Source: Octopus vulgaris
Taxonomy: Eukaryota
Assembly: GCA_951406725.2 (NCBI GenBank)
Contig: OX597832.1
Span: 30,504,001 to 30,568,000, forward strand
Direction: 5' to 3'
DNA length: 64,000 nucleotides
Each line of letters starts with the position of its first letter. The first letter of the stretch is position 1. The notes beneath the pieces were generated by a model. The model searched no databases. It saw only the letters and a list, made by a program, of their open reading frames with translations, and was not told where the DNA came from. The translations under genes were made by a program, and so were the position numbers. Positions 1 to 64,000 of this stretch are shown here, piece after piece.

Positions 1-443
<443 letters not shown>

Positions 444-1080
444 ACAGGATTTAGGCGCGCGCTCACACGCACGCACATCTCTAAACACATTAGATTGCCC
501 CCCTCTAAGTTTGCATAAGTGATAATGTGTGATGTGTGTGTGTGTGTGTGTACTCATTTTTAAGTACACCAGTATCTGAGTACACAATACTCATATTACA
601 TATACATGTTTATGTACACATTACGCGCTCACACCCACACTCACAATCTTAATCCGTATTTACCTTCTGCCCATGTGCTAATTCCTCATTCCAAAATCTA
701 TGTGGAACTAGAACTCCGTCGGTCATTCCAAGAGAGACCCATTACCATCAAATTACACCGAATCCAGTCGTACTCGTTCCTTTAATGTCTCTTTCTTTCT
801 TTCTTTCTATCTTCTTCTTCAAGATCGATCAGGTGATTCTCAAGTTGATCTGATTGATTCGATGTGTTTAATACCTTCATCAGTTAAACACAACTTCCAG
901 CCTCTTTAAAACAATAACTTATGTTCATTAACGATTCGAATTATAGAAAATTAATCACATCCACAAGTCATCGCAGCTCGGCATCCGCGGAGTCTTCGGT
1001 TAAAAGTGTCCGGTTAACAAAATCGAACGCTAAACTCGTCATTGGAATCACCAAAGTAAAGTTGATATTTCCATTAAGAC

Positions 1081-1808
1081 GATGATGGTGGTGGTGGTGG
1101 TGGCTGTTGATGTTGTTGTTGTTGTGGTGGTTGTGGTGGTGGAGATGGTGGTGATTGTGGTGGTTGTGGTTGTGGTGGTGGTGGTTGTTGTGGTGGTGGT
1201 GGTTGTGGTTGTGGTTGTGGTGGTGGTGGTGGTTGTTGTTGTGGTGGTGGTGGTGGTGGTTGTCGTTGTTGTGGTGGTGCTGGTGCTGGTTGTTGTTGTT
1301 GTTGTGGTAGTGGTGGCGGCGGTGGTTGTGGTGTGGCGGCGGTGGTAGTGCTGGTGGTGATGGTTGTTGTTGTTGTTGTTGTGGTAGTGGTGGCGGTGGT
1401 GGTTGTGGTGTGGCGGCGGTGGTAGTGCTGGTGGTGATGGTTGTTGTTGTTGTGGTTGTGTTGTGGTGGTGGTTGTGGTGGCTGTTGTGGTAGTGGTGGC
1501 GGCGGTGGTTGTGGTGTGGCGGCGGTGGTAGTGCTGGTGGTGATGGTTGTTGTTGTTGTTGTTGTGGTGGTGGAGGTGGTGGAGGTGGTGGTGGTGTTAG
1601 TGGTGGAGGTGGTGGTGGTAGTGGTGGCGGTGGTGGTTGTGGTGTGGCGGCGGTGGTAATGCTGGTGGTGATGGTTGTTGTTGTTGTTGTTGTGGTTGTT
1701 GTGGTTGTTGTTGTTGTTGTTGTTGTTGTTGTGGTGGTGGTGGTGGTGTGGTGGTGGTGGTTGTTGTTGTTGTTGTTGTGAGGAAGAGGAGGAGGGAGGA
1801 GGAGGAAG
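1081..1808. repeat. compound (GGT/GTT)n trinucleotide array with a repeated higher-order unit
   Basis: The unit ggtggttgtggtgtggcggcggtggtagtgctggtggtgatggttgttg recurs about 4 times. Confidence 0.9.
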
Positions 1809-2090
1809 AGTAATTGATCACCTAAATGGATGGTGGTGATTCTTGGAGCATCTTTAGCAAATTCATGACAAACAAACATCATCCAATTTATTTAGTGGAA
1901 TCGGTTGTAATAAAAATATTCTTCCTTCCAATATATCGACCAACGCGTTTCTTCTACATTTTTTTATTTTCTTCTCTTTCTTTCAACGAAGAACTCAACC
2001 TAAACATTCAATGGAGCCATTCAAAGTTTCTCAATATAAATATCTATAATTTGAATAAAATTCTAATCCTATATTTTTTCCGCTGTCTCC

Positions 2091-2122
<32 letters not shown>

Positions 2123-2407
2123 CATCACCATCATCATCGCCGTCATCATAAGCATCAACGTCGTCGTCGCCATTATAAACGTAATTATCCGTGGTACTTC
2201 TAAACAAATGGAGTTCCAGCAAAGATTTCTTCAACACTAATTAAGCCGGCCTATCACTTGGCCTTTATAGATTATCAATAATCTGTCTGCTCAGTTTAAA
2301 TCGGATTAAAGCTGGTCAGTTATTGTCAATATATCGAATTATTTGCACCTTTTGTCTTCTTGATATCAACTCACATACCTTTCTGCGTTTTATTCCGACA
2401 TAATTTC

Positions 2408-2930
2408 ATACACACATACATACAGACATATATATATATATACACGTGCACATACGTATATACACACATACGCACATACATACACACACGCACATACAGA
2501 CACATATATACACACGTGCACATACGTATATAAACACATACACACATACATACACACACGCACATACAGACACATATATATATACACACGTGCACATACA
2601 TATATACACACATACACACATACATACACACACATACATATATACACACATACGCACATACATACAGACACATATATATACACACATACACACATACATA
2701 CAGACACATATATATATACACATACGCACATACATACAGACATATATATATACACATACGCACATACATACAGACACATATATATATACACATACGCACA
2801 TACATATAGGCACACGCGCCAGTATATACAACAAAGAGCAACAATACACTGCACACACACACACACGCATGCGCACACACACACACGTAGATAAACGCAT
2901 CCACGTTTACACAGACACATTCACACACAC
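2408..2930. repeat. degenerate (CA/TA/TACA)n array
   Basis: Direct. Confidence 0.9.
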
Positions 2931-3827
2931 TCTTCGTCTTTTTTATCCATCATCATCATCATCATCATCATCACCACACATCTACCTCCTACCTTTTATT
3001 TCTATTTAATTTGCCATGCTGTCGCTGTCGTAGGTGACAAGATAGTGAATTAATTATTAAAACATTATTATCACAATGGGTTTAGCTAGTTGTTCCTTGG
3101 CCGCCTCCGCCGCCGCCATTGATACATTTCCCTTCAGTTGGCGGAGATTTTTTTTTTCTTTTGCTCTCCCCACTCTTCCTCTCCATCCCTCACATCTCTC
3201 CCTCCTTCCCATACACAGCTTCCATTATATCAACACACCATATGAACACGTACACATGCTTCACCGAGACTCACTGTGTAAAACACCGTTTCCTTTTCAC
3301 GTGCTTTCTTTATTTAACCCGTCATTTTCCACCATCTTTCCTCTCCTTCTTTTTCCTCGCCTTTCTCTCCTTTGCTCTCTCGATCTCTCCTCCATCCTAC
3401 CAGATTTCTCAGCCTCCGATTTTCTCAGGCGTTCTCATCTCTTGGCTAGTTTGTGAATGCCATTTTCCTCTTTATTTCATAGAGTGGTCTTATGGATAAA
3501 TCGATGTATGGCTAGGCGAATGGGTGGAAAATTGAGAAAATCTTCTTAACAAAGCATGCTATTCCCCGTGAATTATATCCATTGTATCTACTCAATTATA
3601 AAATGGCTCCTAGTGTAACAACTGCGATTTACGGATTCATTGTTGATGCCACAAAAAAAAAACCGCAGTCACTCCATTTCCCACCGCAACTAGACCGCAA
3701 TCCCTTTTCTTTATTTAATGGATTAATGTATTACTAGCTTTACCACATTTTTCACTGATCATTTCTTTTTCTTCTTTCTTTCTATCATACTTTCTTCGTT
3801 GCTTTTGCTCTTTTTATTCTCATTTAC

Positions 3828-3929
3828 CTCGTCACTGCTCACTGATAACCAACTGGTAAAAGATAACCAACTGGTAAAAGAACAATTCCAAAATAGCAAG
3901 ACAAGAAACCGCAATCTGACTATTACCAT
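3828..3929 (-). CDS. candidate first coding exon (signal-peptide-like)
   Basis: MVIVRLRFLVLLFWNCSFTSWLSFTSWLSVSSDE ends at GAG|gtaaat donor; no downstream exon identified. Confidence 0.2.
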
Positions 3930-4682
3930 AATAGATAACAACCATTTCCAACCTACGTTGAATTTGTTGGGGTAGCAGCGGAGAAATCCTAATTCTTTTC
4001 TTTATATAGACCTCCTTTAAATACTACTTGGTACTTTAGTCCGCCTGAAATCAATATTTTCCTTAAATTTCTCTGGAGTATTCACTCCAGACTACATTAA
4101 AACACCGCCTTTGTTTTCAGTGAAATCATATGAACACAAATCATAGTCACGTGGTACATCGTATTTATCTTACAACCTCTCCATCATCGTCTTAAATCAG
4201 GAAACAGGAGGTTCTCTGAACAGGAGGTATGATGTCTCGTATACGAACGAAACTGATAAATTGTAATCGTACTAAAACACGTGGTTGTTTATGGAATCAT
4301 TATTAGAAAACACTAAATGAATGATACTGGCTTTCATAGAAAACGCAAATGGAGTGAAGAAGGCAGAGTCCAAGAAACTATTTGGAATCGTGTAAATATT
4401 AATGAAATTTCCTCCTTCATCTTCATCCAGTGATTTATTTCATGTGAAGATATTTTTTTTCACATTAATTCACTTGACACCAATTTCCTAACGTTTGTGT
4501 ATTTATGTGTAGGTCTTACGCTACAGAACAACAATACACAAGAAATTGTCAAATAAATCGCAAAATAAGTCAAGAAAAGAAGCGAGTCGTTCATTTTGTT
4601 TCGATAATTTTCTAGTTTTCCACAACAAAGAATTTACTATATATAATTAAATATAATTTATTTTAAATAATCATAATGCAAA

Positions 4683-4714
<32 letters not shown>

Positions 4715-4715
<1 letters not shown>

Positions 4716-4873
4716 CGACGGGCTTCTTTCAGTTTCAGTCTACCAAATCCACTCACAAGGCTTTGGTCGGCCCAAGGCTATAATAGAAGACACTTGCCCA
4801 AGGTGCCACGCAGTGGGACTGAACCCGGAACCATGCGGTTGGTAAGCAAGCTACTTACCACACAGCCACTCCT
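4715..4873 (-). mobile_element. tRNA-derived SINE family A, 5' half
   Basis: A box TGGCTGTGTGG, B box GGTTCAGTCCC, then ggcaccttgggcaag; more than 10 copies in window. Confidence 0.9.
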
Positions 4874-5635
4874 TTGTAATATTTAATATAGAATGTAAAG
4901 TGTACTTTTTAGAAACTGTGGAAACTGGACATATCACCACAGTGGAAACTATTCATTGCACTTTGGAGAAAATTGAAACAAATATACGCATAGATTGATG
5001 GAAAATGTGACACACAATATGTGGGGATTGCTTGCATTACAATCGTTGGTGTGTAGACATAAAAGGAAATGTACCGAACGAAGTAAAGCATTTTATACAA
5101 TGAAAAGATTAAAACAGAGAGAGAAGCCGTATTACAGACAAATAGAGAAGCTGAGAGAAAAATAGGATGGTTTGGATTGAACTCTAAATGTCTGAAAAGA
5201 AACTATTCTAAAATCATTGTGGCAAACCGAAGCACAAAGCTTCTACCAAAATGAGTAAACTGTAAGAGTAGAAAATGGCGAATTGTTTAGAGAGAAGCTT
5301 CTTTAGAACAGTGTATGTATTTTTTTATGTGTGTCTGACAATGGCTTGGCTGACCAAAACTTCGAAGTCGCTGTCAACAACATTCTTGGATAAGAATAAT
5401 CAATTTGTACTCTACAAAAGCATAGAGTAACCCATCAGATTAATATGGAATCTCTTTTGTTATAACTGAACTTAAAAACAAGCATTAATATATATATATA
5501 TATATATATATATAGTATTGTCAGTAGATATTGGTGTCAGTAGAGTGTATAAGCGATAAGTGTTTCTTTTAACGGCAGGGTGTATATAATAGTATCAACA
5601 TTGTGTGTGTGTGTGTATGGGTGGGTATGTATGTA

Positions 5636-5744
5636 TGTCATTGCTTTATTTCAAGATTTCTTGCCAATAGAGAAAGAACGGGTTTCTAACCTTGATCCGA
5701 GGTTCCTTCATTGGAATTTCAACATCAACAACAGGGTATGTATG

Positions 5745-5778
<34 letters not shown>

Positions 5779-6257
5779 TGTATGTATGTATGTATGTATG
5801 TATGTATGTATGTATGTATGTAGGTAGGTAGGTAGGTATGCATGTATGTATGTGTGTGCAGATTTGTATGTATGTATATATGTGTGTATGTAAATGTGTA
5901 CAGATTTGTATGTATGTATGTATGTATGTATGTATGTATGTATGTATGTGTGTGTGTATGTATGTATGTATGTATGTATGTATGTATGTGTGTGTGTATG
6001 TATGTGCAGATTTGTATGTTTTATGTATGTATTCTCATGCATATAGTTGCATATCTAGACATGCTCATTCATATTTAAATGATAAACTTCTGGAAAGTTT
6101 TACAGATTTTTACAGTTCCAGTGATGAATTGGATCTGAAGTCTTCGAATTAGCTTTCTCCTTTCTGGTTTTGAGAAGCCTAATTTCTCAAGATTGGTATT
6201 TAAGCAGGGTGTTACATATCCCAAGGCCCCAATAATTATAGGTATAAACCTTATGCT

Positions 6258-6258
<1 letters not shown>
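5636..6258 (-). mobile_element. R4/Dong-like (restriction-like endonuclease) non-LTR retrotransposon 3' fragment in a (TATG)n array
   Basis: RFIPIIIGALGYVTPCLNTNLEKLG...LQIQFITGTVKICKTF* resembles the C-terminus of RLE-type ORFs. Confidence 0.7.
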
Positions 6259-6289
<31 letters not shown>

Positions 6290-6726
6290 TGTATGTATGT
6301 ATGTATGTATGTATGTATGTATGTATGTATGTATGCAAGTATGTATGTATGTATGTATGCATACGGCTTGCCCAGAATAGGTAAATAAATAGACATTGGC
6401 GTCACTACAGTACATGTTAATATCAACTAAATGTTCGTTGATTAGATGACTTTGGTACGTATTTAATCTGGTCAATTAACCTTGCTAATTAATGTAGTTG
6501 AAGAGCATTTCATTAGATGTCAACATAAAGAATGGAAGTGGCGGGCACTGTGCCTCAGCGGTCACCTACCTTTCATGCTCTGAACGTATTGTTCCCATCT
6601 TGTAAGTTAAAAGACATTTGTATCTGACCAAAAAAGGAATCAGCATTGATGTCCAGAGACATTGAGGAAATAATGGAGTTCCATAAATACTAAAATCTGT
6701 TTCATATTTTTGATTTTTTTCGTCTC

Positions 6727-6835
6727 TCTTTACGTTGTGAGCTCAAATTCCGCCAAGGTCGACTTTGCCTTTCATCCTTTCGGGCTCGATAAATTAAGTA
6801 CCAAAAATTTCGGGCCTTGTGCCTAGTGTAGAAAA
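6727..6835 (+). mobile_element. SINE family B fragment
   Basis: Core gtcgactttgcctttcatcctttcggg.tcgataaattaagtacc. Confidence 0.8.
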
Positions 6836-7177
6836 AAATATTTTTGATTCAGTTGGGTTCCAATCCAAACGCAGTGTATTTCATCTTTCAGATTTCCACA
6901 AAATATCTATCAATAATATTCAAGAACTGATTTGTTCGATCTGTGACAACGCATAACAACGTTGGTCTGGTTTATCAAAAAGATTTTCTATTGACAAGGA
7001 TTAAATTATTAATCCTTGTCAATAGAAGCCATATTTTATGTTCATTAAGTTGCATCACGAAACAGTTCTCTGTCATAATAAGTTTGATCTTTAGAATTTG
7101 TGAAATTGATCTCTTGTCTCAAGAAGGTTGAACTGTGGTGTCCTGACATTTTGTATCGGTAGTTTTAATTCTGAATA

Positions 7178-7414
7178 TATCTATTTCTTTATTACCCACA
7201 AGGGGCTAAACACAGAGGGGACAAACAAGGACAGAGAAACGGATTAATTCGATTACATCGATCCCTGTGCGTAACTGGTACTTAATTTATCGACCCCCGA
7301 AAGGATGAAAGGCAAAGTCGACCTCGGTGGAATTTGAACTCAGAACGTAACAGCAGACGAAATACGGCTACGCATTTCGCCCGTCGTGCTAACGTTTCTG
7401 CCAGCTCGCCGCCT
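7178..7414 (-). mobile_element. SINE family B, full length
   Basis: Matches copies at 36271, 42668, 51985 and 63800; TSD tttaattctgaata. Confidence 0.9.
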
Positions 7415-7418
7415 TTAA

Positions 7419-7816
7419 TCTTTATATATATAAGTCAAGTTGGGTGTCTGTCTCCTACGATTTAGATTCCTAACTACTCCCACATTTTGCGGTGCAGTTT
7501 AACCAAAACCGGGTATCTTATAGTCGTGATTCATATCGAGCCCTTCTGGGTATTGGCGCGCGTCTACGATGAGTCTACGATTTTAAAAAATATTTACCAT
7601 CATTTTTTTCCATTTTACTGCATTTTTTCGCTATTATATAAAGGAAGTAACTCTCTAAAAATGTCTACGATGAGTCTACGATTTAAAAAAAAATTTACCA
7701 TCATTTTTTTTTCCATTTTTAATGCATTTTTTGCTATTTTTTGGCTATAACTCTCTAAAAATGCTTATATAGTTATTTCCCTTACAAATCCAAGCAACGC
7801 CGGGCGATACTGCTAG
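7419..7816 (+). mobile_element. non-autonomous Helitron
   Basis: 5' TC, 3' CTAG, GC-rich subterminal hairpin remnant (ccaagcaacgccggg), inserted between A and T with no TSD; internal ~100-bp tandem duplication. Confidence 0.8.
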
Positions 7817-8570
7817 TTCTGAATAAATATTAAATTCGTCCCATTGTATTTCAAAGCATGATAGCATTGTTCTTCTTGTGGTATCACACACATTTCCACA
7901 CATTTCGGGATTTCTTTGAATAATGTTATTTTGTTTTATTCTAGATTTCCTCTTCAAACCCAAATAATACACACCAATGCCTTATACGTGCGCGCACGAA
8001 ACACGCACACACAATATTTAACGCATTTTTTCTGGCAGAAGACATGAGGGTTTCTTCTTAAAGCGCCATGACAATGGTCTCTGCTACTCTCAACTTGTTC
8101 TCATTACGACCATCGCTTCTTAAGCCCACTTGCCTCTCCTGTCGCTCACTGCCCCTATTGTACCATACTCATAAAGCTTGTGCATTATAAAACCTTGCCT
8201 TCCCAGAACCAGATCCCGATGGAACATTCTTCCCCTCTACTCTATAAAGGATTTGTTTAATTTTCTCCCTCCTCAGACTAACCTATATTGAGTTTCATGG
8301 AAAATCCATTAGTACAGGGAACAATTTTAAAGAGGTAAGATATTTAGTTTAACTGAGTTGATTCCGGTAAATGATTGATGGTTATTTTACCGATTCCTGG
8401 GAGGGATGAAACACCAAATCAACCAAAACAGGTTTTGATCTTACAACATAGAAGGAAAATAGTAAATAATGTTCCATAATCTTTTTATTGTACATCGCTG
8501 TTTCCCTTGCTGTGCAACTTAGGTAGAAGAATAGATTTTTCTATACAGAATAAGAAATAACTCAAGGAAG

Positions 8571-8624
<54 letters not shown>

Positions 8625-8651
8625 GATATATATATTTTATTTTTTATTTAT

Positions 8652-8955
8652 TTATACGCCCATTTCAAGCCTAGCCAGGCTCATGGGCCCGGTTTCCCGG
8701 TTTCTGTGGCCTATGTGTTACCCCCAGCTGGACGGGATGTCAGTCCATCGCAGGGTTACTCAAGAAATAGGAAGAGAGGGTGAGAGAAAGTTGGGGTGAA
8801 AGAGTACAACAGGGGTCGCCACCACCCCCTGCCAGAGCTTCGTGGAGCTTTAAGTGTTTTCGCTCAATAAACACACACAACGCCCAGTCTGGGAATCGAA
8901 CCCGCAATCCTCCGACCGCGAGTCCACTGCCCTAACCACTGAGCCATTGCGCCTC

Positions 8956-8956
<1 letters not shown>
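8652..8956 (-). mobile_element. tRNA-derived SINE family C (tail variant 1)
   Basis: Head gaggcgcaatggctcagtggttagg...ggttcgattccc shared with 50721-51108; different 3' part (aaccctgcgatggactgacatcccgtccag). Confidence 0.85.
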
Positions 8957-8996
<40 letters not shown>

Positions 8997-9097
8997 TATT
9001 ATTATTTATATTATATATATATATATATAGGTTTGTTGATTTGATAAGTGTCAACGGATGAAACTCGGTTCTTGAGTTATTGCTTCTGCTAAATATC

Positions 9098-9178
<81 letters not shown>

Positions 9179-9184
9179 CATGTA

Positions 9185-9220
<36 letters not shown>

Positions 9221-10580
9221 CATGTATGTGTAAAATCAGTGTCTGTGCCTGTGTATGTATAATGTGCTTATATATAGAGGGAGGTAGATAGATAGATTTC
9301 CGTGTGTGTGTGTGTGCGTGTGTGTGTGTGTGTGTACACATTTTATAGAGAGAGGGAGACACACAGAAAATGGAGTGGAGTCGGATTGTGGGGGGAGTGG
9401 GGGGGTGAGGAAAGAAAGAGAGATAATGAAAAGCTAATCCAACATGATTTAGAAAAGAATAAAACAAAAGAATTCCCAAATTGCCCGCTGCAGCAATTCT
9501 TCGACGTTAACTTCCATATCGGCTATTTACCATACATTGCAATCCTTCTTCTCCAGTCATTACCGGCTTTGTTAACTTTGGCCTTTTTTTTTCCTATTTT
9601 AAATATCTTTAAATGTTTAGAAAGCATTATAAAAGTAAGCGAAAATAAACATTATTAAAACAAGGAAGGAAGAAAGAGATAGAAAAGAGAAGAAAAGTGA
9701 GAGAGAGAGAGAGAGAGAGTGATTTTAGCGTTTTCCCTATTTGTTAGCAGTCCGAATTCTTCGTTTCTGAACATGTTTGACAATATTAATCTATTACTGT
9801 GTTTTTACACCTGTTACCAATTTCTCACTTCTCGTGATCCAGTTTATAAGACGAGAATGAAAGACTGGCATTGGTTTTTGTTGATTAAAATGAACTTTTC
9901 CGTTATTAGAAATTGTTGTTAGTTTTTATATATTGCCTCCGCTCCACCCTAGCCCAGCCCCCGTTGATATTTGATTCTCTACTTGTCATTTGCCTCGAGA
10001 CGTTTATACCTTTCATTTTTAATGTAATCCTATGTAGCATCAACGGGATAACTATCTTCTCTCTTAATATTTTATATTCGCATGACACCCATCTTCTAAT
10101 GTTCCACCTAACAGCTTCATATCTTCTATTTAATATTCCATCTAACAACTTGCTTTTTTCTGAAAGTCTTCCAGATTAAACTTCGATTCATTGTATGATA
10201 AAATAACAATTGTTCTGCCTCAAAATGCTTATTTTAACACTTTGTGTCGATTTTCAAATATATTCCATTTTGTACAAGCAAATCATTGTCGTCAACGAAG
10301 CTAATCACCAGCTGAAGTGAGGCCAGTGGTTGGTAATATTTAACGTCAGCTAGTCTGTGGGTTGCATACCACCCAACACACTAACAATTAGATCCAATGG
10401 CAAAGCAGACACAAACAACAGAGTATTTATCTTTTCTCATTGAAAGTCTTGAACTCATCGACAAAATACTCGTCAATTATGCTAGTTCTTTTGCTGAGAA
10501 TACTACACCGCATCCATTCATAACCAGATGTTTTTAACTCTTAACTGTCTTGCTAACAGATACAATGAATGTTCTTAACA

Positions 10581-10619
<39 letters not shown>

Positions 10620-11985
10620 GAACATCCACTATATTTTATACTACTTTTCTCGTCTCTAGATAATTCTTCAAAGTGCCACATCAGTGATGTTCTGGTATCT
10701 CTCTTGCGTATTCACCAAAAACTCATCCGATTTCTACATTTGCATAAAAATTTTATAGAGGCATCCCTCATTCTAAACTTCCAAATTACTTCAGACTTAA
10801 TACTAACATTCTAGGATCGTCTCACTAAATATAATATTTGAAAAAGAAAAATTAATTACTCAGTTTTTATTCGATTTCTACTTTAAAAGAAAATAGATAC
10901 TAAGAAACAAACCTGAATATAAAAAAAAACTAGTTTCTACTTGTCTGACATTTTTCACTAGTTTAGTTATTTTCTCAAATAGCAGCATTAACTTAAATTA
11001 ACATTTGCTTCTTTCCAATCAGATTTAATTGGTTGCTTCTGTGTGAACCCAAATATATTGATATATTCAAAAGGTAAATTAATTATATTCATATATATTT
11101 GACTCGTTTCTTTATTTTATTTAATTGCTAGTGAAGAATATGAATCATACTTGTAATTGTTCGAATAATTGGATCGATTTACTGAGACAAGCTTGTCTAT
11201 TGCAACAATTTAACGCTTAAATAAACGATAAAATTAGTCTTTCGCAATACAAATATTCTGTGAGGAAAGAATTTGCCTATTTTTCGCTTGTGATATCTGG
11301 CTGGAGGCCACATGACCGAAGAAATGTTGAAGAGCAAAAACAGAGTAATGGTAGCCACTTACGCAGCCAGACCAACCGCAGTTATTTCCCACATTGCTCC
11401 TTAAATCACCGCCGTGGGGCAGCATAGGGCAAAATTGAGTGGTGGAGGGAGGAGATGTTCACTGATGGCAGCCAAGTTAAGCAAATGCGTACGTGAAGAA
11501 CTGATTCGCTCTATAGGTTAACAATAATTGGCTGCCAGCTCGGAGCAGTCCTTTTATTGGCCGTTCGGTAATTACCTTATCTCTAGCGGATGATTCCGTT
11601 GGTTGAGTTATAATTACAGATTCACACTGATTCGCCGCCATCCGATCGACTCGAGTTATTTATTTATCTCAAGTGGGAAAACAATTATTTTTATCGTACT
11701 ACGGCCTGTCGGAATTAGAAACTTTCCCATACAAGCTTTAAAGTGAATAGATTATTACTGTTCACCGTTTCTGAGAAATATTTCTGTTAATATCAGATCT
11801 ACATCAGACAGGAAATATTCCACGCAACCAACAAGCTTAACTGATCTCTCTCAAAGTCGAAAATAGAAGCAATAACATATCACTTTAGTTCGAAATATTT
11901 GTTGTTTCAACAAATTTTGAAGCAGAAATAATACACACTCTCATATTCTTCTTCCCTCTCTGTCGTACACACACGCACATGAAAT

Positions 11986-11986
<1 letters not shown>

Positions 11987-12047
<61 letters not shown>

Positions 12048-12166
12048 CTATCTCTCTCTCTCACACATATACACACACACATATATACATATATATATAA
12101 ACTAATATCCTTCACACGTGTGCGTCCGTGCCTGTGTATATTATATATATATATATATATATACAT

Positions 12167-12249
<83 letters not shown>

Positions 12250-12513
12250 TGTATATGTATATATACACACACACAGTCACACATGAAAGAGAAAGAAACG
12301 AAGAGAGGTTCACAGTGATTTTAAGTTGTATATACATGTGTATATATATATATATATAAAGAGAGAGAGAGAGAGAAGAGATGAGAGATGTATATATATA
12401 AGAGTGTTTATTAATATCATAAGTTGATTGTCATCTTCGAGTTTCGCTCCCTGTTATTCAGACATGAATATATCAACCAGGAGCGATTATATAACTATTC
12501 CATTACGAGCAGT

Positions 12514-12596
<83 letters not shown>

Positions 12597-12602
12597 TGTA
12601 TG

Positions 12603-12631
<29 letters not shown>
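11987..12631. repeat. compound microsatellites (TC, TCTA, TA, TATG)
   Basis: Direct. Confidence 0.9.
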
Positions 12632-12633
<2 letters not shown>

Positions 12634-12779
12634 GGCTGACCAAAAGTCACCCGACAGTAAATCAGAATTCCATATATACTTAATATTCAATTTCATTTAT
12701 TCATTCGAATTATGATTGTTTAATAATTGACTGTTGTGAGTTAAAATCACGTTTTTATTTTTTTTTCCAAGTGGCTATT

Positions 12780-13198
12780 GGCGCAGGAGCGGCTGTGTGG
12801 TAAGTAGCTTGCTTACCAAGCACATGGTTCCCGGTTCAGTCCCACTGCATGGTACCTTAGGCAAGTGTCTTCTACTATAGCCTCGGGCCGACCAAAGCCT
12901 TGTGAGTGGATTTGGTAGACGGAAACTGAAAGAAGCCCATCGTATATATGTATATATATATATATATATATATGGGGGTGTATGTTTGCGTGTCTGTGTC
13001 CCCCCCCCCCCACCAACATTGCTAGACAACCGATGGTAGTGTGTTTACGTCCCCCGTAACTTAGCGATTCAGCAAAAGTGATTGTTACAATAAGTACTAG
13101 ACTTACAAAGAACACGTCCTGGGGTCGATTTGCTCGACTAAAGGAGGTGCTCCAGCACGGCCGCAGTCAAATGACCGAAACAAGTAAAAGAATAGAAG
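12780..13198 (+). mobile_element. SINE family A, full length
   Basis: tRNA head, internal TA/TG microsatellite, 3' tail ggtgctccagca.ggccgcagtcaaatgac.gaaacaagtaaaag. Confidence 0.9.
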
Positions 13199-13305
13199 AA
13201 TTTGTCAATTTATTAACGAAGTCTCATAAAAAATAATTTTTTTGTTTTAATCTTGGAATTAGTTGGGTTTTGGTTTAGTGTCAGGTGACTTTTGGCCAAC
13301 CCTGC

Positions 13306-13346
<41 letters not shown>

Positions 13347-13493
13347 CAGTCTGGCTGATCCACGCAGCTTAAAGTATCGTCGGGGGTCGGAGAACGAACC
13401 TAGATCGTCAGGCATTGGGAGATCAGTTATTAAAAAAAATGTAACTCTTACCAAATGTGTGGCGTTCCATTCTCTTTCGTTTGTCTACACACT

Positions 13494-13529
<36 letters not shown>

Positions 13530-13562
13530 GTATATAATATGTATATAATATGTATATATATA

Positions 13563-13960
13563 TACTCTTTACTCTTTTACTTGTTTCAGTCATTTGACTG
13601 CGGCCATGCTGGAACACCGCCTTTAATCGAGCAACTCGACCCCAGGACTTATTCTTTTGTAAGCCCAGTACTTATTCTATCGGTCTCTTTTGCCGAACCG
13701 CTAAGTGACGGGTACATAAACACACCAGCATCGGTTGTCAAGCAATGCTAGGGGGACAAACACAGACATACAAACACACACGCACACATATACATATATA
13801 CATATATACGGCGGGCTTCTTTCAGTTTCCGTCTACCAAATCCACTCACAAGGCTTTGGTCGGCCCGAGGCTATAGTAGAAGACACTTGCCCAAGGTGCC
13901 ATGCAGTGGGAATGAACTCAGAACCATTTGGTTGGTAAACAAGCTACTTACCACACAGCC
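13563..13960 (-). mobile_element. SINE family A, near full length
   Basis: Reverse complement of the 12780-13198 family; the two copies form an inverted pair. Confidence 0.9.
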
Positions 13961-14573
13961 ATATATATATAGATGCGCGCACACACACATTAGTCAGAAA
14001 GACAGCACTTTTGAGGAGGGCGACTTAATCGATAACATCCACCCAGGTACTTCACTTTATCGATTCCTGGGAAATAAACGGAGACTTTGTCCTCGACGGG
14101 ATTTGAACCCAAAATGTACTCAACCGAAACAAATTCGACGGAGAACTTTTTTCGATACCCACAGCATTCCCCAGCAAGCTTACAAGTGTGTGGGTGTAAA
14201 TAGTATGTGTATATGTATATATCTGTGTGTATAGACTATGTGTGTGTGTGCAAATACAAAAACATACACATGTTGACGCGTGATAGCCTGCTGAAACTTT
14301 TCATTCGGGGTTCAATCACATGCAATGCCACTAAAAGCAGAGTGATTGATACAGAAGCAATTACAACTAATAACAAAGTTTGGCTTAGTTCTTCGTTCTT
14401 CGTTCTTCTAATTTGTATTAAATGTTGCAATTACGTAAGACTCCCACACCGCTTTTACCTGTGAAGTACCACCTCGTGTCTCTGGACAGGTGCGATTTAT
14501 CAGAATGTACGATGCCAGGAGATCGTGTTGAGCGATGCATTGGAGATACGACGATTCTCTACCCAATCAGAAA

Positions 14574-18330
<3,757 letters not shown>

Positions 18331-18672
18331 TTATGTGTAGTTAGATTCAGTTTTATTTATAGAGTCTGTAAATAATTTCAGTGAAGCCCGTCGAATCGCT
18401 GTGTGTATGAATGCCTGAGCGTAAGTAAATGTACGATCCTTCACATTTCTGCGTGTCTTTGTGTGTGTATATATGTTTGTGCATGTTTGTGTGTGTGAGA
18501 TTTATAATTCTTGTTTAAACTATCCCAAAGTTAATTCTTGAAATCACCTAAAAACCCTTTCAACAAATTCCTGGCGAAATTCTTTTGGTAGAAAGAATTG
18601 CTTATCCTGGTTGCAGTATTGGACTGCAGCCAAGTGGTTGGGAGTCCACACACACACACACACAAGCACACA

Positions 18673-18723
<51 letters not shown>

Positions 18724-19424
18724 GCGGAATGTGGTGGGGGGCGTGTGTGTATATGTGCGTGCATTGCCTTCCTTTGAACCCTCAACTATTGACGGGGTTG
18801 TCGGGGCACCGTCATGCGTGAAATGCAGCGACCGACTCAGCCCATCCCTCTCCAGGTCTGACCACGGCTGATTTCTTTCATGAAATGAGAGAGAGAAAGA
18901 GAGAGGAGAGAGAGAGAGAGAGAAAGAGGGGGAGAGAGAGAGGGCGGCGGGAGGAACCTTTGCATGAGTTGATTGTTTCTTTCTCAACCCGAAAGGATAA
19001 AAAACAAATTTGACCTCGGCAGTATTTGAGCTCTGATTCCAAATAGCTGTTAAATAAGATTAGGGTAAAAAAGAACTGAAGAAGGCTGTGCAAAGCTCGT
19101 CCGCAGTTATTGGCTGCCTGGTGTCATCATACAGGGGACATAATTTTGCTACAGGATATACATCAGAAACTTCATAGTGCCCGTAGAGTTTATAGAAATA
19201 GATAGAAAATGGAATGAACGACATTCTTTATTTAAGATCACTACAATCGTTTCGACACATTTTTACAAGGACTTATTCAAACTGTCACCTGAGGAAGTGC
19301 ATTTTACACCTTAGATGGATGATAATGATTACACAATACTCTCACCAAATGTACTACGGAGTAAAAATGTGTAGAAACAATTGTGGTGATTTTAAATTAA
19401 AAAAAAAATGTCTTCAATCCATTT

Positions 19425-19729
<305 letters not shown>

Positions 19730-19814
19730 GTATGTGTACACGCACACACACACACACACAGACATGCGTGTATGCACGTGTTGTGTAAATATTTGTGTGA
19801 ATTAGTATGTGTGG

Positions 19815-20142
19815 ACGCAGGCGTAGCTAAGTGGTTAGGATACTCGTTTCTCAAACATGTGATCGCAAGTTCGATCTAACTGCATGGCATCTTGGACAGG
19901 TATCTCTGTCATAGCTTTGTTTCGACCCAGGTCTTGTGAAAATAATTGAGTAAACAGAAACTATTTGAAAGCCAGTCCTAGGGACTGTAACCTGTTATTC
20001 AAAAGTCTAGCTTTGTCACCCTGTGTCACGCTTCTTCTACCCGAGAATTGCGCTAAGAGAACATGGGTCTGGGCAATACTTAGGGGCTTTGCAAGTTAAT
20101 TCATTGAGTTGGCCGACAAGTTGATCGAACAACTGGCCGCTC
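19815..20142 (+). mobile_element. older SINE: family A-type head with family C-type 3' body
   Basis: 5' part aligns with family A; 19985-20140 aligns with the reverse complement of 50750-50910. Confidence 0.65.
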
Positions 20143-20173
20143 ATATGTATGTAAATATATATATATATATATA

Positions 20174-20363
20174 TCGCCATGATTGACAGCTAGCCCCTAA
20201 AGCTTTTTCTATTCTCCCTCTGTTTATTTCCTCGAGTTCCTTTCTGTTGAAGAGCGTAGGCACGTAACCTAAAAGTCTTTCTCACCTTCCCGAGCGTCAA
20301 ATTAATACACCTGCTTGTTGTTTATACACCTGTTTTTGTCTATTGTTTTTCTGTAAATTTCAA

Positions 20364-20367
<4 letters not shown>
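20174..20367 (+). mobile_element. (TA)n-flanked Penelope-pLTR-like repeat with decayed hammerhead core
   Basis: ctgttgaagagcgtaggcacgtaacc resembles the intact core at 20755; similar downstream gagcgtc...aata...cttgtt. Confidence 0.45.
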
Positions 20368-20397
<30 letters not shown>

Positions 20398-20400
<3 letters not shown>

Positions 20401-20680
20401 AAGCCTTGTGAGTGGATTTGGTAGATGGAAACTGAAAGAAGCATGTCGTATGTTATATATATATGTGTGAGTGTGTGTGTGTCTGTGTCTATGTTTGTCT
20501 CCCACCATCGCTTGACAACCGATGTTGGTGCGTTTACGTCCCGTAACTTAGCGGTTCGGTAATTGAGCCCGATAGAATAAGTACTAGGCTTACAAGGAAT
20601 AAGTCCTGGAGTCGATTTGTTCGACTAAAGACGGTGCTCCAGCATGGCCGCATTCAAATGACTGAAACAAATAAAAGAAT
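20398..20680 (+). mobile_element. SINE family A, 5' truncated
   Basis: Homology to 12780-13198. Confidence 0.85.
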
Positions 20681-20750
20681 ATCGCGTGTGTACCGTTGGT
20701 GATTTTTTCCCTCCGTCTTCCCTTCCTTGGACTTTTCTTTGTTTTCCTAT

Positions 20751-20785
20751 GTTTCTGACGAAGAGCTCCGCTCGAAACGTTCAAT
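20751..20785 (+). ncRNA. minimal type I hammerhead-like motif in a pLTR-like repeat (20682-20884)
   Basis: CTGACGA-a-GAGC-tcc-GCTC-GAAAC-GTT; palindromic AACGTT in stem III; stem I weak. Confidence 0.55.
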
Positions 20786-20877
20786 CCTCCTTCTTTATTT
20801 CCTTTCCTCAGCGTCCAATAACACTATACTTGTTCCACGTCCTCGCGTTGTTGTATTTTCCCTTTGTTCATGTTTGG

Positions 20878-20920
<43 letters not shown>

Positions 20921-21120
20921 GCGAGTGTGAGTGCGTACATGCGCGCATGTCCTCTTTCATTCGTCCATGCGTCTCTTTGTCTTTCGTAAATACAATCCAT
21001 GCAGTCATAACAAAAGTAAGACTTCTCAATATCTTTCACATTTGCTTCTTTGTACTCACTCTGTGTTGTTTCCTTCCTCTCTTTCATTTCTCTTCTATCT
21101 TCTCTTATTACTCTCTCTGC

Positions 21121-21180
<60 letters not shown>

Positions 21181-21269
21181 ATATTCAAAACCTCGTATTT
21201 TATTGACACCACCATGCCCTAACCCCCACCATATCGACACACTTCTTTTCACAGTTTTTTTCCCCTTCA

Positions 21270-21304
21270 CAACTGAAAGAAGCCCGTCGTGTGTGTGTGT
21301 GTGT

Positions 21305-21373
<69 letters not shown>

Positions 21374-21820
21374 TTTGTTTGTTGCTGTGTTTGTCTCCCA
21401 CCACCGCTTGACAACCGGTGTTTGTGTGTTACGTACCCGTAACTTAACGGTTCAGCAAAAGAGACCGGTAGAATAAGTACCGGGCTTTTTAAGAAAAATT
21501 ATGTACTTGGGTTGATTTATTCGACTAAAAATTCTTCAAGGCGGTGCCCCAGCATGGCCAGTCTATTGCCTAAAAGAAAAAAAAGATAAAAGATCATAAC
21601 CTCACCTAAACGCTCTGTGTATTCGAGTGGACAGTGCCCCTTGCCGGCTATAATTGATGTGGCGCAGTATTGGGCCCCTAACAAGGGATCACCGCATGCC
21701 CACACAATGGAATAAGTACTGGGCTTACAAAGAATATGTCCTAGGGTCGATTTGCTCGACTAAAGGCGGTGCTCCAGCATGGCCACAGTCAAATGACTGA
21801 AACAAATAAAAGAATAAAAA
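21270..21820 (+). mobile_element. two truncated SINE family A 3' parts
   Basis: 21270-21590 and 21709-21820 match the family A body and tail. Confidence 0.8.
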
Positions 21821-21860
21821 ATATTGGCTTAGATTTTCCTTTGGGGCTGGCCAGATCGGA

Positions 21861-21917
21861 GCAATCTCAAGATTAATCAGCCGAAATTGCGAAGATGATC
21901 CGGTTCTTGACTGAAGA
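21861..21917 (+). ncRNA. permuted (pseudoknotted) hammerhead-like motif
   Basis: gcaAT-C-tcaaga-N10-GAAA-ttgc-N14-tcttga-CTGAAGA. Confidence 0.6.
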
Positions 21918-22010
21918 TTGAAGGCTTCGAATGTCCCGTCCGTGTTTTTTGTATCGTCTTCTAAATGTTTTGCGTTCTTGTCCCAGTTTGTATTTTTTTA
22001 CATATACAAA

Positions 22011-22073
<63 letters not shown>

Positions 22074-22077
<4 letters not shown>

Positions 22078-22518
22078 ATTGAAGAAATGGAGCTGAACGA
22101 AGTTTGAACAGAAATCGTTTTATTTCATTCTACACGTGTTTCGAAAGGCACAATTTACCAAAATCCGATTGAATAATGAGACCATATTGTGTCTTTCTCT
22201 TCAGGAAGAAATAGGAAATCCGTTGGAAAAAACAAAAACAGAACAGAGGCGGAGCAAAACAAATCGAACTAAGCTCCTAAGAGCCCATGGCAAAACTGTT
22301 GCCATGGGCTCTTAGGAGCTTAGTTCGATTTGTTTTGCTCCGCCTCTGTTCTGTTTTTGTTTTTTCCAACGGATTTCCTATTTCTTCCTGAAGAGAAAGA
22401 CACAATATGGTCTCATTATTCAATCGGATTTTGGTAAATTGTGCCTTTCGAAACACGTGTAGAATGAAATAAAACGATTTCTGTTCAATCTTCGTTCAGC
22501 TCCATTTCTTCAATTCAC
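22074..22518. repeat. near-perfect 445-bp palindrome (220-bp arms, 5-nt loop), inverted Penelope-pLTR-like
   Basis: Arms 22074-22293 and 22299-22518 with one mismatch seen; element continues to ~22683 and sits between (TA)n tracts. Confidence 0.9.
22381..22470 (+). ncRNA. type I hammerhead ribozyme (mirror copy on minus strand at ~22122-22211)
   Basis: ttc-CTGAAGA-gaaagacacaat...attgtgcctttc-GAAA-c-acgt-GTA-gaa; stems I, II and III pair; palindromic ACACGTGT. Confidence 0.7.
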
Positions 22519-22677
22519 CAATAATATTTTAATTTCAATTATCCGCACCAACGCACGGTTGCAACACCATATGGTTGTACCTCCAACCGTGCTGTTTTCT
22601 GCTGTGATTTTTGCTACCAAGGTATCGGTTAAACTTTTGATTAATCTGCTACAAGATTATTCATCTTTCTATTTCAC

Positions 22678-22747
<70 letters not shown>

Positions 22748-25254
22748 GATAAAGGAATGCTATAAAATATGTGCTCAGAGAATCCTGCAGCTCCCATTCG
22801 GAATTGGTTGTCCATCTGGGTTGAATGGCAGATGTAACCATTACGTTCCGGGGATCTGGTCAGTTAGCTTTTTTGTATTTATTTATTCTCATCAATTTGT
22901 TAATATACAACTATATTGAATAATGCTGAACATACATATTAATGTAAACATGTATGTTTAATTTAGAAGCAAGATCTGTCATTAAAGGCGTCCAAGCGTT
23001 GGCCTTCTTTTTAAAGATATTATCCTTTCTTGTTCCATTCTTTAAGATTTCAGCGTGAGATTTGAATGTTATTTCTAGCAACTTGAACAACCACTTAGAG
23101 GCTTTCTCGTTGGCTTTAAGTTGAACAGTAACCTAAATAAGCCTTTTCAAAGGGTCGTGATTATCTTGTTAGTAACGAAGCCAGTCATTTATTCTTGCCG
23201 GAGAACTAAGAACTCTTTCATGATAAACTCCAGTGGGCAATCCAACAGAGGTTGACCGTCCAGTGGCAAATAATATCCCTTAATCATCCGAATGTGTGCG
23301 GAGACGGGTGTTGCTCTGAGCGCGATGATCGATAACGTGTTGGCGGTGAACAAACCTGAGCAAGCTTGTTTTATCGTATTTATAAAATCATTTCTAAATA
23401 AGGAGGCAGTTCCGTTAAACAAATCTATTGTAGTCTGGGTCTCAGATATCACTTTTAATGCTGGCATTGTTGTAGTTTTTGTGTCGGGTTTCACCAGAAG
23501 TGCAGGGATTGTCACCATCATTATAATTCGGGGATTATATGGTCAAGGTATCAGATTTCACCGTTACAAGTTCCTTGGTATTATTATATTTATTGTCATT
23601 TCTAGCAGGTTTTCACTGAAGTTTAAATAATAATTTACATTTTCCTGAATTACAGTAATTTACATGCAGCTGGGTAAATATAGGGCTATTATGTGGACAG
23701 GTTTTTCGATTGATTAGGTTAATATACTTAATTTTATCGTCTGTTTGTTGATCAAACAGAAGATGAGTAGCTGTATCGCTTCTATCTTTGTTTTATATTC
23801 ATCGTGTGAGCAAAGGCATCACTAGTTCGTGCACACGAGTGAAGTAAGCAATATCCTGAGCGTTTAATGTTTGAGGTTAGTTTGTTTCAATGAACTTAGT
23901 CTGATATCTTGATTAGAGCATTCTTTAATAGAAAGAACAGTGAATTGATATTAGTTTTAATGAGAAGTACGTGTGTACGGTCAACGAAATGTAATGTCTT
24001 TTATAAAACGGTAGAATCAATGAAAACCGACGATGGTTTGTGTCGACAAATAGATGGAACAAAAATTTGAAACGGCAGAATACATTTTACGCTGAAAGGA
24101 AGACGGTGAACCTAACGTTTCGGGCAGTGCGTTTTCTGTGATATATCTGAATATGTGGCTGTGTGAATAAATACACGGTTCGTGTATTGTTAGACGCCAT
24201 CAGCTATGCTGTTTTCTGCAAATCTAAAATTCATCCAGTTCTAGTCACTAAATCCTATCCACTGCGTAACTTGTAAATCCCTAATTTATAATAATAATGT
24301 TATTATCTCAGTATTTATTTAGTGTTTTGGTATGGCATAAATTATGAGACTTGTAATTTTCAACCTAGAAATATTGAAGCATTAACTTGGAGTTTAGCAA
24401 TTTTGTCAGAGTTTTTGTTGTTCTAGAATAACTCTAGGTCTCTCTTCATTGAGCAATTCTGTAATCAAAAAGATTCCAGCCGTAAACGTGTTTTCTTTAT
24501 CAGGCGTCGCATAATTACAACTACATTATTTAATATGTTCCTTTTTAAGACAGAAGGGGGTGATTCGAAGAGTATTTCCTTAAAGCCATATTGGTGTTGG
24601 AATTCTATCTCCCATCTTTGAATAAAGTAAATATTGTAATTGATTTACACAATCGAAATGATGGTCCTTGCTTGATACTTCAGAGGAACTCTCTCTCAGA
24701 GAAACAGAATTACAGCTTATTTGTGTTGTTCGTGTTCTTCATAAAAATCATTTATTTATCCCACTTCGATTTCCCAGTCAGACTTAAATTTATTTAGGCT
24801 GTTTCCTTATATAGCAAAAGAAAAAAAAGGAAAAACCAGTGCAACTGAGTAGCCTAAAAGATATTCGAACTTTTTCAGTATTTATAAATTCTTGTTTTGG
24901 GGTCGGGGGTTCATTTCAGAAATGTGATTATTAAGTTACTATTACTGAGGGTTTGGTTGTAGCAACTGGATTTACTGAACTCAACAGCATTCGTTCAATC
25001 AGCTTTCAAATCATAAACTCTACAAATTAAACAGAAAATTATTCAATTGGCCTTGGGGGATGATTGCGAACACGAATTGTAATTACAATTACAATGAAGA
25101 ACCCAAATAATTTAAAGATTGCGAAAGGAAATAAGAAAGGGGGAACATCTGACTTGGTTCAAATAAGAAGTCTGTTGAAACTGGTGTTTCTATTCTACCA
25201 TCTAAATTTCACCAGTCTCAATTTAATGACAGCCGTAGTTGGTTTGTTTCGCCA

Positions 25255-25420
25255 CTGACTCTGAATGAGCAGAGCTTTATTCAAAGGCATTGCATCTATG
25301 ACCATCTCATCTTTTTGTGAATATTTCAAACTCCATTGCACAATGTTAAGACAGGTGGGGGGTGATTTGGAGATTTGGCTACTATTTCTAACAGGTTGAG
25401 CGACCATTCAGAGATTCTTT
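25255..25420 (+). repeat. old interspersed repeat (related pieces at ~23040-23110, ~24440-24570, ~42990-43160)
   Basis: Shared gagatttggct.ctatttcta.caggt.gagcgacc-like motif. Confidence 0.5.
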
Positions 25421-27377
25421 TGATAAGCAGCAATAAAGATCGATTATATTTAGGGAATTAAACTAAGGAGATGGGGTTAACATTTCGTCTCCTTACCTGA
25501 CTTGAAAGGACTTAAGGGTATATTGGTTGCCCTTTACGTTGACCTAGCTGAGCTAGCTCCAAAATAATATAAAAAGAAATGAGCACGTTGAGGAAATTGT
25601 ATAAAATTTAAGCTGGGAAAATATGAGGTGAATTTATGTTTAAGGGGAGAAGATAAGGACATTGATTTCAATAAAATCGGTTGCGAAGAATTCTAAGAAT
25701 TCCATTTTCGAAAATATCAACTTTTAATATTTTCCCAATCCCAGGAATTTATAGGAAACACTATGAGGGATTAAATTGATTCTATATTTTAGAAAATGTA
25801 AATATTGGCACCTGACTTAGACTGGGAAACAAAATACTCGTGTTTTATTTATGAATATTAATGTTCCTCGCCAGGTTTTCCTCCCTCGTTCACCAATTCT
25901 GTCTTGGTGTTTTAGTAGAATGCACCACTGTGGCTGCACAAGGAATTTACCATACAACTAGTGGACTCTGTAGCAGTTCACCCTAACAATCCTACTACCA
26001 CACAATTATGGCAACTTTTACAACCGCCGACTTATCCTGATGTAAAGCTATTTATTATGGAAACCATCTCCGTTCCTCCGTGCACCAAACCCCATCTATT
26101 ACATCCTTACCAAAAGTTACCGTGTAACACTATCCACCTGTTTATACTCGCTCATAATCAACTGTTATTGACGATCTGCGCTCCACTGCATTAATTCCTG
26201 ATTGCCAAGGCGTCAATGAAGCTGGCAGCCGACAAATTACTTGTTTCAAATCTATCAAAGTAGAAATTTCTTCCATTCCGTTTCGTTATCTTTTCTTCTT
26301 CTTCTTCTTTTTTTATTTTCAATTACTGCTATTTAGTTTCAGCAAATTTCCTTGCTTTATGTAGCTAGGATTGAAACGTGTTCGGAAAAGCATAAAAAGA
26401 AAATAAGACAAAAAAAATTGCTGTTTGCCTTGATGAGTTTTTAAGTGTCCTTAGTTCGTCAATATTCAGATTTTCAACTAAGCAGAATGAACGAATATTT
26501 TCAGAAACAATTAGTTTAGCTCTATCAGCCTCAATAGACAGATTACGTTGTATGTCGGATCTCGACTTATAATAACCTCTGCTGTATTTAACGAAAAACT
26601 AATTATTAACTGTTTTGAACAACAATACAGCCGAAGTAAAATAATAAACAGCATTTAACTGAAATTATTTCTCGCTTACGAAAATAGATTAGTAAAATTT
26701 GATAAATCTATTGGGAAAATACGAAATACAAAAACAAAAATTACTGCATGTGATAATAAAAACACTTAAGGAAACTTAATGAAAAAATAACTTCAAACTT
26801 TTAAATTTTAATGAAATAATTGGTGGTATTGATTTGTTGTAACGAAACATTGTTGATAGAAATTAGGTGTGATTGCTTTAATTAGAGTGAAGCAATGTAA
26901 GCCAAGACGATTCTAAGACTATTTGCTGTATATAAAGCATGTTATGAATGGCGAGAAATAAAATGATAATAATGTAACAGATTAACTTTAAATTGTTTGT
27001 AATAATTCCTTTCTTCGGATTAGCTGGCAACGTAATTGGAAGTGTGATTCCCAAAGACTTCAACAGAGAACAGCTGGAATTCTGAGCGTTATTAGAGAGA
27101 ACCTTACTAATAAATAATTAAATACTTTATATGCGTTCAGTAAGTCATAGATATTTGTGTATATAGGCGTGAGAGAACGGGAGAGACCAAGATTTGGAGC
27201 ATGCGCGCGTGCGGTTGATTATTCGCAGCGTTCACTGCAAGAACCGGCGACGACAGTTTTTGGGTTGACACCGAAAATGTAAAACAGTAATTAATTCTCA
27301 TTTAACTAAATCTAAAACAGGGTGACCGACTGAGCAGTTAACTTATTGGGATGTAGGTTCAATTCCTGACACCAACA

Positions 27378-27379
<2 letters not shown>

Positions 27380-27466
<87 letters not shown>

Positions 27467-27478
27467 GCACACACACAC
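27380..27478. repeat. (TC)n(CA)n microsatellite
   Basis: Direct. Confidence 0.95.
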
Positions 27479-27649
27479 TAAGTGGAGAGGATGAATTGCA
27501 GCCTGAGATGTTAAAAGCCTTAAATAGAGAAGGAATTCTCTGGTTAACTCGTGAATGCAAGTGGCTTGGACCTCTAGAAAGAAACCGAAGCATTGAGAAT
27601 CCAGAGTGATAACCCCAATTTTTGAAAAGTACAAGAGAGAGTGCTCTAG

Positions 27650-28176
27650 GTACAGGGGAATCTCCTTGTTGAGTCACCCTGGTAAAGTCTACGCTAGGGG
27701 CCTGAATTAGAGATGTGGGAAAGTTGCCGAGCCCAAGCTAGCGGAGGTACATTGTGGCTTCCGTCCATCACAACTCGCAAGATATTCATTCTGCAACAGG
27801 TCTTCAAGAAATAGTGTGAATATTACTTTCTAGATCTTGGAAAGGTATATGGCCGCGTGCTGCGGGACATACAGGAGGTGGGGATTAATGGGCAACTTTT
27901 GGTTGCTGTGGGGTCCCTATACGAAGGCCCAGATGTTTGTGTTCGGATAAATGTTGCTAAGTCGAAACTTTTCAACGTGGATATTGAATTTCGGTTGAGG
28001 TGCGCAATGTCACCTCGCCTTTCCATAGTTTTTATGAACAGGATTGACAAAGGCAGCCATTGTGGAAGTGATTTCACAAACGGTGGGTGTGGGGTTGGTC
28101 GGCTAATATTTGCAGACGATAGGATGCTGCTTGGCCATTCAGAAAGTGATCTCCAGCATGCACTGAATGTATTCGC
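27650..28176 (+). mobile_element. RTE-like LINE reverse transcriptase relic
   Basis: YRGISLLSHPGKVYAR, FLDLGKVY, MSPRLSIVFM and LIFADD motifs with stops and frameshifts; truncated by a SINE. Confidence 0.85.
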
Positions 28177-28346
28177 TGCCGTATTTCGTCTGCCGTTACG
28201 TTCTGAGTTCAAATTCCACCGAGGCCGACTTTGCCTTTCATCCTTTCGGGGTCGATAAATTAAGTACCAGTTGCGTACTGGGGTCGATCTAATCGACTGG
28301 CCCCCTCTCCCAAAATTTCGAGCCTTGTGCCTAGTGTAGAAAAGGG
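28177..28346 (+). mobile_element. SINE family B (tail variant 2)
   Basis: Core motif plus tail ggccccctctcccaaaatttcgagccttgtgcc. Confidence 0.85.
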
Positions 28347-28786
28347 ATATACTTTCAGCCCAAACACAAAGAAACTACACGAAATGTTGATGTTGCTGTC
28401 TTCTGATGGCGCTGAAATATTTTTATACATATTTCCTGGAAACCGGATTTCCGTATCCATTCCACTGATTGTAATATTGTCCAGAGCACCAACTCTTTTC
28501 CAGATTCTTCACATGTTGACAATATTTGATTTAACCAATCTACAATTGCTTTCTGATTCTTCTCAGATATTCTACTTTACCATTCTTCAATTGAAAGAAA
28601 CCCTGCTCTGTCGTTGCAGGAAGTTGCCGTACTCACGTCCCATGTATATTCTTTGATCCTTTGAGATTGAGTTTCAAGTACGATATTCTCGTGCTTTGTG
28701 CTAAACACTTTACTGTTATTAATGTCTTTAAATGAGGAAGATAAAAAAAAAAGATTTTATGAATCCTTAAAAGATAAATATGCCAT

Positions 28787-28846
<60 letters not shown>

Positions 28847-29178
28847 AGAGAGAGAGAGAGAGAGAGAAGCGACATAATTTAAAGAAAAAAGCAGGTTTCT
28901 TCTTGTTTCTACTTGTATATATGTGCAAGAAATGCAGGGCGAAATTGTGTAGTGTGTGTGTGTGTGCAGGCGCTGTGGAAATGGTCTCATATTCTTCTAT
29001 GATTCGAATCTTCTGTCCTCCTGTTGACATTTGACCAATGCACAAGAAAAATAAGCTAATTCCAAACATCCTATTAACAACTGCAGCAGATTGGTCAGTT
29101 ATTTCGCTGACCCCCAAGGCGACCCAATCATACATCGGCTTACACTGTTCATTCGGTCGTGCGAAGTACGTAGCTTAC

Positions 29179-29222
29179 TTCGTATCTGCTCGATCGGAAG
29201 CCATCTCCTCGCCGCTCGCCAT
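29179..29222 (-). CDS. candidate first coding exon MASGEEMASDRADT...
   Basis: agacATGGCG start context, ends at AA|gtaagc donor, CpG-rich island. Confidence 0.35.
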
Positions 29223-29790
29223 GTCTATTCTCCCTCAAGCAACAGAGACGTTAACATGGCGACGACGTCTTATTCCGTTAAATGTTATTGATAAAACTTA
29301 GTTTATCCATTCACGGATGACCAGGTTTAAATGAGTTTTTAAGCAAGTGTATTAAACTGCTACCCTCTTCTTACTAAATGATCCCTCGCCAAATGAAACC
29401 GTTTTGTTTGTTTAAGCAAAGAATGGTATGTTTGGTTATTTCATTTCGCAGTCGAAAGCTGAAATCTAATTCCAGTTTTAGATTTTCTCGGTTAATAACC
29501 AAGACAACCTACATGAAATTATTGTTCTAAGGTTTATACATTTAATGAAAATCTTGCAACCGACTTTAAATTGAGTTTAATTTAATTAGTTAATATATCG
29601 ATGTCTTTTTTTTCAAACGGTTTAGTGTGTGTCGTTGGAAAGTAAAACGTAAAATTTATCTTCAAGACTATTCTGTCCTCGGTATTGTATGGCTCTGCTA
29701 AATATCGTCGTCACCATCATCGGCATCATCATCATCATCATCAGCGGCTCTTCATCATCTTCATCATCTTCATCATCGGCCAATAAAGAA

Positions 29791-29849
<59 letters not shown>

Positions 29850-29850
29850 C

Positions 29851-30051
29851 ATTCCACCGAGTTCGACTTTGCCTTTCATCCTTTCAGGGTTGATGAATTA
29901 AGTACCAGTAAAACACTGAGGTCGATGTAATCGACTAGCCCCCTCCCCTCAAATTTCAGGCCTTGTGCCTTTAGTAGAAAGGATTATTATTATTATTATT
30001 ATCATTATTATTATTGTTGTTGTTGTTGTTATTGTTGTTGTTATTATTATT

Positions 30052-30096
<45 letters not shown>

Positions 30097-30310
30097 ATTG
30101 AGGCGGTGAGCTGGCAGAACCGCTATCATACCGGACAAAATGCTTTGTGGCATTTCGTCCGTCTTTACGTTCTGAGTTCAAATTCCACCGAGGTCGACTT
30201 CGATTTTCATCCTTTCGAAGTCGATAAATATAAGTTACCAGTTGATTACTGGGGTCGATGTAATCGGCTTGCCCCCCTCCTCCGAAACTGCTGCCTTTGC
30301 ACCAAAACTT
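29851..30310 (+). mobile_element. two SINE family B copies separated by (ATT/GTT)n
   Basis: Core motif at ~29855 and ~30185. Confidence 0.8.
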
Positions 30311-30382
30311 GAAACCATTGTTATCATTACGCTGCTTTCTCCTTTGGGGGGACAAACACAGACACACAAACATATATATTCT

Positions 30383-30712
30383 CCTTGTCCTGTCTTTTAC
30401 TGCTTTTATTTGTACTGTCTTTACTGTCCTGTTTTTGTTACCACGTTTACCCCTCCGCAAAAAATCTCAAATTTTATTTAATTTGCTTTGCGGGAAGGAC
30501 TGTTTCAACGAAGTCGTGTGTCGCCTTTACCTTCGAAACACGGAGTAGACGAAACAGAGGCGGCTGAAGAAGGGGAATTTTCCTTGTGTTGTATGTCTTG
30601 TACTCTGTTTTTTCGTTGTTTAAAACAAATGTCTGTTTCCTTGGTTTTGTTTTTATGTTTTCGTTTCTCATTGTGTTCGACGTTTTTTTCGTGTCCTGTA
30701 CCCATATATGCA
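30383..30712 (+). mobile_element. pLTR-like repeat carrying permuted hammerhead motif (30515-30570)
   Basis: Homologous to the reverse complement of 49030-49298. Confidence 0.7.
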
Positions 30713-30805
30713 TGTATATATACATATAGATGTAGGTACGTACATATATGTATGTATATATGCATATGTTTTATTTATTATTTTGTTATTATATATATAT
30801 ATATA

Positions 30806-30964
30806 TACAACGGGCTTCTTTCAGTTTCCGTCTACCAAATCAACTCGCAAGGCTTTGGTCGACCCGAGGCTATAGTAGAAGAAACTTGCTCAAGGTGCCA
30901 CGCAGTGGGACTAAACCCGGAACCATGTGGTTGGTAAGCAAGCTACTTACCCCACAGCCACTCC
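30806..30964 (-). mobile_element. SINE family A, 5' half
   Basis: Homology to family A head. Confidence 0.85.
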
Positions 30965-32187
30965 TATGTATAATATTTATGTATATTTATTAATATTTCA
31001 CATCTAATATTTAACATCCTACATCAAAATAGCACATCGTCTCACCCACACTTCACCGCAAGAAAGACAAAATGGCGATGCGGTTGTCAACAGTCTTTCG
31101 CAGAAATTTGTTCTCTGGAACAACCATCTAATTGATTTCTTTATAGAAATACGGAAATCCAAATAATTCAACTGCATTTTACATTGATTTACAGCATTTG
31201 AAGTGTTTTCATCCAATTAAAGATAATGAAGATAAATAATTTTCTAACGAATTAGATGGACTTTTAACGAAATACAATAAAATTATTGCAATTAAAAGTC
31301 GCTATGGCTTCGGTTTTATTATAGAGAGAATTGTGTTTTTGATGTGTTTGTTTTGCGTAACGTTTCCGTTATTTTTATCGTATCGTATCGTATTTGTCAT
31401 TTTACGCTTTTCTCTGTCGCCATTTTGTTTTTGCCTCATTCAATTCCAACAATAAATCGTTCCAACTGTTTCATTGAACCACTCCGTTCGGTTTCTATCG
31501 GTGGTTATTTATTAAAAATACAAAGCAAGAAATTGTAAACTTTCATTCTCTTAATCTCCTCTTCCCGTTTTAGTCTAATCCAATCTATAAGATATTGTAA
31601 TCTCTAATATCTTCATCAGCTGCAGTAGAACATTCATTGTCGGCAGGAAGGTCAGCCATGACTTGTCATCGGTTCACATCATAAGCTGGCGGGGTCATTC
31701 GAAGACAACCTGCGCTCTAATCGTTTAAATACCAATAGGAGAGTATCAAGAGATGTATTTAAAAATACAACTTACTCAATCTTTCTAGTCATGGAACAAC
31801 GACCAAAATACGTGTGGATTCTCTGTTTTCTTTTCCTGTTTCAATACTTGTCTCTCTTTCTGCAACATACTTTTTCTTTTCATTTGCTTTTCTGTTTTGT
31901 TTTGTTTGTTTTTTTCACTTTTATTTTAGACATTTATTTTATTCTTCATAACTCACCACCACCACCGCCACCACCACCACCGCCACCACCACCACCGCCA
32001 TCTTCCCAATCTTTTCCCCGATTATTTTTATTTCCCTATTTCTTCAAAATCACTCGTTTTAATCTTCTTTATTACCTTTTTTTTTCCTTCCATGCAATCT
32101 TCATCATTATTCTCTTTTACTTTCCACCCCTCCTCCTCCTTTTCCTCCTTGTTATTGTTGTTATAATTAATATTTAAAATTAGAAAA

Positions 32188-32210
32188 TATCATTATTATC
32201 ATTATCATCA

Positions 32211-32241
<31 letters not shown>

Positions 32242-32680
32242 CATTATTATCATTATTATCATTATTATCATTATTACTTTTGTTGTTGTTATTATTATCA
32301 CCATCATTATTATTATTATTATTATTATTATCATTATTTATTATTATTATTATCATTATTATCATTATTACTGTTGTTGTTGTTATTATTATCACCATCA
32401 TTATTATTATTATTATTATTATTATCATTATTATTATTATTATTATCACCATCATTATTATTATTATTATTTATTATTATTATTATCATCATCATCATCA
32501 TTATCATCATCATCATTATTATTATTATCATCATCATCATTATCATCATTATCATTATCATCATCATCATCATTATCATCATCATCATCATCATCATCAT
32601 CATTATTATTATTATTATTATTGTTATTGTTATTATTATTATCATCATCTTCATCATCTTCATCATCAACATTATTATTA
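32188..32680. repeat. (ATT/ATC)n trinucleotide array
   Basis: Direct. Confidence 0.95.
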
Positions 32681-32780
32681 TATCGAATGAAGAGAGACAA
32701 AACATTCTTGTTCTCCACTTTTTTTTCCATTGATAAATCTTATTCCCTCCAGAATTTTCTGTCCACTTCACCCTCTTAAT

Positions 32781-32813
<33 letters not shown>

Positions 32814-33003
32814 TTCCCCCCTCTCTCTCTCTCTCTCTTTCCTTTTGGTTTTCCTCTTTCCCCCTCTTTCCCCTCCCTTCCACCTCCCTCCCTCCATACA
32901 ACCTTCCTAAGTCATACATGTATGTCAACGCTTTAGTAATCTTTTTCTTGTAGTTTATTGATTTCACTTCTCCCCCACCTCTCCCTCTCTCTCTCTCTCT
33001 ATG

Positions 33004-33049
<46 letters not shown>

Positions 33050-33813
33050 GACACACACACACACTCTTCTCCCTTCCTCTCTCCCTCCACCCCGTTCTCC
33101 TCTTCCTGCAACAAAACTGTAAAGCTGATCGAAATGTGTTTTTTTTACCGGTCACGTTTTCTTCAACCAAACAATTCGATCTCTGATGGAGGTGAAGGAG
33201 GTAGCAGGGGGGGGAAGAGTGGGGGAGGCGGAGGCGATACAGATCTGAATCATTAATTTGTTTAGGTTGTTGTCAAATGTTTATTTAGCCTTTTTTTTGT
33301 TTTGTTTTCGTTATTTGTTTTTCCCTCCTTTTCTCTCCCCCCCCCCCGCCACCTCTTCCCAAGACTCCATTTGCCATGAAACAGTTTAAGTAGCTGCGAC
33401 GGTTGTCTTCGCAAAACAGCTGCTTCAGTTAAACTGGTGTCGGGTGGAAGTCGTTCATGCTAAATTCTCTACCCTAGCGGATTGCCTGATATTGTCAGTT
33501 CATTGCCATTCATCTTCCAATATACATTAAATAAGAAGATTCAACAACCAATTTATCGAACACGCTTGTGTTGCATTCTTTTTTAACAAAATATTTCCAA
33601 CAGAACCAAGCGATAAGTTTATACAAACACACGGAAAACCATATTCGATGGTCGTCAACCCGATCTTGAGTATTACATCTTTCCTATCACCAACATGTAC
33701 TTGTAACAGGTTTAATAGCATTTCCATTATGTACCCTGAGATGACTACCTAGCCCCGACGGAATTCATTCATCAACAGAATTTATCAACGGAACTTGGTC
33801 ATCGTCCAAAATA

Positions 33814-34341
33814 TTGAGTTGTCCGGAAAGTTCGTGCCGATATTTAAAGGAAAGAAAAAGGTCAATAAATACTTGCCATTACATTTTTAATCAACCAAAT
33901 ATGAACCATTTTGTTGCACAATGCATCTCCATCTTCCCAGAATTGAGGTGGTTTCATGGCAAAGAATTCATCAAGGTATCTTTTTACGTCATCCAAGTAA
34001 TTGAAATTTTTACCATTAAGACCTGAATAAGTGGAAATCCGAAGGAGCAATATCTGGTGAATATGGAGGATGGGGTAACACATTCCGGCCGAGCTGCAGC
34101 AATTTTTGTCTGGTTCCCAAAGCATCAAGTGCCGAAAATGAACTTTCTTATTTTCTATTTTTAAAGGTTTACAGAATTAACACAGGTTATAGAAACATAA
34201 TCCTTCTTCCAAGAAAAGATGGCTTAAACTGTGCTCTAAATGGAGGTGTAGTCAAATTCTATTTTATGGACTCAACCATGTTCTAAAATAAGTCGAAAGG
34301 TTAGCTACTATAAATCGGCACGAACTTTCCGGACAACCCAA
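33814..34341 (-). mobile_element. internally deleted mariner element
   Basis: TIR ttg(a/g)gttgtccggaaagttcgtgccgat at both ends, TA TSD; minus strand encodes PHPPYSPDIAPSDFHLF and LNGKNFNYLDDVKRYLDEFF. Confidence 0.9.
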
Positions 34342-34444
34342 TAGATTTTCAGCTCAGCAGCAGATGAACACATAAAAGACGGCAGGGTTCCGCTAAATCT
34401 GTAGGTCCTGCGTAGGCAACCCGTCGAGGTCTCGCAATGTTTGT

Positions 34445-34652
34445 TCTTTTATTTTTTTCAGTCATTTGACTGCGGTCATGCTGGAGCACCGCCCTGAGAG
34501 GGGTTTTGCGTCGAATAAATCGAGCCCCCGAGGACATCCTATTTTAAAGCCTCGTACTTATTCTATCGGTTCCATTTGCAGAACCGCTAAGTTACGGGTA
34601 CGTAAACCCCACCAACACCGGTTGTCAAGCGATGATGGTGGGGACAGACAGT

Positions 34653-34684
<32 letters not shown>

Positions 34685-34694
34685 TACACACACA

Positions 34695-34775
<81 letters not shown>

Positions 34776-34927
34776 CGGGCTTCTTTCAGCTTCCGCCTAC
34801 CAAATCCACTCACAAGGCTTTGGTCGGTCCGAGGCCATAGTAGAAGACACTTGTTCAAGGTACCACGCTGTGGGACTGAACCTGGAACCATGTGGTTGGC
34901 AAGCAAGCTTCTTGCCACGCCTGCGCC
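34445..34927 (-). mobile_element. SINE family A, full length
   Basis: Homology to family A. Confidence 0.85.
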
Positions 34928-35114
34928 TCTGGACCTTTCATAAATAAGTCTGGCATCTGAAAGTGTCATGTGATCACAGACAGTGCAAACAGAACTATTT
35001 CTGGGCCCGGGGCGGCACAGAATTTCAGCAGCTTACGATCGCCAGGGGTTACGTTTTACTTATCTAATGAGCAATTCGAACTCTCTCTCTCTCGTGTGTG
35101 TGTGTGTGTGTGTG

Positions 35115-35218
<104 letters not shown>

Positions 35219-36104
35219 GCCGTACATACGTACATGTCACATTTTTCAGGTGTCATTTCATTTAAGCCATTTTATACATTATTATTGCTCTGAAATTGAA
35301 TATGTTGTAATTTCATTGGACAAATTGCAACATCTGCAGAACAAAATAATCAATAGAATTTGCAAGGCATTCATTTCTATTACTATCGTTTGTTAATGGT
35401 TAACGCTAAATTCTGAAAGTAGGGTACTTTCACTATTAAGATCTATTCGCAGATAGGAATCTACTCAAAATTTGGTTAGCCCGGTAAGATGTGTGTGTGT
35501 GTAAAGTGACATAAAGAGAAGGGTGAAATTGTTTCAGGGAATTAAGCAATCAACGTTTGGGGCAATCCTTCTTCCGAGTAAAGCTGACAGGAAGGAAATG
35601 AAAGGAAAAAAGCCGAGTTTCAAATCTTTGTGTTTAAGAGACTGGCTGCAAGTGATGGGAAACGCAAGACAATATGAACTGGCATACGTAGACAGAAAGT
35701 AGTAGGCGAGAGAGGAAAAAGAAAAGAGAGATGAAAAGAGATAGAGAAATGGGTGACGATGTGGTGGTGGGAAAAATGAGGTGATGGGGAAGCTAAAGGG
35801 GGCAATACTGAACAAAGAGGGGCTGCAGGAGTAGAAAAAGACGTTCACGTAAACCCGTCGGTTACATTGTTCTGAATTTAAATATGAAATGTAATTTCTA
35901 TTTCCTTGAGTGTGTAGATCTATGATGTACGGAGAGGCTGCACATTGATAAATGGATGATGGAATGGTCCATTTTGTGAAGTGGGTGGTGACAGGTTGGC
36001 CTTACATACATTGCAGTGTACTTTCAATGTTCTCCCGGAAGGGGTTGTAAGGCGACGGCCTGTTCTTTCCACACTTTGCAAATGATAAAATATATTGGTT
36101 TTAA

Positions 36105-36503
36105 ACGTTGGCACAAGGCCAGCAATTTCGGAAGCGAGGGGCCAAGTCGATTACATCGACCCCGGTGTCCAGCTGGTACTTATTTTATCAACCCCACTCC
36201 CAAAACAAAAGGATGAAAGGCAAAGCTGACATCGGTGGAATTTGATCTCAGAATATAAAGAAGGACGAAATACCTATTTCTTTACTACCCACAAGGGACT
36301 AAACATAGAGGGGACAAACAAGGACAGACAAATGGATTAAGTCGATTATATCGACCCCAGTGTGAACTGGTACTTAATTTATCGACCTCGAAAGGATGAA
36401 AGGCAAAGTCGACCTCGGCGGAATTTGAACCTAGAACGTAACGGCAGACGAAATACCGCTAAGCATTTCGCTCGGCATGCTAACGTTTCTGCCAGCTCGC
36501 CGC
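36105..36503 (-). mobile_element. two abutting SINE family B copies (36105-36270 tail variant 2; 36271-36503 tail variant 1)
   Basis: Core motif present twice. Confidence 0.85.
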
Positions 36504-36715
36504 AGTTGCAGACGATTAAATCTATTACGTTGAAAGATGTCCAACAGAAGTTTTAGGTAAAGAATTATCGTGAGTTAGGTTTGGTGATGAGTGTGACATT
36601 GTAGGAGCAGGTTCTGCATCATCAACGTGTGCATGTGAAACTGTTGTGCAACTTCCAGCTATGAGCTTGCCAGGTTTCATGTCCGTTTACATATGAACGT
36701 ACAATTATATATATA

Positions 36716-37281
36716 CGAGGGTGAGTCAAGAAGTATTGCCATTTTGTTTAGGACAGGTATAATTACCAACACAGGAACATGTATCATACATCAAAATGAA
36801 GCTGGTCCTCTGTGGATCACATCCCTACTTCTCAACATAGTCACCGTTTCTCTCAATAGCAATGTTCCACCTTCGAATGAGAGCATGTATCCTTGCCCCG
36901 TAGAATTCTGTTGACTGTTCTTTGAGCCACTTCTTCACTACAGTTTTCACTTCCTCATTACTGGAGTAATTTAGTGCCTTCAGACTATCATCTTTTCAGC
37001 CCCATGAAAGAGGGCTTGACAGACAAACATTACTCCAATGATGAGGAAGTGAAAACTAGTGAAGAAGTGGCTCAAAGAACAGTCAACAGAATTCTACTGG
37101 GCAGGGATACATGCTCTCATTCGACGGTGGAACATTGCTATTGAGAAAAACGGTGACTATGTTGAGAAGTAGGGATGTGATCCACAGAGGACCAGCTTCA
37201 TTTTGATGTATGATACATGTTCCTGTGTTGGTAATTATACCTGTCCTAAACAAAATGGCATTACTTTTTTACTCACCCTCG
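36716..37281. mobile_element. palindromic mariner-derived MITE
   Basis: ~255-bp inverted arms starting cgagggtgagt, TA TSD; right arm encodes PSDYHLFSPMKEGL...RRWNIAIEKNGDYVEK*. Confidence 0.9.
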
Positions 37282-37304
37282 TATATATATATATAGTACC
37301 TGCA

Positions 37305-37342
37305 CGCCTGGAGAACTACGTTGCGTAGAAACAATTGTAGTG
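37305..37342 (+). ncRNA. minimal type I hammerhead-like motif with one core mutation, in a (TA)n-flanked element (37296-37531)
   Basis: cgc-CTGGAGA-ac-tacg-ttg-cgta-GAAA-c-aatt-GTA-gtg; palindromic ACAATTGT. Confidence 0.45.
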
Positions 37343-37527
37343 ATTGAAAATAAATGTCCAGCCGTATTCCTTCTTGCTGATTCCAAATTTTTTTCAGTTA
37401 CTTATTTACACACGACAGAAATCCAAGCGCAAACCTGGAAGTACATATTATACTACTACTGGATAACACAGGGGGAAATCTGAAGACGGACGAGCTTTAT
37501 ACTGCACTCTACTAGCAGAATATACCA

Positions 37528-37599
<72 letters not shown>

Positions 37600-38304
37600 C
37601 AATGGCTTTGGCTTGAGTTGAGGGTATTTTGATCAAAACGAAACTGGAAATTTTTGTGGTAAACTTTGCGAGAAATATATTTTCGTTTAACATTTTCAAG
37701 AATTGGAAACGAAATGTTACCTGTTGATTTCACATGGTGGAGCTTCACACACACATACACACATACACACATACACACACACACACACGCACAAACACAC
37801 ACACACACACGCACACACACGCTAGCGCAAGTGATATGGCTTCCGTTTTCCTGACTGAATCTTTTATATGACAATCAATGGCAAGCAAAACAATGCCAGT
37901 GGTTTTAGAAAAAAAATAGTTTTAAATAAAACAAGAAAATAGTTTAATATTCAATTTCATATTTGTGTGCATAGGAATTGAGGGAGGTGGCTTAAACATA
38001 ACTACGGTTCTTGTTTTTTTTGGGGGGGGGGGGGTTGCTCACATCATTATTTTTAATACAATGTTTTAGAAATGGTTATGTTGATATGGTTAATAAGAAA
38101 AAAATTATTTAGAAGCTCAGTTTCGGGTGATTCTTTCCAGGCCGCCTAACTTTGTGTCAATCAATTTCTTATAACTTGCGAAGTTTTCTTTTTATTACGT
38201 CGACATAATCGTAATTCATTCTCACGAAAACGTTTATCTGCAAAAATTTCATAAGAAAATATTCCGTTTCCAGAAAGCTGTGAGGAAAGAAAGTTATATA
38301 GATA

Positions 38305-38613
38305 TATGCGTGGCACCTTGGACAAGTATCTTCTATTATAATTTCGGATGACCAAAACCTTTTGAGCAGATATGGTAGACGGAAATTAAAGGAAGCCCGT
38401 CGTGTGTGTATGTGTATGTGTGTGTATCGCTTCACAACCGGATTTAGTGTGTTTATGTCCCCGTAACTTAGCGGCTCAACAAAGAGGCCGATAGAATATA
38501 AGTACCAGGCTTATAAACAAATAATTACGGGGATCGATTCGATAGACTAAATTCTTCCGGGCGGTGCGCCAGCATGGTCACAATATAATGACTGAAACAA
38601 GTAAAAGATAAAA
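38305..38613 (+). mobile_element. SINE family A, 5' truncated and diverged
   Basis: Homology to family A. Confidence 0.8.
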
Positions 38614-38659
38614 GGTATATATATATATAAATGTGTGTACGTGGGGGTGTGTTTAGTAT

Positions 38660-39125
38660 ATACACAGAAGGACAGAAAACGCAGAAGTTCACCAATTCTC
38701 CATCAGTTATCGACCGGAGAGTCAAACGCAATTTCGACCATTATCGATAATATTGCTTCCACTCTGGAGGCACCGACAAGAAACTTGCCGGCAATGGGAC
38801 CTAAAATTAACAAGACGAAACGGGCCCGAGACGAGACCCTTAATGGACGGACGGGGAAGCAAAACAATAAACAGAATTAAAGTTGTCTTCGTGTGGTCCT
38901 AAGCCTTTATTCTGTTTATTGTTTTGTCCCATGTCCGTCCATTAACGGTCTCGTCTAGAGCCCGTTTCGTTTTGCTATGTTTATGTCCCGTTCCCGACAA
39001 GTTTCATGTCGGTGCCCCCAGAATGGAAGCAATATTATCGATAATGGCTGAAATTGCGTTTGACCCTCCGGCCGATAACTGATGAAGAATTGGTGAACTT
39101 CTGTGCTTTCTGTTCACCTGTGCAT
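38660..39125. repeat. imperfect ~220-bp-arm inverted repeat, pLTR-like, each arm with a permuted hammerhead motif
   Basis: Arms ~38660-38880 and ~38905-39125; motifs at 39029-39085 (+) and 38700-38756 (-). Confidence 0.8.
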
Positions 39126-39213
39126 TTAGTAAATGTTCGTTTATTTAATACACATTTTTAAAATTATATATAGGTAGGTCATATTTTTCGTTTGTTGTCT
39201 TTTTATTTAATCC

Positions 39214-39274
<61 letters not shown>

Positions 39275-42200
39275 CTGACTGCATCTCATTTGAGGAGATC
39301 AGAGAATCCAGCAATGTTGAAGATGAACCTTATTATTATCAGGGAAGAGGTTCCCAACTGGCATAAAATATGTGAAATATTAACAACTGGGTATCGAAAC
39401 CGGGTCCTAAGTTTTTTCTAATATCATAGTTTCTACTCTACGGCCTCCTGCACGCGCAGCAACATATTCACAGATACGCTATGCACACACACACATACAC
39501 GCACCAAAGTATCCACTTATTCTCTTATTACAAACTGTTTGCAATGTCGACCAGCTTCCATTTCTTGTATTGTTCCTATTATTGTTGTTGTTTAATCAAC
39601 CCGTTAACAATATCTGCTACTTCCGTCATCTCAATCAACATTACGGGGGAAATGTGGGTTGTGAAGATTGCATAAATTCAATTTATTGGTGTCGTTTCTT
39701 TTCCAAGTTTTATTATGTCTTTATTTGGTTTTCACGTATATTTGCTGACCTTAAGATCGCGTTTAAACAAACTGTGTTGATAGTGTTGGTCGTTACTGAA
39801 AGTATATTGAGGGTAGCTTTGGATGGCGCCACACAGTCCAGAAAAGTGTCAAATTCGGCGAGGAAAAGCGATAAATTCTCACCTCGGTTATTTGTTTAAC
39901 TTTGCTACTGAACATATTGTACACACGGAGCTTCCTCACTTCAGTTGTGGGGGCCGGAATTGTTGAACACAGCTTTATGCATTAGCAGCCGATAATCCCC
40001 CCATTCTAGTTTGTTTGTTTATTGTTGTTTTTTTCAAATATTTACTTAAACATTAACAATAATAAAAGCATATCTCCAGCAACTTAATTCTTTCCGTACA
40101 AATACTTGTGTGTGTGTGTGTGTGCGTGTGTGAACATGGAATGAGAAACTCTTTTCAATAAACATTCAAAGGTTGCTGGTTGAAATAAAAAAAAATAATA
40201 AGTTCAAAACAGAATTTAAATTTTGAATCTTAATGAATTCCGAAAAATTGTTCTTGTGAAATCATTTATCTCAAACGCTTATCACTGTTACTATAACATT
40301 CAGAGACTATTTTCAGAGTGACTTGTTGACATTTGTACGCTGAAAGTCTTATGACAGGAAATGGATGAATTCTATAAAATGTTTGAGAAATTAACAAAAT
40401 TAATTAGAAAATTTGATTAATTACGAGGTCATTTTTCAAATACGTGCATCGCTGTAAGTTATTGCATTACATTACTATAAACTATTTCAGACAAACGGAA
40501 TATGTCACAGTGTGTTTGTATCGCAATTTAGCTAATCTGAAGCGAAAGTTCAGTGGAGATTCTTGCGAAATGAAGATGAATTAGTTCATCACGTGCCATT
40601 TATTAGCAGAGGAAAGAAAGACACGTGAAAGACCTGCATCGACATGCATTTAGGCGCTGGAACATGGCACTCTTATCGCACGCAGATTCTTGCCAGCTGC
40701 AGTGGAGAAGAGATATCCATTGAAGCTCATTGTCAGTGGAACTAACGAAGATCGATCTGGTTCGATGAAAGCATTTCAAACTGCCAGAATTTATCGTTAT
40801 GTAATATATTACAATGAACCGTTTCATATATACACAGATCATATCGTTATGTATTATACTAGTATACCCGTGTCATCAATAATAGCATCTGATATGTTTA
40901 TCTTAATGTTATCAAAGTTGTTAATATATAGATCGAATTGTTTTGAACTTGTGACGTCCAAATACGGACAGAAGGCAGCTTGGAAAGATAGAATTTGCTA
41001 ATACACTAATATAGATGTAGTGTAAGGGCAAGCAGTCAAAGTCGATTAAGTTCAATGAGGCGCCTATTTCTAGAAGGTTAGATAATGGAAAGGCGAGAAA
41101 CATGAGGTCGGGTTGAGAGTGATACACGCGGTCACGTGAACAGTTGGGTGTTAGTCGAAGCGATTACTAAACAAATACAACACTTAATAAAAAAACTATT
41201 GAAATGGATTATAAAATAATGTATGCATGAATGCATGTACGGATGCGAACGCCATAGTTTATCTTCTTTTTCTACTTTTCACGTTGTTACGAGGATTTTA
41301 GCGAACAATTGAGAGACAAGCAAACATCTGCCCCCTGGCGGACTGTTTACATTGACCAGAATCACCATTTTACTTATGATAAATATCAAGATGATGAGCA
41401 GCTCCCTTCCTGTAGGGCCTAGTTTCACTGGTCCTGGAATTTATTGCCTTCACCACAAACATTTTTAAAACGGCATCTCCCTAGCGGCCAAAGGTGCTGG
41501 GCCTGAGCTTTGGAATGTCTCAAACACTTCGCAAACGTGTTATCTTCGAAGAGTGTCCTTTGTTACAAACCTGTTCGGTCGCCTTAAGCTTACTCGTCAT
41601 CTCTGCCTTATAGTATTTAGATGAAAGTGTGTTGAAAGTGTGTTTTCGTCATCGGTCTTCTACAGAATCTCTTCGCAATTTACACCTACGGGGATTGATC
41701 ACATCTGACGTGTTTCTCAAGTTCGATCTAAAAGAAAAAACACCTTTAGTTCAAATCCGCTCAGTGAAAACAGGGCTCCAGAATTCAAGCATTTTGGTAT
41801 GCATTTAAGGAGCCTTCTCATTTTTTTTTCTTTTGGTAACCAGCGTGTTGTTTCTCACTCGAAAGTTCAGCAAAGCCATCCAATTGGTTCTGCAAGGTTT
41901 GCGATAGATATTGATGATATTGCAGGATTGGATCCTTTCAATGCCTGGAACTTTGATGATTCGTGTTTGACAACCAGGATAGGAGAATCGCTACAGCGAA
42001 GTTGATCATTTAGGGGATCTTTTCGCTTTGAACGGCAGATTTTTAAAATAATTTCTTTGTAACTAAACACTTTTAAACTTCGTATACTGGTAGAATGTGT
42101 TTATAAAACATCTTTTTCTCTTGGCTTTCTTGAGAAAATTCAGTAGTTTGTAAGCTATTTGTTCTTTAGTATCTTGCATTTCGGCAATTTCAACCAATCA

Positions 42201-42667
42201 ATGACGTCTATTGAGGTGAATTCAACAACTTTAAAATGTTAACTTGTGAAAACTAATCATTTATTCTATGGTGGGTCTATTTACCAAATTATCTCCCTCC
42301 CCTATAATCCTCCCTCGTCGACGTGACGTTCCGCCGGAGCTCCAGTGTTCGATTTTACTTTCGAACACGTCTTACTCTCAAAGATGTTAAGCAATAAACA
42401 AATACTTAGAAACATCGATACAGTTGATCCCTATCGCGATTTATTTAATCTTAAGAATTGTTGGATTAGGCAGGAAAATGCAGTGCTGCTGTGATAAGGT
42501 CCTCGATTCTGGAAGTCTTCATTGTTTCTCAAAGGAACTCCCAACACTGGGGTAAAAATTGATTATAAACCAAGCCCTATCCAGAGTAAATACCTCACCC
42601 CAACTCCAATCCTAGAGTCAAGGTTTATCCAGGGGTGACGAGAAGAGGCCTATAGGTTTACCGTTTA

Positions 42668-42901
42668 GAAGGCGGCGAGCTGGCAGAAACGTTAGTACGC
42701 CGGGCGAAATACGTAGCCGTATTTCGTCTGCCGTTACGTTCTGAGTTCAAATTCCGCCGAAGTCGACTTTGCCTTTCATCAATTCGGGGTCGATAAATTA
42801 AGTACCAGTTACGAACTGGGGTCGATATAATCGACTTAATCCGTTTGTCTGTCATTGTTTGTCCCCTCTGTGTTTAGCCCCTTGTGGGCAATAAAGAAAT
42901 A
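42668..42901 (+). mobile_element. SINE family B, full length
   Basis: Repeat tataggtttacc on both flanks (TSD). Confidence 0.9.
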
Positions 42902-44040
42902 TATAGGTTTACCTTTTTGCTTGTAGGCAAGAGATAGACTCGTCCCCCGAATCTATTTCTTCATGATACATCTTAAATGTTTAACCCAATCCGAATGTGA
43001 CCATCCTAGTGTCTTCTTCCCTCCTCCCACCCACCCAAGCATTGTGTAACTTGTGGCCTGGATTATCCAGTGTGTCACTTTTTGAGACAGTGAGGGCGAT
43101 TTGAGAGTGATTTGACAGTTAATTCTCGCAGGTCGAACGATTGCGAAGAGATTCTGTTGTTGACTTGTCTCTGTATCTGTTGCTTATGTTAATTTATTCA
43201 CTGTGAAAGTCCTTAGGGCAATTTTGGATGCAAAAGGCAACGGCAGCTGTAGAAGATCAAATCTGAATGTGTCCCGCTATGTACAGAAATGTTATTCATT
43301 GCGCACATTTGTGTTTGTGTATCTATTGTAAGTTTCTTTATACGGTAGGAAATCTATTTTAATAATGTAGTTTGAGGCGAGTATTGACGTTTAAACATGT
43401 TTACTGGATGTCACAGAGTTAATATTTATAATACATGAAAATTGTTTTCTATAATCGTTTAAGAATGACATTTTATTATAAATTATCCAGTGAGAATTCG
43501 TTTGTTTAGCTTATCCTGGTGATATGTCGTTCAAAACATTATTCCACTTATGTGTTGTTACTTCGTCTTTTACAAATGTTTCGTTTTCAACATTGAATAC
43601 GAGCAGGTGTTGCGAACAATTCTTTGTTCCTAAGGGTATTTGGCACAGCAACCTGAGAACAAATGAAATGTAAAATCGTTACGGGTGACTTCATAATTTC
43701 AAAAATGGAGAGGCGGTGACTTAGCAGAAACTGAAATGCCGGAATAAATGCCCCGCGGTAGAGTGTCTTTTTTTAAGTTCCGAGTTCAAATCCCGCGCAG
43801 GTTGTTCCTCTCTCTGGAGTTAATGAAATAAAAACTAATATTGATTCCACTAAATCGACTGTGGAATACTCCTGAAAATCTAATTCCTTAAATTTGAATC
43901 CACGATGAGAAATAATTATTTCAAAACAGAAAGGCAGAATCAAAGTGCTGGATACATTAAAGTATTTCACTTTCATTTCCAGATGTTGTAAGTTCAATCC
44001 ACTCTGTTATCGAATTTGCTTTTCAATATTTTGTGGTGCG

Positions 44041-44396
44041 CAAACCTGGGCACCAAACCGTTTATCCGTTAATCGTTAATTAACGAAGTTAATATTTTCG
44101 TTAACGATTTAACTTCTACGTTAACTTGGCAAACCATTATCTGACTAATTAACTTCCGTTACATTTAACTTCCGTTAACTTCAATTTTATAGTTTTGGCA
44201 CTTTTTAAAGATGTTTTTTGCAGGTTTTAGAGCAAAAACTTTTTTTTCTGTAAGAAAAATTAAAGTTAACGGTTTATCGATAACTTCCGCTACATTTTTA
44301 AAGAATTAACTGATTCACGGTTATCGAAGTTAACTTCTTAGTTAACGGATTAACGGTTAACGAAGTTAACTTTTCGATTAACGGTGCTTACTTTTG
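44041..44396. mobile_element. GTTAAC-rich non-autonomous DNA element
   Basis: Dense gttaac/aacg subterminal motifs at both ends; weak terminal inverted similarity caaacctgggcacc / ggtgcttacttttg. Confidence 0.45.
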
Positions 44397-45179
44397 GAGG
44401 TCTGTAAAAATTGGAATAATTAGAATGAATTAGTCACTTGTGGACAGATACGCTCGCTCTAAAGGTTATCATTGTTGTTCTGCCATGATTATTATTATTA
44501 TGAATCCGTCATAATCACATTCCAGATTGGAGAAATATAAAACTATGTTTTGCAGTGAGTGAATTTTATTTTATTTTATCTATTTATTTATTTATTTCAT
44601 TATATTATTATTATTTTATAAACTAGACGAACGACTGTATAAAGTCGCTGATAAGCAAGAATTGTATCAACCTTGATAAGCAAATAATTTAAGCGTTGTT
44701 GGATACGGTAGAACGAAGGCAGTTGTTGTGGAAGCTCGAGTCTGCTTTTCCTCTTGTGTTCAACATGTTATATACTTTCTTCATCTCACAACAGCAGAGA
44801 GAGGAACAAAAACATTCTCCGACGAATGTAATGGGCATGAGTTATTGGTCACAAAAACGGTGACTGGCATATTTTCTACCAAGAATCCCTCTGACTTTTT
44901 TAATGCCATAAGGCTGTTGAGTCGGATCGGATGCAGTAAATATACCATGTCACAGCATAAACTGAGGATATAAATGGTTCCGGTTGTGTTTCACAGAAAG
45001 GGCAAATTTCAGCTCTTGGAAATGTGATTGAAATTGAGTTTGCGATCGCCATATGCACCGCGCATGCGCGTGTCTATGTGCATAGGAATGGATTTTCTGA
45101 TCATTTTCCCATTTTGATAATTAGATATTTCTAAATCATTAAGCGTTTACGATTTGCAGACAACTAACATCTAATTATG

Positions 45180-45355
45180 ATGTAAGAAATCCTCCAGTCC
45201 CCTCTGTAAAGAGGTTAGCGTTAGGAAGGGCATCCGGCCGTAGAAACCATGCAAAAAAGGACAATGGAGCCCACTGCGGCCTCGGAGCCCTACCAGCTCC
45301 TCTCAGACAGTCCAAGCCATGCCAACATGGAAAACAGACGTAAAACGACGACGAC

Positions 45356-45387
<32 letters not shown>

Positions 45388-45388
45388 C
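45180..45388 (+). mobile_element. SINE/retroposon family D 3' part
   Basis: gcgttaggaagggcatccggccgtagaaac ... (TGA)n tail; homologous to 57025-57333. Confidence 0.75.
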
Positions 45389-45561
45389 ATATGAGATGTC
45401 TCCAACTACAACTTTAAAATATCCGTCTTATACTCGAATGCCTCAAGGAATACAAACTTACATACTCTTAAGTGTGTGTGTACGTGCATGCATATACGTC
45501 TGTGTGTGTGTGTGTTCTACGCACGCGAAACGTTAAATAATTTGAAGCTAAGTCAAACTAG

Positions 45562-45772
45562 TATGGTTGTGTGTGTATGTGTGTTTGTGTGTGTGTGTGT
45601 GTTTGTATGTTGTATTTGTGTGTGTTTGTGTGTGTTGTGTGTGTTTGTGTGTGTTGTGTGTGTTGTGTGTGTGTTTGAGTGTGTTGTGTGTATGTTTGAG
45701 TGTGTTGTGTGTATTTGTGTGTGTTTGTGTGTGTGTGAGTGTGTGTGTGTTGTGTGTGTGTTTGTGTGTTTT
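45562..45772. repeat. degenerate (TG)n
   Basis: Direct. Confidence 0.9.
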
Positions 45773-47409
45773 GCAAAATTTTTGTAAAATCGTAGTTTTA
45801 TTCAAATGTTGAAGCGTGTAATTTTGTCAATAAAAACACACGCACTGGTTATATTTCGCTTCTCTATAGCTTTTGTGATAGAGTCTGCAACGTAGCGCTT
45901 TGAGTCGCTCGTAAGTCTTTTTTTTTTTTTGGCTTTGTTTTAAATGCCAGTCAAGAATTCATGTTCAAATGTTTCCCGTGTGTAATTCGTAAGGTTCCTA
46001 AAACTCTGAGAAGCTCCTCAGCTCCCTTGTATTATTTTTTCCTTCGGACCAAACAGGGATGCGTCCTTTGACTTTCATGACTCGTGATTATCAGCTCCGG
46101 CCGATTGGTAATGTTGCTCGATTTCCGATTACCGTTTTCTCTTTTCTGGGGATCCGGTTGGAGTGACGGTTCGTGTTGGTCGGCCACATGACCCCCATGG
46201 TCGCACTGCGGATGAGGAAGTATTTCACGGAGATGGGAACTGACCGGGATATTGCTCGGAGAGTTGCCAGGGATGCGAAATTTTTTTCCCACATGAGTTC
46301 TGGACCCCAGTTATGAACTCATTTGCATACAGCTCAACTACCAAATTAATTTATGAGCGCATAACAAGTGATGGGCGATAAGATAAGGTCACTTGGGTAA
46401 GGAAGGACCATGCCTTCTTTTCTCTTTTAATAATGCTGCCTCTCCGTTAGTTATTTGTGATGTTGTTTACTTTGTAAAACAGTAAGGGGAGAGGGTTGCG
46501 AGCACACCACCCTCGATGATGTTGGCACCTGAATGAGAGCACAATACAAGATTAGCAATCGGAGGTCGCCATTTTGAATGCCAACCTTTGTTAACTTGAC
46601 AACAAGGTCAATGTGAGCTCTGATTGGCTGTATGCAAATGAATTCATTACTGGATATCCGGAACTCTTGTGAAAAAAATTTTGGACCCGGGATGATCCGA
46701 GCAGATACCGATAAATGGTGGTTGCAGCGATGCACTACTGCAGCGGCGCATGACAACTGACCTGCTCTGACTGGGTCTGAATTTGCAGTTATTTTTCTGA
46801 AATTTACTCATTTCTTTTTTAAATTAAAAAAAAAAAGAAAGCATCGTATCGATTTGTCCGGTGGAAAACCAGGGAAGTGAGATTACACAGATTGAAAGAT
46901 CCGTCTTACCGCTTCCTTTCTCACCACGACCACCCCCACCAATTCTGGCTGAAACAACAACAGTAACAACAAAGAAAAACTACAACAATGAAAAACAGAA
47001 AGATGACGAATTAAGTTGATGTCTCAATTCCCCTGCATATTCCAGCAGCATTGCAACAACAACAACAAACAACTCAACACCAGAGCCACCATTAACAGCA
47101 ACACAATAAAAATTTTAAAAAAAATACTGCGATTAATAAATAGATTGTTAACGGCTTCACAAAAGGAATATACTTTATATCCGCCGAGGATTTTTTTTTT
47201 AAAAAAAGGCTAAAAACTTCCTCGTGAAGTTTGACAAAGATATATCACTAAATATCCCAGGATTCGTCCACCAGAATCCGACCACAAAACAATCTTTTAC
47301 AAATGCATAGGATTGAAAAGACAGAAAATAGCGCAATCGATACAGCAGCAAATAGTGAAGTGCTTCAGATCAATCCGGGCATCGAAACGTAGGTCGCTAG
47401 AGAGAAAAA

Positions 47410-48120
47410 ATCGGCACATCATCTACAACCGCCTGATTGTCATGCTTTGTCCTGCTTCATTGCTGGCCAGATTGATCCGCTTGCTATTCTGCTTTTTGTC
47501 GAAGAGACAGGCTCTGCTGCTCAGGCGATCCATTGCTGTCACCCGCTCCATAGAGGATTGGACATTTCATGGCTAATGATGCACAGACATGCGCTGCGTC
47601 TACGATATCCTCGGCGCTTCCTTGACGGTGAGCAGGTGTTGTCCTCATTTGTCAGAATCACTTTTCTACTGCTCGTCTCTTTCATAGCGGCAGTCCTGCT
47701 TCAAGTGGAGACCGAGGCAGGGCACCTGACACTTAGTGTCAAGCGATCACAGTCCTCTACTAATTGGGCAAAGCAGTCTGTGGAAGTTCCACCATGGCGT
47801 TTTATAGGGGATTAGCGGCGGCCAAGAGCGATGGCGTCCTTGAGAAACTCCGAGTGTCGATGAAAACGAGCTGGCTGGTCTGTTTCAGAGGTCTTTAGGC
47901 GCAGAGCTCCTGTGGATAATTTTCAGAAATCCCTGGCAGTACTAAGGTGAGGTGGATGCGGAATTACCGGTTCAAGATAAACTCTACAAGCATATTAGTG
48001 TTGTCGTCCGTGCTTACCCAAGATGCGAGCAGGGTGACGAAACCGTCTTGCACGTGCTCATAGAGCATTTGACCATTGCTGACTCGTGAAGTTATATCGA
48101 ACAGCTGGTGTCACGTGTAG
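47410..48120 (+). mobile_element. L1/Tx1-like LINE ORF2 C-terminal relic
   Basis: HPLHRGLDISWL and LPVQDKLYKH...YPRCEQGDETVLHVLIEH (decayed CxxC...ET..H zinc knuckle), frameshifted. Confidence 0.65.
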
Positions 48121-48640
48121 AATGGTTTTGGCTGTCTGGCAACCCACTTTTGGCAGAGATGGGCAGATCTTTTCCGTTTGGTTGTCAAGGTTTCAAAAAT
48201 TAAAGTTTATCGAAAATTTTAAAATTTGGTACATTAATGTAGTTTTCTGAGCTGAATTACTGGAGTTATTTCACTTTTTGGAAACGGGGTATTTATCCAC
48301 GTTGACCTTAGGGGTCGGGGTGGTCCCGGGTTGGTGAGGTTCCTTACTTGCCCCAATTGGAGAATTTTGTTCTCATCAAATTTTTGTGAATTATTATTGT
48401 TTTATTATTTACACGTCCATATGTAATTCTCCACAATCCTTTGTCTTTGTATTTGCGGCCCTTGAGGCGAATAAAGACATTGGTCAGTGTATAAGTGTGT
48501 GTGTGCGCGCGCTCATGTATATGCCAACCTGAGTGACGCTTATTCCTGTTAGTGTTTGGCAAACCACGATTCGGTGATTCACTGTTTTCCTTCTCTAGCA
48601 GGAAGTTTCCCATCTATAAATTCAAACACACACACATCAT

Positions 48641-48713
<73 letters not shown>

Positions 48714-48739
48714 CTCTATCTTTCTTTCTCTCTCTTCTT

Positions 48740-48770
<31 letters not shown>

Positions 48771-48970
48771 CTCTCCGCCATGTGTGCGCACAAACACACA
48801 CATACACACCCACCTACAAACAGATCTACACAGACACACACATACACACGTATATATATATATATAATAACAATTTAAAAAATAAAACATGTGCATACAT
48901 ACATACATATATGTACATACCTACATCTATGTGTATACATACATATATATACATAAATATTATATATGTA

Positions 48971-49029
<59 letters not shown>

Positions 49030-49032
<3 letters not shown>

Positions 49033-49297
49033 TACAGGACACCACAAATAAACGTAGAACACAACGAGAAACGAAAACATACAATCAAACAAGGAAACGG
49101 ACTTTTTTTAACAACGAAAAAACAGAGTACAAGACAAACAATACAAGGAATATTCCCCTTCATCAGCTGCCCGTTTCGACTCAATGCGTGTTTCGAAGGT
49201 AAGGGCAGAACACGATCCGGCCGAAGCAATCCTTCCTGCAAAATGAATTAAATAACATTCTTTTGCAGAAAAGTGACAAGAACAGGACGTAAAAGCA

Positions 49298-49298
<1 letters not shown>
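49030..49298 (-). mobile_element. (TA)n-flanked pLTR-like repeat carrying permuted hammerhead motif (49160-49214)
   Basis: Minus strand: cgtGT-T-ctgccc-ttaccttc-GAAA-cacg-N14-gggcag-CTGATGA. Confidence 0.7.
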
Positions 49299-49391
<93 letters not shown>

Positions 49392-49606
49392 TCCAGTGGC
49401 CACTTACTCTGGTGCTTCCACGGCGTGTCGCCGTTTCTTCGATGAAGTCAAAACGGACTCAATTTGACATGTCGGAGAAAAAGTTGATACACTGTGGAAA
49501 CTCTAGGGTGAGAAGAAGCCACTGGACCAGCTTAAAGAAACTTCTGCACTTTACGTTTGTATTGAGTATTTCTTTAGATTCTTAACCAATATCCGATGGA
49601 CACACA

Positions 49607-50603
49607 CACGGTGTTCAGGTTAAATTTGACTGTTTGCATAAAAGGTAAAGAAAACACAATATGCTATCCAAAAAAATAAGTATTTTTAAAGAACCAGAAA
49701 CTATCAGCTAAATTATCAGTGTTTGCTCGAAGCAGCCGTCCTCAGCTTCCATCACATCAGCCTTGGGATGGCTCTGGAACCTGGTACAAGCATTCCTCAC
49801 TGTGTGTCTGGGAAGGTCTTTGAACACCTCCTGGATGTTGCAAGCAGAGTGATTGGTGTCCTTGTTAACCGCGCCCCACACATAGTAATCCATGCGATTA
49901 CAATCGATGGAATTAGAAAGTCACAAATCGGTGCTGGTGAAGTCAACGAAATTCGCCGACCACCACTTCTGACTCTTTCCGGAGGTATGGCCAGGAACCG
50001 AATCCTGCTGCCACACATATGGCCTTTCAGCAGCAACTCTGTCCAACCAGACATTGATCACATTCTCCAGCAGCTTCACAGAACCGCCCGAAGCGAGCCC
50101 AAGGCCCTCTTCAAAGATGTGGCTATGAATCCTGCCCTGTGGACGCAGTGTGTGGACGCCTTCTGTGTCACTTCTTGCTGTAGTCCCCGTTGCAGCTGTC
50201 CGTATCATGTCTTTACAGCCTTTACAATGTTTGCAAAGCATTGAGCAGTAGTCATGATGTCGGTGTTTCGATAACCGACGCGAATCATCACGATACAGGT
50301 TACTCTTTCCCAATATTCGGATGGCTTCCAGTCCTCTTTCCCAATATTCGGATGGCTTCCAGTCCTCTTTCCCAATATTCGGATGGCTTCCAGTCCTCTT
50401 TCCCAATATTCGGATGGCTTCCAGTCCTCTTTCCCAATATTCGGATGGCTTCCAGTCCTCCATGTCAGCTAACTTTTTCTCGACCACAAACTATAATTTT
50501 TCTGCTCTCCAACGCCGTTCATTCTTCACCAATACATCAAACTGTTCCAAAAAAAACCAAAAAGGATACATAAAAAGTCGTCAAATTTAACCCAAACACC
50601 TTG
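49607..50603 (-). mobile_element. Tc1/mariner-superfamily (DD37D/maT-like) relic
   Basis: TIRs cacggtgttcaggttaaatttgac / gtcaaatttaacccaaacaccttg; WQQDSVPGH...DCNRMDYYVWG motifs. Confidence 0.8.
50303..50460. repeat. 31-bp minisatellite, 5 perfect copies
   Basis: ctctttcccaatattcggatggcttccagtc x5. Confidence 0.95.
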
Positions 50604-50643
50604 TATTCGGGCTAAAATAAATTATATATATATATCTAATTTA

Positions 50644-50692
<49 letters not shown>

Positions 50693-50720
50693 GGATTTGT
50701 ATGGTTGTGTATAGAGGGAT

Positions 50721-51108
50721 GGATGGAAGCACTCCGCCGCTTACGACGATGAGGGTTCTGGTTGATCCGAATCAACGGAACAGCCTGCTCGTGAAATTAA
50801 CGTGTAAGTGGCTGAGCACTCCACAGACACGTGCACCCTTAACGTAGTTCTCGGGGATATTCAGCGTGACACAGAGTGTGACAAGGCCGGCCCTTTGAAA
50901 TACAGGTACAACAGAAACAGGAAGTAAGAGCGAGAGAAAGTTGTGGTGAAAGAGTACAGCAGGGATCACCACCATCCCCTGCCAGAGCCTCGTGGAGCTT
51001 TAGGTGTTTTTGCTCAATAAACACTCACAACGCCCGGTCTGGGAATCGAAACCGCGATCCTATGACCGCGAGTCCCCTGCCCTAACCACTGGGCCATTGC
51101 GCCTCCAC
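50721..51108 (-). mobile_element. tRNA-derived SINE family C (tail variant 2), full length
   Basis: A and B boxes; 13-bp TSD tgtatagagggat at 50708-50720 and 51109-51121. Confidence 0.9.
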
Positions 51109-51355
51109 TGTATAGAGGGATATATATTATTCAAAGGAATTCCAACTCTGTTTTTTATGTTTTATTTATATTCTTTATAATATTAATGTGGAATATAGAA
51201 TATATAGTATAAATAGTATATATATAGTAAAATGAAATGAAGTATTGATTATCTTATTGAAAAGATGAAATATTGAATATAAAATATTAGGGCACTACTA
51301 TGCTTTCTTGCATTTAAGCAGTCTTCAAGGTCCCAGGTTGAGACAGGAATGTTTC

Positions 51356-51429
<74 letters not shown>

Positions 51430-51984
51430 TGTGCGCGCGTGCAAGCATGAGGGTTACCCGTCATCTCCTTTACAAATGATGAGATGTGAAGCAAAAATCT
51501 TCGCGAATATGTTTGAGAGTTGGGGAGGCTGGTATTTTTCAGTTTGAGATCCAAAGTCAATTAGGACATCTAGGATTACAAACACAGCATAAAGAAACCT
51601 GCAGAACTTTAATAAGAAGAAAATGGTTAAGCGTCAAACACAAAGTGGTATTCATTTCATTTTGGAACGTAAAACGAGAAAACATCTGAACTATTTGAGA
51701 ACAATAAGTTAGGAACATTATAAGAATAAAGAAGAGGAATACAACTGGAAATAAAGATTCTAGGATAATTTACCGATCTTCGATTAATGCCATCGAATGA
51801 ATAAAGGAAGAGAAAAATATTATCGGCTGCTAGGAATCTCATTTGGTATTTGAATTCAATTCTTGTAGTGTTTACGTAAAGAAATATTCAGGTAGGTGAC
51901 GAGGGTTCCTGCAGTTCTTTAAACTTCATCGACATAACAGATAATTTTCGGTGCCGGTGTGCTGTGTGATCTACAGACATGTTT

Positions 51985-52220
51985 CTTATTTCTTTATTGC
52001 CCACAAGGGGCTAAACATAGAGGGGACAAACAAGGATAGACAAAGGGATTAAGTCGATTAGAACGACCCCAGTGCGTAACTGGTACTTATTTAATCGACC
52101 CCGAAAGGATGAAAGGCAAAGTCGACCTCGGCGGAATTTGAATTCAGAACGCAACGACGGGCAAAATACTGCTAAGCATTTCGACCGGCGTGCTAACGAT
52201 TCTGCCAGCTCGCCGCCTTA
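51985..52220 (-). mobile_element. SINE family B, full length
   Basis: Homology to family B. Confidence 0.9.
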
Positions 52221-52391
52221 AGCTACATTCACGTGTCTGGTACATCTTGTGATCTACATTAGTTCAAATGATATCGTTTGTGATCTACGCCGACTTTTTG
52301 ATCCACATTTAAAACTGCAAGCATTTCAATGTTTGCAAACATTTCGATCTCGTTTAGATTTCATTTGTTGGAAGGTTTTAAAATCAAATGA

Positions 52392-52820
52392 GCAGGAGTG
52401 GCTGTGTGGTAAGTAGCTTGCTAACCAACCACATGGTTGCGGGTTCAGTCCCACTGCGTGGCACCTTGGGCAAGTGTCTTCTACTATAGCCTCGGGCCGA
52501 CCAAAGCTTTGTGAGTGGATTTGGTTGACGGAAACTGAAAGAAGCCCGTCGTATGTATGTATGTATGTATGTATATATATATGTATGTATGTATATATGT
52601 ATGTATGTATGATGTTTGTGTGTCTGTGTTCGTACCCCGAACATCGCTTGACAACCGATGCTGGTGTGTTTACGTCCCCGTAACTTAGCGGTTCGACAAA
52701 AGAAACTTATATAATAAGTGCTAGGTCTACAAAGAATGAGTCCTGGGGTCGATTTGCTCGACTAAATGCGGTGCTCCAGCATGGCCGCAGCCAAATGACT
52801 GAAACAAGTAAGAGAGTAAA
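52392..52820 (+). mobile_element. SINE family A, full length
   Basis: Homology to family A. Confidence 0.9.
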
Positions 52821-53346
52821 ATCTCTTTATTGCATTCTTAAATGCTATCCGTGCTGTATACAAAGAGTCATAAGTATTCATGTTTCTCCTATGAAATAAA
52901 ACTCAATAAAACATTTTTTTCCTTTTGCTTTTTGAATGTTTAACTCACTCCTCTAATTGCAATTGCAAAATTATAACAAAATTTTGAAAGTAGACTAGAA
53001 GGTAGTCTAGATTAAAGTCGCTGTAGATCTCAATGGCATGAAGATCACATACTACACCGGCACCTAATTTTCTTTACTCTATCTCAGACCTGACATCCAG
53101 GTAGAATATGAGCCAGCAATTTTGGCCCCCATAAATATAGAGATACGAGCATTAAAAACCTGAAATGCTAACAGCAAACGCAAACACTGACAGGGACAGG
53201 CGTCGTGAGGACAAACATACACACACACTTATACACTGACCAATGTCTTTATTCGCTCCAAGGGCCGCAAAAATCCAATTTAGGCAGAATACAACAAACT
53301 GAATCAGAAGTATGTATTAAATACGACATACATAATTACATACGTA

Positions 53347-53377
<31 letters not shown>

Positions 53378-54382
53378 TGTGTGTGTGTTTGTGTGTGTGC
53401 ATACACACACGCACTAATACGTACGTAACACAATTTACTTTCGCGTTAGCAGAATAACTAGTTTCTGCCAAGAAGCTCCTTTCGGTTCTTCAAATCAAAC
53501 TAGAATTGACTTTGCTTGTTAGCTTCTGGTCACCAAAAGCAATACCAGTCATATTCAATCCGTGCAAATGCGTAACTTTTATCAATGAAAAAAAAATACA
53601 CTATTTAGTTAAGAAACTCGGGCAGTCGAGTTGGGTTTTCACAATGAAAAAACTGAGAGCAAAATTCGATCGGAGAAAGATTTGAACTTCATTCGAGACA
53701 GCAGATTTGCCGTTCGTCCTTACGGGGTTAATAAATACAATCCCAATTCAAAGGTGGATTTGCGAAATTCCTACGGCGTCGGGCAGCATTTATTTTGGCT
53801 TTCTCATTTCTAATTCTGCTTTGGTGCAAATAGCCAGGGCAAAGTACTACCCAACTACAGGACAACTCCGTCCAAACCGCAGTTGGTAAGCGTTGAGATA
53901 TTGTGGTCTACAGACAGTAGCAGCATCGCTGGATTCTCATCCAACATTGAATCTACAACTGCTGAAATGAAACGGTACAAAAATTCTGAAGTTCCAAAAA
54001 GTAAAGGATTTTGGCGGGTAAAGGGAAATAACTCCTAATGGACTGCTAATCAGATATTGAAAGAAATTCTTATAAAATATTTCATTAATTTCCAAAATAT
54101 TTGAAAGGAAAACGGAATGAGAAACTGTTAATTAATGCTACACTAAAATACGACTGAGAATTGTTGAATTGTTAGAAATTAAATTGAAAGCGGTCAAATT
54201 TATGAGGCTGGAGATAATTTTCTCTTGTCATGTTTGCTATAGACAAATGTTTCGTTTATCGAAAAAACTCAATTTACAAAAGCAGTTTATAATTCCATTT
54301 GCACCTCACTTTATTCCCCAGGTGCTGAAAGACAAAGCTAGTCTATATTTTGTTCGACGCTCCACCAATCTTAAAATATCGT

Positions 54383-54620
54383 ATTCTTTTATTCTTTTAT
54401 TTGTTCCAGTCACCATCTTTAGTCGAGCAAATCGACCCCAGGACTTATTCTTTGTAAGCCTAGTACTCTCTTGCCGAACTTCTCAGTGGCGGGGACGTAA
54501 ACACACTAGCATCGGTTGTTGGGGGGGGGACAAACACAGACATATACATATACATACACACACAGAGAACCCGGAACCATGTGGTTGGTAAGCAAGCTAC
54601 TTACCACACAGCCACTCCTA
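54383..54620 (-). mobile_element. SINE family A with internal deletions
   Basis: Head and tail pieces joined. Confidence 0.8.
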
Positions 54621-54654
54621 CGTCTTCAGTATAAGTATTATTTTAGTTAACACA

Positions 54655-54717
<63 letters not shown>

Positions 54718-54718
54718 A

Positions 54719-54772
<54 letters not shown>

Positions 54773-57024
54773 ATTTCCAGAAGCTTGAAAGATCCTGTTT
54801 GATTTGATCAGACTTAATTTTTATTAAAAGTATTTCCAGGACTATTGCTAGAATGGAGAAAGAGGCATATTAGATGTTTCCCAACAGATATTCGGCGCTT
54901 CGCACCTCAAGGATCCCATTCTACTGAAACCATCTTTGATTTCTCTAATCCTAAAACCTGCATCTTTTGAGACATTCGCCGATGCAAGGCCGCTGGCAAC
55001 ATTTTTTTGACTTTGCTACAATCACACTCTACTTTGGGCTGCAGCAGAATTTATTTTGAGACAACTTCTCAGGACCGACGCATAACTGAAAGACTGTACA
55101 TAGCTTTTTCTTGTTTATGTATTTATTCATTTCAAATCATTTTCTTTACTGCTTTTTCGCATTTTCTTTTTCTTAACTTTTGTAAATTCTATTCTTTTTC
55201 ACTGAATTTCTTTTGTAACATACTGAAATCTGATTAACAAAAAAAATTATCAATGCTTTATGTCCAGACATAAGGATGGAATAAACCACATCCAGTTAAT
55301 TTTTCTGACATATAATTCGGTTGAGTACGACTCAAAGAGTGGAGTACAACTTGAAGAGAAGAGCTGAGTGTGGCTGTTAGAGTGGAGTACAACTTGGAGA
55401 GAAGAGTTGCGACTCTTCAAACGAATTACCTCCCCTTGCAAACAAGCACCGACTTTCTTCAATTACAGAATTTCTTACAAACTCTTCACAGTTTCTGGGT
55501 TTCCTCTTCATTTATGTAAGTATTTCATGGAAATTCTTTGCCTTTTTACCACTAATTTCAGTTAGACAACCATGTTTCAATTACTTAATACACAAACAAG
55601 AATTATAGTCCAAAGACTATAATTCTTTGTCTGCTCTTAATTAGTCACGATTCGTCGTATTAAAAGTGAATAACCGAACAACGGGGAGTGTCATTGTTTA
55701 AGTTCCAAATTGTGTGAAGCCTTCTCTTTGTGTTTTAGTCGTTCTCTTTGTGTTTTAGTCGGAGGTCTACTCTAATTTCCCGTACTGGAAAGACTTCGCG
55801 GAGGTTTCACTGTCTAAAAATCTCTTTCATCCTAGGAAACTTATCTTTCTCAAATCAAACTTTGCTGGAAATATTCTTCAAAGCAGTCGTGTGTTTCTCT
55901 TTCCCTGTGAAACTCTGTTAATCCATCTCCTAACAGTTACTGAGTAAAACGCTGAGGTGTGTAGGCCTATAAATCTCAGACATTATTGAAGTTCCATTCT
56001 GTAATTGAAAATAGTAACAAGGGGCGGTTCATTCTTGGCTTCTCTGAATTTAGCAGGATTTTGATTGAATTTGAAGCCTAGAGACATTTCTATTGAGCTT
56101 GAATTCAATGTTCTTAAAATGAAGCAAGAGTAATAACCTCGCATTCAAAGCCATCTTGGCGTTAACTTTTCCAAGCTCTGTTTAGCTGTGTTGTATACTA
56201 TAGGACAAAATCTTGTTTATTCCAGGCCTTTGTTGTTTTTTCCATTGTTCCAGAGCTTCGTTCGTATTTTTTTCTAGGATGGCTTTTACAACCTTGTTCA
56301 CCAACTTCACTGCTGCTTGTTTAATGACCATGTGAGATCAGGTCCTGTATCTTTTGGCGACTGCCTCGAAGGCTATCTTTATTAGTAGTCGATGCTACAG
56401 TTTGCCCCCTCAAATTACCTGTGTAATGTGTACATCACACCTGCCCTGTTGCCTAATTATGATACAGTCTTGGATATTCCGGCGCTTTGAGCAAAGATAC
56501 ATCCAGGTCTCTTCTGTTCTTCTTTCTACTTGAAGAGAGTGATGGTAAGGATGTGATTTGGTGGACTATGTACAACCAAAGCCCTCAAAGTCACTACAAA
56601 TACTAAACTGCTCAAATACCAATCTTTACTGACGGTTTCCCATTCATAACAGCGAAAACTACATCCCAAACTAAATTCCTCTTCAATGCTAGAAAAAACT
56701 TCAGTTCTAATTATTTGCTGATCATCTAGAAAGCCCAACAGTGGAGTATTGATTCCACACCTGGGACGTTTATCCCATGTACCTGTCTCTCCACTTGTCA
56801 TTACTCTCTTGTAACTTCTCCTTGGAGCCTACACTAACCACTTCATCCAATCTTTCCTCCCTGGACTGTTATCTTTCTGGAATTCCACTCCCAACCATCC
56901 TCCACTGCACATCAGCCATATTAATTTCCCAGTGGTTATGGGCACTGTCCCTCCTCCCATCTGAACCATTGAAATAGGCTGACTCAAACCCTGTGTCTGT
57001 CACTTGCTCATTAACTACATTACT

Positions 57025-57333
57025 TGAGGAGACCTGTTGAGTGAAGTACATCAACATCAAAATGAATATCAAATGGAAATTGTAGTTGTGATACCTGTGC
57101 TGGTGGCACGTAAAAAAGCACCATCCGAACGTGGCCGATGCCAGCCTCCCCTGGCACATAAAAAGCACCCACTACACTCACGGAGTGTTTGGCATTAGGA
57201 AGGGCATCCAGCTGTAGAAACACTGCCAGATCTGACTGGAGCGTGTTGCAGCCTCCTGCCTTCCCAGACCCCGGTCGAACCATCCAACCCGTGCTAGCAC
57301 AGAAAATGGACGTTAAACTATGATGATGATGAT
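57025..57333 (+). mobile_element. SINE/retroposon family D
   Basis: ggcattaggaagggcatccagctgtagaaac ... (TGA)n tail. Confidence 0.75.
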
Positions 57334-57461
57334 TACCTGACATTAGAAGCATATTCGTGGGGGCTTGTTTCTCTATTCTACCTCATATTTGTGCTTATAA
57401 GATCGAATGTTTTGCTTCTTTTAATAAAATTCAGTAATGTTTATATTTTCCAGTGTCCAAC

Positions 57462-58703
57462 ATGTATGCATTCAATGATCTCATAGTACGTACGTATATC
57501 ATATTTTTATTAACTAATAATTTTCTCGCCTCAGCTGACCCACCGTCAGCAAACTACGACAAACTACAACAATACAAACATGACATTTCTGTCCCAATTA
57601 ATGATTTTACTTTGAAAATATTCAAACAACTTCTTGATTCAAAGACAGGAAACATACTCTGGTCACCATTTCTTGTTAGTATCAGTCTGTCGTTCATTCA
57701 AATGGCTGATAAAATGAACTCTACAGAGAAAATCCAATCTCTGCTTTATCCATCTGTTTCATGGGAATTATTCCATCATAGTTTCACAGAATATTTGAAA
57801 ACTGTTCAAGATTTATCAAATTTCCAGTTATCCAATAAATTATATATTGATCCGGTAATTCTTCCGAACATCAACATTAATATTAGCAAATATTACTTTT
57901 TGGAAATAGATGAAATTAATCCAAGAACTATTGGTAAATTAAGTGATAAGTTCCATAAAAATAGAATCAACAATTTTATGTCATTTGGCAACACAAATGA
58001 AGAAATATTTGCTGTATTGGTGAACAGCTTGCATTTCCAAGGATTTTGGGAAAATCAATTTAACCGAAAGTTTACCATGAGAGAAACCTTTTATGTGACA
58101 GAAAAGCAAACAGAAGTTGTTGAAATGATGTATACAGAAAACTATTTTGCTATAAAGTCAGATGAACGTTTTAGTTTTAGGAGTCTAGAAATACCTTTGG
58201 CTGGCAACAGGTTTAGCTTCTACATCATTCTTCCGGATGATATTGAAGGAATTACATCAATAGAAAAACAGCTGACATCACGACTCTTGTGGCAAATTAT
58301 CGCCAATAAGGCTTCTCCGAGAAATGTTGCTTTGATTTTGCCCAAGTTTCAAATGAAATCTAACTTTACTTTTCAAGATATTTTATTCAAAGAAACGACT
58401 GACCATCTCTTCAATTTGGAAAATAACAACTTAACGAATACCCACGTTCACTTAATTGACATTCTTCACCAAGGTTTTCTCAATTTCAATGAACTGGGAA
58501 CAACAAGCAGTCCTGCTACTGTCCGAAAATCGAGTCATTTGATTGAAAAAAAAGCAAAACATGAAACCTCTTTCACTGTTAATCATCCATTTTTATTCTT
58601 TATTGTTGACAAAACTTCTTTCATGATTCTGCATCTGGGAAAATGCACTCACCCTGACAGCAGTACGGTACCCCATCAACAAAATACCCATGATGAGCTT
58701 TGA
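57462..58703 (+). CDS. serpin-family protein with signal peptide and C-terminal HDEL, single coding exon
   Basis: 413-aa ORF from ATG 57462, preceded by ttttccag acceptor at 57453; GNILWSPF, LVNSLHFQGFW, LILPKFQM, NELGT and FTVNHPFLFFI serpin motifs; ends HDEL*. Confidence 0.93.
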   Translation: MYAFNDLIVRTYIIFLLTNNFLASADPPSANYDKLQQYKHDISVPINDFTLKIFKQLLDSKTGNILWSPFLVSISLSFIQMADKMNSTEKIQSLLYPSVSWELFHHSFTEYLKTVQDLSNFQLSNKLYIDPVILPNININISKYYFLEIDEINPRTIGKLSDKFHKNRINNFMSFGNTNEEIFAVLVNSLHFQGFWENQFNRKFTMRETFYVTEKQTEVVEMMYTENYFAIKSDERFSFRSLEIPLAGNRFSFYIILPDDIEGITSIEKQLTSRLLWQIIANKASPRNVALILPKFQMKSNFTFQDILFKETTDHLFNLENNNLTNTHVHLIDILHQGFLNFNELGTTSSPATVRKSSHLIEKKAKHETSFTVNHPFLFFIVDKTSFMILHLGKCTHPDSSTVPHQQNTHDEL

Positions 58704-59207
58704 TTATCTTTTAAAACAAATGAAAACAAGACAGTCTTTGGATTGTATAAATCAAAATTTTCATCACCATTTTAACATGTGTTTTTCTCTGCTGCTGACA
58801 TGGGTTGGATTAATCTCCACTGTTTATCTTCCACGCTTCCATCCTGCAATATTCTCTGATTTGTCCTCAAGCTATTCTCTGTTGTCATTCGAACAAGTCT
58901 ACTTTCCATTATTCAACTTCTGGTGCCTTCTCATCCAATACATACCGTCCATACACAAAGCAGTGTAGCCCCTGCTTCTGTTCGTATTAAGCTAATCTGT
59001 TACAAACCCTCTTACCTTCTCAGCTCATTTAAGATCATCCTTTCATAATGAAAAGCTAAAACTAAAAAATTTTCCTTATTTTTTTTACAGAAAAAAAAAT
59101 AACTCTTAAGTGACCTGAAACAATACTCGTTTATTTCATGAATTTTAATTTTTCCAAGACAAACTCTGTGATAACTCTTCCATCGTTCTTTGTAACAAAT
59201 CACCAGA

Positions 59208-59684
59208 GCATTCTGTTGGTCATATTTATTAAAACCAAGATTTCCAGATAACACAAAAGTATCTCTGGAGATTTAGAAATGATATATATCTAAATCTATC
59301 AGAGAGCTTTATGCAGTAGCAGGATGATAAAGTGATCGTATGTTATCAACTTAATGTGACAGTTCCATAAAAGGGAAGAATGCTAGTGTTATTTAGCTCT
59401 AGGAAACACTGTTTCCTGTTGGACTTGACACATTTCCTGTGTCTCCACTTTGAAAACATAAGGACACAGTAAATGTGTCAAGTCCAACAGGAAACGGTGT
59501 TTCCTTGGGCTAAATAATACTAGCATTCTTCCCTTTTATGGGATGGTCACATTTATCACTTGATCCGTGCTGCTACTGCATAAAGCACTCTTAGAGATTT
59601 AGATATATATCATTTCTAAATCCCCTGAGATGCTTTTGTGTTATCTGGAAATCCTGATTCCAATAAATATGACCAACTGAATGC
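59208..59684. repeat. palindromic MITE-like inverted repeat (~225-bp arms, ~19-nt spacer)
   Basis: gcattctgttggtcatat... / ...atatgaccaactgaatgc with matching arms throughout. Confidence 0.85.
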
Positions 59685-60469
59685 AAATGAGTGCCAGACT
59701 GTAGAAGAAATTCAAAAGTATTTTTATTCAACGGATTTGTATTCTTGTTTGGCTAAAAAAATTTTATCTAAAAGTCTCTTCCGATAAACAATTGACTGCT
59801 GTTGTGAATAAGCAACAGAATTCGAGGAAACTGGAAGTAGTTTGCATCATTCGGTGGACGGTTCTCTTGTGATGAATACTTCTTTGCAATTCATATTTAT
59901 ATTTATTTTCCAACTTTTCAAAGACCAATGCCACTCCTCCACCGTTTCAACATCACAACTACTGTAAGACCCAAAACCTTTTGGAGTGCTAGGTTGATTC
60001 TCTCCAATTGTAAGCAAATTGGAAAATTTACATAAGATTAACAAAAATGTCTGTTCCATGCAATATAGTTTTTAACCACAATCTTAAACTTTGCTCTTCT
60101 CCCTCGATTTATGACCAATTAAATGTCAGTTTACTGGACACAAACAAAGCCTGGAAGCTTTGCCAACTTATCTGCCAGCCTCCTACTCCATCCATGCCTC
60201 TTGTTCCATCACAAATTGTGATTATCATTCCAATTGATCTCCCTGTCTCAGAAACTGAGCAAACTATTTGCCATAGGAACTTAATCTTTCTCTCTTCACA
60301 AGGAAGCTAAAGGAATTCTTCTGCATTAACACCAAACATTTGTTGGATCCCAATGAAAAGCAAAGAAAAAGCGATGACTGTTAAAGATTCCCCCAAGTCT
60401 AAAATGTCACACAAACCGGATGGAGAATTTGTGTTGGTGAAACTCAGCCTATTTATAAACAAGGGCTGC

Positions 60470-62050
60470 TATGACTTAGAGCTGTTCAACTCCAAGAAGC
60501 ACTTCATAAAGTCCAACTCTCCTTTCTTGGATGCAGGTTTTATACAACCTTCTCTCCAGCTACCTATTGCCCTTGTCTGGTCTCCAGAAGCACATTGTTG
60601 TATTCTTCCAGTTCCCAAACTTCTGCAAGGATACCATCCAGACTGCAAACGTTACCACCCTGGATCAATTCAAAAGCATTTTGCAGATCATCAATGGCCA
60701 AAGAATCCTTCTTTATGTCAAATTCTTCTGGAAAGACTGCATCAACATTGCCCTCAGCAATTTCTGGAGGTTTACCTTGACTTCCAAAGAACTTCTCCCA
60801 TGATTCAACTCCCTCATTGACTTTTGATTCCTTAGTCTGGAAATATTTGACTTCTTTCTTCCCCTGATTTTATTTCATGTCTTGCATGTAACTGATGGCT
60901 TCTTGCTTTTAGCTGCATTTCTTCAATCTTCCTTTGCAGATATTCAACTCCATCTTTCTCATAAGCTCATTTTGCTCTTTTTGTAGGCCTCGTTAATCTG
61001 GTTGCATGCTCTAGCTGTTTACAACACTGACAAATCTGAGCCGTTTCCTACGGCTTTTTCTTTTGTACTTCGGATTTATGAGGGATCGTTTCTGATGATG
61101 TTTGCTCGAAATTTGAAGTTGTCGGAAGTGTTGGTTGGTGAGTTTGTCTTGTTTCCCTCTTGAAGAATTTAGTCTGAACAAAGATGACAAAAGTTATTCT
61201 GAATTTCAGAGTCTTTCTTCAGAACCAATCACTTTCGGTGGTATGAAGACTCAGTCAGAATCTCGCAGACACAAATGTGATGATCAGAATTGATACTTGT
61301 GAAACGATGTGTAAGTTCTAAAGATTCTTTTTACAATAATCATGCAATCACTGTGATTTGCTTCCATTGGGGCTGGAAATATCCAGATTTGATTGGATAC
61401 AACATTCCAGAAGAAAATCAGACATAAAAGGTGATTTTCTCCAAGAAAGCCCTTAAATATTCTACCATTTTTATTGGTTTCAGAATGAGTTGAGCCTTAA
61501 CCCTTTAGTGTTCACATTATTCTGCCAAAATTAATGCTTCTTCATCTACTTGTAGCTGAGATTTTGATGAGGTAGCTGTTAATTTTTAAAACGATATTGT
61601 AGGGTTGGTGTGAGAGACCAGATCTGGCCAGTTTGAACATAAAACAGGCTGAATACTTTTGGCCGGACATAACCGGTTTAAATGCTAAAGGATTAAAGTC
61701 ATTTTGGAACTTCTTGTGTAAGAACAGAGAGATCCTCGTATAGACTTTCCTTTCAACCTTTCATGTACAGCCGTAGCAGTTTATGCAGTCTGAGAGTTGT
61801 CTTTGGAATTTGCTGCCATAATCCTTGGAGATATCCTTTCAGTATTGACCAGTGCTTTACGTGCTCAAGAGCTGAGACATTCCAAGAACTGTATTGGTTT
61901 CATTTTTCCAATCTGCCAAAGAAAGTTTCTGGGATGTGTTTTGTTTTCCTTTCGTCAGTCTGTCAAAGTTGACATGACGATAATGTCCAGCCCCAACAGC
62001 ATATGTTTCAACCGTAACAAGATGCACCATACACTACCTTAACATGAGTG
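60470..62050 (-). mobile_element. decayed RTE-type LINE (APE endonuclease and pre-RT region)
   Basis: ERISPRIMAA, TSINSDHHI, LDGILAEVW and WREGCIKPASKKGEL motifs in the expected order with many stops and frameshifts. Confidence 0.75.
61501..61692. mobile_element. piggyBac-like MITE inserted in the LINE
   Basis: TTAA on both flanks; ends ccctttagtgtt / aatgctaaagga. Confidence 0.7.
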
Positions 62051-62251
62051 GCGCTTAGGTGGAGCCGTCATGACCGCTCCAAGCAATACTGGGTCTTTCT
62101 GTTAATTGGAAAGTAGAAAGGAAACAATACAATGAAGAAAGTAAAGTTACTGATGAGACTCAAAAAAAAAAAAAAAAAGTATTGGATGTGACTCTTGAGT
62201 GAAGAGTTTGACACGTCTACGTTTGATATCAAATATAGATCTATCAATTTG

Positions 62252-62635
62252 TACTCTTTTTCTCTTTTACTGGTTTCAGTCATTCGACTGTGGCCATGCT
62301 GAAGCACCGCCTTTAGTCGAGCAAATCGCCCCCAGGACTTAATCTTTGTAAGCCTAGTACTTAATCTATCGGTCTCTTTTGCCGAACTGCTAAGTGATGG
62401 GGACGTAAACACCAGCATCGGTTGTCGAGCAATGTTGGTGGGGACAAACACACACACATATATACACATACATATATACGACAGGCTTCTTTCAGTTTCC
62501 GTCTACCAACTCCACTCACAAGTTTTGGTCAGCCCAAGGCTATAGTAGAAGACACTTGCCCAAGGTGCCACGCAGTGGGACTGAACCCAGAACCATGTGG
62601 TTGGTAAGCAAGCTACTTACCACGCAGCCACTCCT
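62252..62635 (-). mobile_element. SINE family A, full length
   Basis: Homology to family A. Confidence 0.9.
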
Positions 62636-62920
62636 GGATCTGCTAAATAATCTCACCTTTACTTTTCTTCATCTAATTTTTATCCTATAAGCATCATATA
62701 GTAATGACATATTTTAAACGGATTCCTAAATACCAGATTCTGTTTTAGCAGTGTAATAATTTAAATCTGTTAAATGCAATTTACTTGTTTACTTTTCATG
62801 ATTTATTTTATATTTTGAGTATATATTTAGATTGTCTCCAGAGAACCAGAAACTCTAGAAACCTGGGCCACTTTTGGTGCCAAGCTTGATGCATATTTGC
62901 TCCGGTATATTTTTTACTGT

Positions 62921-63092
62921 TAGCATGCCAGGCGAAATGCTTAGCCGTATTTCGTCTGCCGTTACGTTCTGAGTTCAAATTCCACCAAGGTCGACTTTGC
63001 CTTTCATCCTTTTGGGGTCAATATAATCGACTTAATCTCTTTGTTTGTCCCCTCTGTGTTTAGCCCCTTGTGGGTAGTAAAGAAATAGGTAT
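62921..63092 (+). mobile_element. SINE family B
   Basis: Homology to family B. Confidence 0.85.
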
Positions 63093-63563
63093 ATTTTTTA
63101 ATGTGTTTGTGTGAATCTCTGGTTCTCCTTCATATTTCCCATTAGTAAATTCTGGCAACACCCCAAAGTGTGAATGGTAAACAAAGCAGCAATCTGCGAC
63201 CAAGATGCAACAAGTATGTATTTACCGTTCCTTTACTTCTAGAAATCAATAGTTAATTTCTCATCTAACGATTCATCTGATGTCTGATGATGAAAAGTAA
63301 AATAATTGACTTCTTATCACTTATAGATTGCAGGAGTTTAGCTAATATTAAAATGCGATCATGATAGTTTGATGTTGCACGAAAAGAACGTAAGATAAAA
63401 GAAGAAAACAATGAAAGCAAGTCTTTATCTATAATCAAAGTAGATTTGTTTTTTAGTTTATTAAAGTTCAGATTTGTTGTTTTTCTTCACTTCAATGGAT
63501 TGGAACACTTGGAATTTCACTGTAAGTTCTTCAACCGTTTCTACTGGATGAAGGCCTGGACAG

Positions 63564-63626
63564 TTATTGCAGTTTCAATTCATCAATCTCTTTCACAATT
63601 TCATCATACTTAGATATTTTTTGTAA
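63564..63626 (-). CDS. candidate terminal coding exon of a gene entering from the right (LQKISKYDEIVKEIDELKLQ*)
   Basis: Strong polypyrimidine ...tttttttccag acceptor, protein-like helical peptide, then TAA; phase 0 assumed. Confidence 0.45.
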   Translation of the reverse strand, partial: LQKISKYDEIVKEIDELKLQ

Positions 63627-63799
63627 CTGGAAAAAAATGAAAAAAATCAATAATCAGACTTCTTAGTTTTACTGAAACTGACAGAAAGACTTCTTAGAAT
63701 GAAGCAACGGTTAACAAAATAGGGGCAGGCATGAAATAAATTCTTGCAAATGCTTGAAAGACTCTTTGGAAGTAGTTGATTACTTCTGATACTGGAATA

Positions 63800-63989
63800 A
63801 CCTATTTCTTTACTACCCACAAAGGGGCTAAACACAGAGAGGACAAACAGATTGTCGATTATATTGACTCCAGTGCGTAACTGGTACTTAATTTATCAAC
63901 CCCAAAAGGATGAAAGGCAAAGTCGACCTCGGCAAAATTTGACCGCTGAGCGTTTCGCCTGGTGTGCTAATGTTTCTGCCAGCTCGCCT
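63800..63989 (-). mobile_element. SINE family B
   Basis: Homology to family B; ctgatactg on both flanks. Confidence 0.85.
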
Positions 63990-64000
63990 GATACTGAAAT

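What the first reader, a model, noticed from the sequence alone, without database searches (positions are those of the whole stretch)
21861..21917. Permuted hammerhead motif, second sequence family, with intact core and AUC triplet
Seen: gcaAU-C-ucaaga-uuaaucagcc-GAAA-uugc-gaagaugauccggu-ucuuga-CUGAAGA. Stem III is gcaau/auugc and stem I is ucaaga/ucuuga, both perfect. The sequence differs from the 49.2-kb copy, yet strand order and the 14-nt linker are the same. It lies in a ~185-bp element (21821-22005) that runs into a (TA)n tract. AUC is a cleavable triplet in canonical hammerheads, so this is the best native copy to test (inference).
Basis: partly seen in the sequence, partly recalled or inferred. 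Interest (0 to 1): 0.8.

Follow-up and report, generated by a model that had tools for sequence, protein, structure and literature searches.

The report
Split-core hammerhead fold in Naiad-type retroelements
The motif is the tail of an abundant Penelope-type jumping gene and carries every part of a self-cutting hammerhead RNA in a wiring I could not find in print, which also shows up in published Naiad elements that were reported to lack a canonical hammerhead; cutting itself has not been tested.

Summary
The motif is real. Stems I and III and the core are intact in S-G-C order. Three such sites occur in the window, against one in 1 of 400 shuffles, plus two decayed copies. That order is the published type-SGC permutation, but its stem II is absent: the bases after CUGAAGA do not pair with those before GAAA. 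Stem II is instead supplied from upstream (21845-50 with 21877-82), followed by the stem I-II joining helix. The chain is therefore opened between A9 and G10.1, a layout outside the six permutations of Eckert 2023. Among thousands of family contigs, 0 of 12 upstream-helix positions vary, against 6 of 10 after the core. Read by eye, 11 of 54 published Naiad consensus sequences share this split layout, and 7 carry intact type-CSG hammerheads. Naiads are Penelope-like elements said to lack canonical hammerheads. The best reading is a self-cleaving 3'-UTR ribozyme of Naiad-type elements. This copy is a 5'-truncated remnant that has lost two upstream strands, so it may not be the best one to test. 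Cleavage is untested, and no Naiad ORF is linked to it here.

The parts
21824..22019 (+). 3'-terminal remnant of a high-copy Penelope-like (Naiad-type) element, family A; 5'-truncated
   Evidence: 8796, 3811, 2196 and 1158 contigs laid in 4 of 4 runs (3 organisms); loose ends continue upstream of 21824; upstream neighbour is another repeat
21829..21844 (+). right arm of hairpin H; the left arm is missing in this copy
   Evidence: a complementary left arm is in the loose-end consensus (by eye: 13 bp with two bulges); the window sequence before 21824 belongs to another repeat
21845..21850 (+). strand a = 5' strand of stem II (starts with G10.1), supplied from upstream
   Evidence: 5 WC + 1 GU with 21877-82, -8.3 kcal/mol; no variant at 3% or more
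21850..21857 (+). helix b, 5' strand (the helix that joins stems I and II in types SGC and CSG)
   Evidence: 7 of 8 pairs with 21897-21904, -6.6 kcal/mol; 4 of 4 family variants keep or restore pairing
21861..21872 (+). block S: stem III 5' strand, U16.1 (21865), H17 = C21866 (predicted cut 3' of it), stem I strand
21873..21876 (+). 4-nt linker from stem I to stem II (typically 3 nt in type SGC)
   Evidence: PMC10085705
21877..21890 (+). block G: strand a' (ends with C11.1), GAAA 21883-86, stem III 3' strand
21897..21917 (+). helix b 3' strand (21897-21904), stem I partner (21905-10), CUGAAGA (21911-17)
21918..21927 (+). variable segment after the core; not stem II; tentative 3' strand of closing helix P0 (21920-24), whose partner is lost in this copy
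   Evidence: 6 of 10 positions variable; P0 partner read by eye table 7
22020..22073 (.). (TA)27 tract, the likely insertion target
   Evidence: (TA)n preference of Naiads in PMC8557442
30450..30575 (+). copy C2 (family C): complete split layout with P0 (30450-54/30571-75), H, a (30494-98/30530-34), b, III and I; H17 is G (30520), so probably dead
39029..39085 (+). copy B1 (family B): stems I and III and core intact, AUA triplet; stem II unresolved
38700..38756 (-). copy B2, inverted partner of B1; last core A changed to G

Best explanation
The sequence is the 3'-UTR ribozyme of a Naiad-type Penelope-like retrotransposon family, left as a short 5'-truncated insertion at a (TA)n tract. The RNA builds an ordinary hammerhead core from four separate strands in the order P0 - hairpin H - a - b - S - linker - a'-GAAA-III - b' - I' - CUGANGA - P0'. 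This is the same closed circle of helices as in the non-circular types SGC and CSG. The difference is that the chain is opened at the A9/G10.1 step, where helix P0 and hairpin H bridge the gap. SHOWN: the helices can form, recur in unrelated sequence families and are conserved across copies. INFERRED: the fold cleaves 3' of H17 (C21866 here). The cut can happen only once CUGANGA, the last core block, has been transcribed. The two products stay paired through II, b, III and P0, so the likely outcome is a nicked but still assembled 3' end of the element RNA rather than a released fragment. As for other PLE hammerheads, this would process long or tandem transcripts, possibly with help from the element's protein. 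I put catalytic competence of the family at about 0.75, and efficient cleavage of this truncated copy at about 0.5.
For: (1) Three S-G-C sites in the window; 1 of 400 shuffles had one. (2) An upstream 5-bp Watson-Crick match to the bases before GAAA is present in A, C1 and C2 (3 of 5 copies). Per-copy chance in a shuffled 30-nt stretch is 0.059, 0.032 and 0.047 (C1 and C2 are one family). In each case it abuts helix b. (3) Family A variation (classed): core 0/12, a/a' 0/12, I 1/12, III 2/8, linkers + N7 4/14, 10 nt after the core 6/10. Core + I + II + III against free positions is 3/44 against 10/24, Fisher p = 0.0009; a/a' against the after-core segment p = 0.003. The 4 variants in helix b all keep or restore pairs. 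(4) C1 against C2: 2 two-sided and 1 one-sided change in the 6 bp of stem I, 1 two-sided change in H, 3 one-sided changes in P0. (5) Published Naiad consensus sequences (PMC8557442 File S5, read by eye): 11 of 54 show the split layout with unrelated helix sequences (corals, other cnidarians, a ctenophore by file order, an ostracod, cephalopods). 10 of these 11 have G10.1-C11.1 and clear P0 + H. 7 of 54 (nematodes, a spider) show intact type CSG with the helix order of CSG-1/2, which cleave in vitro. (6) One extra base between A9 and G10.1 is a conserved feature of PLE hammerheads (PMC4209133) and is tolerated in CChMVd (PMC3705267). (7) (TA)n flanks, 5' truncation and the inverted B1/B2 pair fit Naiad insertion structure.
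Against: No cleavage or RNA-end data exist. No Naiad ORF is linked to family A, B or C: 0 of 170 low-complexity-filtered ORFs of 65 aa or more gave an RT or GIY-YIG Pfam hit, so Naiad membership rests on layout and context. The upstream 5-mer match fails in B1 and B2 (2 of 5 copies); B has only a 4-bp candidate about 70 nt upstream with one two-sided change. In family C a classical stem II with a 1-nt offset is possible (4 bp, 2 GU), though its duplex energy is 0.0 against -4.6 for the upstream helix and -7.4 for P0, which uses the same bases. G21889A (3-18% across runs) would break a stem III pair and no compensating change reached 3%. A21872T breaks the last stem I pair. P0 in family A is tentative: its 3' strand is the most variable part and not every variant keeps pairing. 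Single extra bases at position 10 can also be harmful (A10 to C or G), so a two-helix insertion there is not guaranteed to work. Pseudoknot-free folding does not give this fold, and rival helices of similar strength exist in copy A. A canonical PLE hammerhead needed protein to cleave and was not required for insertion in vitro (PMC11167929). The Naiad survey was by eye and 35 of 54 entries showed no such motif.
Confidence: 0.72

Rival explanations
1. The fold is real but no longer (or only conditionally) catalytic: a hammerhead-derived structure kept as the 3' recognition signal for the element's RT-endonuclease, or one that cleaves only when protein is bound.
For: The PAc hammerhead cleaves only with protein, is dispensable for insertion in vitro, and RNA-seq showed no ends at its site (PMC11167929). 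Metazoan PLE hammerheads cleave weakly in vitro (PMC4209133). The A9/G10.1 backbone link is broken here.
Against: All 12 core positions, including the cleavage triplet bases U16.1 and H17, are invariant in family A while N7 varies. That is the pattern expected of selection on catalysis. Sister Naiads carry intact CSG hammerheads in the same place.
Confidence: 0.17
2. It is a classical type-SGC hammerhead whose stem II is formed, weakly or after a small insertion, by the bases that follow CUGANGA.
For: Block order S-G-C, 4-nt I-II linker and joining helix as in HRIMA-1. Family C can form 4 bp at offset 1. Copy A can pair 21923-26 with 21879-82 (-5.0 kcal/mol) after a 5-nt insertion.
Against: 0-1 bp in register in copy A. 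The after-core segment is the most variable part of family A. In the 11 split Naiad entries the after-core bases do not pair with a', while the upstream strand does (by eye).
Confidence: 0.06
3. The parts assemble between two RNA copies (tandem pLTR or dimer), as for minimal PLE hammerheads.
For: Metazoan PLE hammerheads are thought to work as dimers. B1 and B2 lie side by side.
Against: All helices can close within one copy and stem III is a full 5 bp, with no palindromic mini-stem. The same helix circle works in monomeric CSG-1/2 constructs.
Confidence: 0.04
4. Chance arrangement of short words in repetitive DNA.
For: CUGANGA alone is at chance frequency. The same pattern in metagenomes gave only chance hits (0 of 118 with a 6-bp stem I).
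Against: The shuffle control, two-sided changes between C1 and C2, family conservation and recurrence across several animal phyla.
Confidence: 0.01

Closest known systems
Type-SGC (HRIMA-1 and variants) and type-CSG non-circularly permuted hammerheads (Eckert et al. 2023, PMC10085705; main text parts 1-5 of 8 and supplement passages read)
   Same: Same core, the same short linker from stem I to stem II, the same extra helix joining the other sides of stems I and II, and the same closed circle of helices. Block order S-G-C as in SGC. The nematode and spider Naiad motifs match the CSG-1/2 helix order.
   Different: Block C is interrupted: CUGANGA is not followed by the stem II strand, which comes from upstream. 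The paper assumes blocks cannot be interrupted and so counts six permutations. Two further helices (P0, H) sit at the A9/G10.1 step. The paper found SGC only in metatranscriptomes and CSG only in metagenomes, neither in a named organism's genome; here the motif is a high-copy animal genomic repeat.
'HHR_core' and 'HHR_half_core' annotations of Naiad Penelope-like elements (Craig et al. 2021, PMC8557442; passages and supplement files S1, S2, S5 seen in part)
   Same: Same position near the 3' end and the same (TA)n target, truncation and inversion pattern. Entries marked half_core (Ovul, Esco, Dst-4, Parc, Nbra-3, Hpol, Smim) resolve by eye into split or CSG hammerheads.
   Different: That paper reports that Naiads lack canonical hammerheads and leaves the core words unexplained. 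Several unmarked entries (Amil, Aacu, Anas, Obim, Nbra-1) also carry the fold. Families A, B and C of the window are not those consensus sequences.
[quoted passage not shown]
   Same: Hammerhead near the 3' end of a Penelope-like element, G10.1-C11.1 pair, tolerance of an insertion between A9 and 10.1.
   Different: Those are C-G-S circular permutations with a minimal palindromic stem III that work as dimers, and they have one inserted base. Here the order is non-circular, stem III is complete and the chain termini enter at that step. A canonical type-I example lies next door (22388-22461).

Membership tests
Hammerhead ribozyme class | Core CUGANGA, GAAA, A15.1-U16.1, H17 not G | tested here: met
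   copy A; invariant at the 3% level in the family
Hammerhead ribozyme class | Stems I and III flanking the core | tested here: met
   6 of 6 and 5 of 5 WC pairs; two-sided changes in family C
Hammerhead ribozyme class | Stem II ending at G12 with a G10.1-C11.1 pair | tested here: met
   formed with an upstream strand, 5 WC + 1 GU; met in A, C1 and C2, unresolved in B1 and B2
Hammerhead ribozyme class | Site-specific self-cleavage 3' of H17 | not testable with these tools
   only contigs were available; they cannot show RNA ends
Type-SGC permutation (Eckert 2023) | Block order S, G, C | tested here: met
Type-SGC permutation (Eckert 2023) | Short stem I-to-II linker and a helix joining the other sides of I and II | tested here: met
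   4-nt linker; helix b 7 of 8 pairs
Type-SGC permutation (Eckert 2023) | Intact block C: stem II strand follows CUGANGA within 0-2 nt | tested here: not met
   0, 0 and 1 bp at offsets 0-2 in copy A; region variable; a weak 4-bp option exists in family C only
Rfam hammerhead families (types I-III) | Score at or above the gathering threshold | tested here: not met
   0 matches in 64 kb
Naiad clade of PLEs | N-terminal GIY-YIG endonuclease, CxC linker and RT in one ORF | tested here: inconclusive
   no ORF is attached to these short remnants; 0 of 170 ORFs with an RT or GIY-YIG Pfam hit; no genome held
Naiad clade of PLEs | (TA)n insertion bias, 5' truncation, inverted adjacent copy | tested here: met
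   A, B1, C1 and C2 run into (TA)-rich tracts; B1/B2 inverted pair; shared with other PLE clades, so not diagnostic alone
Naiad clade of PLEs | No canonical hammerhead, core words only | tested here: met
   no canonical fold; same split layout as 11 of 54 Naiad consensus entries (by eye)
Non-LTR retrozymes | Tandem repeats each with a type-I hammerhead | tested here: not met
   single dispersed copies, non-type-I order (definition)

The most novel reading that the evidence does not exclude
Many Naiad retrotransposons across several animal phyla carry active, non-circularly permuted hammerhead ribozymes in two wirings. One is intact type CSG, of which only two unique natural sequences (from soil metagenomes) were known and which may themselves come from Naiads. 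The other is a seventh, previously undescribed topology in which the chain is opened between A9 and G10.1 and the core becomes a five-way junction. This would be the first non-circular RNA permutation in named animal genomes, at high copy number, and it would overturn both 'Naiads lack hammerheads' and 'there are six possible hammerhead permutations'.
Probability: 0.65. Interest if true: 0.9.

Novelty: new variant of a known kind. Interest (0 to 1): 0.84.

Why it matters
It answers a question left open in print: why Naiads, among the most abundant Penelope-like elements of invertebrates, seem to lack the hammerhead that other PLEs carry. It gives the non-circular permutations, so far known only from anonymous environmental sequence, a genomic home and a likely job. 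It also contradicts the published assumption that CUGANGA and stem II cannot be separated. If it cleaves, the A9/G10.1 step is a natural entry point into the hammerhead core, which matters for ribozyme structure, for search descriptors (current ones miss the whole class) and for switch design. The test is a single in vitro transcription gel.

Tried and rejected
Whole-genome search: no genome is held for this window. Rfam at gathering thresholds: 0 hits. Repeat finder on the whole window: swamped by microsatellites. Metagenome scan with the family A/B pattern: 118 stretches (about 40 of 64 parts scanned), 0 of 118 with a 6-bp stem I and 3 with 5 bp, judged chance. Expression: no RNA holder listed; the one 'RNA?' run laid was contigs and shows no ends (table 6 empty); this is no evidence either way. 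Pseudoknot-free MFE folding does not return the fold, as expected for a doubly pseudoknotted RNA. Pfam on 170 ORFs found no PLE protein. The helix-b row for copy C1 was out of register by one base, so no count is taken from it; the automatic b picks for B1, C1, B2 and C2 were also not used. The H and P0 rows for copy A are chance pairings with the upstream repeat and were rejected. Family B's stem II could not be fixed (two candidates). Naiad entries whose core words I could not parse into any hammerhead: Dst-3, several other part 17-19 hits, Skow-2 and all bivalve hits seen. A conserved 14-nt linker was rejected (15 nt in B1). A local hairpin after CUGAAGA as a conserved element was rejected for family A because the common variants break it. 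Searches of this scan's earlier findings by place and by sequence were empty.

Full report
Observation. The motif is present as described: stem III 21861-65/21886-90, AUC with H17 at 21866, stem I 21867-72/21905-10, GAAA 21883-86, CUGAAGA 21911-17. CUGANGA alone is at chance level in the window (25 against 25.5). A scan over all six block orders (stem I at least 6 bp, stem III at least 5 bp) gave three sites, all S-G-C: 21866 (+), 39034 (+) and 49209 (-). 399 of 400 shuffles had no S-G-C site at span up to 65, and 197 of 200 had none at span up to 110. BLAST of the three elements against the window added an inverted copy of the 39-kb family (B2) and a second copy of the 49-kb family (C2). The three families share no alignable sequence. 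Rfam reports nothing. The window is microsatellite-rich animal DNA; that it looks cephalopod-like is my recollection of its repeats and was not tested.

The known permutation and the missing stem. S-G-C is the non-circular type SGC of Eckert et al. 2023 (PMC10085705; parts 1-5 of 8 read). They found it only in metatranscriptomes. They also assume that CUGANGA and the adjacent stem II strand (block C) cannot be separated, which gives six possible permutations. In copy A that stem II does not exist: 0, 0 and 1 bp at offsets 0-2. Instead the six bases before GAAA pair with 21845-50, upstream of block S (5 WC + 1 GU, -8.3 kcal/mol, against -5.0 for the best partner after the core). The next strand, 21850-57, pairs with the end of the 14-nt linker (7 of 8). 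[quoted passage not shown] Both C copies show the same arrangement with other letters. They add a hairpin H that ends directly before strand a, and a helix P0 between the bases after the core and a strand just upstream of H (5 WC pairs in C2). A 5-bp match of this kind arises in 3-6% of shuffled 30-nt stretches per copy. It is present in A, C1 and C2 and absent in B1 and B2. Family B stays unresolved (4-bp candidate about 70 nt upstream with one two-sided change). Between C1 and C2, stem I has two two-sided and one one-sided change, H one two-sided change and one break, and P0 three one-sided changes. Against this, family C could also form a classical 4-bp stem II at offset 1 (2 GU, 0.0 kcal/mol), and C2 has G at H17.

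Family evidence. The 179-base stretch is held by 23 of 24 listed runs, 20 with half of its words or more, from four coded organisms. Four runs were laid: 8796, 3811, 2196 and 1158 contigs, so this is a high-copy repeat; summed contig depth is not a copy number. Positions with a variant at 3% or more were classed: core 0/12, a/a' 0/12, stem I 1/12, stem III 2/8, helix b 4/15, linkers and N7 4/14, and the 10 nt after the core 6/10 (3/44 against 10/24, p = 0.0009; a/a' against after-core p = 0.003). All four helix-b variants keep or restore a pair. Two variants go against the fold. A21872T breaks the last stem I pair. G21889A (3-18%) breaks a stem III pair with no partner change seen. These are unlinked column counts from contigs at 80% likeness or more, so they show constraint, not covariation. 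Loose ends show that other copies continue upstream of 21824. By eye, that sequence holds the left arm of hairpin H and a possible P0 strand. Copy A has lost both, and P0 is only tentative in this family.

Identity of the element. Four of the five copies run through a T-rich tail into TA-rich tracts, and B1/B2 form an inverted pair. Craig et al. 2021 (PMC8557442; passages) describe Naiad PLEs as (TA)n-targeting, 5'-truncated and often inverted. They found no canonical hammerheads in Naiads but noted unexplained 'HHR_core' and 'HHR_half_core' words. I read their consensus file S5 by eye around record ends and around CUGANGA hits. The hits seen were CTGATGA 1-15 and 21-50 of 62, CTGACGA 23 of 23, CTGAAGA 1-30 of 43 and CTGAGGA 25 of 25; words broken by a line end are missed. 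Record names follow from the next header and the order of sheet S1; five records are placed by file part only. Of 54 entries, 11 show the split layout of the window: Amil, Aacu, Anas, Dst-4, Obim, Ovul, Esco, one in part 8 (ctenophore by order, stem I only 2 bp), one in part 9 and two in part 12. In 10 of the 11, strand a begins with G and a' ends with C, and P0 and H are clear; Esco is degenerate. Seven entries show intact type CSG: Parc, Nbra-1, Nbra-2, Nbra-3, Hpol, Smim and one in part 15. Their helix order is that of CSG-1/2, which cleave at 0.004 and 0.026 per min. One entry in part 16 has a third arrangement, with stem II as a local hairpin before GAAA. The other 35, including all bivalve hits seen, gave nothing I could parse. 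The helix sequences differ freely between phyla while pairing is kept. No PLE ORF is attached to the window copies (0 of 170 ORFs), so their Naiad membership is inferred.

How it most likely works. SGC, CSG and the window form are openings of one circle: C - a - b - S - linker - a'-G-III - b' - I'. SGC opens it before S, CSG opens it before b', and the window form opens it between A9 and G10.1, with P0 and H bridging the gap. A single extra base at that step is a conserved trait of PLE hammerheads (PMC4209133, parts 1-2 of 4). It is also tolerated, depending on the base, in CChMVd (PMC3705267, passages). The natural core variants in the passages of PMC3088659 that I saw are insertions of 1-2 nt only. 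I infer self-cleavage after H17, about 140-150 nt before the element's 3' end, possible only after the last core block is made. The products would stay paired through II, b, III and P0, giving a nicked, assembled 3' end. The role in transposition is open: a canonical PLE hammerhead needed protein and was dispensable for insertion in vitro (PMC11167929, passages). AUC is cleavable but poor co-transcriptionally in one viroid context (PMC1636495, abstract).

Novelty. Eight full-text searches found no paper linking Naiads to permuted hammerheads or describing an interrupted block C. The 2026 retrozyme preprint (10.64898/2026.07.22.740005; part 1 of 5 and passages) mentions Naiads only in classification; its supplement is closed. 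The library lacks most subscription papers, and I did not see the figure pages or the SGC alignments of the Eckert supplement, which may bear on this. Earlier notes of this scan (unchecked AI notes) report a phage hammerhead entered through an extra core helix, CSG or rearranged hammerheads in PLE tails, and twisters in clam Naiads. These are leads in the same direction, not support.

Verdict. The feature is real and the structural model is well supported. It is a hammerhead by sequence and helix criteria and is not a member of type SGC as defined. It is most likely the 3' ribozyme of Naiad-type elements; activity is untested. New variant of a known kind; interest 0.84.

Noticed in passing
window 22074-22517: A 444-bp, 98.9% identical inverted repeat on the other side of the same (TA)n. 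Each arm carries a canonical type-I PLE-style hammerhead (cores at 22388 + and 22204 -; stem II 11 of 12 bp; palindromic zero-loop stem III; predicted H17 at A22461). It is a young insertion of a different PLE family.
   Followed up: partly
PMC8557442 File S5, nematode and spider Naiads: Seven consensus sequences carry textbook type-CSG hammerheads, a type published from only two unique soil-metagenome sequences. CSG-1/2 may be Naiad tails.
   Followed up: partly
PMC8557442 File S5, part 16 (hit 12): A third layout: block S, then stem II as a local hairpin before GAAA, then CUGAAGA followed directly by helix b. A9 is again not linked to stem II.
   Followed up: no
window 57438-58703 (+): An intronless 421-aa stop-to-stop frame with a full serpin domain (PF00079, E 3e-59).
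   Followed up: no
window 27815-28258 (+): A 147-aa frame that reads like a decayed RTE-type reverse transcriptase fragment (recalled motif likeness; no Pfam hit at E 0.001).
   Followed up: no
window 21405-21824 and at least eight other places (e.g. 13553-13777, 20475-20681, 38400-38613): A roughly 220-bp SINE-like repeat in many copies; two lie in tandem directly upstream of copy A.
   Followed up: no
window 49690-50490 (-): Frames that read like a decayed mariner/Tc1-type transposase (recalled likeness; no Pfam hit at E 0.001).
   Followed up: no

Follow-up and report, generated by a model that had tools for sequence, protein, structure and literature searches.

A predicted split-core, pseudoknotted hammerhead RNA in an interspersed octopus repeat likely carried by Naiad-type Penelope-like retroelements

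Hammerhead permutations and Penelope-like retroelements

The closest described relatives of the RNA considered here are the type SGC hammerheads (HRIMA-1 and variants), in which the cleavage block (S) is followed by the GAAA block (G) and the CUGANGA block (C) (Eckert et al. 2023, PMC10085705). As far as the available text of that study shows, six block permutations are thought possible, CUGANGA is assumed to be inseparable from its helix II strand, and arrangements that separate the two are excluded from the searches. The published patterns for block C require CUGAUGAG or CUGAUGAUG, one of the two SGC descriptors allows a base between positions 9 and 10.1, and H is demanded at position 17. 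The published SGC examples derive from metatranscriptomes, with none in genomes of known organisms according to the same portion of the paper, where non-circular forms are absent from such genomes except for one weak type GCS case. Previously, non-circular hammerheads had come from metatranscriptomes and a few metagenome or bacterial sequences.

Hammerheads also reside in non-coding retro-repeats of a few hundred bases. Those of Penelope-like elements (PMC4209133) and retrozymes (PMC7229834) are described, in the accessible parts of these papers, as type I and often dimeric and tandem; for non-LTR retrozymes we also drew on the available text of a preprint (10.64898/2026.07.22.740005). Penelope hammerheads usually have a base between 9 and 10.1 and cleave weakly in vitro (PMC4209133, accessible sections). 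Naiads have been reported to lack canonical hammerheads; the consulted part of that work lists eight "half cores", 35 to 50 nt apart and including octopus and squid families, and gives (TA)n as the target (Craig et al. 2021, PMC8557442).

The locus examined here is a repeat copy at 30380 to 30790 of the window, by which we mean the whole 64-kb stretch of octopus DNA that was analysed. Its predicted fold resembles type SGC in the S, G, C order, the pseudoknotted core, the 3-nt linker between stems I and II, and a helix that joins the far ends of these two stems. In contrast to type SGC, the helix II strand lies upstream of the cleavage block and not after CUGANGA, and two extra helices fill the step from A9 to G10.1, an arrangement that the block rule in the available text of PMC10085705 excludes. 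It also differs from the metatranscriptomic SGC examples cited there in being located in chromosomal animal DNA. Type CSG, represented in that text by two published metagenome sequences, is the same strand circle with another opening, but its block C is intact, whereas it is split in the window fold.

With Naiads, as far as they are covered by the consulted part of PMC8557442, the repeat shares the (TA)n target, the presence of core words close to the 3' end and, as judged by eye, the fold; unlike them, it is short and non-coding, and no fold was given there for the half cores. The Penelope and retrozyme class (PMC4209133, PMC7229834, accessible text) has in common with it a hammerhead within a short non-coding retro-repeat and tolerance at the 9-10.1 step, but in the window repeat the stems are full, the order is non-circular and the copies are single and dispersed. 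The pseudoknot-containing hammerhead of PMC11300833 likewise combines a core with an extra helix and a pseudoknot; however, A9, G10.1 and C11.1 form a local stem there, and its accessible text describes no detached helix II strand. A hammerhead with helix II detached from CUGANGA was not found in the literature searched (including PMC3088659, PMC10162972 and PMC13725137, with subscription papers largely outside the search) or in the available text of PMC6962438, PMC544870, 10.64898/2026.09.16.752053 and a 2026 zeta-virus preprint. The same literature yielded no fold for the Naiad half cores; bioRxiv supplements were outside the search, and an earlier description is possible.

Taken as a whole, the evidence makes it probable that the copy at 30380 to 30790 is an inactive member of a common repeat whose RNA is predicted to form a split-core, pseudoknotted hammerhead, with a Naiad-type Penelope-like element as the likely carrier.

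The repeat copy and its predicted fold

The copy is an interspersed repeat of approximately 410 bp on the plus strand, inserted within a (TA)n tract, and its ends are approximate. An extent of 30383 to 30712 had been proposed in the initial annotation. This proved too short, as a further 86-nt tail, 88% identical, is common to this copy (30 kb) and a sister copy (49 kb) and runs to about 30790 and about 48866, respectively. The sister copy occupies 48866 to 49298 on the minus strand, is likewise flanked by (TA)n, and harbors its ribozyme at 49273 to 49155 with a GUU site at 49209. The two are 81% identical over 243 nt. To the right, the 30-kb copy is flanked by another repeat with at least seven matches within the 64-kb window, and by eye the left flank was assigned to the same repeat. 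A tandem or permuted-circle origin gained no support: internal repeats of the element measure only 8 to 15 nt, and contigs of the family end by running into (TA)n. The tandem repeats with a type I hammerhead that define non-LTR retrozymes were not found either; the copies are single and their block order is non-circular.

All sequence blocks that the initial annotation had recognized between 30515 and 30570 are present there. Block S (30515 to 30526) comprises a stem III strand, U16.1 (30519), position 17 (30520) and a stem I strand. Block G (30530 to 30542) contains the 3' strand of helix II, the GAAA core (30535 to 30538) and a stem III strand, and the second stem I strand runs directly into the CUGANGA core (30558 to 30570, core at 30564 to 30570). 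CUGANGA and GAAA, together with U16.1-A15.1 and G10.1-C11.1, were found in the 30-kb copy, the 49-kb copy and a third copy described below. The annotation's framing as a canonical hammerhead did not hold, because the block order is non-circular and the partner of helix II most likely lies upstream, outside 30515 to 30570. Canonical type I, II and III readings of the site were rejected, as was the use of a second GAAA at 30551 as the core.

The helices between 30450 and 30506 and the 3' tail are absent from that earlier description. In the proposed fold, the 5' strand of helix II, starting at G10.1 and detached from CUGANGA, is located at 30494 to 30498 and pairs with 30530 to 30534. The five bases right after A9 (30571 to 30575) pair with 30450 to 30454 in a closing helix; the alternative reading of this 3' strand is a bulged A followed by a weak type SGC stem II. 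A hairpin, P0 (30455 to 30493), ends directly before G10.1, so that A9, the closing helix, P0 and G10.1 come together without an unpaired base. A helix of 30500 to 30506 with 30551 to 30557 connects stems I and II at their far ends. With stems I and III, the fold therefore has six helices. Bases 30571 to 30585 can also form a local hairpin that would compete with the closing helix, a possible off state.

Both copies form 6, 5 and 5 pairs in helices I, II and III. The upstream helix II consists of five Watson-Crick pairs from G10.1-C11.1 onward in each of them, with -4.6 kcal/mol compared to 0.0 kcal/mol for the downstream alternative. The closing helix keeps 5/5 pairs in both copies through three C-G/U-G changes, and P0 keeps 7/7 with one double change and pair probabilities of 0.79 to 1.0. 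The joining helix has seven pairs in the 30-kb copy and a shifted 6-bp version in the 49-kb copy. Across the five alignable helices, 28/28 pairs are formed in both copies with three double changes, compared to 39 to 54% pairing and no double change in slid controls; a two-row shuffle of the same helices was weak (74/500). When the core was fixed and the flanks were shuffled, a 5-bp upstream helix II arose in 83/5,000 and 145/5,000 trials, whereas helix II together with the 5/5 junction arose in 0/5,000 and 2/5,000. Between the 30-kb and 49-kb copies, no double change is seen in helix II or in the closing helix. The latter is weak in the 49-kb copy, at -0.3 kcal/mol, where the bases involved favor an extended P0.

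Single-strand folding gave no excess stability (z of -0.39 to 0.68), which is expected because the helices cross. For the same class of model, nested folding assigns helix II a probability of 0, pseudoknots being outside it. Rfam produced no match at the gathering threshold in the window and no hammerhead among 26 matches up to an E value of 10, an outcome to be expected when the order is non-nested. With any block order allowed, a strict hammerhead descriptor retrieved only the 30-kb and 49-kb copies in the window, with no match in 300 shuffled windows; a looser version gave 43 matches in 300.

For stem I, the initial annotation had described two pairs altered by double changes and a third by a C-G/U-G change between the two copies, with pairing retained throughout. 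We obtained the same result: the pairs in the 30-kb and 49-kb copies are U-G/C-G, C-G/U-A, G-C, C-G, C-G and U-A/C-G, so that 5 of 12 positions differ and 6/6 pairs hold. Given 5/12 changes and the observed share of transitions (16/28), the chance of six intact pairs with two double changes is 0.008 to 0.009, rising to 0.04 to 0.08 where 90 to 100% of changes are transitions; as a post hoc estimate from two sequences, this is modest evidence. A column-shuffle control on the two rows was uninformative for stem I (128/500).

A hammerhead cleavage site follows the NUH rule, which requires H at position 17 and would make GUG inactive. The 30-kb copy has G at 30520, and the other three copies in the window have U, C and A. 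A slipped GUC register at this site was rejected, as it would need two extra bases before C3. Since GUG occupies the site, the 30380 to 30790 copy is likely dead, in agreement with what the annotation had suspected, while the family itself has GUC.

Recurrence in the family, in the window and in Naiad 3' ends

Family variation was assessed with contigs from public sequencing runs. Parts of the stretch were contained in 20 of 24 listed runs, of which four, one per organism label, were compared at 80% likeness. Thousands of contigs matched the repeat in each (8,379, 6,493, 5,694 and 4,057). The data consist of contigs only; their depth does not give a copy number, and each strand of a pair was counted on a different contig set. 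As depth over 30515 to 30547 was about 4% of that of the flanks in one run (X1), variant shares sample part of the family. Position 17 was C in 82 to 88% of depth in each of the four runs, which bears out the check on a non-G family base proposed with the initial annotation.

The covariation of stem I that had been claimed within the family was also recovered, since variant shares match across pairs. The change 30522 C>T (31 to 44%) is mirrored by 30562 G>A (32 to 44%), 30524 C>T (16 to 23%) by 30560 G>A (6 to 20%), and 30526 T>C (30 to 40%) by 30558 A>G (41 to 70%), while 30563 G>A (50 to 66%) turns U-G into U-A. Similarly, 30517 T>C (14 to 25%) in stem III is accompanied by 30540 A>G (44 to 79%), and 30500 C>T (5 to 16%) in the joining helix by 30557 G>A (5 to 25%). 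Double changes occur in stem I and, across family contigs, in stem III. In a consensus of loose contig ends (53 to 78 contigs per run), the two stem III changes occur in phase, position 17 is C, and a third stem I strand is present whose partner was found in other contigs; the loose ends continue into TA-rich sequence. The variant table lists 40 of 75 rows, and statements on absent variants are limited to these 40. Fourteen of them fall in proposed helices, and 12/14 preserve pairing, either by themselves or together with a partner change in the table. For the 30492 variant, the partner change is present only in the 49-kb copy, and 30450 C>A (3 to 21%) breaks the outer pair of the closing helix. 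Among these 40 rows there was no variant in the core or in helix II, which is mild evidence, as about 2.7 were expected by length.

Two further copies of the fold are located in the window. A four-strand descriptor, which matched 5 times in 1,000 shuffled windows, identified a third copy at 21845 to 21917 on the plus strand, with 6 bp in helix II, 5 bp in stem III, 6 bp in stem I, 7 bp in the joining helix and an AUC site at 21866. It has no alignable likeness to the family and uses different pairs in all helices; its upstream helix II is present, with 0 pairs in the SGC register. Junction helices were not convincing in this copy, and a candidate junction match was discarded as sequence that, by eye, belongs to a neighboring repeat. 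The copy has a T-rich tail, an A run and (TA)n, and its 5' end abuts another repeat. A looser descriptor, for which 64 matches occurred in 1,000 shuffled windows, returned a decayed fourth copy at 38990 to 39090 on the plus strand (stem I of 6 bp, stem III of 5 bp, AUA site, P0 of 6 bp). It shows U.U at 10.1-11.1 followed by three pairs, and a 4-bp closing helix after one extra A. By eye, an inverted repeat precedes this decayed fold and a T-rich tail with (TA)n follows it (38760 to 39230), a Penelope-like insertion pattern. Blocks were compared by coordinates because a MAFFT alignment of three copies was off by one column in the block register. Five loci from a pattern scan, one in metagenome contigs and one plus three in viral contigs, all failed the descriptor and were set aside as chance.

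Several other features were observed in the window. A 445-bp near-perfect palindrome beside a (TA)n tract (22074 to 22518) carries in each arm a Penelope-style type I hammerhead of the dimer-dependent kind, whose stem II is long and whose stem III is palindromic and lacks a loop; the core of the plus arm is at 22388 and 22450. An uninterrupted frame of 421 codons (57438 to 58703) matches Pfam Serpin (E value of 3e-59). Frames resembling by eye fragments of a LINE reverse transcriptase (27815 to 28258) and of a mariner-type transposase (49921 to 50490) had no Pfam match, and none of the four candidate frames tried besides the serpin frame matched a reverse transcriptase in Pfam.

In the Naiad supplement (PMC8557442), we inspected by eye, without a script or null, about 350 nt of the 3' end in 53 of the 54 consensi, as well as 60 of the 62 occurrences of one core word. 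The split fold, whole or partial, was seen in 11/53 ends from five phyla. Eight consensi (Amil, Anas, Aacu, Plae, EuTe, Obim, Ovul and Bfor) show the full plan with the junction, in unrelated sequences and with a non-G position 17 as judged by eye; Bfor has a stem I of merely 2 bp and two U.U before the closing helix, and Aacu has two mismatches. Part of the split order can be seen in 3_Chem and 2_Movir, and Esco shows it weakly and with mismatches. By name and file order, the split-form Naiads come from ctenophores, cnidarians, an acanthocephalan, an arthropod and cephalopods. The ends of the octopus Naiads have the blocks in S-G-C order with perfect stems I and III, and the strand that precedes GAAA finds its partner upstream of the cleavage block. 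By eye, the 49-kb copy shares stem I and a 13-nt run into the core with two octopus Naiads. Three motifs of 10 to 11 nt from the 3' end of the repeat had no matching 3' end in the supplement, and no autonomous element sharing this end was found there. The short non-autonomous repeat is likely carried by Naiad-type Penelope-like retroelements.

Six nematode Naiad consensi (1-3_Nbra, Hcon, Hpol and Asuum) contain, by eye, an intact type CSG hammerhead. Neither form was recognized in 36 of the 53 ends inspected over roughly 350 nt; these may carry the motif farther from the 3' end or use a different ribozyme. By eye, the end of Naiad-1_Movir in the PMC8557442 supplement resembles a twister ribozyme. 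Other conserved motifs are common to bivalve and hemichordate Naiad ends.

Alternative explanations, proposed mechanism and implications

The stem I changes could be chance transitions or CpG decay in an AT-rich repeat, with the fold being a reading artefact. Indeed, each of the five stem I differences is a transition, one of the pairs has CpG on both strands, and a comparison of two sequences has little power. However, the mirror CpG changes (30523 and 30561) are absent among the 40 of 75 variant rows listed, the descriptor nulls are as low as 0 in 300 and 5 in 1,000 windows, and the same six-helix plan recurs in unrelated families, which leaves this explanation very improbable. A plain type SGC hammerhead, with an intact block C, a bulged A after CUGANGA and the next four G pairing with the strand before GAAA, would account for the S-G-C order, the 3-nt linker between stems I and II and the presence of a joining helix. 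Its four pairs form in both copies, and its extra base between 9 and 10.1 is usual in Penelope hammerheads and allowed by one of the two SGC descriptors in the text available to us. The helix II it needs, however, includes two G-U pairs at 0.0 kcal/mol in the 30-kb copy, has 0 pairs in the third copy and at most two in the fourth, and by eye reaches at most two in split-form Naiads; moreover, the joining helix links the upstream strand and not the strand after the core. We regard an intact block C as unlikely, if less so than an artefact.

The remaining alternative is a hammerhead-derived module that does not cut, or cuts with the help of protein, and serves the retroelement as a binding signal for reverse transcriptase. 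It is consistent with copies keeping both sides of the predicted cut site and with the weak in vitro activity of Penelope hammerheads (PMC4209133, accessible sections). Against it, unrelated sequences retain every catalytic position, G10.1-C11.1, U16.1-A15.1 and a base other than G at position 17, and an intact type CSG takes the same place in six nematode Naiads. It is the least improbable of the three alternatives and still unlikely. The preferred reading remains the split-core hammerhead, and the repeat family appears to carry a new hammerhead wiring, modelled here from base pairing, that is common to Naiad retroelements.

In the split-core hammerhead, the strands would follow one another as helix II 5' strand, joining strand, cleavage block, GAAA block, joining strand, and stem I with CUGANGA. 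This wiring corresponds to the published type SGC circle opened between A9 and G10.1, and SGC, CSG and the split form may be regarded as three openings of one strand circle. The 9-10.1 step is a plausible place to open the chain because a bulged base is tolerated there in Penelope (PMC4209133) and SGC hammerheads, as far as the accessible text of the former goes. Stacking of the closing helix and P0 would give a four-way junction in which A9 is kept adjacent to G10.1. GUC members of the family would then cut themselves after position 17 by the usual G12/G8 chemistry (PMC11300833, available text), whereas the GUG copy at 30 kb would not cut.

Self-cutting would set an end of the retrotransposing RNA, and the reverse transcriptase and endonuclease of Naiads may copy the non-coding element into (TA)n tracts. 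Tandem or read-through transcripts may be processed by the cutting, a role suggested in the accessible part of PMC4209133 for other Penelope elements. Because full-length copies retain both sides of the predicted cut site, an uncut, tandem or circular template RNA would be needed. We think it somewhat probable that, in five or more animal phyla, Naiads and their short passengers rely on an active hammerhead. Its wiring would be a seventh one, beyond the six block permutations, with the chain opened between A9 and G10.1 and the core restored by a perfect four-way junction.

A natural exception to the block rule would change how genomes are searched for ribozymes, and the split form would offer a position within the core that can take up entire helices. 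The seeming lack in Naiads of a ribozyme that is present in other Penelope-like elements becomes directly testable. If the proposal is true, the "missing" ribozyme of Naiads would be explained and, with the nematode CSG forms counted as well, animal genomes would commonly contain non-circular hammerheads in high copy number.
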